A stretch of DNA of 64,000 nt from an uncultured cyanobacterium (GTDB taxonomy: Bacteria; Cyanobacteriota; Cyanobacteriia; PCC-9006; JAAUQQ01). The translations under genes were made by a program, and so were the position numbers. The stretch lies in the NCBI GenBank assembly GCA_963718615.1, contig OY970368.1:1152001-1216000 (forward strand), written 5' to 3'. The notes below the pieces were generated by a model that ran no database searches, was not told where the DNA came from, and saw only the letters and a list, made by a program, of their open reading frames with translations. Below are positions 1-64,000 of the stretch, piece after piece (the first letter of the stretch is position 1; each line of letters opens with the position of its first letter).

Positions 1-346
1 CGATATCAGAAGCCTCTGTCTCCAACCCATAGGCCCTCGACCCCACCACGCAGCGATAAATAACGCTCTCAAAGAGGTTGTAATCCGCCAAAAAATCCTC
101 AGCTGCAGCGGAACCAATGCCCTGAAAGTGCTTGCGAATGCTAAACTCATGTCGATGCAACCGTACAAGATGCCCTGTCGGTAAATTGATTTCATAGACA
201 TGGGAATGATCCGTGGGTGCATGGGCGATCGCCCCCACCGCCCCCTTAAGACAAAGCAAATGGCCCGCACTATCCCGCTGCTCGATCCGGGTTACCACCT
301 GAGTCCCCACGGGTAAAATGAGGTTGTACGCCGCAGTCATCGTCAT
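1..346 (-). CDS. Nucleotidyltransferase (pol-beta superfamily, YcgL/RlaP-like), runs off left edge
   Basis: Not in the ORF track. Manual translation from ATG 346 (GAGGAGG SD upstream) gives MTMTAAYNLILPVG...YRCVVGSRAYGLETEASDI, containing the GSRAYG..SD motif. Confidence 0.8.
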   Translation of the reverse strand, partial: MTMTAAYNLILPVGTQVVTRIEQRDSAGHLLCLKGAVGAIAHAPTDHSHVYEINLPTGHLVRLHRHEFSIRKHFQGIGSAAAEDFLADYNLFESVIYRCVVGSRAYGLETEASDI

Positions 347-429
347 GGGTCACCTCCTCAGGCATTCAGGATTGGGCATTTTAGCCCCATGCATGTAGTA
401 TTTGCATAGTATGCGTAATACAAAAGCAG

Positions 430-1911
430 ATGTCAAACCCCGATCCTGACTCGCGATCGCCCCGTCTCAAGCTACCCGCAATCACACAATGGACCTACGG
501 CTTGGGCGAAATGGGTGTGGTTGCCCCAATTTCAGTTTCAATCTTCTTTTTGCTCTTTTTTCTAACCCAGGTTGTCGGTCTTCCCCCCGCACAGGCCGGT
601 AGCATTCTTCTACTGGGTCGCCTTTGGGATGCCATCAATGACCCTCTGATCGGCAGTCTCAGCGATGCCACCCCTGCCTTGCCTCGCTGGGGTCGCCGCT
701 ACCCCTGGCTGATTGCTAGCATCCTGCCCCTCAGCCTCACCTGTGCCCTGCAATGGTGGGTGCCGCCCTTGCACCAAACTTGGCCATTGCTCACCTACTA
801 CGGCTGTCTTTCCATTCTCAGCTATAGCTTCTTCACAACGGTTCAAATTCCCTTCACAGCCCTAGCCGCAGAACTAGCCCAGACCTACGACGATCGCACT
901 CGGCTCATGGGCTTTAAATCAGCCTTTAATCTCTTAGGCAGCATCGCTGGATTGCTATTAGCTCAAGCAATTTTTAGCCAAATTCAAGACCCCAAACAGC
1001 GATATCTAGCGTTGGGAATTGTATTAGGAATAGGAGTTCTGGTCGGCATGGCGATCGCCATCTGCGGTACCCTACCCCACTATCACCACATTCAACAACA
1101 GCAAAAGGTCACCAAACAAAAGCTTTTAGCACGATCGCAATCCTCTACCCCATCACCCCACTCCCCCCTCAAAACCCTCTTTCAAAACCGCCCCTTCCGC
1201 TGGCTCATCGGCCTTTATCTCTGCTCCTGGGTTGGCATACAAACTACCGCCGCAATTTTGCCCTACTTTGTGACCAGTTGGATGGGGTTGGCAGAACAAC
1301 AGTTTATTCAAATGGCGCTTTTGGTCCAGATTTCTTCCATTTTGGCCATGCCATTCTGGAGCTGGCTTGCCCAAAGAACCAATAAACGGCGGGTTTATCT
1401 TGTCGGGGCACCCATTGCAGTGCTGGGGCTCTTGGGGCTGTTCACAGTGCAGCCAGGGCAGATTGATTGGATGTATGGCTGGGGCTTGGTCGTCGGAATT
1501 GGCCTAGCAACCTTTTACCTCGTTCCCTTGGCAATGTTGCCGGATGTGATTGACCTAGATGCCTTTGAAGATCACCAGCGAAGATCACCAGGGGGAGGCA
1601 GCGGACAGCGGCGTGAGGGACTATTGACGAGCATCATGGTGTTCTTGCAGAAACTGGCGTTGGCGATCGCCCTTTTCCTCACAAGCACGCTGCTCGACTG
1701 GTCCGGATTGGCCACTGCCCCCGCCATTACCCAGAACACCGCCTCAAGCCTCGGACAGCCCGAATCAGCGCTATGGGCCATTCGCTGGATGATCGGGCCA
1801 TTGCCGGCGCTGATCATTGTCCTGGGGTGGGTTTGTGCTTGGTGTTATCCACTCACGCGGGAACAGCATCGGGCCATCACGATGACGAAATCATCGTCGC
1901 CGCATCCATGA
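430..1911 (+). CDS. MFS transporter, GPH/MelB-like sugar:cation symporter
   Basis: About 12 TM segments; motifs WDAINDPLIG, WGRRYPW, LPDVID..GQRREG. Confidence 0.9.
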   Translation: MSNPDPDSRSPRLKLPAITQWTYGLGEMGVVAPISVSIFFLLFFLTQVVGLPPAQAGSILLLGRLWDAINDPLIGSLSDATPALPRWGRRYPWLIASILPLSLTCALQWWVPPLHQTWPLLTYYGCLSILSYSFFTTVQIPFTALAAELAQTYDDRTRLMGFKSAFNLLGSIAGLLLAQAIFSQIQDPKQRYLALGIVLGIGVLVGMAIAICGTLPHYHHIQQQQKVTKQKLLARSQSSTPSPHSPLKTLFQNRPFRWLIGLYLCSWVGIQTTAAILPYFVTSWMGLAEQQFIQMALLVQISSILAMPFWSWLAQRTNKRRVYLVGAPIAVLGLLGLFTVQPGQIDWMYGWGLVVGIGLATFYLVPLAMLPDVIDLDAFEDHQRRSPGGGSGQRREGLLTSIMVFLQKLALAIALFLTSTLLDWSGLATAPAITQNTASSLGQPESALWAIRWMIGPLPALIIVLGWVCAWCYPLTREQHRAITMTKSSSPHP

Positions 1912-4654
1912 CCGTGCCATTCAACTCCTGGACCTCGGACATTTGGACCTCGGACAATTTGCCTTTTTTAGACGACTTACGATGACCATTCTGAGGGGCA
2001 GGGCTGGATAGAGACAGGGGTTCGGCATCCTCTGGCAGGGGATTTCGAGCGGTGATGAGTGCGATCGCCCGAGTCACACTCTCTGGGAAAATCACCACCA
2101 GACCATTGTCCGGCGCATTGTTCAAAGCCCATTCGATTGCTTCCGTTTCATCCAGTTGAACCGTGTGGGCCGTCGGCTCAGCACCATCCGCAGTCTGAAG
2201 AATGCCCTGGACAATTAACGCCGCCGCATCTCCCCGAGGCCGTCCCCGATTATCGTCGTCTTCCTTAACGATGATCTGGTCGAAAATCGTGGCAGAAAGC
2301 GCGCCCAGTTCCATCAGGTCCTCATCTCGGCGATCGCCCGGTCCCCCCACAACCCCAATGGCCGGACCCGCCCAGTTTTGGACAAAGCCCCCCACCGCTT
2401 CATAGCCTGCGGGATTGTGAGCATAGTCCACCAAGGCATGGTATCGCCCCAGATTGAATAAATTCATTCGACCCGGTGTTTGCTGGGCCGAAGCGCGGAA
2501 ACTCCGCAAGGCCGCCCGAATCGCCTCCACCGGCACCCCTTGAACAAAGGCCGCCAAACTCGCCGCTAGGGCATTGGCAATCATAAAGGGAGCCCGTCCG
2601 CCCATCGTCAGAGGCACCTGCTTCGCCTTCTCAATGCGCAGAACCCAATCCTGCTGCAAAATCGAAAGGTTGCCCTTTTCATAGACCGCTGCGACGCCGC
2701 CTCGCTGGAGATGCGATCGCACAATCGGATTCTCCGGATCCATGGAGAAATAGGCCACTTTCCCGCGAACATGATCCGCCATGGCTGCAACTCGCTCATC
2801 GTCCGCATTGAGCACTGCGTAGCCGTTTGCCTGGACCGATTCCGCGACCACAGCCTTGAGCTTGGCCATTTCGTCAATGGTGTTGATATCGCCTAGCCCC
2901 AAATGGTCCGCTGCCACATTCAAGACAATGCCCACGTCACAATGGGGAAACGCTAGTCCTGAGCGCAGAATGCCGCCCCGTGCCGTTTCCAGCACCGCAA
3001 TGTCTACGGTTGGATCCTGGAGAATCACCTGGGCACTTTGGGGGCCAGTCGTATCCCCCTGCTCAACCAAATGCTCACCCAGATAAATCCCATCCGTCGT
3101 GGTAAACCCAACCGTTTCATAAACCTCCCGTAGGATATGGGCGGTTAGGCGAGTCGTCGTGGTTTTTCCATTGGTTCCCGTCACCGCCACAAGGGGAATA
3201 CGCGTTGGCGTTCCGGGGGGGAACAGCATGTCCAAAATCGGAGCCCCCACATTGCGGGGAAAGCCTTCACTGGGCGCAACGTGCATCCGCAACCCCGGTG
3301 CAGCATTGACTTCTACAATGACGCCATCGACTTCGCCCATGGGCTTAGAAATATCCGGGGTGACCACGTCAATCCCTGCAATATCCAGTCCAATAATGCG
3401 AGACACCCGTTCTGCAATCCAAACGGTTTCTGGATGGATTTCATCGGTGCGATCGATCGCCACCCCCCCCGTACTCAGATTCGCCGTTGCCCGCAGATAG
3501 GCAATTTCCCCCGGTTCTAACACCGTATCTAGGCTATAGCCCTGACGGCTGAGCAACTCATCGGTGGTGCGATCGAGCTGAATTTGGGTCAGGATATTGT
3601 CGTGGCCTTCCCCCCGGCGAGGGTCGCGGTTTTCGCGATTCACCAGCGCTTCAATCGTATCTTGGCCATTGCCCACCACATGGGCCGGTATGCGTTCGGC
3701 CACCGCGACGACTTTGTGGTTAACCACCAGAATTCGATGGTCTCGTCCCTGGTAAAAATGCTCCACAATCACGCCACTGGACACCTCGCGGGCTAGGTCA
3801 TAGGCGGCTTCCGCTTCTTCCCCGTTGCGAATATCAATGGTGATGCCTCGACCATGGTTCCCGTTGAGTGGCTTAACCACCACGGGATAGCCCCCGAGGC
3901 GATCGATTGCTTCCTCCAGTTCACTCAAATAGTAAACCACCGCCCCCCGAGGGACCGGCACGCCAGCATTGCCGAGAATCTGCTTCGTACTTTCCTTATC
4001 ACAGGCAAGCTCGACCCCCAAAACATTGCTGCGGCTGGTGAGGGAGGCTTGCACCCGCTGTTGATATTTGCCATAGCCAAATTGCAAAAGATTGCGAGTT
4101 TCTAGGGCGATCCAGGGAATGTCGCGGGCTTCCGCCTCGCGCACCAGGGCTTCGGTGCTCGGCCCTAGGGCCGCCGCCACCCGCAACTCCCTCAGGTCAT
4201 CTAAATCTTTTTCGAGCTCTGCTCGGGGATAGCTGCCGGTCTCCACCAGGCTTTGGCACAGGCGAAACGCGGCCCGCGCTGCATAGCGACCGGCTTCTTC
4301 TGTTTCGTACTGAAAAAGAACCTGATACACCCCAGGGGTTGAGGTTTCACGGGTGCGGCCAAAGCCGACGGGCATATCCGCCAGGGTCTGAAGCTCTAGG
4401 GCCACATGCTCTAGGATATGGCCCATCATCGTGCCTTCTCGGACCCGGCTCAGGAACCCCCCCCGGCAACCCGGTGAGCAAAAGTGTTCCTCTAGGCTCG
4501 GCAAGACGGCCACGAGTCCTTCATAGAATCCAGGCAAAGTATCAGACGGGCGATCGGCCAAGTCTTCCAAATCCAGGCGGACGAGGATGAGCTTGCCATA
4601 ACGAATGCTCCAATAATTGGGGCCGCGAAGGGTTTGGGTTTTGAGGATTTTCAT
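1877..4654 (-). CDS. cphA: Cyanophycin synthetase
   Basis: MKILKTQTLRGPNYWS start; ATP-grasp plus Mur-ligase domains (VTGTNGKTTT, DYAHNPAG); adjacent to cphB. Confidence 0.97.
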   Translation of the reverse strand: MKILKTQTLRGPNYWSIRYGKLILVRLDLEDLADRPSDTLPGFYEGLVAVLPSLEEHFCSPGCRGGFLSRVREGTMMGHILEHVALELQTLADMPVGFGRTRETSTPGVYQVLFQYETEEAGRYAARAAFRLCQSLVETGSYPRAELEKDLDDLRELRVAAALGPSTEALVREAEARDIPWIALETRNLLQFGYGKYQQRVQASLTSRSNVLGVELACDKESTKQILGNAGVPVPRGAVVYYLSELEEAIDRLGGYPVVVKPLNGNHGRGITIDIRNGEEAEAAYDLAREVSSGVIVEHFYQGRDHRILVVNHKVVAVAERIPAHVVGNGQDTIEALVNRENRDPRRGEGHDNILTQIQLDRTTDELLSRQGYSLDTVLEPGEIAYLRATANLSTGGVAIDRTDEIHPETVWIAERVSRIIGLDIAGIDVVTPDISKPMGEVDGVIVEVNAAPGLRMHVAPSEGFPRNVGAPILDMLFPPGTPTRIPLVAVTGTNGKTTTTRLTAHILREVYETVGFTTTDGIYLGEHLVEQGDTTGPQSAQVILQDPTVDIAVLETARGGILRSGLAFPHCDVGIVLNVAADHLGLGDINTIDEMAKLKAVVAESVQANGYAVLNADDERVAAMADHVRGKVAYFSMDPENPIVRSHLQRGGVAAVYEKGNLSILQQDWVLRIEKAKQVPLTMGGRAPFMIANALAASLAAFVQGVPVEAIRAALRSFRASAQQTPGRMNLFNLGRYHALVDYAHNPAGYEAVGGFVQNWAGPAIGVVGGPGDRRDEDLMELGALSATIFDQIIVKEDDDNRGRPRGDAAALIVQGILQTADGAEPTAHTVQLDETEAIEWALNNAPDNGLVVIFPESVTRAIALITARNPLPEDAEPLSLSSPAPQNGHRKSSKKGKLSEVQMSEVQELNGTVMDAATMISSS

Positions 4655-4739
4655 AAGCGTTAAGGAGCGTTGGACAGGCTCCACATGAATTCAATGCAAC
4701 CTTGAGTTTTCAAAAGCATTCAAAAGCATTCAAAGCCCT

Positions 4740-5579
4740 TTAGAGGACTACACGATTGCGATAATCGTAGCGATCGCCCTGGCTGAGCACATGAATCCGG
4801 AGGTTATGCAAGCTCAGGGGAGCAGCCTCATCGACTTCAGCATGATTGGTACGGGTCAGTTGACCCGGATCGATCACGGTAATCGCTCCTTTGCCCAGCA
4901 CCTGAAAAGTGCCATTTCCATCCAGGGCTGCGCAGGTGTCTTCATCGATACCAATCCCAAGCTTGTCGGGCACAGCTGCGACTGCGCTCATCAAACGAGC
5001 CATACGGTTACGGTTGTGGAAATGCTGATCGACAACCAACTCAGGGATAATACCCAAACCCTCCGTTAGATCTACCAAGGATTTATTCGGGGATTCGCCG
5101 CTGCTTCCCCCAGCGATCATCGTCTCACCCATCATTGCGGCCCCAGCACTCGTACCAGCCAGGACCAGTTTGCCTAACTTGATTTTAGCCTGGATTATTT
5201 TAAGAAGCTCAGTTCCGCCAATGAGACTACACAGACGCAACTGATCACCTCCGGTGACAAAAACCCCGGTACAGTCGTTCAAGATATCCAACCAGCGAGC
5301 TTCATCACATTCGTTGCGGTAACGGATATCCAGGATTTGAACCTGTTGAGCTCCCATGCCTTGAAAAATTTGGTAGTAGCGATCGCCCACAATGCTGGGC
5401 TCCCGCGAAGCGCAGGGGATCACACCGATAACGGCACTGCTCCCTCCAGCACTTTCAAAAAAGGCGGTTAAGATATCGCACCCATTGACTTTATCCTCTG
5501 CCCCACCAATGACCATCACTGGGTACTGGGTCGAAATCGCCATAGACCTTTGAGCTAAACGAGATTCCAATTCCAGCAT
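4740..5579 (-). CDS. cphB: Cyanophycinase
   Basis: IGGAEDK, GGDQ, GTSAGA nucleophile, DQHFHNRNR, GIDEDT. Confidence 0.97.
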   Translation of the reverse strand: MLELESRLAQRSMAISTQYPVMVIGGAEDKVNGCDILTAFFESAGGSSAVIGVIPCASREPSIVGDRYYQIFQGMGAQQVQILDIRYRNECDEARWLDILNDCTGVFVTGGDQLRLCSLIGGTELLKIIQAKIKLGKLVLAGTSAGAAMMGETMIAGGSSGESPNKSLVDLTEGLGIIPELVVDQHFHNRNRMARLMSAVAAVPDKLGIGIDEDTCAALDGNGTFQVLGKGAITVIDPGQLTRTNHAEVDEAAPLSLHNLRIHVLSQGDRYDYRNRVVL

Positions 5580-5786
5580 AGAAAACTATTCCCAGGATTT
5601 GATCAAAATTTAGGATTAAAGCCATGCAAAAGGCCGATAAGTTAGCGCCATGCAAAAATATGGCTTGGTAAAATGACCTTATCAAGAAGGTTTGGTGCAG
5701 TTTTGTATTGGATTTGACTTATCGAAGAGTTAATGCTGCATCTTAAGCCTATTTAAACCGGGTAAACCGGCTATCGAGTTGACAAG

Positions 5787-6449
5787 ATGAGCTTCAGCAG
5801 TATGCTCGCTTTATTTGGAGCCCTCTTGGTGCTGGCCGCGCTGCCGAGTTTGAGCGTCTTGACGGTGGTGGCGAGAACTACGGCGGCTGGCTTTTGGCAG
5901 GGGGCGGTTACGGCGCTGGGGATCGTTGTGGGAGATGTGGTGTTTATTTGGGTGGCGATCTACGGCTTGTCGGCGATCGCCACTACCCTAGGAGGGCTCT
6001 TTTTTCTCGTCAAGTATTTGGGGGCTGCCTATCTGATGGTTTTGGGGGTTGCCCTGTGGCGATCGAACAGTCGTTGCAGCCGGGGATCCAACCTAACTGA
6101 GCTGGAAACCAGGGATGCGGGGGGAGGGGGCCTAGACGTAAAAAGCTCGCGGTCTGTTTGGCTATCCAGTTTCCTCAGCGGGCTCTTGCTGACCCTGGGT
6201 GACCAAAAAGCAATTTTGTTTTATATGGGATTTTTCCCGGCTTTTCTGGATTTGACCCAGGTCTCGCTGCGGGAGGCCTGGGGGATTGTGGCGATCGCCA
6301 TCCTCGCGGTGGGGGGCGTCAAACTGGTCTATGCCTATCTCGCCAGCCAAGCCCGCTTGCTGTTCCAAAACCCCCGTGCAACCCAGGTGCTCAATCAAAT
6401 TGCGGGGAGCCTGATGATCGGCACAGGTATCTATTTGATAACCAAGTGA
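5787..6449 (+). CDS. LysE/RhtB family translocator
   Basis: Hydrophobic; GIVVGD, KYLGAAYL..G, K.ILFY..FFPAF motifs. Confidence 0.9.
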   Translation: MSFSSMLALFGALLVLAALPSLSVLTVVARTTAAGFWQGAVTALGIVVGDVVFIWVAIYGLSAIATTLGGLFFLVKYLGAAYLMVLGVALWRSNSRCSRGSNLTELETRDAGGGGLDVKSSRSVWLSSFLSGLLLTLGDQKAILFYMGFFPAFLDLTQVSLREAWGIVAIAILAVGGVKLVYAYLASQARLLFQNPRATQVLNQIAGSLMIGTGIYLITK

Positions 6450-6489
6450 TGATTGTCAAGTCAACAAGGCGTCATTCCATTCACCCAGA

Positions 6490-7635
6490 TTGCTCAACCA
6501 AGAAGGCCAAGCTCAATTTGAAATCGGTTCTGCATTCTTTCGCCCCCAGGCTCAAACCGCCCGAGAATTAGGGCTGCTCGCCGCTGCGGTGCATCGGGCC
6601 GAAGTCGGACAATTGCGGGTTCTAGAAGCCATGGGCGGCTGTGGAATCCGGGCGGTGCGCTATGGCCTCGAAGCCCAAGCGGATTTTGTCTGGACGAATG
6701 ACGGCAACCCTGAGGTTCAATCCACCCTCGCCGCCAATCTCGCCCGCAATCTCCCCCCAGACCGCTATTGCCTCACCCAGGAGGAAGCTGCTCGTTTGTT
6801 AGCCCGCTGTTTTGTGGCAGAGGATTTTTATGACCTGGTGGATGTGGATGCCTTTGGCAATCCCTCGGCCTACTTTGCGCCCTGCATCAGCGCCACCAAG
6901 CTGGGCGGGCTGATTTATCTCACCGGTACCGATGGCCGCGCCTTGGCCGGTCATGCACCGGAAACCAGCCTCAGAGCCTACGGAGCCTATGCCCGCAGCC
7001 ACCCCAGCGCCCAAGAGCAAGGACTACGATTGCTAATCGGAGGACTATGGCAGGCGGCGGCAGCGAGGGGATTGGGCATTGCGCCGTTGTTTTCCTACTT
7101 TGGTATCCAGACCTACCGAGTCATGGTGCGGCTGTTGCCTAGGATGCGCGAAAGTTCTGCTCCGAGTTCCGTCTATGGTTTTTTGGGATACTGCCATCAT
7201 TGCGGTGAGTATCAGTGTTTGAATTGGCGTCAACTCAGCCGCGCCCTCTGCCCACACCATTCCCCTCCCCTCCCGCTGACCCTCAGCGGTCCCCTTTGGC
7301 TGGGTCCGCTGCACAGCCAGAGGTTTCTCGGACACATGAGCCAGCAGGCCCAGGACTGGCACTGGCCCCAGCATTTGCCCTTGCTCTCGCTCATGGCGGC
7401 GGAAGCCGAACTGCCGCCCTATTTTTTCCCCCTAGGTGAGATTGGGCGACGGGGTCAGATGGATCCGCCGGGGCGCGATCGCCTCCTCCACACCCTCCAG
7501 GCCCAAGGCTACGCCGCCAGTCCCACTCACCTCTGTGCCCAGGCGCTCAAAACCAACGCCAGTTTGCACCACTGTATTCAGACCAGCCGCCAGCTCAGTC
7601 TTCCGCTCAGGCAGGACCTAAATTCGCTATCCTAG
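6490..7635 (+). CDS. Trm1-like tRNA (guanine-N2) dimethyltransferase
   Basis: AFFRP..RELG, G.GIRAVRY, DLVDVDAFG, CxxC, GPLWLGPLH. Confidence 0.85.
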   Translation: MLNQEGQAQFEIGSAFFRPQAQTARELGLLAAAVHRAEVGQLRVLEAMGGCGIRAVRYGLEAQADFVWTNDGNPEVQSTLAANLARNLPPDRYCLTQEEAARLLARCFVAEDFYDLVDVDAFGNPSAYFAPCISATKLGGLIYLTGTDGRALAGHAPETSLRAYGAYARSHPSAQEQGLRLLIGGLWQAAAARGLGIAPLFSYFGIQTYRVMVRLLPRMRESSAPSSVYGFLGYCHHCGEYQCLNWRQLSRALCPHHSPPLPLTLSGPLWLGPLHSQRFLGHMSQQAQDWHWPQHLPLLSLMAAEAELPPYFFPLGEIGRRGQMDPPGRDRLLHTLQAQGYAASPTHLCAQALKTNASLHHCIQTSRQLSLPLRQDLNSLS

Positions 7636-7800
7636 GTCAAGATTTTTACCGGAGGAGAGGACCGGAACCTTGGAACCTATGATCGGGTCAAGAGAGCGGG
7701 TTAAGACTCCCTGTCCCAGGGTGGTCCAGACAACTTATATTCGACTGGCAGAGCATGATACCTTGAGTGATCAAGGCTGGCGTGGACCTAGGAGTGAAGA

Positions 7801-8535
7801 ATGTTCGCAAGCGTATTAGATTTACTAAGGCAAGGGGGAATCACGGTTTGGTTCCTGATTGGACTATCCGTATTGTCCTTGGCCACGATTATTGAACGGT
7901 CCTGGTTTTGGGTAAGTTTACTCACCAAGGAAAAAGAAATTATTAATCAGGTGATCAGCTCGATCGCCCGTCAAGATTGGGTCTCCGCCATGGAAATTGC
8001 GCGGCGGTCCACCAGCCGCCCCATTGGCCGGTTTCTCTATGCTCCGCTCAAGCTCGCGAACCCTGATCCAGAAGTCTTTCGCTTGGCCCTCGAAGCCTCC
8101 GCTGATGAAGAGCTAGTGGCCATGCGACGGGGCGACAAAATCCTGGAAGCGGTGATTGCGCTTTCGCCCCTGCTAGGGCTGCTGGGTACTGTCTTGGGTC
8201 TAATAAAATCCCTCGGTAATATTCGCCTGGGAGATTTGGGCACCTCCTCCACTGCGGGCGTATCCGTGGGGATTGGCCAAGCGCTGTTTAGTACGGCAGT
8301 GGGTCTGATTATTGCGATCGTTAGCCTTGCCTTCTACCGGCTCTTTCAGGGTCTAGTGTTTTACCAGGCCAAAATCCTACAGCGGGCAGGCAACGATTTG
8401 GAACTGCTCTATCGTCAAGCTTGGTCCCAAACCGGTGGCAATCTCTTACCTGGCGTGCTCAATCACCCTGCTGCCCAGGAAGCCAGCGTACCCGTAAAAG
8501 GGGGATTTACCAAGGCCAATGGTCCGAAGTCCTAA
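7801..8535 (+). CDS. exbB: MotA/TolQ/ExbB proton channel protein
   Basis: SPLLGLLGTV, ALFSTAVGL motifs; upstream of exbD. Confidence 0.9.
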   Translation: MFASVLDLLRQGGITVWFLIGLSVLSLATIIERSWFWVSLLTKEKEIINQVISSIARQDWVSAMEIARRSTSRPIGRFLYAPLKLANPDPEVFRLALEASADEELVAMRRGDKILEAVIALSPLLGLLGTVLGLIKSLGNIRLGDLGTSSTAGVSVGIGQALFSTAVGLIIAIVSLAFYRLFQGLVFYQAKILQRAGNDLELLYRQAWSQTGGNLLPGVLNHPAAQEASVPVKGGFTKANGPKS

Positions 8536-8612
8536 TCCGATGTTCCAGTCGGCAGTCATAGCCCAGTCGGCATAGCCCAGTCGGCATTTATAGCATTGAG
8601 GCGATCGCATCC

Positions 8613-9179
8613 ATGAAATTGGATTTTGAGAACAAGACGGAGGACGTGCGGATTGAGCTGATTCCGCTGATTGACGTCATTTTTTGTATTTTGATTTTCT
8701 TTATTTTGGCGGCGCTACAGCTCACCCGTCAGCAGGCAATTAATGTAAACCTGCCGCAGTCTTCGACCTCGGCGCTGCAAAGCCAGCAAACCCTTGTGGT
8801 GAGCATCGACTCGATTGGTCAGGTCTATGTCGATCGCACCCCCGTTTCCGAGGACCAGCTCTATTTGCTCCTAGAGGGCTATCACCGCACGACCCCCCAG
8901 GGCTTGATGGTGCTCTATGCGGATCGCTCGGCTATCTACGACGATGTGGTGCGGGTGCTGGATTTGATGCGGTCTGTGGGGGGCGATCGCGTTGCCCTTG
9001 CAACCCAGCCCGGTCAAAGCGTTCCCAGCAACACCCTACCCGGCGCATTCCCTGGCCTACCCGGTGGTTCTCAGCCTCCGGCAACTCCCAATGACGGTAC
9101 TGCCATCCCGCCAACCGTGCCGGAACTTCCTGGCTTGCCCGGTCTAGAGCCCCCGCCTGACCCTGGGGTTCAACCCTAA
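8613..9179 (+). CDS. exbD: ExbD/TolR biopolymer transport protein with Pro-rich tail
   Basis: PLIDVIFCIL TM motif, AD..Y..VV.VLD. Confidence 0.9.
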   Translation: MKLDFENKTEDVRIELIPLIDVIFCILIFFILAALQLTRQQAINVNLPQSSTSALQSQQTLVVSIDSIGQVYVDRTPVSEDQLYLLLEGYHRTTPQGLMVLYADRSAIYDDVVRVLDLMRSVGGDRVALATQPGQSVPSNTLPGAFPGLPGGSQPPATPNDGTAIPPTVPELPGLPGLEPPPDPGVQP

Positions 9180-10169
9180 AAACTGTTGCTTATCCATCAT
9201 GGCCATGATGGCGGGTAAATCGACGGAAATGCGATCGCGCAAACCCAACTGCTCCACTGCCGCCGAGAATGCCTGTCCCCGTGCCATACGGTAGCCAATT
9301 TCGGCAATTTCGGCCCAAGTGAGCGTACTTTCGAGATACCCCTTGGCGACGCGGGTGAGCAAAAACTCGGGCTGGGAATCGGTTTGTTGCGGCAGCATCC
9401 CGTGGGGGAGATCCGGTACGCCATTAAAGCTGAGATACCAGGTTTGAGGCTGATAGCGCAGGACACGTTTGAACAGCAGGCCGTGGTTTTGGGGGGCGAT
9501 CGCCCCATCGCTTGCGCTAGCAACTACAAACATCGATTGCAAGGGCTCAAACTGGGCCACCCGCACCACCTCTTCTCCCATTTCCAAAAAGAGCTGTAGG
9601 GCAGGCATGGCAAAGCCTCCATACCCTGGTAACTCCGGGGCTTCGCGGGGGCGTATCCATTCGTGGTAGCGGTTAATTTTGCGGGTGAATTGTTGGATGA
9701 CGCGATCGCTCTCTGCTAAATAGGGTGCAAGTAGGAGGGTTTTGGCGATCGCCCGAGGCTGGTCCAGCGTCAGCCAAGCGGCTAGGGTTGCTCCCCCCGC
9801 TAGCCCCCCGACCACCACCTGCTGCCCCAAGGTCTGAGCCTGTTGAAGCCAGTCCCGTGCAAAGGTTTGATAGGTTTGGGCCTCTGTTGGCAGGGGCGGC
9901 AGGCTGAACGGTCCCCAGTCTCCGGCAAGACCATGGTTGGGTAGGAGGGGGACTAAAACGTTGTAACCGGCGCGAAACAGCGCCTGGGCCAGGGCCAAAA
10001 ACTGGTAGGGGGCTGCGGTAAACCCATGAAATAACAGACAGACCTTAGGGGTGGGTTGGGGATGCAAAAACATAATAGGCCGACAGCGCGGATTGCGTAG
10101 CGGTGCTAGGTTGGCCTGCTGGGTGGCGGTTTGAATGAGGGCTTGGGTGACCTGGGCGTAGTCGGGCAT
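9144..10169 (-). CDS. Alpha/beta hydrolase fold protein (nucleophile position Ala)
   Basis: FHGFTA oxyanion motif, LP.HG, elbow GGLAGG; start chosen at MPDY. Confidence 0.75.
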   Translation of the reverse strand: MPDYAQVTQALIQTATQQANLAPLRNPRCRPIMFLHPQPTPKVCLLFHGFTAAPYQFLALAQALFRAGYNVLVPLLPNHGLAGDWGPFSLPPLPTEAQTYQTFARDWLQQAQTLGQQVVVGGLAGGATLAAWLTLDQPRAIAKTLLLAPYLAESDRVIQQFTRKINRYHEWIRPREAPELPGYGGFAMPALQLFLEMGEEVVRVAQFEPLQSMFVVASASDGAIAPQNHGLLFKRVLRYQPQTWYLSFNGVPDLPHGMLPQQTDSQPEFLLTRVAKGYLESTLTWAEIAEIGYRMARGQAFSAAVEQLGLRDRISVDLPAIMAMMDKQQFLGLNPRVRRGL

Positions 10170-10376
10170 GCAGTCATCAAACGCAATGGGGGTGATCCTA
10201 GTGTAAGACTGGGCGGTTTGGCTAGGGAGAGGGATGCCGGTTTTATGTGGGGTGGAGAGCCCTGGTTGCAGGTCTCCCTGTCGTCCTTTCCCAGGCGTGA
10301 TCTTTAGCATTTGACATCGCCTCCAAAGGGGTCTTCGGCTACAATAGGGGCAATCTGTTCATGCTTGGATTTTGCC

Positions 10377-10709
10377 ATGCTCCTTGTTCCCACAACTGAG
10401 CCTATACCGCTAAAGACTGACGATTCGGGTGTAATTCGTGTGGGTCAAACTCGGGTGACGTTGGACACGGTGGTTACTGCGTTTTTAACGGGTTGCATGG
10501 CGGAGGAAATTTGGGAACAGTATCCATCGCTTCAGCTTTCTGATGTTTACTCGGTGATTGGATATTATCTGCGTCACCAGCAAGAAGTGGATGCGTATCT
10601 GGCAGAACGGCGGCGGCTGGCGGCAAAGGTTCGTGGCGAGGCTGAGTTGCGGTTTAATCCTGTGGGTGTACGCTATCGCCTCCTGGCCCGACGCGAGGCC
10701 CAAGGATAA
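10377..10709 (+). CDS. DUF433 domain protein (putative antitoxin)
   Basis: IRVGQTRVTLDTVV..F..G...EEI..QYPSL.LSDVY..I.YYL. Confidence 0.9.
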   Translation: MLLVPTTEPIPLKTDDSGVIRVGQTRVTLDTVVTAFLTGCMAEEIWEQYPSLQLSDVYSVIGYYLRHQQEVDAYLAERRRLAAKVRGEAELRFNPVGVRYRLLARREAQG

Positions 10710-10715
10710 GCCCAG

Positions 10716-10760
10716 ATGGTTCGATTTTGGGTGGATTTCGGTGGGTTTCGGGAATTTTAG
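10716..10760 (+). pseudogene. Possible remnant of DUF5615/PIN toxin N-terminus
   Basis: ATG 6 nt after DUF433 stop reads MVRFWVD, resembling MxRFLxDEN; stops after 14 aa. Confidence 0.4.
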
Positions 10761-10812
10761 CGAAAAATTTGGTTTCTGGCTGAGCGGGTGCCCTGTTCTC
10801 ATTTCTGCCTTC

Positions 10813-13800
10813 TCAATTCTCCTTTCCTCTTGGCTCTATCCCACACAATGCCCGATCTTCATTGCTGACATCCGGGTTGGTGCGGAGGTAGTCGCTGGCC
10901 CAGGTGCAAGCCAGCTCCAGGAGTCGATCCACATCCCAAGCTGCGAGCTTGACGGTGCCGTCATAACCGCCGGAAACAATCGTCTGGCCATCGGGACTGA
11001 AATTCACGCTAGAGACCCAGCCTTGATGGCCTTTGAGGGTAGCGCGCTCGCTGCCGTCGGTGTTCCAGAGCTTGACGGTGCCGTCAGAACCGCCGGAAAC
11101 AATCGTCTGGCCATCGGGACTGAAATTCACGCTAGAGACCCAGCCTTGATTGCCTTTGAGGGTAGCGCGCTCGCTGCCGTCGGTGTTCCAGAGCTTGACG
11201 GTGCCGTCATAACCGCCGGAAACAATCGTCTGGCCATCGGGACTGAAATTCACGCTCAAGACCCTGCCTTGATGGCCTTTGAGGGTAGCGCGCTCGCTGC
11301 CGTCGGTGTTCCAGAGCTTGACGGTGCCGTCATAACCGCCGGAAACAATCGTCTGGCCATCGGGACTGAAATTCACGCTCAAGACCAAGCCTTGATGGCC
11401 TTTGAGGGTAGTGCGCTCGCTGCCGTCGGTGTTCCAGAGCTTGACGGTGCCGTCAGAACCGCCGGAAACAATCGTCTGGCCATCGGGACTGAAATTCACG
11501 CTAGAGACCCAGCCTTGATGGCCTTTGAGGGTAGTGCGCTCGCTGCCGTCGGTGTTCCAGAGCTTGACGGTGCCGTCCTCACCGCCGGAAACAATCGTCT
11601 GGCCATCGGGACTGAAATTCACGCTAGAGACCCAGCCTTGATTGCCTTTGAGGGTAGCGCGCTCGCTGCCGTCGGTGTTCCAGAGCTTGACGGTGCCGTC
11701 CTCACCGCCGGAAACAATCGTCTGGCCATCGGGACTGAAATTCACGCTATAGACCCTGCCTTGATGGCCTTTGAGGGTAGTGCGCTCGCTGCCGTCGGTG
11801 TTCCAGAGCTTGACGGTGCCGTCATAACCGCCGGAAACAATCGTCTGGCCATCGGGACTGAAATTCACGCTCCTGACCCAGCCTTGATTGCCTTTGAGGG
11901 TAGCGCGCTCGCTGCCGTCGGTGTTCCAGAGCTTGACGGTGCCGTCCTCACCGCCGGAAACAATCGTCTGGCCATCGGGACTGAAATTCACGCTATAGAC
12001 CCTGCCTTGATGGCCTTTGAGGGTAGCGCGCTCGCTGCCGTCGGTGTTCCAGAGCTTGACGGTGCCGTCAGAACCGCCGGAAACAATCGTCTGGCCATCG
12101 GGACTGAAATTCACGCTCAAGACCAAGCCTTGATTGCCTTTGAAAATATTGCGTTCCCGAATGCCATAAACCTGAGTCAGCGCTGCTTGAGTCTGCAACT
12201 TTGCTTCCAGAGTCTCCTGCTTCACGTTCTGCCCGATTCCTTTCGGTTTTGATTCAATCTGCTGAAAGGTTCTTCCTGCCCGAATTCCCTGCACCAATCC
12301 CAAGAGTGGCCGAGTCTGTGCCTCTGCCTCCGCCTTCCTTGCATCCACCTGTACCCCCACAATCCGCAACGTCCATTCCGCCTCTGCAAGCGTGTCTTCT
12401 GCAACTCTTGCACTTCGTGCCGCTTTCCGTTGTTCCTGCTTCGCTAGTCTCAGTTGCTGCTGCGCCTGAGTAATTTGAGCGTTGGTCTGTTGCACTTTGA
12501 CTTCTGCCGCTTGTGCTTTCCCCTGTGCCTGCTGCGCCTGAGCTGCGGCTGCTTGCACAGTTTGCTCTGCCGCCGCCACCTGCTGCTCTACCGCCGCTAC
12601 CTGCTGATTCGCAGCGCTTTCCTGCTCCTGCGCTACCCGCACCGCCTGATTAAGCCGCTCCCGCTCCGCTTCTACCTCTTTCACCTGTTGCTGAGCCATC
12701 TGGGCCTGCTGCTGGGCTGCCTTTGCCTGCTTCTGAGCCTCAGCAGACTGCTGTTTTGCCGTCAGCTCCTTACGCTCCATCGCCTGCAAGTTCTCGTTGA
12801 GCGTCTCTCTTTGCTGCGTCAGGGTTTCCTTCTCCTGTTGGGCCGCATTCGTTTCTTTCCGAGCTGTTTGCAAATCCGCCCGAGCAAACAACGCACTCGG
12901 TATGGCCACCCCCGCCAACGCCAACGCCGCCACAGCCCCAACCACACTGCGCAAATTCTGCCGATTCGCCTGCTTTGTTGCTACCGCGACTTTTTCTTCT
13001 GCCTGCTGCGCCGCCACCGCCAACTGCCGCTCCGCCTCTAACCGCGTCTCCTCCAACTGTTGCTCCGCCGCCGCCCGCGCCGCCGTCAAAATCTGATTCG
13101 CCTCTTGCTCCGCCGCAACTTCCCGCTGCGCCTTGTCCAACGCATCCCGCTGTTCCTGCTCCAACGACGCCTGAATAAACTGATTCTCCACCTGCCGCAA
13201 CCTCGGCTGCATAAATGCCCAAGACCGCGCCTCCGCCAACGGTTTCCCCCGCAATAGCCGCGCCACATCCTGATCCTGCTGCCAAGCCGCCATCTGCTCC
13301 GCAAACGGACACAACCGCCCCAGCTCCCGCTGCACCCACGCCCCATCAAACACCGCTCGATAAATGCGGTTATACCCCCGCACCAGCCCCGCCCGCTTCA
13401 CCACCAGCCCCGTCAACCGCAGCGCCATCTCCTCCGGGGCATCCGTCGCCGCCACCTCGCCCCGCTCCAAAATGCTCTGATAAATCCCCAACATCTCCCG
13501 CCGCCGCTGCTCCGGCTGACCCAAAATCCGATCTCGAATCGTCCGCAGATGCGTCTGCTCATCATTCGCCTCCCAATGACCGATGATCCGGGATTGCACA
13601 ATTGTAGACACATCAATACCGGTCGGAGTATCGACATCAACCTGAGTGTTGGCCACTAATCCGCAGACCCGTTGGGTGAGGAAGGGCTGGCCCCCTGTCC
13701 AAGCCAAAATTTCCCGCAACACCTCCGGCCCCCGGTTCCCTAATCCCACCGCCAGCGGCCCCACCTCACCCTCCCCAAAGCCCTCCAGCTCAATCGCTCG

Positions 13801-14409
13801 GCCAATATTAAACGGCGTCCGCGTCTTATCTTGAATCAGCTCCCCCGGCGTCGCCACCCCAAACAACGCAAACGTCAGCCGCCCATACTCCGGCCTGTCC
13901 ACCCGCCCGTTATAGCAAGCCCGAATAAACGCAAAAAAATCATCAATCGGAAACGGCAAACTCAACACACTATCGATCTCATCCACAAAGATCGCCAGAC
14001 TCCCCGGCAACTCCGCCAGCAGCCAATCCATCAACATCCCCAATCGATCCACCGGGGGAAACTCCTTGCGCTCCCGCCACCAGCTCCGCAACTGCAGCCG
14101 CTCCGTCAGCCCCAACCCCGCCACAATCTGCCGCGCCAGCCCCGCATACCACTGCTCCTCCGTCGGGCTTTGGCTACCAATCGAGGTAATATCAACGGCG
14201 ACACAGGCCACCCCCTCCCCCTGAAGCCGCCCCATCGTCCGCACCCGCAGACTCGACTTGCCCATCTGCCGCGAATTCAGCACATAACAAAACACCCCCG
14301 CCCTCAGCCCTGCATACAGCTCAGCATCCGCCCGCCGCTCCACATAGGTCGGGCTGTCCCCCGGCAGCGTCCCCCCGACCTGATAGAAACTAGCCCCTGA
14401 AGTCGCCAT
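10813..14409 (-). CDS. AAA_35-type NTPase - coiled coil/putative TM - 10x WD40 protein
   Basis: [15 protein letters not shown], Walker [10 protein letters not shown], Walker [18 protein letters not shown]; hydrophobic stretch [20 protein letters not shown]; A/Q/E-rich coil; WD40 repeats. Start chosen at MATSG. Confidence 0.92.
10945..12142. repeat. Tandem array of ten 123-bp coding repeats (WD40)
   Basis: Unit GAGCTTGACGGTGCCGTC recurs at 10945, 11068 and onward at 123-bp period; units differ at five codons. Confidence 0.97.
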
Positions 14410-14447
14410 AGGAATCACCCGTGCAAGCCAGACATCATACCCGCAAA

Positions 14448-15110
14448 TTAACCCGTTCGTAACCGATTTTCCAGCTCCTCTAGCGCCTGCAAACTCCCCA
14501 CAATCCAAGCGCGCTGAATCGCTGTCTCAACCCATTCAACCATCGGTAAATCTGGAAACTGCCGACTCACCGCTGAAGCCACATACTCCCCTGCTTCTAG
14601 CCAGTAAATCGTCAGACGCTCATTGGCATAAATCCAAACCTCAGGAACCTGAAGCGCCCTATAGGCTGCGATCGCCGTCAACGACGTCACATCCGTCTCA
14701 ATCGCCAAATCCGGCGGCGGATCCCCCGGCTCCAGACGGCGCTTCCCAATCATCCGCTCATAGTGTTGAATATAAAAACAAGCATCTGGCTCAATTCCCG
14801 CAATGCCCTGCTGCTTAAACGTCGTAGACCCTAGGGGTTGATATCGAATCCGTCGCGATCGCAGCACGGTTTTGACAATATCCGAAATCAAGTCCGTCGG
14901 CGCTGTACATTTCAAACAGCCATGGTCAGGACGTGGCACCGTAATCTCCAAAGTATCGTGACAGTAGGCGATTCGAGCCGAGCGGCGATCGCCCATCTCC
15001 GCCAAAATCGCTTCAAACTCCAGCCAATTCACATTTGGAATCGTCACTCGGCTACCGGGTTCGAGCCGGAGCTGACTAATGGGTTTGCTAATCGGTAAGA
15101 GCGCTGTCAT
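14448..15110 (-). CDS. Uma2 family endonuclease-fold protein
   Basis: [31 protein letters not shown]. Confidence 0.92.
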
Positions 15111-15170
15111 AGGACAAAATTGAATGGGACAAATCGTACAAAAATCAAACGTATTACTCCATCCCCTGCT

Positions 15171-16690
15171 TTATCTCGATTCTAAGCGATCGCCAAAATA
15201 CACCCGATACAACTCGCTCCGAAACGTCACCTCATTCCCCAACAAATCCACCAATCCCATGCTGTGCAACTGAAACGCCACTACCGACTCCAGCCGCACC
15301 GGCCCATCGGACTGCACCAACTGCCGCACCGCCGCCGCCAAGACCGGGTGCTGCTCCAGATTCCACAGATGCCGCCGCAAATGGTCGCCATAGAGCCCAG
15401 CTTCCGTCGGCGCTTCCCGCAGCAACTCCGTCAGCGTCTTGTCCCGGCGGGCAATGACATACAGCGCCAGCCGCACCAAATAGGGATGTCCCCCTACCAT
15501 ATCCATCAGCCGCTCAATAGGCGATGCATTCCAGTTCAAGCCATGGCGCTGGGCCAAATCCTGCACCTGCTCCGCCGTAAACTCCCGGAGTTCGATGGGC
15601 AATCCCACGTTAAAGGGCGACTGATTGATATTCATGGGGATATAGACTTCCGTGGAATGCACCACCACTAAACGGAAACGTTTCCAGATATCTCGCGTTG
15701 TCGCCGTATCATTCCAGGTCCGTAGCATCCCAAAAAAGTCCGCTGCAATGTTGGGATACTCAAACACCATATCCACCTCATCCAGACAGAGCGTTAGCGG
15801 CTGCTCCAGGCTGTCCAAAATATACTCTTCAAAATAGGCCGTGCAGTTGAGCTTGCTGCCGTAGATCTCATCATCCCAATAGTCATTCAGTTTGTTGGGC
15901 AACTTCAGCCGTCGCGCTACACTGGCCGCGAACCAGCGCAAAAACCGACGCAGGTCGCCAAACACCACCGAATCCGCAATCTGAAAACTCAGCGCCACCC
16001 CCAACGAGCCATTCTGCTCAGCATGGCGCAGCACCCGCGACATCAACGACGTTTTGCCCATTTGCCGGGGAGCCTTGATCCGAATCAGCGCCCCCGGTTG
16101 GGTAATGGCCTCATAACAGCGATCTTCAATCCCTGGCCGCTCCACATAAAACTGTGAAGCCAAATCCACCTGTCCCCCCGGCAGCTCCGGCTCCGCCACC
16201 GGCAGCGGCGGCATGTTCACCGACTCTTGCCCTATCAAGCTGGGGGCAATGGGTAGATCCACACTCTCTGGCACTGTCATGGGTTGCGTCGCTTGCAGTG
16301 TGCCTGTTTTGAGTAAGTCTAGAACTTCCGCGAGAATCCGGGGGGTGTCTGCGGGACTTTTCCACTCTCGCTGCTGAATGGAATGGAGATAGCCTCGCAG
16401 ATCGTAGTTGAGCGGGGCATCCAGTGGAAAATTCACCCGAATGGGCAGAATCCAGGGCCTACCGGTCTGTTCCTGGCGCTGTCTGGCCCGTTTCACTTCC
16501 TCGGTCACCATTTCGCTCAAAGCCGCCTGCTCCGACAGCAGCACGAGCATATAGTCACAGGTGTTCAGCTCCTGGTCAATCCGCTGCACCCAATCTTCGC
16601 CCAACCGCAAACTTGCCCCTGCCATAAAGGCGCTATAGCCTTCGGCCTCTAGCGCGGTCTGAAAGGTTTGTGCCAAGACCTGATCCGGGT
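15171..16690 (-). pseudogene. 3' part (TIR remainder + AAA_35 NTPase) of IS-interrupted gene
   Basis: TIR: GEDW..RI..EL..CD..LVLLS..SEMVTEEV; Walker A APRQMGKTS, Walker B LCLDEVD, QSPFNVG, GGHPYL; joins in frame with 19324-19819. Confidence 0.9.
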
Positions 16691-16795
16691 TATCAAGTGT
16701 CAAGACATTTGCCTGTCGCGACAATTAGAAGGCGGGGAGCCCACTGAATTGGCAAAAGGAAATGAGAAGCGGCAATCTCAGGTCAAGACGACAAT

Positions 16796-17644
16796 CTAAG
16801 ATCGCTTCTGGTGTGTCGATGTTTGGGAGTCAGATTCAGAGGATTTTGCCGGGAGTGCCTTCAAGTTCTCAGAGCGCTGGTGAGCGGAGCGTTTACGAAA
16901 ACTGTCCGCCTTGATTTCGAGAATGACCGCATGGTGAATGAGGCGGTCAACGGCGGCGACGGTCATCATGGAATCACCAAAGATGGAGTTCCACTCACTG
17001 AACGGCTGATTGGCAGTGACCATGATGCTTTTGCGCTCATAGCGATAGGCAATGAGTTCAAAGAGAACGGAGGTTTCTGCCTCGGATTTTTGGACATAGC
17101 CGAGGTCATCAATGATCACGAGGTCAAAGCGGTCGAGCTTTTTCAGGGCAGGCTGAAGCTGGAGATGAAGCTTTTCTTTTTGGAGATACTGCACCAGGGT
17201 GGTGGCACAGAAGAATTTGACGCGCTTGCCCGCTTCCAGGGCGGCACGAGCGATGCCAGCGGCCAGATGGGTTTTGCCGACCCCAGAAGGTCCGAAGAAG
17301 AGACAGTTTTGGGCGTCATCAATCCACTGGGGTTCAGTGGCGAGTTTTTGAATCGGGAGAGGGTTAACCAGGGGCAGGTGTGTCCAATCGAAATTGGAAA
17401 CCGTTTTGGCGTTGGGCAGTTGAGCTTCGGTGATGGCTCTTTGGAGGCGCAAAGCCTTGCGGCGGTCTGTTTCGAGTTGGCACAGGGCCAAGAGAAATTG
17501 CGCGTAGGACCAGGTCTCTCGCATGGCTTGCTGCTCCAAGGTCTCCCAGTGGTTGAGCATATGGGATAAGCGCAGGTGCTTGAGCTGAGCGCTGAGGCTT
17601 TGGTAAGGGCTCAGCTCCGGTTGAGACGAGCTCTGGTTCTGCAT
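16796..17644 (-). CDS. istB: IS21 helper ATPase IstB
   Basis: GPSGVGKTHLA, DLVIIDDLGY, AAVDRLIHH; start uncertain. Confidence 0.95.
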   Translation of the reverse strand: MQNQSSSQPELSPYQSLSAQLKHLRLSHMLNHWETLEQQAMRETWSYAQFLLALCQLETDRRKALRLQRAITEAQLPNAKTVSNFDWTHLPLVNPLPIQKLATEPQWIDDAQNCLFFGPSGVGKTHLAAGIARAALEAGKRVKFFCATTLVQYLQKEKLHLQLQPALKKLDRFDLVIIDDLGYVQKSEAETSVLFELIAYRYERKSIMVTANQPFSEWNSIFGDSMMTVAAVDRLIHHAVILEIKADSFRKRSAHQRSENLKALPAKSSESDSQTSTHQKRS

Positions 17645-19154
17645 CTGGGATGACGCTGCTGTGGGTGAACAGAAGGGCATCGTAGTCGTTGAGGTCATGT
17701 TGTTGGACATTCACGGTGGGGAATTCGAGTTTGGTGAGCAACTGAAAATGGAGTCTGAGCCTTGAGAGGGTGAGGGTTTTGGCCTCAATCTCTGGGAAGA
17801 GGTAGTCAGCGACCGCCGCTTCCTTGTTTTGGGTCGCCGCAATATAGAGGGCTTCGACCATGAGCACGGCGGCAGAATCAAGCTCAAAGCCAGCCTGGAG
17901 CTGTTTCCAGAGTTGGTGATAGCGCTCATTGGGCAGGAGGTCCTCTCGCCAGGTGCTGTGGAGGAAGGCCAAGGGCTTTTTGCGCAACCCTTCGATGACA
18001 TGGTGATAGTCCACCGAGCGGGCGCGCCGCTTGTCCTTGTCAGTAGAACGAATCCGTTTCAACCTGAACACTTCATGGCCTTCGAGGTAGCCCATCAGGC
18101 GGTTGTGGTGCAGATGCACTTCCAGGGACCGGCCAATTAAGCGAGACGGCACGCTGTAGAGCATGCAGCGGATATCAATCGTGCTGTTGCTGCTCACCTT
18201 GGCGGTGAGGAGTTCGTAGTCCGCAGCCCGGTATTTGGGCAACGCCTGGAGATGCGCTTTCTCATGCTCATACTTATCCTGATGCTGGGCATTGAGCTTG
18301 GCCACACAGTCATTGAGCAGGTCTTGATAGTCGCTGACGCTAGCGAAGTCGGTGCTGCCGCGCAGGTACATCGCTTGGACAATGCGGTTCTTCAGATGAC
18401 CGTGGGGGCCTTCAATAGAACCGTTCTCGTGGGCGATTCCCCGGTTGTTTCGCGTCGGTTGCAACCGATAGTGCTCACACAGGTCGTCATACAAGCGCGT
18501 CAGCGGTTTGGTCTTCTTCCCACCCAGATTTCGATAGGCCGCACTCAGGCTATCGGTGCGATGCTGCTTTGGAGCCCCGCCGCAGGCAAACAGGGCATTC
18601 TGCAATCCTTCGGATAGGGCGACAAAGCTTTCACCCCCCTCGATTAACTCCGCGTAGGACCAGCCGCTGTAGCCCAAGCGGTAGTGATAAATCAAGTGCT
18701 CATAGGGCTTTCCATTTATCGTCACCACCGTCCCTTTGAGTTCGGTGAAGTCGGAAAATCCTTGCACCCCCGGCTCGTGACGCAGCTCAAACATCACCTC
18801 GGGAGCTGGACCATACAGTGCTTTCCAGGTTCTCACTCGCCGCTGAAGCGTCCTGAGCACTTGCGGATATTGACCCGGATATTTGTCCTGCAAATGCTCA
18901 AATAACGTCGTCGGTTTCAGTCTTGGCTCAGCTCGCAGCATCGCCTCTAGTTCGGCTTCCCAAAGACCGTTGAGTGGATCTGGCCGGGTCCGCACCCCGG
19001 TGCCCTCTCCACTCCCCTGCTGCCACTCGTTGGCATCCATTCGTTGCGCGGTTCGCACCGAAAATTCCGCCACCGCTGCCGCATCTTGCTGCGACAGGCC
19101 ATGCTCCTTTGCATTCATGTACACTCGCTGTTGATACATTATTACTCTCGACAC
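17364..19154 (-). CDS. istA: IS21 transposase IstA (DDE)
   Basis: RTLQRRVR, HEPG...SDFT, HRTDSLSAA, AHENGSIE, YSVPSRLIG. Confidence 0.95.
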   Translation of the reverse strand: MSRVIMYQQRVYMNAKEHGLSQQDAAAVAEFSVRTAQRMDANEWQQGSGEGTGVRTRPDPLNGLWEAELEAMLRAEPRLKPTTLFEHLQDKYPGQYPQVLRTLQRRVRTWKALYGPAPEVMFELRHEPGVQGFSDFTELKGTVVTINGKPYEHLIYHYRLGYSGWSYAELIEGGESFVALSEGLQNALFACGGAPKQHRTDSLSAAYRNLGGKKTKPLTRLYDDLCEHYRLQPTRNNRGIAHENGSIEGPHGHLKNRIVQAMYLRGSTDFASVSDYQDLLNDCVAKLNAQHQDKYEHEKAHLQALPKYRAADYELLTAKVSSNSTIDIRCMLYSVPSRLIGRSLEVHLHHNRLMGYLEGHEVFRLKRIRSTDKDKRRARSVDYHHVIEGLRKKPLAFLHSTWREDLLPNERYHQLWKQLQAGFELDSAAVLMVEALYIAATQNKEAAVADYLFPEIEAKTLTLSRLRLHFQLLTKLEFPTVNVQQHDLNDYDALLFTHSSVIPDAEPELVSTGAEPLPKPQRSAQAPALIPYAQPLGDLGAASHARDLVLRAISLGPVPTRNRPPQGFAPPKSHHRSSTAQRQNGFQFRLDTPAPG

Positions 19155-19323
19155 TCGTTAGAGTCCTTTCTTTCCAGGGGGACCCTATGAGTGTCTTTTT
19201 TTGTCGATCGCCACGCCAGTGAGCTGTCAAAGTCTCACGTCTGTCTCACGATCCAAGCCACGCTTTCGCGACAACTCCCGCCAGGAAATGTCGAGCAGCC
19301 GCCAATGCTATTGTCGTCTAACA

Positions 19324-19819
19324 CCGGGTCCTGGCTGCGATAGCTAATAAAGCAATGGGGAGGCTTTTCGGCTGCTAAGTCGGCTGCTAAGTCGGCTGCG
19401 GATAAAGAGTCCTGGCTCGCCATCGATTTCGACTTTTCAGGACGACGCTCTTCCCAGAGTTTGTCAAATCGACTCAGATTCTCGGCTGGCTCACGACTCC
19501 AGAGCATCAATTTAAACTTCCATTCTTCTGAGCCCCGGGTGGTGGCCCGTTCGTCTTCTAGGATCCCCAGATGGTCTGGCAAGTAATGGCTGAGCGCATA
19601 CCGGACCTGGTCAGCAGTCAGCGGGTCTCCTTCTCCTTTACGGGTGAGCTGTTCAAAAAAACGACGTTTGGCCTCAACCCTCAGCTCCGGTGACTCGGTG
19701 TCTAACCAAAGAACATGGACCTCTTTTGCGGGTTCTCCGGTTTCGACAAACTCTAAGATTGCAGCCAAAAGCTGCCGAACCCGTAACCGGTTCGTAGGAC
19801 CGTAGGAATACTTAGCCAT
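19324..19819 (-). pseudogene. 5' part (N-terminal domain + first TIR strand FISY) of IS-interrupted gene
   Basis: Ends ..HCFISYRSQDP at the TSD; N-terminal domain (YGP..R...LL.A, ILED.R..RGSEEW.F.L.LW) resembles domains I recall from other cyanobacterial NTPases. Confidence 0.85.
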
Positions 19820-19903
19820 ACCGTTTTAGTAAAAACACCCTCAACCATCCTGTCTTTTCATCCTACTGAATCCCTTGCTTGAGTTGCGGGGACTTCATCA
19901 AAA

Positions 19904-20074
19904 CAAAAAGTTTGGGGTATCTCTAAACTGGCTCTTCCCCCAAACTGGCCTCTAGTCCTTCTACTGTAACCGGTTCAGCCTGCTTGAGTCCTGCATTTGC
20001 TTTGGACCACTCCCCCAAATCGAGCCTGTGGTTGTCGATTCATCGCCCCTCTGGGGACTGGAGCAACCACCATG
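19904..20074 (+). promoter_or_regulatory. Conserved leader, copy 1 (CCCCCAAA boxes)
   Basis: Aligns without gaps to 21082-21252 (offset 1178), about 102/171 identities by hand count. Confidence 0.8.
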
Positions 20075-20953
20075 GTCCACACGACTGCTCGCCACCGCAA
20101 GGCCACTGACAAAAAGCCGATTTCCTGGCTCGGCCTGCTATTGCTCGTGAGTCCCTTTGTCAGCTTCGCTAGCCTGGGTCTCTCCACTGGGTTCTTACTT
20201 CACACCCTGCATCGCCTAGACAATCCAACTCCCATCGTTGTAGCTGAGGTCGATGATGTACCCAATCAACCTGAGGAGAAGCCTTTAGCTTCTCTTCCAG
20301 TTTGGGCAAACCAGCTCGACAACAGCTTGGCTAGCCGCATCGTCAAGTACATGATCAGCCAGGGCTACCAGGTCGATACGAAACCGAATGAGTACAACAT
20401 CATCTACATCGAAGGGATGAACCTTGATGGCAGCTTGAATGATGATCGCCCCAACGTCTTTAACGATCTTCGTCTAGTAATCGAATTCGTTGAAGAGCAG
20501 AAAGGGCAGCCCAAAATCGTTGGCCTGTGGGAGGCAACCACTGAGCCGGGATGGCACTACACATTTAACCCTCTCAATGCCAAAGGGGCTGCTCGCATCC
20601 AGTTTGGTCAGTACAAGGCTTGGCAGATGGGACTGCATGGCAAAGATCTGCATGTGGCGTTGGAGCAAGCGGCACCGATTCCGGTTTATCGCGATTTGAA
20701 TCAGGACTTTATGCGCACGGGGGATGAGCTGGATATTGGCGAGTTTGACATCAATCAGCACTGGGGCTATGACCATCCCGTTGACGATGTTTACACCGCC
20801 AGCGCGGGCTGTTTGGTGGGGCGAACCTGGGAGGGTCATCAGGCGTTTATGGACTTGCTGAAACAAGATCGTCGCTACCAAGCCGATCAACAGTACGTTT
20901 TCAGCACCACCATTATCTCTGGAGATGACTTGGTCAAGCAGTTTGCGCAATAG
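20072..20953 (+). CDS. Membrane-anchored putative L,D-transpeptidase-like peptidoglycan enzyme
   Basis: N-terminal TM; NIIYIEG, ATTEPG, GQY..W..GLH, INQH...SAGC (His/Cys motif of YkuD-like fold). Confidence 0.65.
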   Translation: MVHTTARHRKATDKKPISWLGLLLLVSPFVSFASLGLSTGFLLHTLHRLDNPTPIVVAEVDDVPNQPEEKPLASLPVWANQLDNSLASRIVKYMISQGYQVDTKPNEYNIIYIEGMNLDGSLNDDRPNVFNDLRLVIEFVEEQKGQPKIVGLWEATTEPGWHYTFNPLNAKGAARIQFGQYKAWQMGLHGKDLHVALEQAAPIPVYRDLNQDFMRTGDELDIGEFDINQHWGYDHPVDDVYTASAGCLVGRTWEGHQAFMDLLKQDRRYQADQQYVFSTTIISGDDLVKQFAQ

Positions 20954-20981
20954 CACCCCGGATCCAAGCCCCAAACCCGAT

Positions 20982-21006
20982 GAGAGAGCCCTGCTCTCTC
21001 TTTTTT
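20982..21006 (+). terminator. Intrinsic terminator
   Basis: GAGAGAGC-CCT-GCTCTCTC followed by T6. Confidence 0.85.
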
Positions 21007-21081
21007 GTTGACTTCTTGTTTGTGGATTTCTTGCTGGAGTTTGGTTTGAGTTTTGCACAATTCCCGAGCCTTCTCAACTCC

Positions 21082-21252
21082 CAAAAAGTTTGGAGATCCC
21101 CCCAACTTCGTTCTCCCCCAAACCTAAATAAAAGTCTTATCTCATAAGCTTTTTAGCGACTTTACCCCCCTTGCTTGCTTTGTCCCACTCCCCCAAACGG
21201 ACTCTGGAATCGTCAACCCAGTCCCCCGATGGGGAACGGAATCAACAGCATG
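21082..21252 (+). promoter_or_regulatory. Conserved leader, copy 2
   Basis: Colinear with 19904-20074, including ATG position. Confidence 0.8.
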
Positions 21253-22032
21253 TTCAACATACTCAATCGCTCACTCAAGTGCCGTACCTCTCTTTCCTGG
21301 GTCGATCGCTTACTCCTCTTGAGCCCTGGGATCACATTGATGAATACGGTGGCGACCTTTGCCGTTTTTGGCTACGGGATGCATTTACATCATGCAATCT
21401 CCGCCCCTACCTCGGATCATTCTGTCTCTGCAAACTCTCCAGTCTACCTCCCTGGGCTGGAATCCAATATTTTGCACAAGCCTTTTCCCCCGACGGCAGC
21501 ATCTCACCCAACCGTTCAGTTACCCAAGACCGACTTTTATCGATTAGTGACCCTGAGCGTTTTAGAAGCTCCCACCTCCATGGGCCGATTGGACGTAATT
21601 CAGTCCGTATTTAATCGCCTCAATGCGCCTTCAGTGGGTGCAGGGCAATTTGGATCTAGCATTACTGAGATTGTTTTCGAGGAAAAGCAATACGAGCCCT
21701 ATTTTCATTTTCAGGCCAGCGATATTGTGGATGAAGCGAGTGCGATCGAGGTGCTGCGATCGCGCGGTTATTCCAAGTCAGATGCCCTTTTTGCGCTCAA
21801 CGAAGTCATTGCCAATTTGCAACATCCCAAGCTGATGGCCGATGCTCGAAAACATGTGGGCGGTAGAACCCAATTCAAAGGTGTAAGCCAGTATCCCAGC
21901 CGTTGGCCCAACGAAGACCCCCTACGTGAAACAGGAGAAAACTTCTTTCACATTGACCCCAAGAGCCAAACCTATGAGCAGCTATCCCAATTGATGCTGC
22001 AAGGACCATTAGTGGTTCAGATGCTTGATTAA
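21250..22032 (+). CDS. Membrane-anchored SleB/Hydrolase_2-like cell wall hydrolase
   Basis: LEA catalytic Glu, G..DV.QSVFNR, SI.EIV...QYEP; start placed by leader alignment. Confidence 0.7.
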   Translation: MFNILNRSLKCRTSLSWVDRLLLLSPGITLMNTVATFAVFGYGMHLHHAISAPTSDHSVSANSPVYLPGLESNILHKPFPPTAASHPTVQLPKTDFYRLVTLSVLEAPTSMGRLDVIQSVFNRLNAPSVGAGQFGSSITEIVFEEKQYEPYFHFQASDIVDEASAIEVLRSRGYSKSDALFALNEVIANLQHPKLMADARKHVGGRTQFKGVSQYPSRWPNEDPLRETGENFFHIDPKSQTYEQLSQLMLQGPLVVQMLD

Positions 22033-22246
22033 ATCAGGAAAACTTGAGATATGCATTGCTTGCACCGCTCAGCGGGCAAGCGATGCTCAAGTCAACCTCA
22101 TTCGACCCAATAGCCGAGCCTCCGTCAAAGCAAAGTTTAAGGGCGATCGCACCCCCATCTTTCTTCCCTTCAACACAATTGCAGTCTTTCTGATCTTGGG
22201 CGTTAAACCGGAACGATTTCTGCTCCCATGGCGATCGACCTAAATC

Positions 22247-22720
22247 CTAACCCCTTGACCAGCGAGCCAAGGCTTTTTCAGGGTTGCTAATTTCTGCCAC
22301 CGAACAATAAAAATAATCTTGCCAATTCGCTTCCGGCAACCCCGCAAAGACCATTAAATTTAAGGGATATTCTTCGCTATCGCTGCAGCGTCGAAAATCA
22401 TCTCGAAAAAGAAAGATAGGTTTTTGGAGGGCGATCGCCATCCCCAACTCCACCATCACCCCTTCATCCGGCGGCGTACCATTCACCACCGCAAATAAAC
22501 CATCCGCCGCTCGCACATCGGCCACATCGGCCTGAGCCACACCATAGGCCCAGCCCGGTTGAGAAAAATCTACCTGATTATTGCGAGCAAAGGGCTCCCA
22601 AACCTCCAGGCCCAGTGCTTCTAGCTGTGCACAAAGAGGCGGTAATAGCAACGCTCGTTGCTGGGTCGAAAATCCGTAGGGATTAGCTAAATATAGGGTT
22701 TTAGTCATGGTTTTAGTCAT
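22247..22720 (-). CDS. Nucleoside 2-deoxyribosyltransferase family protein
   Basis: YLANPYGFS, PDEGVMVELGMAIAL; start 22720 or 22708. Confidence 0.9.
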   Translation of the reverse strand: MTKTMTKTLYLANPYGFSTQQRALLLPPLCAQLEALGLEVWEPFARNNQVDFSQPGWAYGVAQADVADVRAADGLFAVVNGTPPDEGVMVELGMAIALQKPIFLFRDDFRRCSDSEEYPLNLMVFAGLPEANWQDYFYCSVAEISNPEKALARWSRG

Positions 22721-22749
22721 GGTTATTGCTGATGTTCAGCCAATGCCAA

Positions 22750-24450
22750 TCAGTGAACCGACGCCGTATTTAATAGAGGGATAATCTTGACGCCAAATGC
22801 CTTTTCAAATTCTCCTTTCTTCTGTTCCAAACTCCAAAGTTCCAAGGCACAGTCATCTTGCGGATCCTGAGGTTCAAGGTGGAGATACAACTGCTGACGA
22901 TCAACATCCATCTCACAGCGCAACTGGGCGATCGCCCCCAACTGTCGCCGATCCAGCGCTACTGCTAACCGCAGCATCGGATGCAGTTGATCAACCACCT
23001 GACGAAGGGTCTTGCTGGTAAGCCGTCGATAATTTTCGTGTTTGCGCTTGGGGCCGCTTTTGCGGTGGTAACGGGCGAGGTTGGCGATCGCCTCAATTTC
23101 TCCCTCCGTATAGCCCAATAGTTCTCCATTGCGAATCAAGTAATAGGAATGCTTATGATGGGCTCCATGGCTCACATAGTGACCACAGTTATGCAAAATG
23201 GCTGCCGCCCAAAGTAGCTCTCGGGCGCTGTCATCCAACTGGTGTAAACTGCCCCGCAGTTGATCAAACAAGTCCAGCGAAAACTGCGCTACCCGCTCAC
23301 CATGCTCCAGATCGACCCGAAACTTATGGGCCGCATGGAGAACGCTGCGCTGCCGTACCGAGGTTTGATACCGCAGGCGATCGGAAATGAGCCCGTGGGT
23401 CAACATCCAATCCACCACAATGCCTTCCCGCAAAGCCCGCTCACACAGGCAAATCGCATCTAGCTGAAGGAGCGTCATGGCCTCCTGCAAAATCAGCGCT
23501 CCGGCCACAATAATCTCGGCCCGCCGATCCGACATCCCCGGCAGCTCCGAGCGTTGGGCATAGGTCATTTTCCGCAGCCGTTGAATCAGGCTCTGAATAT
23601 CCTTGAGATTGACCTGATAGCCATTGAGACGTTCCGGGACCGCGCCCTGCTGTTCCGCCGCCAGGAGCGAAGCCACCGCCTCAATGGTGCCTGAGGTGCC
23701 GATGAGTCGTGGAACTTCGCCCGGTTCCAGGTGCTGGAGCAAATCTTCCGCCGGACGCTCCAGCATGCCGCGAATATAAGCCTGAAGCGCATTAAACTCC
23801 TTAGCGCTAATGGGGTCGCTCTGGATAAACAACGCCGACAGCCGCACAGCCCCCACCTTCGTGCTGCTGAGGCTGCGGGGTTCATGGCCAGAGCCTAGAA
23901 TCAGCTCCGTCGATCCGCCCCCAATATCAATGATCACATGGGGGTGATGGTTAAACTCCAGCCCCGAGAGCACGCCTAAATAAATTCGCCGAGCTTCCTC
24001 CGTCCCCGCAATCAAATCAACCCGTAACCCCAGTTCCTCCTTGACCCGTTGCAGAAACTCAGCCCCATTGCCCGCTTCGCGTACGGCACTGGTGGCCACA
24101 GCGATGATTTGTTCGGCCTGTAGACTTTGGGCCAAGGTTTGACAGCGGCGCAGGGCTTTGACGGCTCGGTCCATGGCGGCGACGGTGAGATCTCCGGTTT
24201 GGGGATCGCGATCACCCAACCGCACCGTTGTCTTTTCCTTGGCCACAATGGTAAACGCCGGAATCTGAGGCTGAATCCGAGCCACCACCATATGGATCGA
24301 GTTTGTCCCCACATCAATGGCCGCCAGGATGCGGGGCGCGGTCATGGTTCCTCCCGGCCTTGCCCCCAGATGGGTCTGAAGGTTGTCAGGGCCACCATCC
24401 GAGTCTACGGGAGCGGAGAAAGAGCCAGAGCGATCAGGGGAATAGACCAT
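22750..24450 (-). CDS. ppx: Ppx/GppA exopolyphosphatase
   Basis: AAIDVGTNS, ATSAVREA, DIGGGSTE, ALREG, HHKHSYYLI; start uncertain. Confidence 0.95.
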   Translation of the reverse strand: MVYSPDRSGSFSAPVDSDGGPDNLQTHLGARPGGTMTAPRILAAIDVGTNSIHMVVARIQPQIPAFTIVAKEKTTVRLGDRDPQTGDLTVAAMDRAVKALRRCQTLAQSLQAEQIIAVATSAVREAGNGAEFLQRVKEELGLRVDLIAGTEEARRIYLGVLSGLEFNHHPHVIIDIGGGSTELILGSGHEPRSLSSTKVGAVRLSALFIQSDPISAKEFNALQAYIRGMLERPAEDLLQHLEPGEVPRLIGTSGTIEAVASLLAAEQQGAVPERLNGYQVNLKDIQSLIQRLRKMTYAQRSELPGMSDRRAEIIVAGALILQEAMTLLQLDAICLCERALREGIVVDWMLTHGLISDRLRYQTSVRQRSVLHAAHKFRVDLEHGERVAQFSLDLFDQLRGSLHQLDDSARELLWAAAILHNCGHYVSHGAHHKHSYYLIRNGELLGYTEGEIEAIANLARYHRKSGPKRKHENYRRLTSKTLRQVVDQLHPMLRLAVALDRRQLGAIAQLRCEMDVDRQQLYLHLEPQDPQDDCALELWSLEQKKGEFEKAFGVKIIPLLNTASVH

Positions 24451-24612
24451 GGGCTTAGGGGTGCCTACTGAACGTGACAAAACACCGATGGAAGATCGGC
24501 AGTTCTCTATCGTTCAGATTACAAAACTCAGGCGACAGCTTGAAAGTTTTAGGGGCTATGTTAAAAAGCTTCTATTCACATGCTTCTATTTCGCTAGCCA
24601 AGGGGGAAGACC

Positions 24613-25917
24613 GTGGACGAGCAGATTGCATCGGCAAGGGACTACGAAATTTTGGGGGTATCACCGGAAACCCCGCGCAAGGACATCCAATCGGCGTACC
24701 TAGCGCTGATCGAAACCTGGGATCCTCAGGCGGTCAATCGCGAGACCAATCCACGACTCTTTGAGCAGGTTCACGAACGCTATCACCAGATTAATCAAGC
24801 CTACCAGCGGATTGCGGAGCAGTTTTCTCCGGCTTCTGGAGGTGCTCCAGCCGCTGCCGCCCCCGCAGAGACGCGACTACAGGGCGAGACGGCGATCGCC
24901 CCCGATAAGACCCCTACCCCCGCCTCGGAAGCTCACCCAGCCTTTGCCCCGACGCGCATGGAGTCCCATGAACCGGACCATGAACCGGACCATGAACCGG
25001 GCCATGAACTGGGCCATGAACTGGGCCATGATACCGACCTCGAACCCGTCAGCCCGTCGGCAGCATTCATCAGCCTCTTGCGCTGGGACAAACCAGCGGG
25101 TCGGCTGATTTTAATGCTCCCGGCCCTTTGGGCGGCGTTTTTGGCGGCGGGTTCCCAGTGGCCGAGCTGGCAAATTTTGCTGATGATTGTGTTGGGCAGT
25201 ATTGCCACCAGTGCGGTCGGCTGTGTGGTTAATGATCTTTGGGATCAGGATATTGATCCCCAGGTGGAACGTACCCGCGATCGCCCCCTAGCCGCAGGCA
25301 CCCTCTCGAAGGAAGCGGCGATCGCCGTGGCGGTCATTGCTGGCATCGTGGCGGTCGTCATTGCCCTATTGCTCAATCCCCTTAGCAAGCTCCTCTGCGT
25401 TGCCGCTGCGGTGGTGATTTTGCTCTATCCCGGTGCGAAGCGGGTCTTTCCGGTACCGCAATTGGTGTTGGCAATCGCCTGGGGCTTCGCGGTCTTGATT
25501 GGCTGGGCAGCGGTCGCTGGAGCGCTCACCTGGGCCACGGGGTTGCTGTGGTTGGCGACGGTGCTTTGGACCCTGGGGTTTGATACGGTCTATGCCATGG
25601 CCGATCGCGATGATGATCGGCGGTTGGGGGTAAATTCGAGCGCGCTGTTTTTTGGCGATCGCTCGGCCCAGGCGGTAGGTCTGTTTTTTGTCGGCACAGC
25701 GCTCATGCTGCTCTGGGTAGGGATTGAGCTCAATCTTGGGATTTGGTACTGGATTAGTATGGTTTTGGTTTCCCTCGGCTGGCTCTCCCAGCATCGTCGT
25801 TTAGAAAAACACCGCAGCCGCCCGACCTCTTTGCTCTATGCCACGATTTTCAATCAAAATGTTTGGCTTGGGGTGGTCCTGTTAGTCGGTATCATTTTTG
25901 GACGGGGTACGGTTTAG
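24613..25917 (+). CDS. 4-hydroxybenzoate solanesyltransferase (UbiA family) with N-terminal J-like domain
   Basis: RWDKPAG, NDLWD..ID..VERT..RPL, DTVYAMAD..DD; N-terminus YEILGV..I..AY..INQAY. Confidence 0.9.
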   Translation: MDEQIASARDYEILGVSPETPRKDIQSAYLALIETWDPQAVNRETNPRLFEQVHERYHQINQAYQRIAEQFSPASGGAPAAAAPAETRLQGETAIAPDKTPTPASEAHPAFAPTRMESHEPDHEPDHEPGHELGHELGHDTDLEPVSPSAAFISLLRWDKPAGRLILMLPALWAAFLAAGSQWPSWQILLMIVLGSIATSAVGCVVNDLWDQDIDPQVERTRDRPLAAGTLSKEAAIAVAVIAGIVAVVIALLLNPLSKLLCVAAAVVILLYPGAKRVFPVPQLVLAIAWGFAVLIGWAAVAGALTWATGLLWLATVLWTLGFDTVYAMADRDDDRRLGVNSSALFFGDRSAQAVGLFFVGTALMLLWVGIELNLGIWYWISMVLVSLGWLSQHRRLEKHRSRPTSLLYATIFNQNVWLGVVLLVGIIFGRGTV

Positions 25918-26051
25918 GGATGTACGGTTTAGGGATGTACGGTTTAGGGGCAGTGGCTCCAACCCTGTCAATCGACGGTCAAGGGGCAAGCCAAAAATCG
26001 AGCCGAATATCAAGCAACATCAAGCCAAATATCAAGTAAACAAGGGATTGG

Positions 26052-26981
26052 GTGTCTATTCATAGCGAGACTGATAGCAAAAAAAACCTGTTCAATCGCC
26101 TTCCCCCACCGCTGAAACCGGGCGATCGCCTCATGGTGGTTGCCCCCAGCGGTACCCTGCGAGAGCGGGAAAGCTTTATGCGCGGCGTGGCGCTCTGGCG
26201 GCAGCGGGGCTATCAGGTGGAGCTCTGCGCAGGCTACGACGGACGCTGGGGCTACCTAGCCGGCACCGACCAGCAGCGACGGCAGCAGCTCAAACAAGCC
26301 TGGAGTAATCCCGATTGCAAGGGTATTCTGTGCGTGCGCGGGGGCTATGGGGGGGCGCGGCTGCTGGAAGACTGGGACTGGCCCATGGTTCCGGCCAAGT
26401 GGCTGATTGGTTTTTCCGATGTGACGGCTTTGCTCTGGAGTTTGAGCCAACAGGGCATTGCGGGGCTCCATGGCCCCTTGTTAACGACGCTGGCGGAGGA
26501 GCCCGCTTGGTCGATTCAGCGGCTGTTTCACTGGGTCGAAGGCCATTGGAATTTGCCGCCGCTGCAAGGGGACAGTTGGGTGGGCGGGGTGGTTGAAGGC
26601 AAGCTGATGCCTGCCAATCTGACGGTGGCGACGCATCTGCTCCATACGGGGGTGCAGCCCTCGCTGAATCATGTGATTTTGGCCCTAGAAGATGTCACGG
26701 AAGCCCCCTATCGGATCGATCGCATGTTGACCCAATGGCGAATGTCGGGAGCTCTGAGCCAAGTTCGGGGCATTGCCCTGGGGCGCTTTAGCCAGTGCGA
26801 GCCTTCGGCGGGGGTTCCGAGCTTGAGTGTGGAGGAAGTTTTGCGCGATCGCCTCTGTGATTTGGGCATTCCCATTGTGGCGAATTTGCCCTTTGGTCAC
26901 GATGGGGTGAATGCGGCGTTGCCGGTGGGGATTTCGGCGCGGCTGGATGGCAACTTGGGAACGTTGACCACGCTGCCCTAG
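26052..26981 (+). CDS. LD-carboxypeptidase (S66)
   Basis: RGGYG, GFSDVT, LEDV.E..YRIDR, PFGH. Confidence 0.93.
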   Translation: MSIHSETDSKKNLFNRLPPPLKPGDRLMVVAPSGTLRERESFMRGVALWRQRGYQVELCAGYDGRWGYLAGTDQQRRQQLKQAWSNPDCKGILCVRGGYGGARLLEDWDWPMVPAKWLIGFSDVTALLWSLSQQGIAGLHGPLLTTLAEEPAWSIQRLFHWVEGHWNLPPLQGDSWVGGVVEGKLMPANLTVATHLLHTGVQPSLNHVILALEDVTEAPYRIDRMLTQWRMSGALSQVRGIALGRFSQCEPSAGVPSLSVEEVLRDRLCDLGIPIVANLPFGHDGVNAALPVGISARLDGNLGTLTTLP

Positions 26982-27062
26982 GATCGCAACACAAAATGGC
27001 AAGTGAATGGAACAGTATTAGAGAACGTCAGTTTCTCTAGTTTTTTCTCAAACCTATAGGCT

Positions 27063-27716
27063 TTATCTATTTTCCTTTTGTAATTTTTGAATGGTCTCCC
27101 GAAGACCCAATTCTGCTGCAACTTCATCCTGTTTTGCAAGCTCCAGAAATTGATAGAATGCTCTCATATCAACCCTGGGAAAGGTTGGACTAGTATCAAC
27201 TTCTTGGTATTCAAGACCTCTCAAAACTTGAATTTTCAAAACCGTCCCATCAAATCGCCAAAACTCAGGAACTCCCATCGCCGCATAAAGCCGATCCTTA
27301 TCAATATCGGTATGAGTAATATCGACTTCAACCACTAAATCCGGAGGGGGATCCTGAGCAAGGTTAACGGTTCGCCCTGCCATCACACTATAGTTTTGAA
27401 TATAGTAACCATTGTCTGGTTGTGCCCCGCGATCGAGATCCTCACGATTGAGTGTAGTGGATCCCAGCGTCTTAATGCGCAACCCGAACTCAACGACTAA
27501 AACGCGAATAAAAAGTTCGATCATGCGAGCCGAAAATTCATGAATTTCGAGGGGCATCACAATTTCTAAGGAACCACAGTTGTATGTCAGACGGGCAACC
27601 GATCGTTCTTCTAAGGCTTGGCGAATTTGTTGATAAGCTTGCCAATCTAAATTGTGTAAGGTAACCCGTTTCTCGCCCGCAACGGGAACAACCTCTGACA
27701 GCGTTGGAGTAACCAT
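27063..27716 (-). CDS. Uma2 family endonuclease-fold protein
   Basis: GSTTL, PD..YY, PPPDLVVEVD, GVPEFW. Confidence 0.92.
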   Translation of the reverse strand: MVTPTLSEVVPVAGEKRVTLHNLDWQAYQQIRQALEERSVARLTYNCGSLEIVMPLEIHEFSARMIELFIRVLVVEFGLRIKTLGSTTLNREDLDRGAQPDNGYYIQNYSVMAGRTVNLAQDPPPDLVVEVDITHTDIDKDRLYAAMGVPEFWRFDGTVLKIQVLRGLEYQEVDTSPTFPRVDMRAFYQFLELAKQDEVAAELGLRETIQKLQKENR

Positions 27717-27772
27717 AGGGAATCAGGATTGAATGCGTCATTGGAAACCGATTATTGAAAACCGATGGGGGA

Positions 27773-29533
27773 TCAAGATTGCAGGCGCGCTTCAAGTTGC
27801 TGACGCTCCCACAGGGATCGATAAAGTCCCGGCTCCGCCATCAAGGCTTCGTGGGTGCCGGATTGCACAATCTGCCCAGCGTCCATCACGAGGATGACAT
27901 CCGCTGTTGCCGCTGCGGACATTTGGTGGGAGATAAAAATGACGGTTTTGCGCTGGGTACCGCTGGAAAGCTCCTGCAAAATCCGCGTAGCCGTTTGGTT
28001 ATCAACACTGGAAAGGGCATCGTCTAGGATCAAAATCGGCGCGTCTACGAGTAATGCTCGCGAGAGGGCCGTTCGCTGGCGCTGCCCACCGGAAAGCGTG
28101 ATTCCCCGTTCCCCCACTAGGGTGTCGTAATGCTGGGGAAAGTTTTCAATTTCTGGGTGAATCTGGGCCTGTTTGGCGGCCCGTTCCACGGCAGGTTGCT
28201 CTTTTAGGGGATCGCCGTAGCGGATGTTGTCGCGGATCGTACTGCTGAATAGGAAGCTGTCCTGGGGGACATAGGCGATCGCCTCCCGCAAATTCGCCAA
28301 GCCAATCTCCGTCACATCAATCCCATCCAAAAAGAGCTGCCCCGAACCAATATCCAACAAGCGCGGGATCGCATTCGCCAGGGTTGATTTTCCCGAGCCG
28401 ATGGGACCCACCACCGCAACGGTTTGGTAAGGCTGAATGTTGAAATTCACGTTCTTTAATGCTGGAACCGATGCCCCTGGATAGGTATAGGTCAAGCCAT
28501 CCGCCTTGAGCCAGCCTTGGATCTCGCCCAAGGGGATGGTTTGTGCGGGGGCACGATCTTGAATTTTTGGAATTTCTCGTAGAATGGCTTCGACCCGATC
28601 GACACTGACTTCACCGCGCTGATAGGCCGTAATCGTAAAGCCCAAGAGGGCCGTGGGAAAGACCAATTGCTGAATGTACAAAATCAGCGTAACAAAATTG
28701 CCGACCGTGAGACCGCCCGTGGCGATCGCCCGCGATCCTAGCCACAAAATCACCAAAAGGCTCAGACTGGTCAGTCCTTCCAGCAATGGAAACAGAAAGT
28801 TTCGCGTTTTCGCCAGAATGAGATTGGCGTCTAACAGGCGATCATTCAACTGTCCAAAGGCACGACGTTCGTTGTTTTCCTGGGCATAGATCTTGATTAG
28901 CCCGATCCCGCTCATATCTTCCTGGATCAATTCGCTGATGTCAGAGAGCTGTTCTTGGACGTTTTCCTGCTGGATCCGCAGTTTATTGCTAAAGAGCTGG
29001 ACCGTGACCAGCATGATGGGGTAAACCGCGATCGCCAGCACGCTCAGCCGGAAATTTAGCAGCATCATTGCGGGCAAGACAAAGAGATAGGCCAGCAGGG
29101 TATTAATGAGACTCAAAACCGCAAAACCGACGAGACGACGGATATTATCCACATCACTCGTGGCCCGATTAATCAGATCCCCAATCGTATTGTTCGCAAA
29201 ATAAGACGGCTCCATCCGCAGCAGATGCTCGAAGATCCGCTGCTTGAGGTCAAACTCGACCTTGCGCCCCACGCCAAAAATGAGCTGTCGCGATGCCAGC
29301 CGAATCACCAGCATGACCGAGGCCAGCCCCAGGACCACCAGGGCATAGTAGATAATTCGGTCCATTTCGAGCTGACGGGCAGACTGAAGCTCATCGATAC
29401 AATTGCCAATGATACGCGGCAGCATGACCGACAAAATATTGACGAGGAGCAGCGCCCCGATCCCCAACCCCGTCTGTCGCCAATGGGGACGCAAATATTC
29501 AAAGAGTTTCTTTAGACGAGAACGGGAGGCCAT
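27773..29533 (-). CDS. ABC exporter, fused permease/ATPase
   Basis: TM domain; GPIGSGKS, LSGGQRQR, ILDD. Confidence 0.95.
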   Translation of the reverse strand: MASRSRLKKLFEYLRPHWRQTGLGIGALLLVNILSVMLPRIIGNCIDELQSARQLEMDRIIYYALVVLGLASVMLVIRLASRQLIFGVGRKVEFDLKQRIFEHLLRMEPSYFANNTIGDLINRATSDVDNIRRLVGFAVLSLINTLLAYLFVLPAMMLLNFRLSVLAIAVYPIMLVTVQLFSNKLRIQQENVQEQLSDISELIQEDMSGIGLIKIYAQENNERRAFGQLNDRLLDANLILAKTRNFLFPLLEGLTSLSLLVILWLGSRAIATGGLTVGNFVTLILYIQQLVFPTALLGFTITAYQRGEVSVDRVEAILREIPKIQDRAPAQTIPLGEIQGWLKADGLTYTYPGASVPALKNVNFNIQPYQTVAVVGPIGSGKSTLANAIPRLLDIGSGQLFLDGIDVTEIGLANLREAIAYVPQDSFLFSSTIRDNIRYGDPLKEQPAVERAAKQAQIHPEIENFPQHYDTLVGERGITLSGGQRQRTALSRALLVDAPILILDDALSSVDNQTATRILQELSSGTQRKTVIFISHQMSAAATADVILVMDAGQIVQSGTHEALMAEPGLYRSLWERQQLEARLQS

Positions 29534-29636
29534 GGGGGATGATCGGTAGATAGCGCTTCCCCATCCTAGAATCTCCCCCCAGGTTTTGCACGGTTCCCGT
29601 TAGGTTGGGGCTGATGAGCGCAATGCAACCCCACCC

Positions 29637-30500
29637 GTGATGATCCCAACGAATCAAACTGCTCTTCCCGCAGACTCTCCCGCTCAGGCGATCGCCCTCC
29701 ACACCCAAATCCAAGGCAGCGGCTTTCCGCTCCTCTGTCTCCATGGCCATCCCGGCTCGGGAGCCTGCATGGAAATCTTCACAGACGCCCTGCAAACCCA
29801 ATTCAAAACCTACGCCCCTGATCTGCGGGGCTATGGCCGCAGCAAGGCTCCGGGACCCTTTACCATGACCGACCACTTGGGCGACCTAGAAGCCCTACTC
29901 GATCGCCATCACATTCAAGACTTTATGCTGCTGGGTTGGTCTCTGGGCGGCATCCTCGCCCTTGAGCTAGCGCTACGCCATCCCGATCGGGTCAAAGGCT
30001 TGATCCTGGTGGCCACCTCCGCCGAACCCTGGGGCGATCACCCTCGCACAGATTGGACCGATGATGTGCTCACCGGCTTCGCTTCGCTGATTAACTGGGC
30101 AATACCGGGCTGGTCCTGGAATATTGAAACCCTGGGGAAGCGATCGCTCCTGCGTTACCTAGTGCAGCAACATACCCCAGACACCTATCGGTATCTCGCT
30201 CAATACGCTGTCCCGGCCTTTTTGCAGACCTCGGGTCAGGCCAATCGGGCCTTGCAAGAGGCCTTGCGATCGCGCTATAGCTGCCTGGCAGATCTCGGGA
30301 AGATTCAGTGCCCTGGTTTGATGCTGGTGGGAGAGGGCGATCGCCATATCGCCCCCGCCTCCAGCCTTGCCACAGCACAAGCCTTACCTCAATGCCAAAG
30401 CAAGGTCTATCGCAACGTCGCCCACCTTTTTCCCTGGGAAATTCCAGCAATCGTCACCCAGGATCTACAAACCTGGCTAGCCGAGAATCAGTTGCCCTAG
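29637..30500 (+). CDS. Alpha/beta hydrolase
   Basis: LHGHPG, PDLRGYG, GWSLGG, Asp/His triad (GDRH, AHL). Confidence 0.92.
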   Translation: MMIPTNQTALPADSPAQAIALHTQIQGSGFPLLCLHGHPGSGACMEIFTDALQTQFKTYAPDLRGYGRSKAPGPFTMTDHLGDLEALLDRHHIQDFMLLGWSLGGILALELALRHPDRVKGLILVATSAEPWGDHPRTDWTDDVLTGFASLINWAIPGWSWNIETLGKRSLLRYLVQQHTPDTYRYLAQYAVPAFLQTSGQANRALQEALRSRYSCLADLGKIQCPGLMLVGEGDRHIAPASSLATAQALPQCQSKVYRNVAHLFPWEIPAIVTQDLQTWLAENQLP

Positions 30501-30522
30501 GGAACCCCGTCTTGATCAACGG

Positions 30523-30810
30523 TTAGCTGCTATAGGCCGGAGAAGAAGATAATGCAAGGGTTGTGTCTTCCATTCCCCCCCAATCCGTGGTAATCGTCAG
30601 TTGTTTGGGCTTGCAGCGCTCGATCTTCACTGCAATATTCTGAGCCCCTTCTCCTTCCAAATCTTCACGGTAGCCGCCAACATGGGCATCAGCCTCAGCA
30701 GCGCTGGCGAAAGGCCCAAAAAAGTAAACACACTGGGGAGATTCCGTAGAAATCCGGACCCAGTAGGCTAATCCTAAGACTGCGCGAAGAGCCAACAATG
30801 CATCCTTCAT
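30523..30810 (-). CDS. DUF1816 family protein
   Basis: W..I.T..P.C.Y.FGPF, GY.EDL..EGA, RCKP..LT. Confidence 0.85.
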   Translation of the reverse strand: MKDALLALRAVLGLAYWVRISTESPQCVYFFGPFASAAEADAHVGGYREDLEGEGAQNIAVKIERCKPKQLTITTDWGGMEDTTLALSSSPAYSS

Positions 30811-31087
30811 GCTAATTCCTAAAATATGAATAAATGACCAAATGCTCGATGAAGCGATTCTCGAACCTGAATACCAAATTAGCAAACGCTAACCCATTAA
30901 TCGCTGGTGATCATAAGGTAACAAAGTGGACCATTCCAGGGATAGATACATCCCTATCATGCCCGTCTTTACACTTCTTTATACTCTGTCATTCAAGTTT
31001 TTTCAATGCACACTGCTAGGGTTTAAAGTGATCCCCAAAGTATGTAGATTGGGGATCACAGGGATCAGACAGGGCAAGGGTTTTAAG

Positions 31088-32293
31088 CTATGTTTGCCAG
31101 CGTTGACGAAAGACTTCGTAGAGCGCCATTCCTGCAGCAACCGAAGCATTTAAGCTTTCGGTGTGACCCGATAAGGGGATCGATAGGAGAACATCACAAT
31201 GCTTTCGGGTCAAAATACTAAGCCCCGTTCCTTCCGCTCCCAGGACTAACACAATCGGTCCTGAGAAAGTCGTTTGATGTAACCGTTGGGGCGCTGCTGA
31301 GTCGGTTCCATAGATCCAGAATCCCTCTGATTTTAACTGCTCTAGGGCTCGGTTGAGGTTGGTGACCCGACTAATTTGGAAGGTTTCTAGGGCACCTGCT
31401 GCGACTTTTAGGACTGTCGAGGTTACACCAACAGCCCGCCGTTGTGGAATTACAAGGCCATGGGCCCCCAACGCCTCGGCAGATCGAATGATCGCCCCCA
31501 GGTTATGGGGATCAGTTATTCCATCGGCAGCCAGCACCACCGGCTGATGGGACGCGGCTTTGGCCTGGGTGATCAAGTCTTCTAGAGACAAATATTCGTA
31601 GGGAGAGGTTTGGGCCGCAATGCCCTGATGGTTGGCCCCCTGGGTGAGCTGCGTGAGCCGCTGGGGTTCGACTTCGGTAATCACAGCGCCATTGTCTTTG
31701 GCTTCTTCCAACAGCACCTTAAAGGGCACTTCGTATCGTAATCGGGGGGTAACCCAAATCCGGTTTAAATTACGCTTGCCCCGTGAGCCATCAGCGGCGT
31801 TCTCTTCGAGGGCAGCCCGGACTGCATGACGCCCGTAAATCAAATCTGATGAGGACTCTTCATCGTCAGCGGCAAACCCATCATTGAAGGTCTCTTCCAC
31901 GGGGGGACGATTGGGGGACCGGCGCTCGGAATTGTAACGGCGAGCGGAGCGCAGGGGAGGGCGATCGGAGCGAGAAGCAGAACGGTCAGCACGGTCTGAG
32001 CGCTCAGGTCGATAAGCCCGTCCGGCCCGTTCGGGGCGATCATTGCGGTCAGCACGAGCAGGCCGATCGGAGGCGTCAGGCCGGTCAGGTCGTTCTGAGC
32101 GAGCGGGCCGGTCAGGTCGGTCTGAGCGAGCGGGTCGGTCAGGTCGGTCTGAGCGCGTGGGGCGGTCGGAACGGTCAGGGCGCTCAGGACGTCCCCCAGA
32201 GGAGGATCGCTTGGCATCGCGTTTGGGGCCGCGCTGGGGGCGATTTCGGGAGAAGTTGGCGTCGCGATCGCCTCGGGAAGGTTTAGGAGCCAT
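31088..32293 (-). CDS. rlmB: 23S rRNA Gm2251 methyltransferase with R/D/P-rich N-terminal extension
   Basis: [34 protein letters not shown]. Confidence 0.95.
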
Positions 32294-32322
32294 AAAAAAT
32301 CACTCGTTATTCAAAGCGCTCG

Positions 32323-32700
32323 TTATTCAAAGAGCAGGTATCCGAGGAGAAGTTGCAGACGCCCTGGATCGGTCAAATGCAAATAGCCTAAAAGGGCTTC
32401 AAATCCACTGGCCTGACCATAGATTTCTGCATTCAGTCGTCGCGGCTTGCCCACTGCCGCATTGCGCCCCCGCCGTACGATCTCTTTCTCGTCTTCAGTG
32501 AGCTGGGGCAATAACCGCTGAAGTTGCTCAGCTTGATGCTCTGCCCGCACATGGGCAACCACTTGCTCGTGGTACTGCTTGATTCGTCGCGGGGGCAAGA
32601 GGTAATGCAAACGGACATGCAGCTCATAAACGGCATCACCGATATAGGACCATTGGACGGGAGATAGGCTTTGGGCTTGTTGGGAGGTTAGAGATTGCAA
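32323..32700 (-). CDS. mrnC: Mini-ribonuclease III
   Basis: YIGDAVYEL.VR, RRGRNA, FEALLGYL; start uncertain. Confidence 0.9.
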   Translation of the reverse strand: MQSLTSQQAQSLSPVQWSYIGDAVYELHVRLHYLLPPRRIKQYHEQVVAHVRAEHQAEQLQRLLPQLTEDEKEIVRRGRNAAVGKPRRLNAEIYGQASGFEALLGYLHLTDPGRLQLLLGYLLFE

Positions 32701-32807
32701 GGAACTATTCTGTAATCAAGTTCTGGCTCAAACGTCAAACGCTAAAAGAGTGTAAGACAGCTTGAACTGCCCTACACCCTTGCGCTTGAGTCTTTTAACA
32801 GGATCTC

Positions 32808-33176
32808 CTAGGACGACTGCAAATTCTCTAGAGCGGCATCGACCGACGTTTGGAGCGACAGGAACTTGTCGAGCCGCACCATCTTGACGGTTTGTGTCAC
32901 ACGGGCATTGGTCACGATCTGCAACAGACCTCCCTCATTTTGAGAGAGCTTCGCGACCTGGACTAATGCGCCAAGGCCCGAACTATCAATGAAATCAATT
33001 TTGGAAAGGTCCAAAATCACATTTTTGGGACCTTCGCCAATGCACTTGCCCAGAACTTTGATAAAGTTTGGCTCCGAGAAGGCATCGAGAAGACCCGTGA
33101 GGCGAAAGATTTGACAATTGTCCCTAACGTCTCGGGTGCCTCTTAAACTAACGGTTAGGGCTAGTTGTTCAGGGAT
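32808..33176 (-). CDS. STAS domain anti-sigma-factor antagonist, probable ATC start
   Basis: ILDLS.IDFIDSSGLG; frame open upstream to IPEQLALTVSLRGTR, AGGAGG SD 5 nt before ATC, in-frame TAG just upstream. Confidence 0.85.
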   Translation of the reverse strand: MPEQLALTVSLRGTRDVRDNCQIFRLTGLLDAFSEPNFIKVLGKCIGEGPKNVILDLSKIDFIDSSGLGALVQVAKLSQNEGGLLQIVTNARVTQTVKMVRLDKFLSLQTSVDAALENLQSS

Positions 33177-33477
33177 AAGCGCCTCCTTCTAGGGACTCCT
33201 AAATAGACTGGCTGGTTCTAGAGATCTAGCTTGCGAGATCGGCTCTAGAGAGGGGGGTAGATCGATTACCGCTTTGTACATTTATTCGTACATTTCAGCG
33301 AATCTACTTCGACCGGTTAAACTTCGACCCTAAAGTCGATTTTAGATGAAGGCCAGCGGTTAAGGCTGGGTGAATCTGTCGACGCTCCAGTATAGGTTAG
33401 GATTGTGCTCTCCGCAACAAATTTTCAGCCCTTTTCTGGAGCCAATTCTGATGGTAATCCCAGAGCTAGGCTAGAGC

Positions 33478-34641
33478 CTAGGAGGCTGTTGGGGATTGCG
33501 ATTGGCGATGGTTGACCATGGCGGTCACAAACTGCTCAAACAGGTAGTCAGAATCGTGGGGGCCAGGACTTGCTTCAGGGTGATACTGGACTGAGAACAA
33601 GGGTAGGGTTTTGTGACGAAGTCCGGCCACGGTGCGATCGTTGAGATTGAGATGGGTGATTTCTACATCCGCACCGAGGGATTCTTCCCGAATCGCAAAG
33701 CCATGGTTTTGGCTGGTGATTTCGACCTGCTGCTGGAGTCCGCAGGGTTGATTGAGACCGCGATGACCGAATTTGAGTTTGAAGGTTTCTGCGCCGAGGG
33801 AGAGACCGAGGATTTGGTGGCCCATGCAAATGCCGAACACCGGGCGTTCTTGCTGGAGGAGGGCTTTGGCTGCAGCGATGCCCTCGGTGACGGCGGCGGG
33901 GTCTCCGGGACCGTTGGATAGGAAGATTCCGTCGGGGTTGTGGCTGAGAATCTCCTCGGGTGAGGTGTCCGCTGGGACGACGATGACGCGACAGCCCAGG
34001 CTGGCCAAGCGTCGAAGAATATTGCGCTTAATGCCAAAGTCGAGGGCAACGACCGTGAGGGACGGTTCGATCGGTGCTTTGGCCTGGGGGCTGAATTCCC
34101 AGGAGGCTGCGGTGCGATCGCGCCATTCATACACTTCCCGCGTCGTCACGCGCTGCACCAAATTTAAGCCTTCCATGGAGGGCGCATCCTGAACCTGTTG
34201 GAGGAGCTCAACGGGATCGAGAATCTCAGTGGAAATGGCTCCGTTCATGGCCCCAACGGCACGGATTTTGCGGGTGAGGGCGCGGGTATCAATGCCGTAG
34301 ATGCCGGGAATGCCATGGTGTTTGAGATAGTCCGGCAGGGATTGGGTGGCACGCCAGTTGCTGGGGGTGCGGCAGATATTGCGGGCGATCGCCCCTTTCA
34401 CCGCCGGAGCGGCAGATTCTTCGTCTTCGGGATTGACGCCGGTATTGCCCAATTCGGGATAGGTAAATGTGACAATTTGACCACAGTAGCTGGGGTCGGT
34501 CAGAACTTCTTGATACCCGGTCATCCCGGTGTTGAAGACCACCTCGCCAATCGTGGTGCCTTTGGCTCCAAAGGCATAACCGCGATAGACCGTGCCATCG
34601 GCCAGTACGAGCAGGGCGGGTGGATCTGGGTTAAAGGGCAT
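33478..34641 (-). CDS. carA: Carbamoyl-phosphate synthase small subunit
   Basis: [40 protein letters not shown]. Confidence 0.98.
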
Positions 34642-34723
34642 GACGAAACTCCGAAGCAAATCAGCTAATCCGTCGCCTATTATTTCATGTTTGGCCTATG
34701 GGAACTGTTGGGATGAAGCGGAA

Positions 34724-35758
34724 TTAAGGGGTTTGAAGAAAGGTCACAAGGGCTTCCAGTTTCTCCCAGGCGGCCCCGGATTGGAGGATGTCTTGGGCGA
34801 TGGCCAAACCCGCTGACGTGGTGGTGGCGCGATCGCCCACCTGCAAGGCCAAAGCGGCATTGAGGGCAACTACGTCCTGCTGGGCTTGGGTCCCTTTGCC
34901 CTGGAGCACCGCCTTGAGAATGGCCGCATTTTCCGCCACATCCCCTCCGACCAAGGCGCTCAGGGGAGCGGACGTGAGTCCTAAGCTTTGGGGATCGAGC
35001 ACCTGCGTTTGAACCTGACCGTCTCGCAGTTCAGCCACATCGGTGCGATCGCCTAGCCCCGCTTCGTCTAAGCGTTCGCGGCCATGGACGACCAAGGCTC
35101 GCTGGGTGCCCAGTTGACCGAGGGCTTCTGCTAAAACTTCAATGAGTGACGCATCGGCAACGCCCAGGACTTGCCCCGTCGGATTGAGCGGATTCACCAG
35201 CGGTCCCAACAGGTTAAACACCGTCCGCACCCCTAAGGTTTTACGCAGAGGCACTACGGCCTTCATTGCCGGATGCCAACCCGGTGCGAATAAAAAGGTA
35301 ATCCCGACCTCCTGCAGGGCCGCCTGAATTTTTTCAGCCGGAGCCCCCAGATTGATCCCTAGGGCTTCAAGCACATCCGCCGAACCCACCTTGCCGGAGG
35401 CCGAACGGTTGCCATGCTTAGCGACCGCCAGCCCCGTCGCAGCGGCGACAAAGGAAACGGCGGTGGAAATATTAAATGTCGAAGCGCCATCGCCCCCGGT
35501 GCCGCAGGTATCAATCACTGGACCGCTGATACCCGTTATTCCCGAATGGGCTTGGGCTTTGAGCACATTGGCCATCCCGGCCAGTTCTGCGGCGGAAACC
35601 CCCTTGGCCTGAATCGCCGCCAAAATAGCTCCGGAGGTGACTTCCGGAATCTCGTTTTTGAGCCAGCCTTCCATGAGCTGGGTTGCCTGCTCAAAGCTGA
35701 GGGACTGGCGATCAAGCAATTGTTGCAGCAGGGTAGACCAGTGGGACGTAGTCGGCAT
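34724..35758 (-). CDS. trpD: Anthranilate phosphoribosyltransferase
   Basis: [30 protein letters not shown]. Confidence 0.98.
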
Positions 35759-36052
35759 GGTTCTAGCGGGGGGTAAGCAGGATTGACATTGTTCTGAAGA
35801 TTGCCATAATTATGCCGGTTTGATGCGGATTCTCTCTCAAGGGTCTGGCTTTTTGCCATCTTCCCAGGGCGCTGGCGAATCGATGCCAAATGCTCGATGC
35901 CAAATTGTTGTAGTGAGAGTCATGCTCAGTTGCGATCGCCATGCTAAGGTATGGCAGATTATGCGGCGGTTGAGAAAAAAGGCCTAGCCTCAAGGCTCAA
36001 CAGGCGCTTGCACAGGGACTTTGAGAGGAACGGGTCTGAGGAGTGCGGGATT

Positions 36053-37063
36053 ATGTATGAATTGCTCACGCAGGTTCTGCTGTGGATATTGATTGGCTAT
36101 ATTGCCTGGTTTCTCCTCAAGCAGTTTATTGATCCAAAGGTTTATACCTTTCTGGGATTTGCACTGCTGATTACGCTGTTGGTCATGGCGTTTTTTGACC
36201 CGGACCAAAATATTGTTTCGGAAGCCTGGAGCATCCTTTCGCTGCCGTTCAGGCCCCTGGGACTGGCGCTGATTTTTTTACTCAGTGTCTTTCCCTTTAA
36301 GGACATGGGTAAGTTTAAGTTTGTCCAGGATCGAATCTTCTGGGCGATCATGATCCTGCTAGTGAGCAGTGCTCCGGCCACGGCCTATTGGCTCCACAGC
36401 CAAGCGGAGCAGGATGTCACCACGCTGATCCGAAATTCAACGATTAATACGCCGGGGGTTATTGTCCTGCTCGGGCAAAACACAACCCATCCCCTGATTC
36501 CCCCCCGCACCCAGATCGAGCTGACGGAGCAGGGCGATCGCATTCGTTACACCGCTGAGCTCTACGCTAATCAGCCCGGTTCTACAGTGCTCGTGGCGAC
36601 GGACAGTCGCAATGATCTCTCGGGCGATCGCAATCTCCGACAGGAGGGCAATGATGTGCGGACGCTGTTGAGTGGCCTGGGGGTTCCAGCGACGAATATT
36701 CGCATTGTCGATCGCAGTCGGACGATTCGGGAGAGCGCCAAGCGGGTCCGCGATGTCTTGCAGGAAAGTTTTTCGGGAACCCGAGAGCTGCTGTTAGTCT
36801 CCTCGGCATTGGATATTCAGCGGGCAACGTTAACGTTTACAGAAGCACTGAAAAGCTTCAATGATGGGACAGGAGTCCGGATCGTTCCCCGCGCCACCGA
36901 TTTTGTCACCGTGCAAGACAGCGGCAATCTGCGGCGTCGCTTTAATTTTCCCAAGGATGTGGTTCCCAGCGAGGAAGCACTCTATCTCACCACCCAGGCT
37001 ATTCAGGAGCAGTTTCTTTCGGTTTACTATTTCTTGCGCGGTTGGTTGTCCTCAGTTTCCTAG
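36053..37063 (+). CDS. YdcF/DUF218-like membrane protein
   Basis: N-terminal TMs; VLLG, DRI, LGVP, SRT..E.A, LVSSA...RA..F. Confidence 0.75.
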   Translation: MYELLTQVLLWILIGYIAWFLLKQFIDPKVYTFLGFALLITLLVMAFFDPDQNIVSEAWSILSLPFRPLGLALIFLLSVFPFKDMGKFKFVQDRIFWAIMILLVSSAPATAYWLHSQAEQDVTTLIRNSTINTPGVIVLLGQNTTHPLIPPRTQIELTEQGDRIRYTAELYANQPGSTVLVATDSRNDLSGDRNLRQEGNDVRTLLSGLGVPATNIRIVDRSRTIRESAKRVRDVLQESFSGTRELLLVSSALDIQRATLTFTEALKSFNDGTGVRIVPRATDFVTVQDSGNLRRRFNFPKDVVPSEEALYLTTQAIQEQFLSVYYFLRGWLSSVS

Positions 37064-37141
37064 TCCTCAGTTTCCTAGTCCTCGGTTTCCTAGTCCTCGG
37101 TTTCCTAGTCTGGCCTTTTGGTCTGGCGTTTTGATAGGTCT

Positions 37142-38728
37142 ATGTCTGAATCTCGCCCCGCTCCCCCCCAGCTTCGGCCCTATCAGGCTCAGGTAATTAA
37201 CGATCTTTACGCCAAGCTGCGCGAGGGCTACCGTCGAGTTGCGATCATTGCCGGGACTGGCGCGGGAAAAACCGTCATTAGCGGACAAATCTGTGCCCAT
37301 GCAGAGGCCAAGGGCAGTCGACTGCTTTTTCTAGTGCATCTGGATGTGCTTGTGGGCCAGACCTACGAGAAAATGAAGCAGTTTGGCCTCCAATGTGGCT
37401 TTATTAAGGCGGGTTGGCCGGAGGATCCCGATGCACCGATCCAGATCGCCAGTGTGCAAACCATGGCTAAGCGAGATTGGTGGAAAACCTGGCCTGCGGA
37501 TGTGGTGTTTTACGATGAAGGCCACACGACGGTGTTTAGCCAGGTGGGGCAAGAGTTGCTCCACAATACCCATCCCCACGCCGTTCACTTGGCGATGACT
37601 GCTACGCCCTATCGGCTTGACCATGAGCAATTGGGAGATTATTTCGATACCTTGGTCGCGGCACCGCCCCCTGCGACGCTGCAACAAATGGGATTTCTTG
37701 CGCCGATGAAGTATTTCGGCATTCCCCAAGAGGGCCAGATGGATCTCGACGGGGTGCAGTTGATTGCTGGGGACTATGACGAAAAGCAACTGAAGAATGC
37801 TTGCGACCGCCCCGAATTAATCCAGCGGGTCGTCACCGAGTGGCAACGCCTGACGCCGGGAAAACGCACCATTGCCTTTTGTGTCGATGTTGGCCATGCG
37901 CGTCATGTGGCAGAGGCCTTTAAGCGGGAGGGGATCGCGGCGGATTATGTGGCGGGGAATACGCCGATCAAAAAACGGCAGAAGCTTTATGAGGCGATCG
38001 CCACGGGAGATCTGCGGGTGTTGACCTCTTGCAATGTTTTGAGTATTGGGTTTGATGTGCCGTCCATTGAGGTGGGGCTGTTGTTGCGACCGACGATGTC
38101 GATCGCGCTCCATCAACAGCAAATTGGTCGTGTCATGCGCATTAGTCCACACACGGGAAAAACCCACGGGATCATTTTGGACCAAGCGGGGAATTTGCAG
38201 CGGCTGGGATTCCCGGAGGATGTTACAACCTATGAGTTGCCCTACGGAACCTCAAGCCCGGAGCATCAACCGGGTCAAGGTCGTGCGGTACCTAAAAAAC
38301 AATGCCCGGAATGCAATGGCTATGTACAGACCTTTGCGATGGAATGCCCCGATTGTGGTTACGATTGGACCGCCGATCGCCCGATTTATACCCAAGAACT
38401 CATCGAACTGATGGGTCGAGAGCAGCTCTCCCAAATCACGGATGAACCAACCCGCTATCGACTGTTTCAAGCCTTTCGGCAACGAGCCTTTCGACGGGGC
38501 TATTTGCCCGATTTGGCGAAGCAACAATTTTTCGATTGCTTTGGCAACTGGCCCTACCCGGAATGGGATCGAGGGGCGATTTTTGGCAAAACGCCAACCT
38601 CAACTCAAGTCAATCAGTTTAAGCATTATTTAGGCTTAGTCGCGCAACGACGTGGGAAATCCATTACTTGGATTGTTGAAGAGTTTGAAAAGGAATTTGG
38701 TCCAGGTTCTTGGCAGAAAGCAGCCTAA
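37142..38728 (+). CDS. SF2 DEAD/DEAH helicase (RadD/YejH-like) with Zn ribbon
   Basis: LRPYQ, GTGAGKT, DEGH, TATP, GFDVP, QQIGRVMR, CPEC..CPDC. Confidence 0.9.
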   Translation: MSESRPAPPQLRPYQAQVINDLYAKLREGYRRVAIIAGTGAGKTVISGQICAHAEAKGSRLLFLVHLDVLVGQTYEKMKQFGLQCGFIKAGWPEDPDAPIQIASVQTMAKRDWWKTWPADVVFYDEGHTTVFSQVGQELLHNTHPHAVHLAMTATPYRLDHEQLGDYFDTLVAAPPPATLQQMGFLAPMKYFGIPQEGQMDLDGVQLIAGDYDEKQLKNACDRPELIQRVVTEWQRLTPGKRTIAFCVDVGHARHVAEAFKREGIAADYVAGNTPIKKRQKLYEAIATGDLRVLTSCNVLSIGFDVPSIEVGLLLRPTMSIALHQQQIGRVMRISPHTGKTHGIILDQAGNLQRLGFPEDVTTYELPYGTSSPEHQPGQGRAVPKKQCPECNGYVQTFAMECPDCGYDWTADRPIYTQELIELMGREQLSQITDEPTRYRLFQAFRQRAFRRGYLPDLAKQQFFDCFGNWPYPEWDRGAIFGKTPTSTQVNQFKHYLGLVAQRRGKSITWIVEEFEKEFGPGSWQKAA

Positions 38729-38743
38729 TTTTTCTTCAAAAAT

Positions 38744-38777
38744 AGCCCAGGCTAAAACCGTTGGGTTTCGCTGGGCT
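38744..38777. terminator. Hairpin between convergent helicase and mscL
   Basis: AGCCCAG...CTGGGCT inverted repeat. Confidence 0.4.
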
Positions 38778-38820
38778 TAAGGCCAACCGATGGTCAACGA
38801 ACGTGATATGACATCAGGCT

Positions 38821-39249
38821 TTAGCGGGTTGAAATGACCTGGGTGAGGCGATCGAGACTTTCCGAAAGCTTTTGCTGAACCGCCAGTGCTGGATCCACTT
38901 CCGGTTCTGCTAAGGCTTCTTCCCGTTGCTGTTTGCGCTTTGCGGCTTCAAGGGCACGAATCATTAAAAAGATAACGAAGGCAATGACGATGAAGTTAAT
39001 GACTGCAGCCAAAAAGACCCCAACTTTAATACCATTGGGCGCAAACTGTTCAAGGGTATCAGCGCCTGCTGCTTGCATGACAGGATTAAGAATGACAGGC
39101 GTAATAATGTCCGTTATGAGGGAGTCAATGATTTTGCCAAAGGCTCCGCCAATGATAACAGCAACAGCAAGGTCAACCACGTTGCCTTGCATTAAAAACT
39201 CCTTAAAGTCCCCAAAAAAACCACGAGCTCGTCCATTAATCCTTGCCAT
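38821..39249 (-). CDS. mscL: Large-conductance mechanosensitive channel
   Basis: FKEF..GNVVDLAVAVIIGGAF, FL..VINF. Confidence 0.97.
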   Translation of the reverse strand: MARINGRARGFFGDFKEFLMQGNVVDLAVAVIIGGAFGKIIDSLITDIITPVILNPVMQAAGADTLEQFAPNGIKVGVFLAAVINFIVIAFVIFLMIRALEAAKRKQQREEALAEPEVDPALAVQQKLSESLDRLTQVISTR

Positions 39250-39424
39250 TGAACTCTCCTTTTTAGAGTACAAAACCCCGAGCGGTCTGATTTAAAAGGA
39301 TGCTATCACACAACCCTTACAAACCTGCGTCTTAGGAAGAGCGTTTCAAATGTTTTTCGAAGTAAAATTGCGGTTATTGCTGATAGGTTAGTACTCGCTT
39401 TTACCTGATGCGATTTAATGCCGC

Positions 39425-39739
39425 CTAGGGCTGGCGAAAACGACGGACTAAACCGGGGCGATCGCAAGCCGCTTCTCCATAAAAAGCCTGGAGATAACCA
39501 CTGGGTCCTAGCACCTGACACCATTCTTCGGCAGTTCCCCAAACTCGGAGGGGCTGGGCCAATGCCGCGATCGCAGCCAGCAGCGGACAAATTACCATCA
39601 GCAGCAGACATAGCTTGCACAGCGGCAAAACTGGGGTCGCATTGGGTGCGGAGTGGGGAGCCGTATTAGGAGCCGCATCGGGGTCGGCAGCCGGGGACAA
39701 CGGGGTTAGGCGAGGAGGAGCTTGAAGAGTCCTATGCAT
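39425..39739 (-). CDS. Hypothetical small membrane/secreted protein
   Basis: ATG ORF with one hydrophobic segment filling an intergenic gap; no recognised motif. Confidence 0.4.
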   Translation of the reverse strand: MHRTLQAPPRLTPLSPAADPDAAPNTAPHSAPNATPVLPLCKLCLLLMVICPLLAAIAALAQPLRVWGTAEEWCQVLGPSGYLQAFYGEAACDRPGLVRRFRQP

Positions 39740-39936
39740 AGGGTGTGCGGGGAGCTTTTTCTTTCTGTAAAGAGAATGCCCAGAATCCCATCCTGGGCGA
39801 CAGTCGATGGGGTGAATGCATCATAGAAAAAACGTTGTGGCAGGATCAGCGGCTGCAATAAAACTTACAGGAGATTGCTCGCGATCGCCCACACACCCAT
39901 CAAACCTATTGTTTATTAACTTTTGATTGATCTAAA

Positions 39937-40010
39937 TCGGGATGGCGGGATTCGAACCCACGGCCCCTTCGTCCCGAACGAAGTGCGCTACCAAACTGCG
40001 CTACATCCCG
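39937..40010 (-). tRNA. tRNA-Pro (anticodon CGG)
   Basis: Reverse complement CGGGATGTAGCGCAGTTTGGTAGCGCACTTCGTTCGGGACGAAG..GGTTCGAATCC..CATCCCGA folds to a cloverleaf; CCA not encoded. Confidence 0.97.
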
Positions 40011-40054
40011 TAATCGCTGTTAGCATAGCCCATTATAAAGCTATTCGTCACAAT

Positions 40055-41686
40055 TCAAGACATTTCCCCCAGGGTTTCAAGTTGGATGTGCAGGTTGCGC
40101 AGCAGCGTCAGTCGTCCGGCTTCAAGGCGAGCCGTCTCGCTAGGGCTGGTTTCTGGTAAAGGCCAATGGATGATTTGCCTAGCCTGCGGTTCATGGGCAG
40201 CGATCGCTGCCAAACCCGCTAGACTCAATTGTTCAAAATAGCGACGCACGGCCTGTTTTACGAGGAGGCTGGTGGTCCAGTCTGAAACCGAGGGGGCTGC
40301 AACCGAGTCAGCCGAAACCGAGGGACCGACTTGGGATGCTTTCTGGAGCTTGATCTGGGTTTCGATTTCGCGTCGGGGCTCATGGGGAAAGGGCATTTGG
40401 GGATCCGTAGGGCGATCGCACTCAAACAGATCGCAGGCTTTCTCGATCCAATCCACCCAATTCCGGCAGAGGCTTTCCCAGGGGGACTGGAGGGCGATCG
40501 CTTCCCATTGTTTAAAGGCTGATTGCTGAAAGGCTGAGCATTGGAGGGAGGCGATCGCCTCCCCTTCATAGCGCTGAAGCAGCGTCAGCGGCTCCAGCCA
40601 ATCCCGCAGAATTTTGAGATCTTGCTCAAAGCCCTGGCGGATCAAGACTTGGGCCTGTCGCTGAATGGTCCAACGTTCAACCTGTATGGGGTGGGCCGCA
40701 GCCGAAACCGCTGCGTCGAGCTGGGCGATGCGTTGGGCAAGGGTTTGCTGAAGCGTTTGCGTCAGTGCCAGGAGCTGAGGCCGGATCGAAATGTCCGGTT
40801 GGTGGGCTTGAACGAGGCGATCGAGGGCTGATTCCAGCGGCAAAATTCCCGAACTTTGCAGTGCTGCCCCATCGCCCTTAAGTCTGGCCCGCAGGGCCGG
40901 AAGGGCATCAACGCGGTACAAATTGCTGACGCCAGCGGGCAAGCGAGACCGAAAGCTCTCCGCCACAAATCGCATCCGATTCATCACCTGCTGCTGGTCG
41001 TTGGGTTCCAGTAAATTGAGAAAATTAACCACAAATAGCACCGTGTCAATGCCTCGGTCCTGTAACCAGTCCCGTAGATGTTCGCGCTCCCCCAGGGTCA
41101 TGAGCTTGCGGCCATCGAGGAGCTGAATCACCAGATCTGCGGTCAACAACTGGTTCTGCACCAGGTGATCTTGGGCGTCGCGATCGTCCGTGCCAGGGAG
41201 ATCCAAAAGCTCTACCCCTTGTTGCAAAAAGGGATGGGGACAGTCCACCTCCACCGCTGCCAGATCTTGGCGCAGATGGCCTTGGTCATCGAGTCGGGCA
41301 AATTCCTGGAGCAGCGCGGTGCCCTCGCCCACTTGAACCGAGCCATCCCGAAGCTTAATCCGGCTTTGCAGGGTTTGACCGTAGCGGACCCGAATCGCAG
41401 CCCCGGTGGTGGGAATGAGATCCATGGGCAATGCTTTTTCGCCCAGGATCGCGTTGAGGAGTGTGGATTTACCGTAATTAAAGGGGCCAAAGACTACGAT
41501 GCGGTAGCAGGGATGGGTGAGGCGATCGCCCAACTCTCCTAACTCCCGTCGCAAAGGATCCTGAGCCTCCAGTTCCAAGGCTCCAACCACCGAGCCCAGC
41601 AGATTTAGCAGGTTCAGCATTGGCAATACTGGCAACACGGGTAATACTGACAACACTTTTGTAACCCCAAAACCCCTCAGGCTCAA
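40055..41686 (-). CDS. Bacterial dynamin-like GTPase
   Basis: G1 GPFNYGKS, PTT, G3 DLPG; start uncertain (41686 or 41620). Confidence 0.88.
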   Translation of the reverse strand: MSLRGFGVTKVLSVLPVLPVLPMLNLLNLLGSVVGALELEAQDPLRRELGELGDRLTHPCYRIVVFGPFNYGKSTLLNAILGEKALPMDLIPTTGAAIRVRYGQTLQSRIKLRDGSVQVGEGTALLQEFARLDDQGHLRQDLAAVEVDCPHPFLQQGVELLDLPGTDDRDAQDHLVQNQLLTADLVIQLLDGRKLMTLGEREHLRDWLQDRGIDTVLFVVNFLNLLEPNDQQQVMNRMRFVAESFRSRLPAGVSNLYRVDALPALRARLKGDGAALQSSGILPLESALDRLVQAHQPDISIRPQLLALTQTLQQTLAQRIAQLDAAVSAAAHPIQVERWTIQRQAQVLIRQGFEQDLKILRDWLEPLTLLQRYEGEAIASLQCSAFQQSAFKQWEAIALQSPWESLCRNWVDWIEKACDLFECDRPTDPQMPFPHEPRREIETQIKLQKASQVGPSVSADSVAAPSVSDWTTSLLVKQAVRRYFEQLSLAGLAAIAAHEPQARQIIHWPLPETSPSETARLEAGRLTLLRNLHIQLETLGEMS

Positions 41687-43044
41687 GTTCTCAGCACTTG
41701 GCGCGTTTCCTGGGCTGCCGCTTGCATGGCGTCCTCCGCTGTCATCCGTCCGGTGAGGGCGGCGCTGAGATAGCGTTGCAAAATATCGGAGGCTTGGGCG
41801 TATTGGGCGATGGGGGGACGGAGGGAACTATTTTTGAGCACCTCTAGCATGGCCGGAAAATAGGGGTACTTTTCGACGATTTCCGGATCTTGATAAAGCG
41901 ATCGCCGCGAGGGTAAGTAGCCCCAGTCCAAGGCAATGGCTTTCTGCACCGCCGGACTAGAAAAGAACTCCACGGCTTTCCAGGTTTCCTCTGGATGGGC
42001 CGTAGTTTTGGCGATGCCCCAACCCCAACCCCCCTGACAGGCTCCACTGCGCTGGCCGGGGGCATGGACCATGGGCTTAATCGCAATTTTTCCCCTCACC
42101 GCTGAGTCTTCAGTCTGTGCCAGGGGCCAAGCGTAGGGCCAGTTGCGCATGTAGACCGCCTTGCCCGTTTGGAACAGACGCCGAGATTCTTCCTCTTGGT
42201 AGGTGGTGACGCCCGTGGGAGAGATGCGTTCGGCAATGGTGCTTTGGAGGAACTGGACGGCGGCGATCGCCTCCGGTCGATCCAATCCCACCTCTCGCGT
42301 TTGTGGATTCACCCAGAAGGCTCCATGCCCTGCCAAAATTTCCACAAACATTGCCGATAAGCCTTCGTATTGCTTGCCCTGCCAAACGTAGCCCCAGGGA
42401 ACTTTGCCGCTGTCCTGCAGCTCTTTGGCGCTTTGTTTGAGATCCTCGAAGGTTTCAGGGGGGGGCACATTGGCCTGGGCAATCAAATCCTTGCGGTAAT
42501 ACAGCATGCCAGCATCGGAGCGCAGCGGCATCCGATAGAGCCCGCCGTTGTAGCGACCCCCAGCCAAATCGCCCGGTAGATAATCCGCTTCGGCTTCAGG
42601 CGTCAGTCGGTCCGACAAATCCATCAGCCAACCCGCCGCCGCAAACTTGGGCACCCAAACAATGTCCATATAGACCAAGTCATAGGGCGAGTCGCCGAGC
42701 AAAAAGGCAGAGGTATAGAGGTCTTCGACTAAGTTGGTGGCGTTTGGCCCCTCAATCACATTAATCCGGATATTGGGATTTTCTGCCTCAAAAGCTTGGA
42801 TATGGGGTTGCCAAATGGAGATCTCTTGAGCCCCCACCAAAAACGTAAGGGTCACGGGCTGAGCCCAAACGGGAGAGCGGATCCCTGCGATCCCCAAGGC
42901 CAAAATCAGACCCAAAACCGTTAGACCCAGCAACCGATGCTGGGACCGAACCAGGGGGAGCCGCAGCCATCTCCAGCGGAATTTCACCGGGAATTTCACC
43001 AGGAATTTCGCTAAGGGGATCAACCGAGTCTGAAAAAGTGCCAT
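41683..43044 (-). CDS. Sugar ABC transporter substrate-binding protein
   Basis: D.VYMDIVW..FA, LYYRKDL, GYVWQG.QYEGL, RNWPY. Confidence 0.92.
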   Translation of the reverse strand: MALFQTRLIPLAKFLVKFPVKFRWRWLRLPLVRSQHRLLGLTVLGLILALGIAGIRSPVWAQPVTLTFLVGAQEISIWQPHIQAFEAENPNIRINVIEGPNATNLVEDLYTSAFLLGDSPYDLVYMDIVWVPKFAAAGWLMDLSDRLTPEAEADYLPGDLAGGRYNGGLYRMPLRSDAGMLYYRKDLIAQANVPPPETFEDLKQSAKELQDSGKVPWGYVWQGKQYEGLSAMFVEILAGHGAFWVNPQTREVGLDRPEAIAAVQFLQSTIAERISPTGVTTYQEEESRRLFQTGKAVYMRNWPYAWPLAQTEDSAVRGKIAIKPMVHAPGQRSGACQGGWGWGIAKTTAHPEETWKAVEFFSSPAVQKAIALDWGYLPSRRSLYQDPEIVEKYPYFPAMLEVLKNSSLRPPIAQYAQASDILQRYLSAALTGRMTAEDAMQAAAQETRQVLRT

Positions 43045-43143
43045 GGGAAGGGCGATCGCGATCGCAAGAACAAGCCTTCTTCTGATTGGACAATGCCAAC
43101 GACCCTTTCAGCAAGGTTTGCGTAAACAAATGCTACGACTGGT

Positions 43144-43344
43144 CTAAACCGATGTAATTAAGTTGGTAAAGGCTTCCGCCATCTGGGTGACGGTGGGATG
43201 TTGGAACAAAAACTCGCTGTAATCGGCGATCGTATCCAGACCCACCACATTTAAAGCCACTTCTACGGAGACCCAAACTGCCGTTTTCGTGAGCAATTTT
43301 CCCCAGCGAATTTTGGGTGATTCGGCTTCAAAACGGTATTTCAT
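43144..43344 (-). CDS. Small conserved cyanobacterial hypothetical protein
   Basis: W...E..LN.VGLD.IADYSEF pattern. Confidence 0.65.
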   Translation of the reverse strand: MKYRFEAESPKIRWGKLLTKTAVWVSVEVALNVVGLDTIADYSEFLFQHPTVTQMAEAFTNLITSV

Positions 43345-43455
43345 CGGGGTTACTGGCTGGGATTTTTGAGGATGTGTGAAGGAATGTATCTTTTTTGTGG
43401 GCGATCGCTCAAGTCGGTTTCAACGACAAACCGGTAGGGGTTTCCGCAGCTTTCC

Positions 43456-44514
43456 CTAGCTAGAAGTTTGGGCTAGCTTCGCCTGTTGAATAAAGCTGGC
43501 TTCAATCAACTGATTAGTTTGATTCGATGTCAGCGGTTTTTCAATTTGCCCTTCTGTGGCGAGAAACTGACTCAGTGTGGCCAGGTTATCCGCAAGCTTA
43601 GGAGCCCCAGTGGTTGCAGACAAAACCTGCAAATTGGTTTCCGGCGAAGTCAAGTCAACGCCTTGTAGCTGTTCTGCCACTTCTGCTTCTGAAATGTCCA
43701 GCTTCTTCGCAATGATGGGATAGGCTTCTTCAGGCTGATTTTTGATCAATTCCCGCCCTTGATAAATGCCATCGACAAAGGCCTGAACGGCGTCCGGATG
43801 AGCCGCAACATAGTCTGGTTGAAAAATATACAAATCCACAATCGCCGTCGGCAGCGCAGAAGTATCTAAAATGATGCGGCCATCGGGTTGGGCCTGATTA
43901 CTTTTTTGCAGGAAAGGTGAATAGGTCACCGCAATCTCTAAGCTGCCTGCTTGATAGGCCGCTGCGGATGCATCCGCAGCAATATTAACGACTTCGATGT
44001 CCTTGATCGAGAGATTAGCCTTTTCCTTGAGGGCTTGGATCAAAAAGTAATAGCTCGTACTGCCAATTTCGACCCCGACTTTGCGCCCTTTGAAATCCGC
44101 TAAATCCTTAACACTGCTGCGGGCCAGAATGCCATCGCCCCCTAGGGAAGCATCGGCCATTTGCACAATGCGATAGTCTACGCCTCGAGCCGCGTGGGTG
44201 ACGATTTCTGGATTTGTCGCCGCCTGGGCCACCAATTTGCCTGCGGCAAAGGTCGAGAGGTTGTCCCCATTGGCACTAAACACCTTGACCTCAACCGTTG
44301 CCCCATGGTCCTTAAAAAAGCCCTTGGCATCCGCCACGTAAAGCGGAGAATAGCCAATCCAAGGCACGCCACCCACGGTAATGGTTGGAGCCGCAGCATT
44401 GCCGACCGCTGTTCCGGTCGACCCCTTGGAGCAACCATGCAGCATCAGGCCACCGGCCAGACCGCCCATTAGCCAGAGTGCTTTGCGTCGGGAAACCACT
44501 GTAATCTCTCTCAT
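43456..44514 (-). CDS. NitT/TauT-type ABC substrate-binding lipoprotein (Tat)
   Basis: SRRKAL twin-Arg, LHGC lipobox, W.GY.P.YVA..KGFF, S.GGDGI. Confidence 0.88.
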   Translation of the reverse strand: MREITVVSRRKALWLMGGLAGGLMLHGCSKGSTGTAVGNAAAPTITVGGVPWIGYSPLYVADAKGFFKDHGATVEVKVFSANGDNLSTFAAGKLVAQAATNPEIVTHAARGVDYRIVQMADASLGGDGILARSSVKDLADFKGRKVGVEIGSTSYYFLIQALKEKANLSIKDIEVVNIAADASAAAYQAGSLEIAVTYSPFLQKSNQAQPDGRIILDTSALPTAIVDLYIFQPDYVAAHPDAVQAFVDGIYQGRELIKNQPEEAYPIIAKKLDISEAEVAEQLQGVDLTSPETNLQVLSATTGAPKLADNLATLSQFLATEGQIEKPLTSNQTNQLIEASFIQQAKLAQTSS

Positions 44515-44633
44515 GAGATGGACCTAAAACTCCATAATTTTGAATGCAAGCCAAAGAACTGAGCAGATTAAAGCCCAATTCGTCAGCGGGGTTGATCAAT
44601 AGCGGATTGATCACTGTCGCGTATTACGCCTAT

Positions 44634-45572
44634 TCATGAACATTGAGTTCCGACATGGGCCTCTCTTAGCTGCTGTAGGACCTGACGTTTGATCTCAACA
44701 AACTCGGGACTGAGCTTGAGATCGAGCGATCGCGGCTGGGGCAACGGAACCTGCAATTGCGTTTGGGATAGACCCGACTGCGGATGCAGGATATAGAGAC
44801 GTTGAGACAGATAAATGGCTTCTTCTACATCGTGGGTCACCATCAAAACCGTTGTCTGGGTTTGCTCCCAAAGGCCCAGCAAAAACTGCTGCATTTGCTC
44901 TCGGGTTTGGGCATCTAGGGCTCCGAAGGGCTCATCCATCAGCAACACTTCAGGCTCATTGACAAGGGCACGGGCGATCGCTACCCGTTGCTTCATGCCG
45001 CCGGAGAGCTGTTTCGGATAAGCTTGGGAAAATTCTGTGAGACCCACAACTCCAAGAAAATAGGCGACCCGTTCTTGCACCGTTTTTTTGGGCAGCTTAC
45101 GAAGATTTAGCCCAAAGGCAATGTTTTGAGCAACCGTAAGCCAGGGATAGAGGGTGTAGCCTTGGAAGACCATGCCCCGGTCAGATCCGGGACCTATTAC
45201 GGAATGGCCATCGATGCGCAGCCTGCCCTGGGTGGGGGGCGTGAGTCCGGCAATAATATTGAGCAGCGTCGATTTGCCGCTCCCGGATGCCCCCACTAGA
45301 CAAACCAATTCTCCTGGATACAGCACGAGGTTGATCGCGGGTAGAACCGTGCGGCAAACGCCTTCTCTCTGAAGTTTTTTCGTGACCTCAATGACCTCTA
45401 GTTTGGGCAGTTTTAGTTTGGGCGGTGTTAGTTTGGGCAATTCTAGCTTAGGAAAGCTGGGGTCAGAGAGCGCTAGATCGGGTGGTTTTTGATGCACTCG
45501 GGAGGATTGGGAAAAGGGAAGGCCAAGCATAGACATTAAAAAAACCATTGACGATGGCGAGTTGAATCGCAA
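44634..45572 (-). CDS. NitT/TauT-type ABC ATP-binding protein
   Basis: GASGSGKS, LSGGMKQR, DEPFGALD, VTHD; start uncertain. Confidence 0.93.
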   Translation of the reverse strand: MRFNSPSSMVFLMSMLGLPFSQSSRVHQKPPDLALSDPSFPKLELPKLTPPKLKLPKLEVIEVTKKLQREGVCRTVLPAINLVLYPGELVCLVGASGSGKSTLLNIIAGLTPPTQGRLRIDGHSVIGPGSDRGMVFQGYTLYPWLTVAQNIAFGLNLRKLPKKTVQERVAYFLGVVGLTEFSQAYPKQLSGGMKQRVAIARALVNEPEVLLMDEPFGALDAQTREQMQQFLLGLWEQTQTTVLMVTHDVEEAIYLSQRLYILHPQSGLSQTQLQVPLPQPRSLDLKLSPEFVEIKRQVLQQLREAHVGTQCS

Positions 45573-45834
45573 GTTAGAGTACGAGTCAAACTCTACAGAA
45601 TGCTGATTTTGAACATCTATTTCAATATCTATAGGGTCTATGGATTTCGTTTTTATTCATTATTTATGGTTTTTGCAGAGCTAAAATATTTCAATGCAAA
45701 AACGGTTTCTGTGCAAACTATAGCTGTAGCCTTCCCTAGAGAGCTTGTGTATTTTTTCAGAGATTTGCTAGGTATTGGAGTTCATTAACTCGGTTTAAAT
45801 TGGGCACTCTAAACTAAAAATCTCAACTCACCCC

Positions 45835-46725
45835 ATGGCTAATCCGCAAGCTCATTCCCATCTAGAACCCACTCAGACTGATCCGATGAGCTTAGGCTTT
45901 GCCCGGCAGCCCTCACAGCGACTTCGGGCTTCTCGCTTGTGGTCGATTCGTCAGGAATTTCCGCGATCGCTTGCCTGGGCGCTCTCTGCCCTTTCCGTAG
46001 TCCTGCTGCTGTTAGTTTGGTCAGTCATCAGTTATGGGGGGTGGATTAAGCCGCTATTTTTGCCGACGCCCACAGCGGTTATCCAAGCAGGGATCGAGTT
46101 GCTAACTCAAGCCTCTTTATTAAATGATATTTGGGCAAGTTCATTGCGAGTCTTTTGGGGATTTGGCTTGTCTGCAATCATCGGTGTTCCGATTGGTATT
46201 GCCATGGGTACATTCGCCAGCCTCAATAGTTTTTTTGGACCAATTGTAAGCCTAGCTCGCTATATGCCCATTGTGGCCTTTGTACCGCTGATTATTATTT
46301 GGACCGGAATTGGTGAGCTGTCCAAAGTCGTAATTATTTTTCTCGCACTGGTGCTTTACAACACGCTAATGGTGGCCGATGCAGTGAAGTTTATTCCCGA
46401 TGAAATGATTAACGTGGCATACACGCTAGGAGGACGACGACGGGATGTCCTCTTGCGGGTGATTTTTCCGGCAGCGTTGCCCAGCATTTTAGATACCTTG
46501 CGGGTCAATGTTTCGGCAGCGTGGAATTTTTTGGTGGTGGCTGAGCTGATTGCTGCCGAAAAGGGTTTGGGGTTTCGGATTTTACAATCTCAGCGATTTT
46601 TGCAAACGGATCGGGTGATTTTTTGTGTGATTTTAATTGGGGCGATCGGGTGGTTGATTGACTCTGGTTTGCAGCGGCTGAGTCAGGCGATCGCCCCCTG
46701 GGCGGACCAATCTCGTCAGGGCTAA
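45835..46725 (+). CDS. NitT/TauT-type ABC permease
   Basis: FLPTP, S..RV..G, EAA-like AYTLG, AELIAA..GLG. Confidence 0.93.
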   Translation: MANPQAHSHLEPTQTDPMSLGFARQPSQRLRASRLWSIRQEFPRSLAWALSALSVVLLLLVWSVISYGGWIKPLFLPTPTAVIQAGIELLTQASLLNDIWASSLRVFWGFGLSAIIGVPIGIAMGTFASLNSFFGPIVSLARYMPIVAFVPLIIIWTGIGELSKVVIIFLALVLYNTLMVADAVKFIPDEMINVAYTLGGRRRDVLLRVIFPAALPSILDTLRVNVSAAWNFLVVAELIAAEKGLGFRILQSQRFLQTDRVIFCVILIGAIGWLIDSGLQRLSQAIAPWADQSRQG

Positions 46726-46782
46726 AACGAGCTAACGTTCTAAAGTTCTTCCGCAGTTCTTCTGCAAAATTTTGGGTTAAAC

Positions 46783-47322
46783 CTACGGCTCCCGGTGTTG
46801 GACCTGCGCAAGATAGGCTCGCACCACCTGAAGCTGGGGGCCGGTGGGCTGAGTCGGCGGATGGGTTTGCTTCATCCAGGCTAGTGCGTCAAGCCAATCC
46901 AGATGGCGATAGCGGCAGAGATAGGCCAAACAGACCAGGGGCGATCGCTCCATCCCGGCCCAACAGTGCACATAGACAGGTCGCCGCCGCTGCAAATGCC
47001 AGTGAACCAAATCAACGGCGTCTGACAACTCTTCGATTTCTAGGGGGCGGGTATAGCGACTATCGGGCATGGGCACCCGCAGACAGCAAAACGCGGCCCG
47101 AATCTCCGGCGGGAGCTGGCCTTCCCATTCGCTACAGAGGGAGAGAATCACCTGGATCTGGCGATCGCCCAACGGCTCTCGATACAGCCGAGTTGGAAAA
47201 CAGCCAACGGCCAATTCTCCCTGCAAAACCCAGTGAATACAAGGAGAAACTCGCTCGGGCGGAAACAGCCGCCCAGACAGCCGCCCAGACAGCCCGTGAA
47301 ACAGTCGCCTCGCTTTTGTCAT
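46783..47322 (-). CDS. Dual-specificity protein phosphatase
   Basis: VYVHCWAGMERS (CX5R). Confidence 0.9.
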   Translation of the reverse strand: MTKARRLFHGLSGRLSGRLFPPERVSPCIHWVLQGELAVGCFPTRLYREPLGDRQIQVILSLCSEWEGQLPPEIRAAFCCLRVPMPDSRYTRPLEIEELSDAVDLVHWHLQRRRPVYVHCWAGMERSPLVCLAYLCRYRHLDWLDALAWMKQTHPPTQPTGPQLQVVRAYLAQVQHREP

Positions 47323-47456
47323 CCGCTTTGACCCGCTATGCTGCGTTGGTTACTTTTCCACCGCAACCGTTCTGGCCTCCGGACACTGGCTTTCAGACAA
47401 GGGATCAGAACACTGAATCAGGTCGTAGGATTAGGCCACAGCATCAGGCCAAAGTA

Positions 47457-48653
47457 TCAGGTATCCCCAGGCAGTCGGTACTGCTGAATAATGCGCTTAG
47501 CAAACTCAGGCACATGGCGATCGAACTTGTCCGGGTGGGTTCGCCGCACGTAGAGATAATTGCGGGTGAAATGAGAATCAATGGAAAATCGTCCGTATTC
47601 CAAACCCTTCGGACCGATTTTTTCGATCACGACACCCATCAGCTTTGCAGCCCAGAGGGGAAGCGTGACGCCCTTTTCGTAGGCGGGGATACTTTGTTGG
47701 ACGGCGGCTTTGCGATCGCCACTCGAAGCCACCGGCTGGGTCTCTAGCTGATCCTTAACCAACTCCAACATTTCCGCCCCGGTTTCGTTCCGCACCACCA
47801 ACCACTGCCAGCCAAAGGGCGCACCCATGTAGCCCACCACCAGATCCGCCAGGGCATTGGTGTAGTCAAAACAGCTCAAGCAAGAGGGGGCAAACACGTC
47901 CTTGAGTTGGTTGGTCTTGAGGCCAAAAAACGGCACCTTTTCGCTAGAGCCGTCCTCATGGTTGAAATGGACATTAAAGTCCTGCATAAACTCGTAGTGG
48001 ACCACGGTTTGGGGCGATCGACTGGTGGTTTCCAAAAATTTAGTTAACCCCTCGCGGGAGACATTATCCACACAGGGCGTTCCGAGGATATAGAGCTTTT
48101 CGAGGCCGAGTTTGTCCTGGACCGCTCGCAACGCCTGGATCTGACAGCCCACGCCAATGGCCAAGAGGCGTTTCATGCCCGACTGTTCCACCAAATCCAA
48201 CACCGACAGATTGGGCGACAGCGTCGGCTTATTCACCCGTGCCGCGAGTACTTCTTCTGGGGTCCGGGCAATCACGGGCTTGGGCTGAAAGCGGTCTTCC
48301 TCAGTGTTTTGGACACAAATCACCCCTTCGACGAGGCCCCGATTGAGCATTTCGATGGCGATCGAGCTGACAATGCCGGTCCACTGTGCCCCCGGAATCG
48401 GCTCCTGTTTACGGGCGGCCACCATGGTTTGATGTACGCCAAAATAGAGCTCCTCGGGATTGTCTAAATCCCGCTGCCGCCCGTGGGACTGGGTTTCGAG
48501 CTGATCAAACTGCTGATGGAGAAAGGCGCAGGCGTCCTTGACATAGTGGACATAGGAGGTGTCGCAGAGTCCGCACTGGCTGCACAGATCCTTGGCGGGG
48601 TAGGTGCCACCGGGCTTAATCGGGCGGGCTTTTTTGTGAGGTGAGGCAATCAT
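47457..48653 (-). CDS. bciB: FrhB-family ferredoxin-dependent 8-vinyl (divinyl chlorophyllide) reductase
   Basis: CSQCGLC, GAQWTG, GVGCQ, GTPCVDN, SCLSCFDY. Confidence 0.85.
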   Translation of the reverse strand: MIASPHKKARPIKPGGTYPAKDLCSQCGLCDTSYVHYVKDACAFLHQQFDQLETQSHGRQRDLDNPEELYFGVHQTMVAARKQEPIPGAQWTGIVSSIAIEMLNRGLVEGVICVQNTEEDRFQPKPVIARTPEEVLAARVNKPTLSPNLSVLDLVEQSGMKRLLAIGVGCQIQALRAVQDKLGLEKLYILGTPCVDNVSREGLTKFLETTSRSPQTVVHYEFMQDFNVHFNHEDGSSEKVPFFGLKTNQLKDVFAPSCLSCFDYTNALADLVVGYMGAPFGWQWLVVRNETGAEMLELVKDQLETQPVASSGDRKAAVQQSIPAYEKGVTLPLWAAKLMGVVIEKIGPKGLEYGRFSIDSHFTRNYLYVRRTHPDKFDRHVPEFAKRIIQQYRLPGDT

Positions 48654-48885
48654 GAATTCTTCCACCAAGGATGCTGCTGATCACCATATCGCCTGATGTG
48701 GAGAGCCTTGGAGTTTTGTAAAGAAATGATGCACAGGCGGAGGCTAGATTCTGGGTCGACCCCAAGTTTTCCACAGTGGCAAAGCGCCTAGAAAGGTTTT
48801 GTCCTGGGAATTGGCGAGGTTGAGGAGAGGGATTGGCGATCGCCCCAAGCCCATTCAATCGTCCACTCTGATTACTTATGGTGTT

Positions 48886-48932
48886 TTGACATCGAATCCA
48901 GTTAGGAATAATATTTCTGTAACAACCAATAC
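48886..48932 (+). promoter_or_regulatory. Sigma70 promoter with overlapping NtcA box
   Basis: TTGACA 48886-48891, 17-nt spacer, TAATAT 48909-48914, GTA-N8-TAC 48919-48932. Confidence 0.8.
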
Positions 48933-49032
48933 TTTTTAGTAATTGGTATTTGTTGGTATTTGATCGTTGGTCTATCGTTGGTCTTCAGATCATTGGCATT
49001 TGAGCTTTTAAACGTTGACGGAGGGAAAAGCA

Positions 49033-49218
49033 ATGCAAATGTGTTATCGCGGCGTGCGCTATGAATATGACCCCCACCCCATCGAGTATCAGGAAGGAGA
49101 GGTGATTGGGCGATATCGCGGTCGTCCGGTGCGATCCCATGAGATCCGCCGGGGCTACGCCTGGATCGAGCATCTCCATGCCCTGCTCACTTATCGTGGC
49201 GTATCTTACGAAAGCTAG
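49033..49218 (+). CDS. DUF4278 domain small protein
   Basis: Repeated YRGV.Y / GRYRG / LTYRGVSY. Confidence 0.85.
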   Translation: MQMCYRGVRYEYDPHPIEYQEGEVIGRYRGRPVRSHEIRRGYAWIEHLHALLTYRGVSYES

Positions 49219-49261
49219 AGTATCTCTTTAGACAAGGACAATCCAAAAAACTCCCTTAGTG

Positions 49262-49298
49262 TCCAGGCATTTCCAGTGGAATAGCCTGGAATTTTTTG
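49262..49298 (+). terminator. Intrinsic terminator candidate
   Basis: TCCAGGC..GCCTGGA stem followed by a T run. Confidence 0.6.
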
Positions 49299-49451
49299 TT
49301 ATATTTTTAACCCAGTTGTTCGCAGACCCAAACTATCCGGGATTGGAGCTTTTTCGCCCGAAATCAGTATTACCAGGCTGCTTCCTGCTCTAGCCCAGCC
49401 GCTGTTTGAGGACGGTCTCAGCCCCCAGTTGGAAATCTACCCCGGCCCACC

Positions 49452-50642
49452 ATGCTGCCCAATTCCTGGAAAATTGCGTCGCACGCGTTTCGTTTAGCGC
49501 TGCCTTTGATGGCGATCGCCCTTTGTCCTCTGAGCGGTGCCTTTGCCCAGTCCCTCCCCCCCCGCAATGAGAGCCGCCCCCTCAAGGTTGGGGTCAAAGC
49601 CTTTCAACCCTTTGTGTTTCTGCCAGATACCGTCAAGCGACGGTCCGCAGAGCCCCTCTCGGTGTCCTCCCGTCTGGCATTGTTGCAAACGGAAGCCCAG
49701 CAGCCCTACGGTTACAGCATTGACCTGTGGAATGCCATCGCCCGAGAAACCAATGTCCAAACCGAATTTGTTCCCTACGCCTCGGTGCAAGAGCTGCTGG
49801 CAGCGGTCAAGGGTGGGGATGTGGATATTGGCATTGCAGGCATTTCCATCACCGCTGATCGTCTTGAAACTGGCCTTAATTTTTCCTATCCCTTTTTCCA
49901 GTCCGGTCTTCAGCTCATGGTCAAAAAAGACCAAAATTTTGGACTGGGGCGTTTTTTAACCTTTTTGCAAAACTGGGCCTCGATCCGTGCGGTTCTCCTG
50001 GTGATTGGCAGTAGTGCAGTGGTGGGTAGCCTGGTTTGGGCGCTCGAACACAAACACAACGAAGGTTTTCCCGCCCGTCCGTTGGAGGGCATTGGCCAGG
50101 GCTTTTGGTTCGCGATTGTTACCCTGGGTACCTTTGGCTATGGGGATGTAACGCCTGTGAAGCTGCCAGCCCGGATTATTACCAGCGTTTGGATGGGAAT
50201 CAGCTTTTTTATCGTGGCGGACTTTATCTCCTCCATGGCCGTGCAGGGCATCGAAGGCAACGTCAAAACCTTCTACGATTTGAGGGGAGAGAAAATTGGG
50301 GTGGTTGAGGGAACAACCGGTGCCAACTTTGTGCGATCGCAACCGGTCATCCCCCAGGTCTACAAAACCTTTGACGATGCCGTAACTGCGCTGGGTTCAG
50401 GCAAAATTGCGGGAATCGTGCGGGACTACCCCGAGATCCAATATTTTGTGGCGCGTAATCCTGAATTTGAGACTGTGGGCGATCGCCTCACCCGTGAGGA
50501 CTACGGCATTGCCGTCACCCCCGACAACTATGCGTTGCTCAAGGAAATCAACTATGCCCTGCTGATCTTGCAAGAGCGGGGGGTCTTGCGATCCCTCGAT
50601 GAAAAATGGTTTGGACCAAAGGCCATCGGCACCGAGCCCTAA
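49452..50642 (+). CDS. GluR0-like ligand-gated ion channel (SBP_bac_3 with inserted K+ pore)
   Basis: GYSIDLW, ISITADR, TM, pore WFAIVTLGTFGYGD, TM, GTT, YGIA, KWFG. Confidence 0.88.
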   Translation: MLPNSWKIASHAFRLALPLMAIALCPLSGAFAQSLPPRNESRPLKVGVKAFQPFVFLPDTVKRRSAEPLSVSSRLALLQTEAQQPYGYSIDLWNAIARETNVQTEFVPYASVQELLAAVKGGDVDIGIAGISITADRLETGLNFSYPFFQSGLQLMVKKDQNFGLGRFLTFLQNWASIRAVLLVIGSSAVVGSLVWALEHKHNEGFPARPLEGIGQGFWFAIVTLGTFGYGDVTPVKLPARIITSVWMGISFFIVADFISSMAVQGIEGNVKTFYDLRGEKIGVVEGTTGANFVRSQPVIPQVYKTFDDAVTALGSGKIAGIVRDYPEIQYFVARNPEFETVGDRLTREDYGIAVTPDNYALLKEINYALLILQERGVLRSLDEKWFGPKAIGTEP

Positions 50643-50956
50643 CGTCCTGGGTGATCCCCATGGCTCGGGCAAGGCGGTGCAGAAATCGACCGATTCAGCC
50701 AGCCGACAGCCTGCTCCAGTCGAGGCAACGCCTCCGGAGCCTGATCCCGCAGTAAAAACACCAGCGCCGCTGCCACCAGTTCCTTCGCGCGCACACCGCG
50801 ATTGGCCTTTTGTTTGTGCCAATGACCTTCCGTCAGCATCAAGCGCTCTGCCAGAGCCTGGGCTAGTTCTAGGGTGCTGAGATGCTCAACCTTTTGTTGC
50901 AGGGGACTCTGCAATCCGAGGGATTGAGGGGCTGAGGTTCGAGGGGCTGAGACCAT
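50639..50956 (-). CDS. Conserved cyanobacterial protein (DUF6439-like)
   Basis: ELAQALAERL, WH..K.NR..RA.E, GWL...APPCP.HG. Confidence 0.7.
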   Translation of the reverse strand: MVSAPRTSAPQSLGLQSPLQQKVEHLSTLELAQALAERLMLTEGHWHKQKANRGVRAKELVAAALVFLLRDQAPEALPRLEQAVGWLNRSISAPPCPSHGDHPGR

Positions 50957-51011
50957 GGCGATCGCTCCATTCCTTGTTACATTCAATGGGATTCGCTTTC
51001 CATCTTGACTC

Positions 51012-51383
51012 ATGACGCAGCCAAACGGGCCAGACCAGGACAGCAATACCGGCGCTGAGAATTGGGCTGAGTTTGACCAGGCGTTTGAAAAGGTCCAGCA
51101 GCAATGCCGCGATCTCCAGGACCGCTATGGCCAGGTGCGGCGCGATCTGCGGATGCAGGCAGCGCTCCGCGCTGAGCAAGCAGACCTCTCTCAGCAGGGT
51201 TTTAGCCCAGACGCTCTCAGCCAAGAACTTCAGAAAATCCGGCAGGAGCTAGACGAAATCGAAGTGGCCTTGGAAAGTCGCTTGCTCTCCTGGGAGAGTT
51301 TTCGTGAACCCTTTTGGCAAATGGTGCGGTTCGGCGGTTTGGGCGTTCTCGTCGGCTGGTTGCTGAAATCCTGGGCGGGTTGA
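51012..51383 (+). CDS. Conserved coiled-coil protein with C-terminal TM
   Basis: LESRLLSW..EPFWQ.VRFGGLG..GWLLK. Confidence 0.7.
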   Translation: MTQPNGPDQDSNTGAENWAEFDQAFEKVQQQCRDLQDRYGQVRRDLRMQAALRAEQADLSQQGFSPDALSQELQKIRQELDEIEVALESRLLSWESFREPFWQMVRFGGLGVLVGWLLKSWAG

Positions 51384-51415
51384 GGGTGTTTGGGGGGGGC
51401 AAGGGGATATGTGGT

Positions 51416-52120
51416 CTATCTCCGTTTGGAAATGACCCGCGCCGGAACCCCCACGGCCACGGAATAGGGCGGAATATCCCGCGTGACCACGGCATTGGCT
51501 CCAATGACACTGCCGCGACCAATCGTGACGCCATCCAATACCTTCACACCCGCCCCAATCCAGCAGTTATCTTCGACACAAATACCTTTGCGGGTGATTC
51601 CCTGCTCTTGGATCAAAAGATCAGGGTCAGAGAAATTATGATTATTCGCATACATGCCCACCTGTCCGGCAATTAAACAATCCTGGCCGATGGTGATCGA
51701 ACCTGGCCCCGCTATACAAGTAAAAGGACCTAGGTATGTGCGATCGCCCACTTCAATCCGACACCCCTCATAGTCCGGCACTGTATTGAGCTCTATCCCT
51801 CGCTCAAGAACCACATGATTGCCAATCCAAATCGAGGCACCGCCAGGTGTTGCGTTGAGTCGGGTATATTTGAAGATACGGACTCCCTCTCCCAAGTGAA
51901 TAGCGTGGGCTCCTAAGAACTCAACCCCTGCTTGGATATAGGCGGAACTGCCCCAGGTGGCAAAAATGGGTTTATACAAATAGCGGCGTAGAATCACTCC
52001 TACAGGACGAGGAATCCAACCCAGTGAGTAGGTGATGAGATATTCTCCCAATCGCGCCCACTTTGGACGAGGTTTGGTCTCCGGCAGACGTTTAGAAGAC
52101 GGAGCGAGCGTAGAATTCAT
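51416..52120 (-). CDS. Hexapeptide-repeat acyltransferase
   Basis: NCWIGAG..VLDGVTIG..SVIGA.AVVT, GVPAR. Confidence 0.92.
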   Translation of the reverse strand: MNSTLAPSSKRLPETKPRPKWARLGEYLITYSLGWIPRPVGVILRRYLYKPIFATWGSSAYIQAGVEFLGAHAIHLGEGVRIFKYTRLNATPGGASIWIGNHVVLERGIELNTVPDYEGCRIEVGDRTYLGPFTCIAGPGSITIGQDCLIAGQVGMYANNHNFSDPDLLIQEQGITRKGICVEDNCWIGAGVKVLDGVTIGRGSVIGANAVVTRDIPPYSVAVGVPARVISKRR

Positions 52121-52295
52121 GGCAGAGTCTTGCTTACAGTTCTACATCGAGCAGACAAAATCAGTTCATAAAATGCAATGTGGTATTAGTTGTAGTGTAC
52201 AGGAAAAAACAGAGTCCGATCCGTGACTTCTATCTCAGACTATCGTTGTTGTTGATGGGTTTCCGTAGGAAAGTAGGGAAGTTCATAGGAGATTT

Positions 52296-53117
52296 ATGGA
52301 CAAAAATATGGGGCTTTGCAGGATTTGTGGAGAAAATCTACAGCCATTGTTCAAACAACTGGTTCTGAATCAGTACTGGGTGAGTTACGCGCGATGCGAT
52401 CGCTGTGAAGCCCTCCAAACTGAAGACCCCTATTGGCTCAATGAAGCCTATGAAAAACAAGGAATTTCGGCTTTGGATACGGGGATTGTGCAGCGTAATT
52501 TGCGCATGGCAGCGCAAACCGCTCGATTGATTGATCAATGGCTACCCCAGGCTGAACGGTTTCTGGATTTTGGGGGAGGAACAGGGCTGTTTGTTCGATT
52601 AATGCGCGATCGCGGCTTTGCGTTTTATCGCTGCGATCGCTATACCGAAAATTTATTTGCTCATGGCTTTGACCTCTCGGATTTACCAGAAACAGCCCAA
52701 TTTGATTTGATTACGTCGTTTGAGGTTTTAGAGCATTTAGTCAATCCGCTAGAAACCCTTGGTAGCTTATTGCAAAAGGGCAACACCATCTTATTTTCGA
52801 CCGATCTACAGCCTGCGGTTGAGCAGCTCTCAACTTGGCCCTATTTGTTTCCGCTTTCGGGTCAGCATATTACGTTTTATACACCCAAAACACTGGAGTT
52901 TATGGCAGAACAATTGCATTGCAAAGTCTGTACCAATGGTCGAGATTTGCATGTTTTAACGAGACAGAATTTTTCGCAGCGGCGGTTGCGATCGCTCCTC
53001 ACCAAACCCCTGTGGCAACGGGGACTCAATTGGCTAGGGCATCGCCTTCGCACCAGACCGTCGTTGGTGGATCAAGACCTCCGGGCGGTGGTCAAGGGGC
53101 TGGAAAGAGGGGCATAA
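52296..53117 (+). CDS. Class I SAM-dependent methyltransferase
   Basis: CxxC x2, LDFGGG.G, FEVLEH, GQHI.FY. Confidence 0.9.
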   Translation: MDKNMGLCRICGENLQPLFKQLVLNQYWVSYARCDRCEALQTEDPYWLNEAYEKQGISALDTGIVQRNLRMAAQTARLIDQWLPQAERFLDFGGGTGLFVRLMRDRGFAFYRCDRYTENLFAHGFDLSDLPETAQFDLITSFEVLEHLVNPLETLGSLLQKGNTILFSTDLQPAVEQLSTWPYLFPLSGQHITFYTPKTLEFMAEQLHCKVCTNGRDLHVLTRQNFSQRRLRSLLTKPLWQRGLNWLGHRLRTRPSLVDQDLRAVVKGLERGA

Positions 53118-53125
53118 TTTCTTCT

Positions 53126-53644
53126 ATGAGAACTCACTACCGAATGGACGGCATTGCCTTGCTCGCCTGGAGCAGTCTGGCGATCGCCCCCCTCTTTCCC
53201 CTTGGCCCAGCCCAAGCCCTGCCGGACCCCGCTGCCAGTCAACAGCTCGAAACTACAAACAACTGCTCGGGCTGTATGCTCAGCGCGGCGAATTTTCGCT
53301 ATCGCTATTTGCAAGGTGCGGACCTCAGCGGGGCGAATTTACAAAATGCTGACCTAACGTTTGTGGACCTATCGGGGGCCAATCTCAGCGGGGCCAATCT
53401 TCAAGGCGTCAATTTCGAGCGTGCTAACTTAGCCGGAGCCAACTTAGCCGGAGCCAATCTCAGCCGTGCTTCCCTCATCCAGGCCAATCTAGAAAACGCC
53501 AATCTCGATAATGCTCGACTGGCCGAAGCGCTACTCCAGGGGGCTCAGGTGGGCGGCATTAGCGCCACGGGCGCGACACTTTGCTATGCGGTGTTGCCCA
53601 ACGGAGAGCCTTCGACCCAAGGCTGTCCGCTTTTTCCTCAATGA
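53126..53644 (+). CDS. Pentapeptide repeat protein, secreted/lumenal
   Basis: Signal peptide (AQA), C..C.L, A(N/D)L.. repeats. Confidence 0.9.
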   Translation: MRTHYRMDGIALLAWSSLAIAPLFPLGPAQALPDPAASQQLETTNNCSGCMLSAANFRYRYLQGADLSGANLQNADLTFVDLSGANLSGANLQGVNFERANLAGANLAGANLSRASLIQANLENANLDNARLAEALLQGAQVGGISATGATLCYAVLPNGEPSTQGCPLFPQ

Positions 53645-53662
53645 GTTTTAGGGAGTTTTAGG

Positions 53663-54328
53663 CTAGGGCTCAAGCCGCTGTAAGGCAATGGTAGCAGCCT
53701 CTGCCACTTGGGGATGGCCATCCTTGGCTAAGTATCGCAGGGCAGATTGGCTTTTTTCCGTGGGCAAATTCCCCAGGGCTTCCGCTAGCCGCTGACGCAC
53801 GAGCCAATCCTCCGCATTCGCAAACCGCAAAATATCGTCGACGATGCTGGGATCGCCAATTTCCCCAAAGGCCGCGATCGCCGCCTGATGGTTCAAAACC
53901 TCATCCCCTTCCAGCGCTTGCAGCAAAGCCTCCCTCGCCCGCATATCTTTGAGATTGCCAAGGGCGACCGCCGCGCTAAAGCGGACCAGCCAATCAGTTT
54001 CCTCGTAAAAGATGCGAATCAAAGGCTCTACAGCTCGACTATCTTCCAGATAACCCAAGGCTCCGACCGCTGCGGCCCGGACACTGTAGTCTGTTTCCGT
54101 TTCCAGGACCTGCATGAGCAAGTCATAGCATTCGGGCAAGGGCTTAATGCCTAGGGCGAAGACCGCCATGCCGCGCACCTGAATGCTGCCATCTTGGAGG
54201 ACTTTGCGAATGAGGGGAACAGCCTGTTCGGGCGTCGCATCTTTGAGGGCGACGAGGGCCAGTAGGCGATCGCGATCGCTCCCACTATCCAATTGCTCCG
54301 CCAGTTGTTCTAAGTTCAGTTCTGCCAT
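53663..54328 (-). CDS. nblB: HEAT-repeat protein, NblB-like
   Basis: AVPLI.KVL, VR.MAVFALG, WLVRFSAAVALG, WLVRQRLAEALG. Confidence 0.75.
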   Translation of the reverse strand: MAELNLEQLAEQLDSGSDRDRLLALVALKDATPEQAVPLIRKVLQDGSIQVRGMAVFALGIKPLPECYDLLMQVLETETDYSVRAAAVGALGYLEDSRAVEPLIRIFYEETDWLVRFSAAVALGNLKDMRAREALLQALEGDEVLNHQAAIAAFGEIGDPSIVDDILRFANAEDWLVRQRLAEALGNLPTEKSQSALRYLAKDGHPQVAEAATIALQRLEP

Positions 54329-54405
54329 GGAACCCCTCCTTTTACAGAGATCGTAGCTCGGGGGCGGAGCGGCGTCTAGAGCGGGTCGAGGTACGGTTCG
54401 ACCGC

Positions 54406-56694
54406 CTAGAGCAAGGCCAAATCCTCTAGGACTTCCGTTGCTGTGGCGTAGCGATCGCCAAAATGATACTTCGCCATCCGCTGGACAATCTTCTTCAACC
54501 CCGGTTCACAGTGCGCAAAGCCTTGCCATACCAAATCCCCCGTTTCCTCATCCTGCTCCAGCATGTGGGGTGGAATCCCCGTCAGCGCCCGCATGGCAAT
54601 AACCCCGAGGGCGTACAAATCGCTATTCAAACGCGGATGTCCTGCCAACTGTTCCGGCGGTGCATAGCCCTGGGTGCCGATGGCGATAGTTTTTTCGGTC
54701 TGCACTTCGTTCTGGGATTGCATCTGCTTCACCGCGCCAAAATCAATCAGAACCAATGCCCCATCCGGGCGGCGAATAATATTATTGGGTTTGATATCCC
54801 GGTGGATAATCCGGCGGTTGTGGATAAAACTTAGCGTTGGCAGTAGGTCCTGTAAGAGGGCGATGACTTTGTCTTCTGGCCAACGGCGATCGCTTGGCAG
54901 TTCCGCCGCCAAGGAGGTTCCCCGAATGAATTGCTCCACCAACAGAAAGTCCGCCCCCTCCTCGAAATAGGCCAAAAGCTGCGGGATGCGATCATGTCGT
55001 CCCAAAATTTCTAGGATCTCCGCCTCCGCCTGAAACAACCGCCGCGCCACCTGCAAAAACTGCGGATCCTGCCGACCAGGCCGCAGGCGCTTCACTACAC
55101 ATTCCGGCGCACCGGGGCGTTGGGTATCCTTGGCCACATAGGTAATGCCAAACCCACCCGCCGCCAGCACCTGCTGGATACGATAGCGATTCGCCACTAA
55201 CCCGTCCCGCTGAAACGATGAGGTCGCAGTTTGAATCTTGGTTTCCGGCTCCGCCTGCCGCGACAGCGAGAGCCGCAGCGCGAGGATTGCCTGTTCCTGT
55301 TCCGCTGCCCGTTCTGCCAAGAGCTGTTGTTCTCGCTGGGCACGGGAGCTGTTGTAGCTGATCATGGCGATGCTGCTGCCGATTAAGGCCACCAAGGGCG
55401 CGGTGATCGGCAACCAAACCCCTTGGAGAAAGAGCCCCCAGGTGCCTGCTAGGAGGAGGGCGATCGCCCCCGTTTCCATCAGGATCAACAGCCGCAGCGG
55501 ATTAGGCAGAAACCCACTCAGCGTCGCCCCTATCCCCGCACAGGCGAAAATGAGCAGCAACTCCCCAGATTCTGGCCAAACTCGCAGCAGCGGTCTCTCC
55601 CCCGCGACTGCATCAAGCAACTGGCTCACCATTTGGGCATGGACCACGACGCCCGGCATATCGAATCCGCCCCGTTTGTTCACGCTAAAAGGCGTGAAGA
55701 AAAAGTCTTTGCTGCTGAGGGCCGTGGTGCCAATCAGGACAATTTTGTCTTGAATCCAGTCGGGATTGACCTTGCCCTCAAGCACCTCCGCCAGCGACAC
55801 CGTTCGGGCAAAGTCTTTAGGATTGCGATAGTTCAAAATCAGCGAATAGCCCTCGTCAGCAATGGTTTGATACCCCCCATCATTGGCATTGAGGGGTTGA
55901 AACGTCGCCTTGCCCCAGTCGAAGCCAAAGGTTTCACCCGGTCGCGCTTGGGGGAGAACCCCGTCCGCACGAAAGTATTGCTCCGCCAACCGATAGGCGA
56001 ACGAGTATTGCAGATTGCCGGTCTCGGTTTCCCAGGTTAACAGCAACGCCCGTCGCAAAACGCTATCGGGATCAAGCGGAACATCATTAAAGCCAATCTG
56101 CTCCGGCGGCATGTCCGGCGGCGCGACGCCATTGGGATCCACAGCGGTGGGCAGTTGGCGAATCCCCACGACGTTGGATTGCTGAAGCTGCCGATGGAGG
56201 TCGGCTTCACCGGGGGGCTGGGGAAAGTCGCGGTAGATGTCGAGGCCGATGGTGCGGGGGTGGTGGGTCTGGAGTTGGGCGATCGCCCGAGCAAAAATCC
56301 CATCGGGCAAGGGCCATCGCTGCGCGGCCTGGATATCTTCTTCGGTGATTTGCACAATCAACAGCCGCTCATCCAGTCCTGGACTGGGCTGCAGCCGTAC
56401 CATTAAATCATAGGCTCGTAGTTCCCAGGCTTGCAGCCCCCCCGCTTGGCGCACCAGGACCAGCCCCCCTGTGGTGACGAGGGTGACGAGCAAAATCGGT
56501 CGAATAGCGGCAAACAGCGATTTCCCCTGGGCCGTGTGGCCAAGGGCTTGAATCCTTTGGGTGATCGCTTTCCCGATCATTCCCGGCTGTGCGAATTGCC
56601 CCCAGGATTGCCGCAGCCAGTCCAAACGGCCCCCTGACTGGGGAAGCTGGGTGGGGAAGTCGGGATCGGTGCTGTGAATGGGGCGATCGGGCAT
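54406..56694 (-). CDS. CHASE2-domain Ser/Thr protein kinase
   Basis: RWPL.D, IGLDIYRD, PGVVVHA, TMs; GGFG, HRDIKP, DFG. Confidence 0.95.
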   Translation of the reverse strand: MPDRPIHSTDPDFPTQLPQSGGRLDWLRQSWGQFAQPGMIGKAITQRIQALGHTAQGKSLFAAIRPILLVTLVTTGGLVLVRQAGGLQAWELRAYDLMVRLQPSPGLDERLLIVQITEEDIQAAQRWPLPDGIFARAIAQLQTHHPRTIGLDIYRDFPQPPGEADLHRQLQQSNVVGIRQLPTAVDPNGVAPPDMPPEQIGFNDVPLDPDSVLRRALLLTWETETGNLQYSFAYRLAEQYFRADGVLPQARPGETFGFDWGKATFQPLNANDGGYQTIADEGYSLILNYRNPKDFARTVSLAEVLEGKVNPDWIQDKIVLIGTTALSSKDFFFTPFSVNKRGGFDMPGVVVHAQMVSQLLDAVAGERPLLRVWPESGELLLIFACAGIGATLSGFLPNPLRLLILMETGAIALLLAGTWGLFLQGVWLPITAPLVALIGSSIAMISYNSSRAQREQQLLAERAAEQEQAILALRLSLSRQAEPETKIQTATSSFQRDGLVANRYRIQQVLAAGGFGITYVAKDTQRPGAPECVVKRLRPGRQDPQFLQVARRLFQAEAEILEILGRHDRIPQLLAYFEEGADFLLVEQFIRGTSLAAELPSDRRWPEDKVIALLQDLLPTLSFIHNRRIIHRDIKPNNIIRRPDGALVLIDFGAVKQMQSQNEVQTEKTIAIGTQGYAPPEQLAGHPRLNSDLYALGVIAMRALTGIPPHMLEQDEETGDLVWQGFAHCEPGLKKIVQRMAKYHFGDRYATATEVLEDLALL

Positions 56695-56861
56695 GGGGCC
56701 GGAGGATCGGGAATTAGGGTTATTTTCTCGCTACTATTTTTCCCAAATTTTGCTGAAACCCTCTGCGATAGTCCCATCCGCAAAAATTTTGATATTCAAT
56801 CCCCCACCCCAACCGTTATTCTGGAACAATCTTCAACGTTCAGCCCCGAATTCACAGCCCT

Positions 56862-57689
56862 ATGACTTCCCAACCGCCCATTCCCGTCATCATCAACGGA
56901 GCCACCGGCAAAATGGGCCGGGAAGCGATCAAAGCCGTCAGCGCCGCCACAGACCTGCGCCTGATAGGGGCCTTGGCCCGCAACCCGGAAAATCTCGGCA
57001 AAGACGCTGGCGAAATAGCAGGCTGTGGCCCCGTGGAAGTGCCCATTACCAACGATATGGAAGGCCTCTACGCCATGGCCTCCCAGGAAAAAGAAATTCC
57101 CGTGGTCGTGGACCTGACCCATCCCGATGTGATTTATGAGAATGTGCGGGCGGCGATCGCCTACGGCGTCCGTCCCGTCATCGGCACCACTGGCCTCACC
57201 CTTGAGCAAATTGCCGACCTCGATAGCTTTGCCCGCAAGGCCAGTGTCGGCGGCTTAGTCATTCCCAATTTTTCCATCGGCATGGTGTTGCTACAACAGG
57301 CTGCGGTTCAAGCTTCGCAGTTCTATGACCACGTTGAGATCATTGAACTCCACCACAACCAAAAAGCCGATGCCCCGAGCGGCACCGCTGTCAAAACCGC
57401 TCAGTTGTTGGCAGAACTCGGCAAAACCTTTAACCCCCCCCAAGTCGAAGAAACCGAGAAACTCGCCGGAGCCCGAGGGGCCGATGGCGGCGAAGGCATT
57501 CGGATCCACAGTATTCGCCTGCCGGGGTTGATTGCTCACCAGGAGGTGATCTTTGGTTGTCCGGGGGAAACGTATCTTTTGCGCCATGATACGAGCGATC
57601 GCATTTGCTACATGCCCGGTGTGCTGCTCTCCATTCGCAAAGTACGAAATCTGGAAGGATTGGTGTATGGCCTCGAAAAGATTCTTTAA
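56862..57689 (+). CDS. dapB: 4-hydroxy-tetrahydrodipicolinate reductase
   Basis: [26 protein letters not shown]. Confidence 0.98.
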
Positions 57690-57719
57690 ATATATTCTTT
57701 AGATATTAGATATATAGAT

Positions 57720-57808
57720 CTCCCCCTTAACCCCTCACCTGCAATAGGGAAGAAGGGGAGTGACTGCACAATTCCTCTCTTACAAGAGGAGAGGAATTTA
57801 GGGTAAGT
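57720..57808. repeat. REP-like double hairpin element
   Basis: CTCCCC..GGGGAG and AATTCCTCTC..GAGAGGAATT inverted repeats. Confidence 0.5.
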
Positions 57809-57824
57809 AGAAATTGGGGCGAGT

Positions 57825-57970
57825 GGCGCGATCGCCTCTTCTGCGGCCTGCCACCCCACAACGCTAGGCGGAAAACCCTGTACATTCACATAACCCAACA
57901 AATAACCCAACAGACGCAGTGTCATTGCGCCCATTGCCGATCGATAACCGGAGGAGCAATGCACTACGAC
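57825..57970 (-). pseudogene. C-terminal fragment of a rhodanese domain
   Basis: VVVHCSSGYRSA..L..LGY.NV....GW; N-terminal half absent; internal 12-nt duplication LLGYLLGY. Confidence 0.7.
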
Positions 57971-58183
57971 TTAAAGCTGTTCATGGGTCTGATTGGTATG
58001 AATTCCTAAGAGACGATAAAGGCCGCAAAAACCGAACAGCGCGGTTGCCAACAATACGCCACCTGCAACGACGAGTCCGATGCCCAAGGCGGAACCATTA
58101 TAGAGAAACAATCCCAAATAAAATAACCCTGAAGCTAATAGTAGGCGAATTAAGCGATCAACTGAACCAACATTCATTTCCAT
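57971..58183 (-). CDS. DUF2892 (YgaP-like TM) protein
   Basis: NVG..DR.IR, G.C.LY.LLGI.T. Confidence 0.9.
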   Translation of the reverse strand: MEMNVGSVDRLIRLLLASGLFYLGLFLYNGSALGIGLVVAGGVLLATALFGFCGLYRLLGIHTNQTHEQL

Positions 58184-58446
58184 GACGACAATCTCTTTTA
58201 TGACTTTAATATCTCATATTATAGTCAGTTGCTTATCGATTAAGTAGCCTGCTTCTCTTGCGTTTTGCGTTGTATTCAATCAATTCAATCAATTCAATCG
58301 ATAATTCAAACAATCGTCCATCAAGATCAAGGCAAATATCAGTGCAGCGTATGATGGAGGAAAGCTATGTTTTTATTGCAGATTTTATCCAGAGATTCGT
58401 TCAAACTGTTGTTCACTAATATCATTGCAAAAGCATTCAAGGAGTA

Positions 58447-58986
58447 GTGACAATGAAAGCCATTTTACGTTCTATTGGATCACTATTCATTCTCGGAATG
58501 TTAGCTTGGGTGTTGACGATTAATCTAGCGATCGCCCCCACCCAGGCAGCCACTCGCCACTTAGAAGAATCCCCCGGAGAGACGGTCTACCAGTCCGAAA
58601 TTTACCGATCTCGCCAAACGCTCAAGGATCAACAGGGCGGCAGTTGGCAAGCGATCGCCTTCCAGCGGACTCATCCTGATCACACCGCCACAATGTACTT
58701 ACGTCTGGTTGGGTTTCCAGGAACCGCAAACCTTGACCATTCGCAGCCCCTCACCCTCACCGACTCGATGGGAAAAACCTTCACTGCCGCCGACGTATCC
58801 CACGATATGTTTATGGATAAAATCCAAATGGAACCAGATGTCGGAGAGTATAATTTACAGCCGATCTTGATGCAGTTAGAATCGGCGATCCCATTGCAGT
58901 TAACCCTACTTAATCTCGATCAATCAGAGATCAAGCTGAATGTTTCTCCTGATGTGGTTGAAGAATGGCGATCGCTCATTGATTGA
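58447..58986 (+). CDS. DUF3122-like secreted protein
   Basis: Signal peptide, SRQTL.D..G.SWQ, LRLVGFPG. Confidence 0.75.
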   Translation: MTMKAILRSIGSLFILGMLAWVLTINLAIAPTQAATRHLEESPGETVYQSEIYRSRQTLKDQQGGSWQAIAFQRTHPDHTATMYLRLVGFPGTANLDHSQPLTLTDSMGKTFTAADVSHDMFMDKIQMEPDVGEYNLQPILMQLESAIPLQLTLLNLDQSEIKLNVSPDVVEEWRSLID

Positions 58987-59037
58987 TTCAAATCAAACGA
59001 CACAAATACTGTAAGAATCACTTTAGGAGTCACTATC

Positions 59038-59520
59038 ATGAATTTGGAAAGTCTAGCAGCGCTTAAACCCTATCTCAGCTTTTTCCACCCTATTACCATG
59101 TGGATCTTATTGGTGGTTGCGCTCTACGCGATGTATCTGGGCGTGCAAGTCCGGCGGGCGCGGCTGGCGGATGGCGAGCGCAAGAAAGAACTGGTGAAAG
59201 GTCGATTTGCCATTCGTCACCAGCAAATAGGTTCTATTCTCTTGGCCTTGATGGTAATCGGGGCGATCGGGGGGATCACCGTCACCTACCTCAATAATGG
59301 CAAGATTGTGATTGGTCCCCACCTGTTTGCTGGGTTAGGTATGGTGGGCTTGATTTCTACTTCTGCGGCGCTGGTGCCGTTTATGCAAAAACATGACTGG
59401 GTTCGCAACTTCCACGTTTCGCTGAACCTGATTCTGCTGGGTTTGTTTGGTTGGCAAGCCGTGACTGGAGTGCAAATTGTGCAAAAGATTGTCAGCCATA
59501 TGATGCAGTCTCCTGCATAA
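59038..59520 (+). CDS. DUF4079 membrane protein
   Basis: HP..MW, H..G, GPHLFAG, R..H..LN, Q..TG. Confidence 0.85.
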   Translation: MNLESLAALKPYLSFFHPITMWILLVVALYAMYLGVQVRRARLADGERKKELVKGRFAIRHQQIGSILLALMVIGAIGGITVTYLNNGKIVIGPHLFAGLGMVGLISTSAALVPFMQKHDWVRNFHVSLNLILLGLFGWQAVTGVQIVQKIVSHMMQSPA

Positions 59521-59603
59521 CTCTGGTCACAAAGCTTCTCTACAGGATCAAGCATTAATATCAACGTTCTATGGACGGCAGGGCAACATTGACGATTAAA
59601 AAG

Positions 59604-62036
59604 TCAATAGCCAGGTCTGATGGGGGCGGAAATAGGCAAGTTCAAGGCAAGGCTAATGTCCTGGCCTTGATGGGCGATCGCTAAATGCCTCCCTTCCTTT
59701 AGCCAGTAGGTGGCCGAATCAGGCTGAAGTTCTACGCTTAAAAGCTGGCCTTGAACGGTCAGGAAAAATTGCAGGCGTTTGATCCAATCCGGTATTTTAG
59801 GATTAAAAGATATTTTTCCATCATAATCTCGTAGACCACTAAATCCATACACGAGTGTCATCCAACTGCCGCCCATAGAAGCAATATGACAGCCATCTTG
59901 GGCATTGCCTGAGAGATTTTCCAAGTCCACTAACATGGCGTCGAGTGCATAGGCTGTCGCCAGTTCGACATGGCCGACTTCCGACGCGACAATGCTTTGG
60001 ATACAAGCGGATAGAGAAGAATCTCCGGTTGTTAGCGGATCGTAGTAATCAAAGTTTTTTTGCTTTTGTGCTAAAGAGAACTTATCACCTAATAAAAACA
60101 TGGCCAGCACGAGATCGGCTTGCTTGATCACCTGATGGCGATAAATGAACAAAGGATGGAAGTGTAGCAGTAGGGGATACTGATCGGCTGGTGTGTTTTC
60201 AAAATCCCAGTGCTGTTCATCCGAAAAACCATCGTGCTGAAGATGAATATCTAGCTTTTCATTGAAGGGAATATACATTTTGTCTGCGGCCTGCTGCCAG
60301 TCTTGCATCTCTGAGGCTTTTAGCCCAGTTTTGTCTGCAAGCTCCTGGAAACGCCCAGGCTGTTTTGCCTTCAGCTCCCCTAGTGTTGAAGCTGCATAGT
60401 ACAGATTCTCTTGGGCCATGAAATTGGTATATAAATTGTCGTTGACAACGGTATTATACTCATCGGGGCCGGTGACACCATGAATGCAAAATTGACCGTT
60501 TTCTTGAGCGGAAAAAAAGCCAAGGTCGTGCCATAGTCGGGCTGTCTCGATCAGCATTTCTGCACCTTTCTCATATAGGAAAGTGCGATCGCCCGTTACT
60601 TCGACATACTTTTTGAGACCAAACATAATGTCGGCATTAATGTGATACTGAGCAGTCCCGGCTTCGTAATAGGCGGAAGCTTCTTCTCCATTGATGGTTC
60701 GCCAAGGAAAAAGAGCCCCCTTTTGGCTTACCGCTTTAGCCCGCTCACGCGCTTTGTCTAAAAGTCCATACCGAAATTGCAGTAAATTCTGAGCCAGTTG
60801 AGGATTGGTGTAGGTCAAAAAGGGCAACACATAAATCTCGGTATCCCAAAAGTAATGTCCTTCGTAACCCTGCCCGGTTAGCCCTTTCGCCGGTAATCCC
60901 AGTCCATCAGTTCGACTGGTCGCCTGTAGAATATGAAACAAATTGAAGCGAATGGCTAGCTGTACGGTATTTTTTCGGATCACCCCATCGGATTTTGTCG
61001 CAGACTGTTGGGCCAGTTTTGTAGGCGATTCTGTGGGCAATTCTGCTTCGATGTGAATATCGCTGCGCGACCAAAAATCATCCAGATAGGCTCGCTGGCT
61101 GCTTTTGAGCGCTTCAAAGCTTTGGACAACGGCGCGGTCCAGTGTTCGCACTGCACGTGTACACATCTCCTGCGGAGAAGACCGCTGTGAGGTGTGATAG
61201 GTCATGTACTTGGTTAGCCGGACAGGAATGCCTGCCTGAGCATTGATCGAAAAAATGACTTCGCCGCTATCTGCTTGATACTCACTATCGATAGAAAAGG
61301 AAGAATCGCAAGCAAAAGTGTGATCCATTCCGGTGGCCAGTGTGAGTCCACTGCTGTGGGTTTCGTGCGCGAGCAGAACTCGACCTGCCTTAGCACTCCC
61401 CATTCTAGGCAGCAAGACTCGTTTGGAAAATTCTTTAGTTTGACGCGGATCGCCATAGTTCGCTGGCTGGCTATTATCGGCTCCGTACGACTCATAGTGG
61501 ATTTTAGAAACGATCTCTATGGGTGCATCATTGTCGATGACTGTCACTTCGTAGGCGATCGCGGCCAAATGGCGATGTTTAAAGGAGACTAGTCGTTGAG
61601 ATTTAATCGAAATTTTTTTGCCAGCGGGGGTCTCCCAGATAATTTCTCGGTTTAGCACCCCTGTTTGTAGATCGAGCGATCGCTCATAGCTACACAAATT
61701 CGCTGTCGGTAGGTAAAAGGCCTCATCATCAACGTAAAGCTTGATAATGCTGCTATCAGGGACATGTATCATCGTTTGGCCAATCTTGGCAAAACCGTAA
61801 GCTTCCTCGGGATAAACGATTGGCCAGGATTCATAAAATCCGTTAATAAAGGTGCCACTTTGAGACACCGGATCGCCTTCTTCAAAACAGCCCCGCATTC
61901 CGATATAGCCATTACTCAGGGCATAGAGTGTCTCCATTTTGCCCAGTGTTTTAGGATCATAGTGTTTTTCTATAAGTTTCCAGAGATGACTAGAGTCGGT
62001 GTGTTGAGATAGATTTTCGGGTTGGCGATTCGCCAT
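59604..62036 (-). CDS. GH65 family alpha-glucoside phosphorylase
   Basis: SNGYIG.RG, KGLTG..YEGHYFWDTE, GPDEY, KQAD, DSSLS; start 62036 or 62099. Confidence 0.95.
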   Translation of the reverse strand: MANRQPENLSQHTDSSHLWKLIEKHYDPKTLGKMETLYALSNGYIGMRGCFEEGDPVSQSGTFINGFYESWPIVYPEEAYGFAKIGQTMIHVPDSSIIKLYVDDEAFYLPTANLCSYERSLDLQTGVLNREIIWETPAGKKISIKSQRLVSFKHRHLAAIAYEVTVIDNDAPIEIVSKIHYESYGADNSQPANYGDPRQTKEFSKRVLLPRMGSAKAGRVLLAHETHSSGLTLATGMDHTFACDSSFSIDSEYQADSGEVIFSINAQAGIPVRLTKYMTYHTSQRSSPQEMCTRAVRTLDRAVVQSFEALKSSQRAYLDDFWSRSDIHIEAELPTESPTKLAQQSATKSDGVIRKNTVQLAIRFNLFHILQATSRTDGLGLPAKGLTGQGYEGHYFWDTEIYVLPFLTYTNPQLAQNLLQFRYGLLDKARERAKAVSQKGALFPWRTINGEEASAYYEAGTAQYHINADIMFGLKKYVEVTGDRTFLYEKGAEMLIETARLWHDLGFFSAQENGQFCIHGVTGPDEYNTVVNDNLYTNFMAQENLYYAASTLGELKAKQPGRFQELADKTGLKASEMQDWQQAADKMYIPFNEKLDIHLQHDGFSDEQHWDFENTPADQYPLLLHFHPLFIYRHQVIKQADLVLAMFLLGDKFSLAQKQKNFDYYDPLTTGDSSLSACIQSIVASEVGHVELATAYALDAMLVDLENLSGNAQDGCHIASMGGSWMTLVYGFSGLRDYDGKISFNPKIPDWIKRLQFFLTVQGQLLSVELQPDSATYWLKEGRHLAIAHQGQDISLALNLPISAPIRPGY

Positions 62037-62108
62037 ATTTTTAGTATTATTTAGAGCTGTTCTATCTTTGATTTTAAAAAGATAAAATTGAAGGTCCATA
62101 AGCAGTTT

Positions 62109-62847
62109 TTAGGAGAGTAATTCGCTAAGATTGCGGATCACAATGTCTGCACCATTTTTTGTCAGCGCACTGGCGTCTCCATTATGGGCCACGCCAACGA
62201 CCCAGCCAAACTCACCCTTTCGTCCAGCCTGAACGCCTGCGATCGCATCCTCCACCACGACAGAACGCTTCGCCACAGCCCCCACCTGCTTAGCCGCTTC
62301 AAGAAACGTATCGGGCTCTGGTTTACCGGCTAAATGCAGCTGTTCTGCCCGAACACCGTCCATAATGCTGTCAAACAACTCAGTCATATCAGCTGCAGAC
62401 CAAAACCATCTTACAGTTGCGACTAGAGGAGACCACCGCTGTTTTCAGGCCCTGCGCTCGAAGATGTTGCACCACTGATACAGCGCCTTCATAGGGCGCA
62501 ATACTTTCTGCTTGCAAAGTCTCTTCAAAATATTTGTCTTTGCGACTGCCCAATTCAATCACGGACATCTCATCGGGATCAGACGTTTTATCGCCATAGG
62601 GCAGATCAATATTTCGGGAGTCTAGAAAACTTTTGATACCCTCATAGCGGGGTTTGCCATCGACATACAGCCGATAGTCCTGCTGAATATCAAATGGCTG
62701 AAAAGGACGACCTGAAGATTGAGAATACTGTTTCAAAAAGTTGTCAAACAGGCGTTTCCAACAAACTGCGTGAATCTTATCCGTGGGTGTTAGCACACCA
62801 TCAAGATCAAAAAGAACAGCATCATACCGAGCCGTTGATATAGCCAT
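62109..62847 (-). pseudogene. Beta-phosphoglucomutase (HAD), split by a 1-nt frameshift
   Basis: FDLDGV, DGKPR, SSSRN in the 5' ORF; GKP.PD.F, EDA.AG in the 3' ORF; removing one base near 62400 rejoins them. Confidence 0.88.
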
Positions 62848-63374
62848 TTTGCTTAATCTCCATCACTACAAAATGCATCCTTTATTGATTTAGGCGGCTC
62901 AGTCTATTTGAGTCTATTTGGGTCTCAATTTTAACCTACCACAGGCTGAGCGAAATCTTGTCTGCCAAAAGCGTGATCTTTAATTCCATGGCAAGTTCGA
63001 CTCTGCTTGGATCGAGGTAATCGTTATAAGCCCTGAATGTCTTGTGATTGCGCTTATGTTGATGTTTATGCTTATTACATTCTTGCTGGTTGAACTGGTT
63101 GATTAGAGCTCACAGGTTCCTCATGCTTTATCGATATGATTTTTCTAATCGCTTTTGATGGTACTTGAAAACTGCTTAATTATCCCTTCTGCAACCCTCT
63201 CTGACATAACAATTCATCTGAATTGTATTAAGTTCTACTAACGCATTCACTCAACCATTCACTAAACCATTCAAAGGGTAGAGGTAGGCTGGAGCAATTT
63301 CTGTCAATATTCATTTGATAGCGATGATGGCGACGATGGCGAAACAACCAGTTGATACAGTCGATATAAGGAAT

Positions 63375-63565
63375 TGGGGATTGGTGGCCAGGGAAAAAAG
63401 ATCTTGATTGCGCTGCAACGGATCAATCGCATGAGTTGGAGCAAGTCGAAAGTCTTCATCCAGCTTCCTCGCGAAACTATCCAGCAAGCACCGGAATCAA
63501 GCACCGGAATACAGAGAGGAATCTTTGCTAACTCGGGATTATGAGACCACACTACAGACGTTCTG
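63375..63565 (+). pseudogene. Remnant of PRC-barrel domain protein C-terminus
   Basis: Across two frameshifts reads WWPGKK/ILI...RMSW..SKVFIQL.RETI.QAPE/Y....LTRDYE. Confidence 0.6.
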
Positions 63566-63590
63566 ATCGGCTCACCCAGGAACTCAAACC

Positions 63591-64000
63591 ATGCAAACGA
63601 TGCAACACAATGTCCTAACTCCAGTAATGCTCCACAAAATGGATGCCTACTGGCGAGCGGCCAACTATCTGTCGGTCGGGCAGATTTATCTGTTCGACAA
63701 TCCGTTGCTGAAACGCCCGCTGGAACCTACGGACATTAAGCACATGCTGCTGGGGCACTGGGGCACAACGCCGGGACAAAATTTTATCTACGTCCATCTG
63801 AACCGGGTGATCAAAAAATACAACCTTGACATGATCTATGTCTCCGGTCCGGGGCACGGCGGTCCAGCAGTCGTGGCCAACACCTACCTTGAGGGAACTT
63901 ACAGCGAGATCTATCCCCATATCAGTCGGGACGAAGCCGGGTTGCAAAAGCTTTTCAAACAGTTTTCGTTCCCCGGCGGCATTCCCAGCCATGCCTCGCC
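63591..64000 (+). CDS. xfp: Phosphoketolase, runs off right edge
   Basis: Not in the ORF track. Manual translation gives [43 protein letters not shown]. Confidence 0.96.

Follow-up and report, generated by a model that had tools for sequence, protein, structure and literature searches.

The 64-kb stretch of DNA analysed here (henceforth the window) carries two adjacent genes, P0001 and P0002, each headed by a copy of the same non-coding leader and separated from one another by a terminator-like hairpin. The features referred to below, all on the + strand, are as follows.

19904..20071, + strand: leader copy 1, the non-coding 168 nt 5' of the P0001 ATG, 102/171 identical to copy 2 with the ATG counted
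19904..19915, + strand (copy 2 at 21082-21093): box A, CAAAAAGTTTGG, 12/12 identical, which includes a degenerate inverted C-box
19935..19945, + strand (copy 2 at 21113-21123): C-box B, TTCCCCCAAAC in copy 1 and CTCCCCCAAAC in copy 2, from direct-repeat family D2, which has four copies
19997..20020, + strand (copy 2 at 21175-21198): block C'-C, TTGCTTTG-NN-CCACTCCCCCAAA, the longest conserved stretch
20046..20057, + strand (copy 2 at 21224-21235): box D, CCCC-N3-GGGGA, a small palindrome or hairpin, 10/12 identical
20060..20063, + strand: Shine-Dalgarno-like GGAG, 8 nt 5' of the ATG, read from the sequence
20072..20953, + strand: gene 1, encoding P0001 (293 aa), with a signal anchor, a linker and a muralytic domain (approximately residues 85-293)
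20982..21006, + strand: intrinsic-terminator-like hairpin (20982-21000) and T run, after gene 1
21082..21249, + strand: leader copy 2, the non-coding 168 nt 5' of the P0002 ATG, identified by sliding comparison, BLASTN, MAFFT and nhmmer
21238-21241, + strand: Shine-Dalgarno-like GGAA of copy 2, likewise 8 nt 5' of the ATG, read from the sequence
21250..22032, + strand: gene 2, encoding P0002 (260 aa), with a signal anchor, a linker and a SleB-like domain at about residues 88-256

The C-terminal domain of P0001 is a common cyanobacterial muralytic domain, here without the usual peptidoglycan-binding domain: 1353 homologues were retrieved, with PF01471 present on about 83 of the 120 listed (our own count of the table), and matches were obtained to phrog_3000 (E 1.4e-32) and to the endolysin phrog_33083 (E 2.6e-12). 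Cyanobacterial 'peptidoglycan-binding domain-containing proteins', which combine PG_binding_1 with an uncharacterised C-terminal domain (phrog_3000), are 50-64% identical to P0001 over residues 85-293 or thereabouts, and P0001 differs from them in lacking the N-terminal PF01471 and having a signal anchor in its place. P0001 matched no Pfam family at E<=0.01 and no PDB chain at E<=1, whether as a single sequence or as a profile, and no YkuD-type match to its C-domain was present in Pfam or PDB sequences. The best Foldseek matches, all weak, are L,D-transpeptidases (8qzg, probability 0.57, TM 0.34-0.37; 4lpq, probability 0.15), and the family alignment contains 60 invariant columns that include H230 and C247, the latter within a stretch, SAGCLVGR, that may resemble a transpeptidase active-site motif. 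On the predicted structure the domain possibly adopts an L,D-transpeptidase fold.

For P0002, the predicted model of the domain (pLDDT >90) is SleB-like, of the lytic transglycosylase type. Foldseek ranks 1-3 are the SleB structures 4fet and 4f55 (probability 0.97-0.99, TMt 0.54-0.59, E 0.06-0.11), and the family profile finds the same two PDB entries (4f55, E 3.7e-05; 4fet, E 4.9e-05). PF07486 scores 17.3 bits on P0002 (E 0.0078), which is below the gathering cut-off of 27, and 25.8 and 21.5 bits on the relatives P0127 and P0130; E106, invariant in 19 sequences, is the candidate catalytic glutamate. Whilst the domain is thus alike to SleB/Hydrolase_2 (PF07486) in fold and family profile, it is longer (about 170 aa; the SleB catalytic domain has about 125 aa), and P0002 differs in being a predicted membrane-anchored protein of a cyanobacterium and not of a spore former. 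Relatives of the domain occur inside proteins of 1000-5700 aa, where they adjoin Peptidase_M23, and in a plasmid collection only distant domain matches were found, on three Acaryochloris conjugative plasmids.

A signal anchor opens both proteins (in P0001 the hydrophobicity peaks at residues 17-35; in P0002 a helix is predicted at 17-46), and the two anchors are related, with 27% identity over 49 aa (pairwise E 0.004). The P0001 anchor is 39-41% identical to those of P0122 and P0123, which are P0002 relatives from other cyanobacteria, where three P0002-like proteins have a related N-terminal anchor; an anchor-profile search of 5.8 billion clusters gave five matches, amongst which P0001 is alone of its type and the other four are SleB-like. 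One idea is that the shared anchor may be of the signal-anchor-release type. The repeat is accordingly not confined to the leader before the ATG, as had been supposed in the initial annotation: the related anchors carry it on into the proteins, so that the repeated unit is a 5' gene module and not the leader alone. The same annotation described the genes as encoding two unrelated enzymes, which is apt for the catalytic folds and misleading as to function, since both domains are of cell-wall (muralytic) types. Both also match 'endolysin' PHROGs; a prophage lysis cassette was considered and rejected, the neighbours being an IS element, conflict-system genes and housekeeping genes.

The leader repeat had been annotated as a gap-free duplication of about 60% identity at an offset of 1178, and every comparison bears this out. 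Positions 19904-20074 and 21082-21252 are identical at 102/171 positions (59.6%) at that constant offset, whereas the runner-up obtained on sliding the 171-nt query over the whole window scored 70/171 (mean 43.2, sd 5.8), placing the leader pair about 10 sd above the window background; BLASTN extends the match to an ungapped alignment of 178 nt (19904-20081 with 21082-21259, 60.1%, E 6e-11), and MAFFT aligns the two leaders with zero gaps. There are thus no indels between the leaders in 171 nt, whilst the anchor protein alignment does require gaps. Identity is also higher in the leader (60%) than in the adjacent anchor-coding DNA (77/165, or 47%, at the nucleotide level and 15/55 aa), indicating that the non-coding part evolved more slowly than the coding part. 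Mismatches in the leader are without codon periodicity (27/23/19 by position), and stops are present in every frame upstream of -75.

Identities within the leader are clustered, and not uniformly distributed as would be expected of neutral decay: runs of at least 8 hold 43 of the bases (p=0.00026) and the whole match vector breaks into only 31 runs (p=0.0005), each value coming from 100000 shuffles of that vector, with an overall range for clustering of p=0.0003-0.002; in the initial annotation the left boundary was placed at a 12-nt block, by which the strength of these statistics is slightly inflated. All of the conserved blocks previously claimed are present, including the ATG. Four are invariant, namely CAAAAAGTTTGG (12/12), TCCCCCAAAC (10/10), TTGCTTTG (8/8) and CCACTCCCCCAAA (13/13), and together with CCCC-N3-GGGGA the five blocks are identical at 53/55 positions, against 46/111 for the spacers. 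The latter, also as claimed, are diverged and of equal length in the two leaders, with 37-50% identity, no gaps and differences at 65/111 positions (59%).

One and the same 10-11-mer makes up boxes B and C; as YTCCCCCAAAY it is found at 19935, 20010, 21113 and 21188, at an interval of 75 nt in either leader. The second C-box of leader 1 (20010-20020) lies within block C'-C. Each leader therefore carries this box twice in direct orientation, and in box A a partial copy that is inverted; the inverted half-site is formed by 9-nt arms at 19909-19917 and 19938-19946 that are 100% complementary, in agreement with the annotated occurrence of the half-site in both orientations. In copy 2, box A (GTTTGGAG) is an imperfect inverted box, which counts against an operator reading. 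Four of the five exact occurrences of TCCCCCAAA in the window sit in the two leaders (1.1 expected), and the fifth is at 52569 on the minus strand, inside an ORF. The 11-nt C-box, twice direct and once inverted per leader, is on this sequence evidence a likely recognition site.

A terminator had been proposed to isolate the second leader, and a good intrinsic-terminator-like hairpin does lie between gene 1 and leader 2, with an 8-pair stem containing 5 G-C pairs, a 3-nt loop and then TTTTTTGTTG. This separation makes it plausible that each gene has its own promoter. Between 19700 and 22300 no canonical sigma-70 promoter was found (0, against 1.9 expected), a result that fits an activator- or alternative-sigma-dependent promoter. 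The consensus of ECF-type promoters is AAC, 16-17 nt, CGT; here the conserved GTC is only 12-13 nt 3' of the AAAC/AAAT of box C, and an ECF-type promoter was not adopted. The cyanobacterial SigJ 'J-Box', an extended -10 promoter given as GGGaAtacT in the relevant passage of PMC6495340, was likewise discarded: when compared by eye with the consensus in that passage, the GGGG sites of box A (GGGGTATCT / GGAGATCCC) and of box D (GGGGACTGG / GGGGAACGG) match at no more than 5/9 positions, the final -10 T is absent from both copies of box D, and for box A the final T is present in copy 1 but, like the GGG, absent from copy 2. No motif like the leader boxes appears in the passages on SigG, ECF and Nostoc promoters consulted from PMC6495340 and PMC2758279, and the literature matches to the 9-mers CCCCCAAAC and GTTTGGGGG are, among those listed, primers or unrelated sequences.

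Further copies were sought by several routes. Neither blastn, tblastn nor nhmmer located a third leader in the 64-kb window, an nhmmer profile built from both leaders matching at just these two places, and no other C-box site lies ahead of a gene in the window, which thus gives no sign of a wider regulon. A near-match to box A at 25855 (CAAAATGTTTGG) was set aside because no C-boxes follow it, and the boxes were rejected as ends of an IS21-type element, because the istA-like ORF lies over 650 nt away from them, beyond the EAD4 gene. A contig scan with the pattern TCCCCCAAAN{60,70}CTCCCCCAAA was too permissive, returning at least 120 chance-level loci from unrelated bacteria, and the source genome was not among the matches listed; nor, among those listed, did blastn, tblastn or nhmmer detect likeness to the leaders or proteins beyond the pattern itself (best nhmmer E 0.11), and the scan accordingly bears on a regulon neither way. 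The plasmid collection, searched in 'distant' mode with the leader and anchor DNA (19850-20250), contained no match.

The shared leader suggests that expression of the two genes is probably activated jointly, through a common control element. To the fuller proposal, that the duplicated 5' module is under selection and co-regulates two peptidoglycan-remodelling enzymes through one DNA-binding regulator acting at the C-box, we assign about an even chance. Under this proposal the module, comprising the 168-nt non-coding leader (promoter region and 5' UTR) and the signal-anchor-coding segment, would have been duplicated so as to head two adjacent, separately terminated genes with different catalytic domains, and purifying selection would have retained the leader, placing both enzymes under the same control. 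YTCCCCCAAAY would be the recognition site of a single sequence-specific regulator, whether a transcription factor or an alternative sigma factor, working at a promoter that is otherwise non-canonical. The conserved spacer lengths would hold in register the direct C-boxes, 75 bp apart, and the degenerate inverted copy that precedes the first of them by 27 bp, and the anchor would position both enzymes on the outside of the cytoplasmic membrane. Against an operator, the 75-bp spacing of the direct repeats is unusual for simple operators, and all conserved blocks except C' and the CAAA tails can be drawn as paired RNA; with two copies only, moreover, no block is demonstrably constrained by cross-species comparison.

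That pairing raises the possibility, which we consider real if doubtful, that the leader is transcribed and acts as RNA, as an element of the 5' UTR. Box A (GUUUGG) could pair with box B (CCAAAC), and box C (CC..UCCCC) with box D (GGGGA..GG) just 5' of the GGAG, a local CCCC-N3-GGGG hairpin competing for the same G tract, such that the choice of pairing would set ribosome access or mRNA stability, perhaps with an RNA-binding protein or small RNA on the C-boxes. For the two copies, the RNAalifold consensus is made up of these two helices, A:B and C:D, and no others, with the GGGGA of box D paired to the UCCCC of box C; of its 20 pairs, 17 are identical and 3 are changed on both sides, and the G-to-A change in box A of copy 2 can be accommodated by GGAGA : UCUCC pairing. 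Conservation of the Shine-Dalgarno-like element and its 8-nt spacing, adjoining box D, also suits such a mechanism, as do the fixed spacer lengths. The consensus pairs, however, fall nearly all within invariant blocks, so that two sequences afford no real covariation test. Sense-strand folding is overall no better than that of shuffled sequences (z of -0.83 and -1.24 when the whole leaders are folded, and of -0.5 to -1.6 for their parts), the two copies have different minimum free energy structures, and folding of the antisense strand is as good or better. In Rfam 15 a tRNA is the sole match in the window at the gathering score and neither leader matches, whilst at E<=10 there are three chance-level matches in the window, none of them over a leader in the sense direction. 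The model takes only the C-tract of box C, and block C' and the CAAA tails are invariant though unpaired in it; for the tail, sequence-specific recognition is the better explanation.

The DNA-level proposal must also be weighed against two readings that dispense with a regulatory function for the boxes. That the similarity is a decaying remnant of duplication or promoter capture, its blocks being chance survivors or mutational cold spots with no function beyond a generic promoter, we consider improbable. Common descent alone does explain part of the signal, as the spacers are still 37-50% identical, and there are two copies only, with no other window C-box site ahead of a gene; such decay nevertheless sits poorly with the clustering of identities (p=0.0003 for runs of at least 8, p=0.0005 for run number) and with 60% identity in the leader against 47% in the adjacent coding DNA. 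Unconstrained bacterial DNA usually has an indel-to-substitution ratio of roughly 1 in 10-20, so that several indels would be expected alongside 65/111 spacer differences, and there are none. Translation might instead start at the conserved TTG (19997, 21175), 25 codons upstream in frame, which would make C', C and D coding (ML..TPPN...P.G.G). Both ORFs are indeed open from a TTG at exactly -75 and the conceptual peptides share 10/25 residues, but the last 75 nt show no third-position excess of mismatches (9/9/7), boxes A and B lie outside that frame behind stop codons, and GGAG/GGAA stand 8 nt before the ATG. The deposited P0122, P0123 and P0124 proteins, furthermore, have 18-25 residues ahead of the anchor's conserved Trp, in line with the 17-19 counted from the ATG starts here and not with a 25-residue extension. 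Given the lack of a codon pattern and the agreement of the relatives' starts with the ATG, a coding leader was rejected as highly improbable.

Beyond these readings, we put forward as a speculation, and an unlikely one, that the leader is an undescribed cis-regulatory element for cell-wall remodelling in a small cyanobacterial lineage, either an array of operators for a regulator that recognises YTCCCCCAAAY, or a structured 5' UTR of a new kind whose G-rich boxes (A and D) select their partner from the C-rich ones (B and C); the leader would be portable together with its lineage-specific anchor, and would have been grafted onto a second, unrelated muralytic domain to give that domain the same control and location. 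To our knowledge little is known of how cyanobacterial autolysins are regulated. If the boxes are functional, the locus is a natural experiment in which one control region and anchor serve two different peptidoglycan-cutting enzymes, and would point to coordinated expression and placement of cyanobacterial cell-wall remodelling activities. It would also exemplify the recruitment of an enzyme into an existing circuit, by duplication of a 5' module (promoter, UTR, targeting) and fusion to another catalytic domain. Of modest practical use are a candidate regulatory motif and an anchor that is lineage-restricted as far as the 5.8-billion-cluster search reached (5 proteins).

Known systems offer partial parallels. 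Riboswitch leaders of the ydaO/c-di-AMP class lie upstream of cell-wall hydrolase genes, and resemble the present case in placing a long conserved leader ahead of such genes; unlike them, the leaders described here have no Rfam match (at gathering score or E<=10) and have ordinary fold energies. In the WalR/WalK system of Firmicutes, one regulator governs several peptidoglycan hydrolase genes through repeated promoter boxes. Here too, two different genes of cell-wall hydrolase type have the same short repeated box upstream, and each is apparently its own transcription unit; in contrast to WalR/WalK regulons, however, the shared region is a whole homologous 171-nt leader derived by duplication and not a set of independently placed sites, and two targets are seen (in the 64-kb window). 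We know of no familiar motif that YTCCCCCAAAY with its 75-bp spacing resembles. The vlp genes of Mycoplasma and the Borrelia lipoprotein families (upstream homology boxes) combine a conserved 5' cassette of promoter, 5' UTR and signal peptide with divergent mature domains. The present pair differs from these in having unrelated enzyme folds downstream rather than variable antigens, and in being two members and not a large family, with no sign of phase variation or recombination switching; it shares with them a conserved unit made up of non-coding upstream sequence and an N-terminal targeting segment, after which the sequences are different.

The two non-coding leaders proposed by the initial annotation to be repeated at a constant offset of 1178 with about 60% identity, 19904-20074 (leader 1) and 21082-21252 (leader 2), are identical at 102 of 171 positions. 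When leader 1 was slid across the whole window the runner-up position reached 70/171 (mean 43.2, sd 5.8); BLASTN aligned the pair over 178 nt ungapped (E 6e-11), and the MAFFT alignment of both has zero gaps. The conserved blocks named at the outset are likewise identical or nearly so between the copies:

Block A, CAAAAAGTTTGG, 12/12 identical
Block B, TCCCCCAAAC, 10/10 identical
Block C', TTGCTTTG, 8/8 identical
Block C, CCACTCCCCCAAA, 13/13 identical
Block D, CCCC-N3-GGGGA, 10/12 identical

The four intervening spacers are diverged and of identical length, as first described (identity 8/20, 19/51, 12/26 and 7/14). The 11-mer YTCCCCCAAAY (C-box) has four occurrences, spaced by 75 nt inside each leader, and these C-boxes account for four of the five exact copies of TCCCCCAAA across the 64-kb window. 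The half-site was correctly reported in both orientations, as direct 11-mer copies and as an inverted copy inside box A; the inverted repeat arms at 19909-19917 and 19938-19946 (9 nt) are fully complementary. A terminator had also been placed between gene 1 and leader 2, where we find a terminator-like hairpin (20982-21000) with a T run, beginning 29 nt past the gene 1 stop codon.

Description of the repeat as a leader holds for the gap-free 171 nt; the repeat nevertheless continues into the related N-terminal membrane (signal) anchor coding parts of the two genes:

20072-20953, gene 1, encoding P0001 (293 aa)
21250-22032, gene 2, encoding P0002 (260 aa)

Each N-terminus carries a short positive stretch (K/R 5 in P0001 and 4 in P0002; D/E 1 each) and a single hydrophobic segment with Kyte-Doolittle peaks of 1.95 and 1.67, respectively, later comparable peaks being absent; in the P0002 structure model the segment is a helix (residues 17-46). 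Direct likeness between the two is weak (13/49 identical, pairwise E 0.004). P0122, P0123 and P0124, proteins of other cyanobacteria with 45-48% identity to P0002, have the same anchor as P0002, including W-L-x3-L-x-L-S-P-F-I, and the P0001 anchor shares 39-41% identity with the P0122 and P0123 anchors vs 23% with that of P0002, so that through these relatives the kinship of the P0001 and P0002 anchors becomes clear. A profile from the five anchors matched none but those five proteins among the 8000 candidates sharing most words, a restriction that makes it weak evidence of absence elsewhere. With the anchor common to P0001, P0002 and the relatives, the repeated unit is a 5' module comprising both the leader and the signal anchor.

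Residues ~85-293 of P0001 belong to a large cyanobacterial family (1353 matches). By hand count of the table, ~83 of the 120 matches listed contain PG_binding_1 (PF01471) and one contains Phage_lysozyme; in the relatives retrieved the PG-binding domain is N-terminal, at the place of the P0001 anchor. PHROG hits of this domain are phrog_3000 (E 1e-32) and an 'endolysin' family (E 3e-12), with no sequence matches in Pfam or PDB; in fold it comes closest, weakly, to L,D-transpeptidases (8qzg, prob 0.57, TM 0.34-0.37), and H230 and C247 are invariant in the family alignment. For P0002, residues ~88-256 are modelled with pLDDT >90 and fold matches 1-3 all come from the catalytic domain of SleB (4fet and 4f55; TMt 0.54-0.59, prob 0.97-0.99, E 0.06-0.11), chains also matched at the sequence level by the family profile (E ~4e-05). 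P0002 further matches an 'endolysin' PHROG (E 5e-05) and scores 17.3 bits against Pfam Hydrolase_2, under the cut-off of 27. These domain matches and the anchors suggest that both are membrane-anchored peptidoglycan-active enzymes. The 'two unrelated enzymes' of the initial annotation would thus be unrelated in catalytic fold, but share peptidoglycan activity and related anchors.

The SleB-like domain of P0002 also recurs deep within large proteins (P0125-P0135 and others, ~1000-5700 aa), is followed by Peptidase_M23 in both long relatives scanned (P0125, P0130), and is present on three conjugative plasmids of Acaryochloris, in genes labelled 'DD-metalloendopeptidase family', settings which suggest that it serves to pierce the wall as a module of transfer or injection machinery.

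Had the leader similarity arisen by neutral decay of a duplication, uniform substitutions would be anticipated, and several indels would be expected under neutrality from usual indel-to-substitution ratios. Across 100000 shuffles of the match vector of the leader alignment, whose left edge had been picked at a block, identities proved clustered and the substitutions therefore not uniform: runs of >=8 hold 43 bases (p=0.00026), the number of runs is 31 (p=0.0005), and squared run lengths sum to 650 vs 392 (p=0.002). The leader has also changed less (60% identity) than the adjoining anchor coding DNA (47%; 77/165, codon-aligned; 15/55 at the protein level), with invariant blocks of 8-13 nt, zero indels, and spacers differing at 65/111 positions. 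Neutral decay is accordingly improbable, and the slower change than in the coding neighbour, the invariant blocks and the absence of indels would be most simply explained by purifying selection on the leader. The leader is non-coding, with mismatches of 27/23/19 by codon position and stop codons in all frames upstream of -75. A coding extension of the proximal part, from the in-frame conserved TTG at -75, is very improbable, as mismatches in the last 75 nt (9/9/7) show no third-position excess and P0122, P0123 and P0124 start 18-25 residues ahead of the anchor Trp, agreeing with the ATG starts of P0001 and P0002. GGAG or GGAA lies 8 nt 5' of each ATG.

An RNA-level element is possible, if rather unlikely. 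The RNAalifold consensus has two helices, A:B and C:D, that employ nearly the same blocks as a DNA-level reading, with 17/20 pairs identical in both of the two leaders compared. However, the CAAA tails and block C' are invariant yet unpaired, and stability is neither above background nor strand-specific: sense-strand folds are ordinary (z -0.83 and -1.24 for whole leaders, -0.5 to -1.6 for parts) and the antisense strand folds equally well or better. Rfam returned no family for the leaders at gathering score or E<=10. One antisense fold is strong (21173-21249, minus strand, proximal half of leader 2; -32.7 kcal/mol, z -2.65, 1/200 shuffles); the corresponding part of leader 1 gives z -0.04, and the G-rich composition of the complement probably accounts for the fold.

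With moderate confidence, we favour action at the DNA level, with the C-box as a candidate regulator site, because boxes B and C are one 10-11-mer including the CAAA tail left unpaired in the RNA model, because of the pattern of invariance and stability just described, and because no sigma-70 consensus promoter was found within 19700-22300, as expected if an activator or alternative sigma is required. Each gene would have its promoter region and its 5' UTR within the leader, one regulator binding two direct C-boxes 75 bp apart (~seven helical turns), the first of them preceded, 27 bp upstream, by a degenerate inverted copy. Against DNA-level action, the 75-bp spacing is unusual and no third site was found within the window. 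A two-box pattern scan of the genome contigs was too permissive (at least 120 chance loci), none of those listed being leader-related. A box A near-match at 25855 (one mismatch), 5' of the LD-carboxypeptidase gene, lacks C-boxes and was rejected as a further leader; the leader boxes were also rejected as IS ends.

The surroundings of the gene pair, which show no prophage context, are as follows:

Within 10813-16724, minus strand, WD40 protein (1231 aa), left of the pair
Within 10813-16724, minus strand, Uma2 nuclease-like ORF, left
15171-16724, minus strand, TIR-AAA_35 protein, left
16796-17710, minus strand, istB (IS21-type), left
17364-19154, minus strand, istA-like (IS21-type) with Mu-transposase C-terminal domain, left
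19235-19819, minus strand, ORF of 194 aa with EAD4 as sole domain, left
Nucleoside 2-deoxyribosyltransferase gene, right of the pair
Ppx/GppA gene, right
DnaJ-UbiA protein gene, right
26052-26981, plus strand, LD-carboxypeptidase (Peptidase_S66), right, 4 kb downstream

The LD-carboxypeptidase is a third peptidoglycan enzyme near the pair. EAD domains are usually found at the head of larger STAND NTPases, and the IS21-type element and the EAD4 ORF lie directly side by side (together 16796-19819, minus strand), so the EAD4 gene may have been truncated by the insertion. The WD40, Uma2 and TIR-AAA_35 genes form a conflict-system-like cluster; the WD40 repeats are 95% alike in DNA (period 123, 9.7 copies, 10945-12143). 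Short tandem repeats (period 9-15, 2-6 copies) are dispersed over the window, at 25907-25949, 37048-37110, 24966-25036, 20999-21033 and ~35 other places; several are intergenic, such as GTACGGTTTAGGGAT x2.9 at 25907, and that at 20999-21033 sits between the gene 1 terminator and leader 2.

In three other organisms the anchor heads a SleB-like domain, and on a P0001-type domain it was seen, within the anchor profile and other searches made, solely in this window. A likely history would be duplication of the 5' part of a P0002-type gene, with the copy taking the place of the PG-binding domain in a gene of the P0001 type; alternatively, a domain swap may have come after a tandem duplication. The C-box motif and anchor appear undescribed in the Rfam, anchor profile and literature searches made, although the motif tables in Data Set S2 of PMC6495340 may contain one that resembles the C-box. 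The duplicated 5' module on two cell-wall enzyme genes is real and non-random and, judged from sequence, the leader and anchor together are probably functional. Paralogous or chimeric genes with a common conserved control region and targeting segment are of a known kind.
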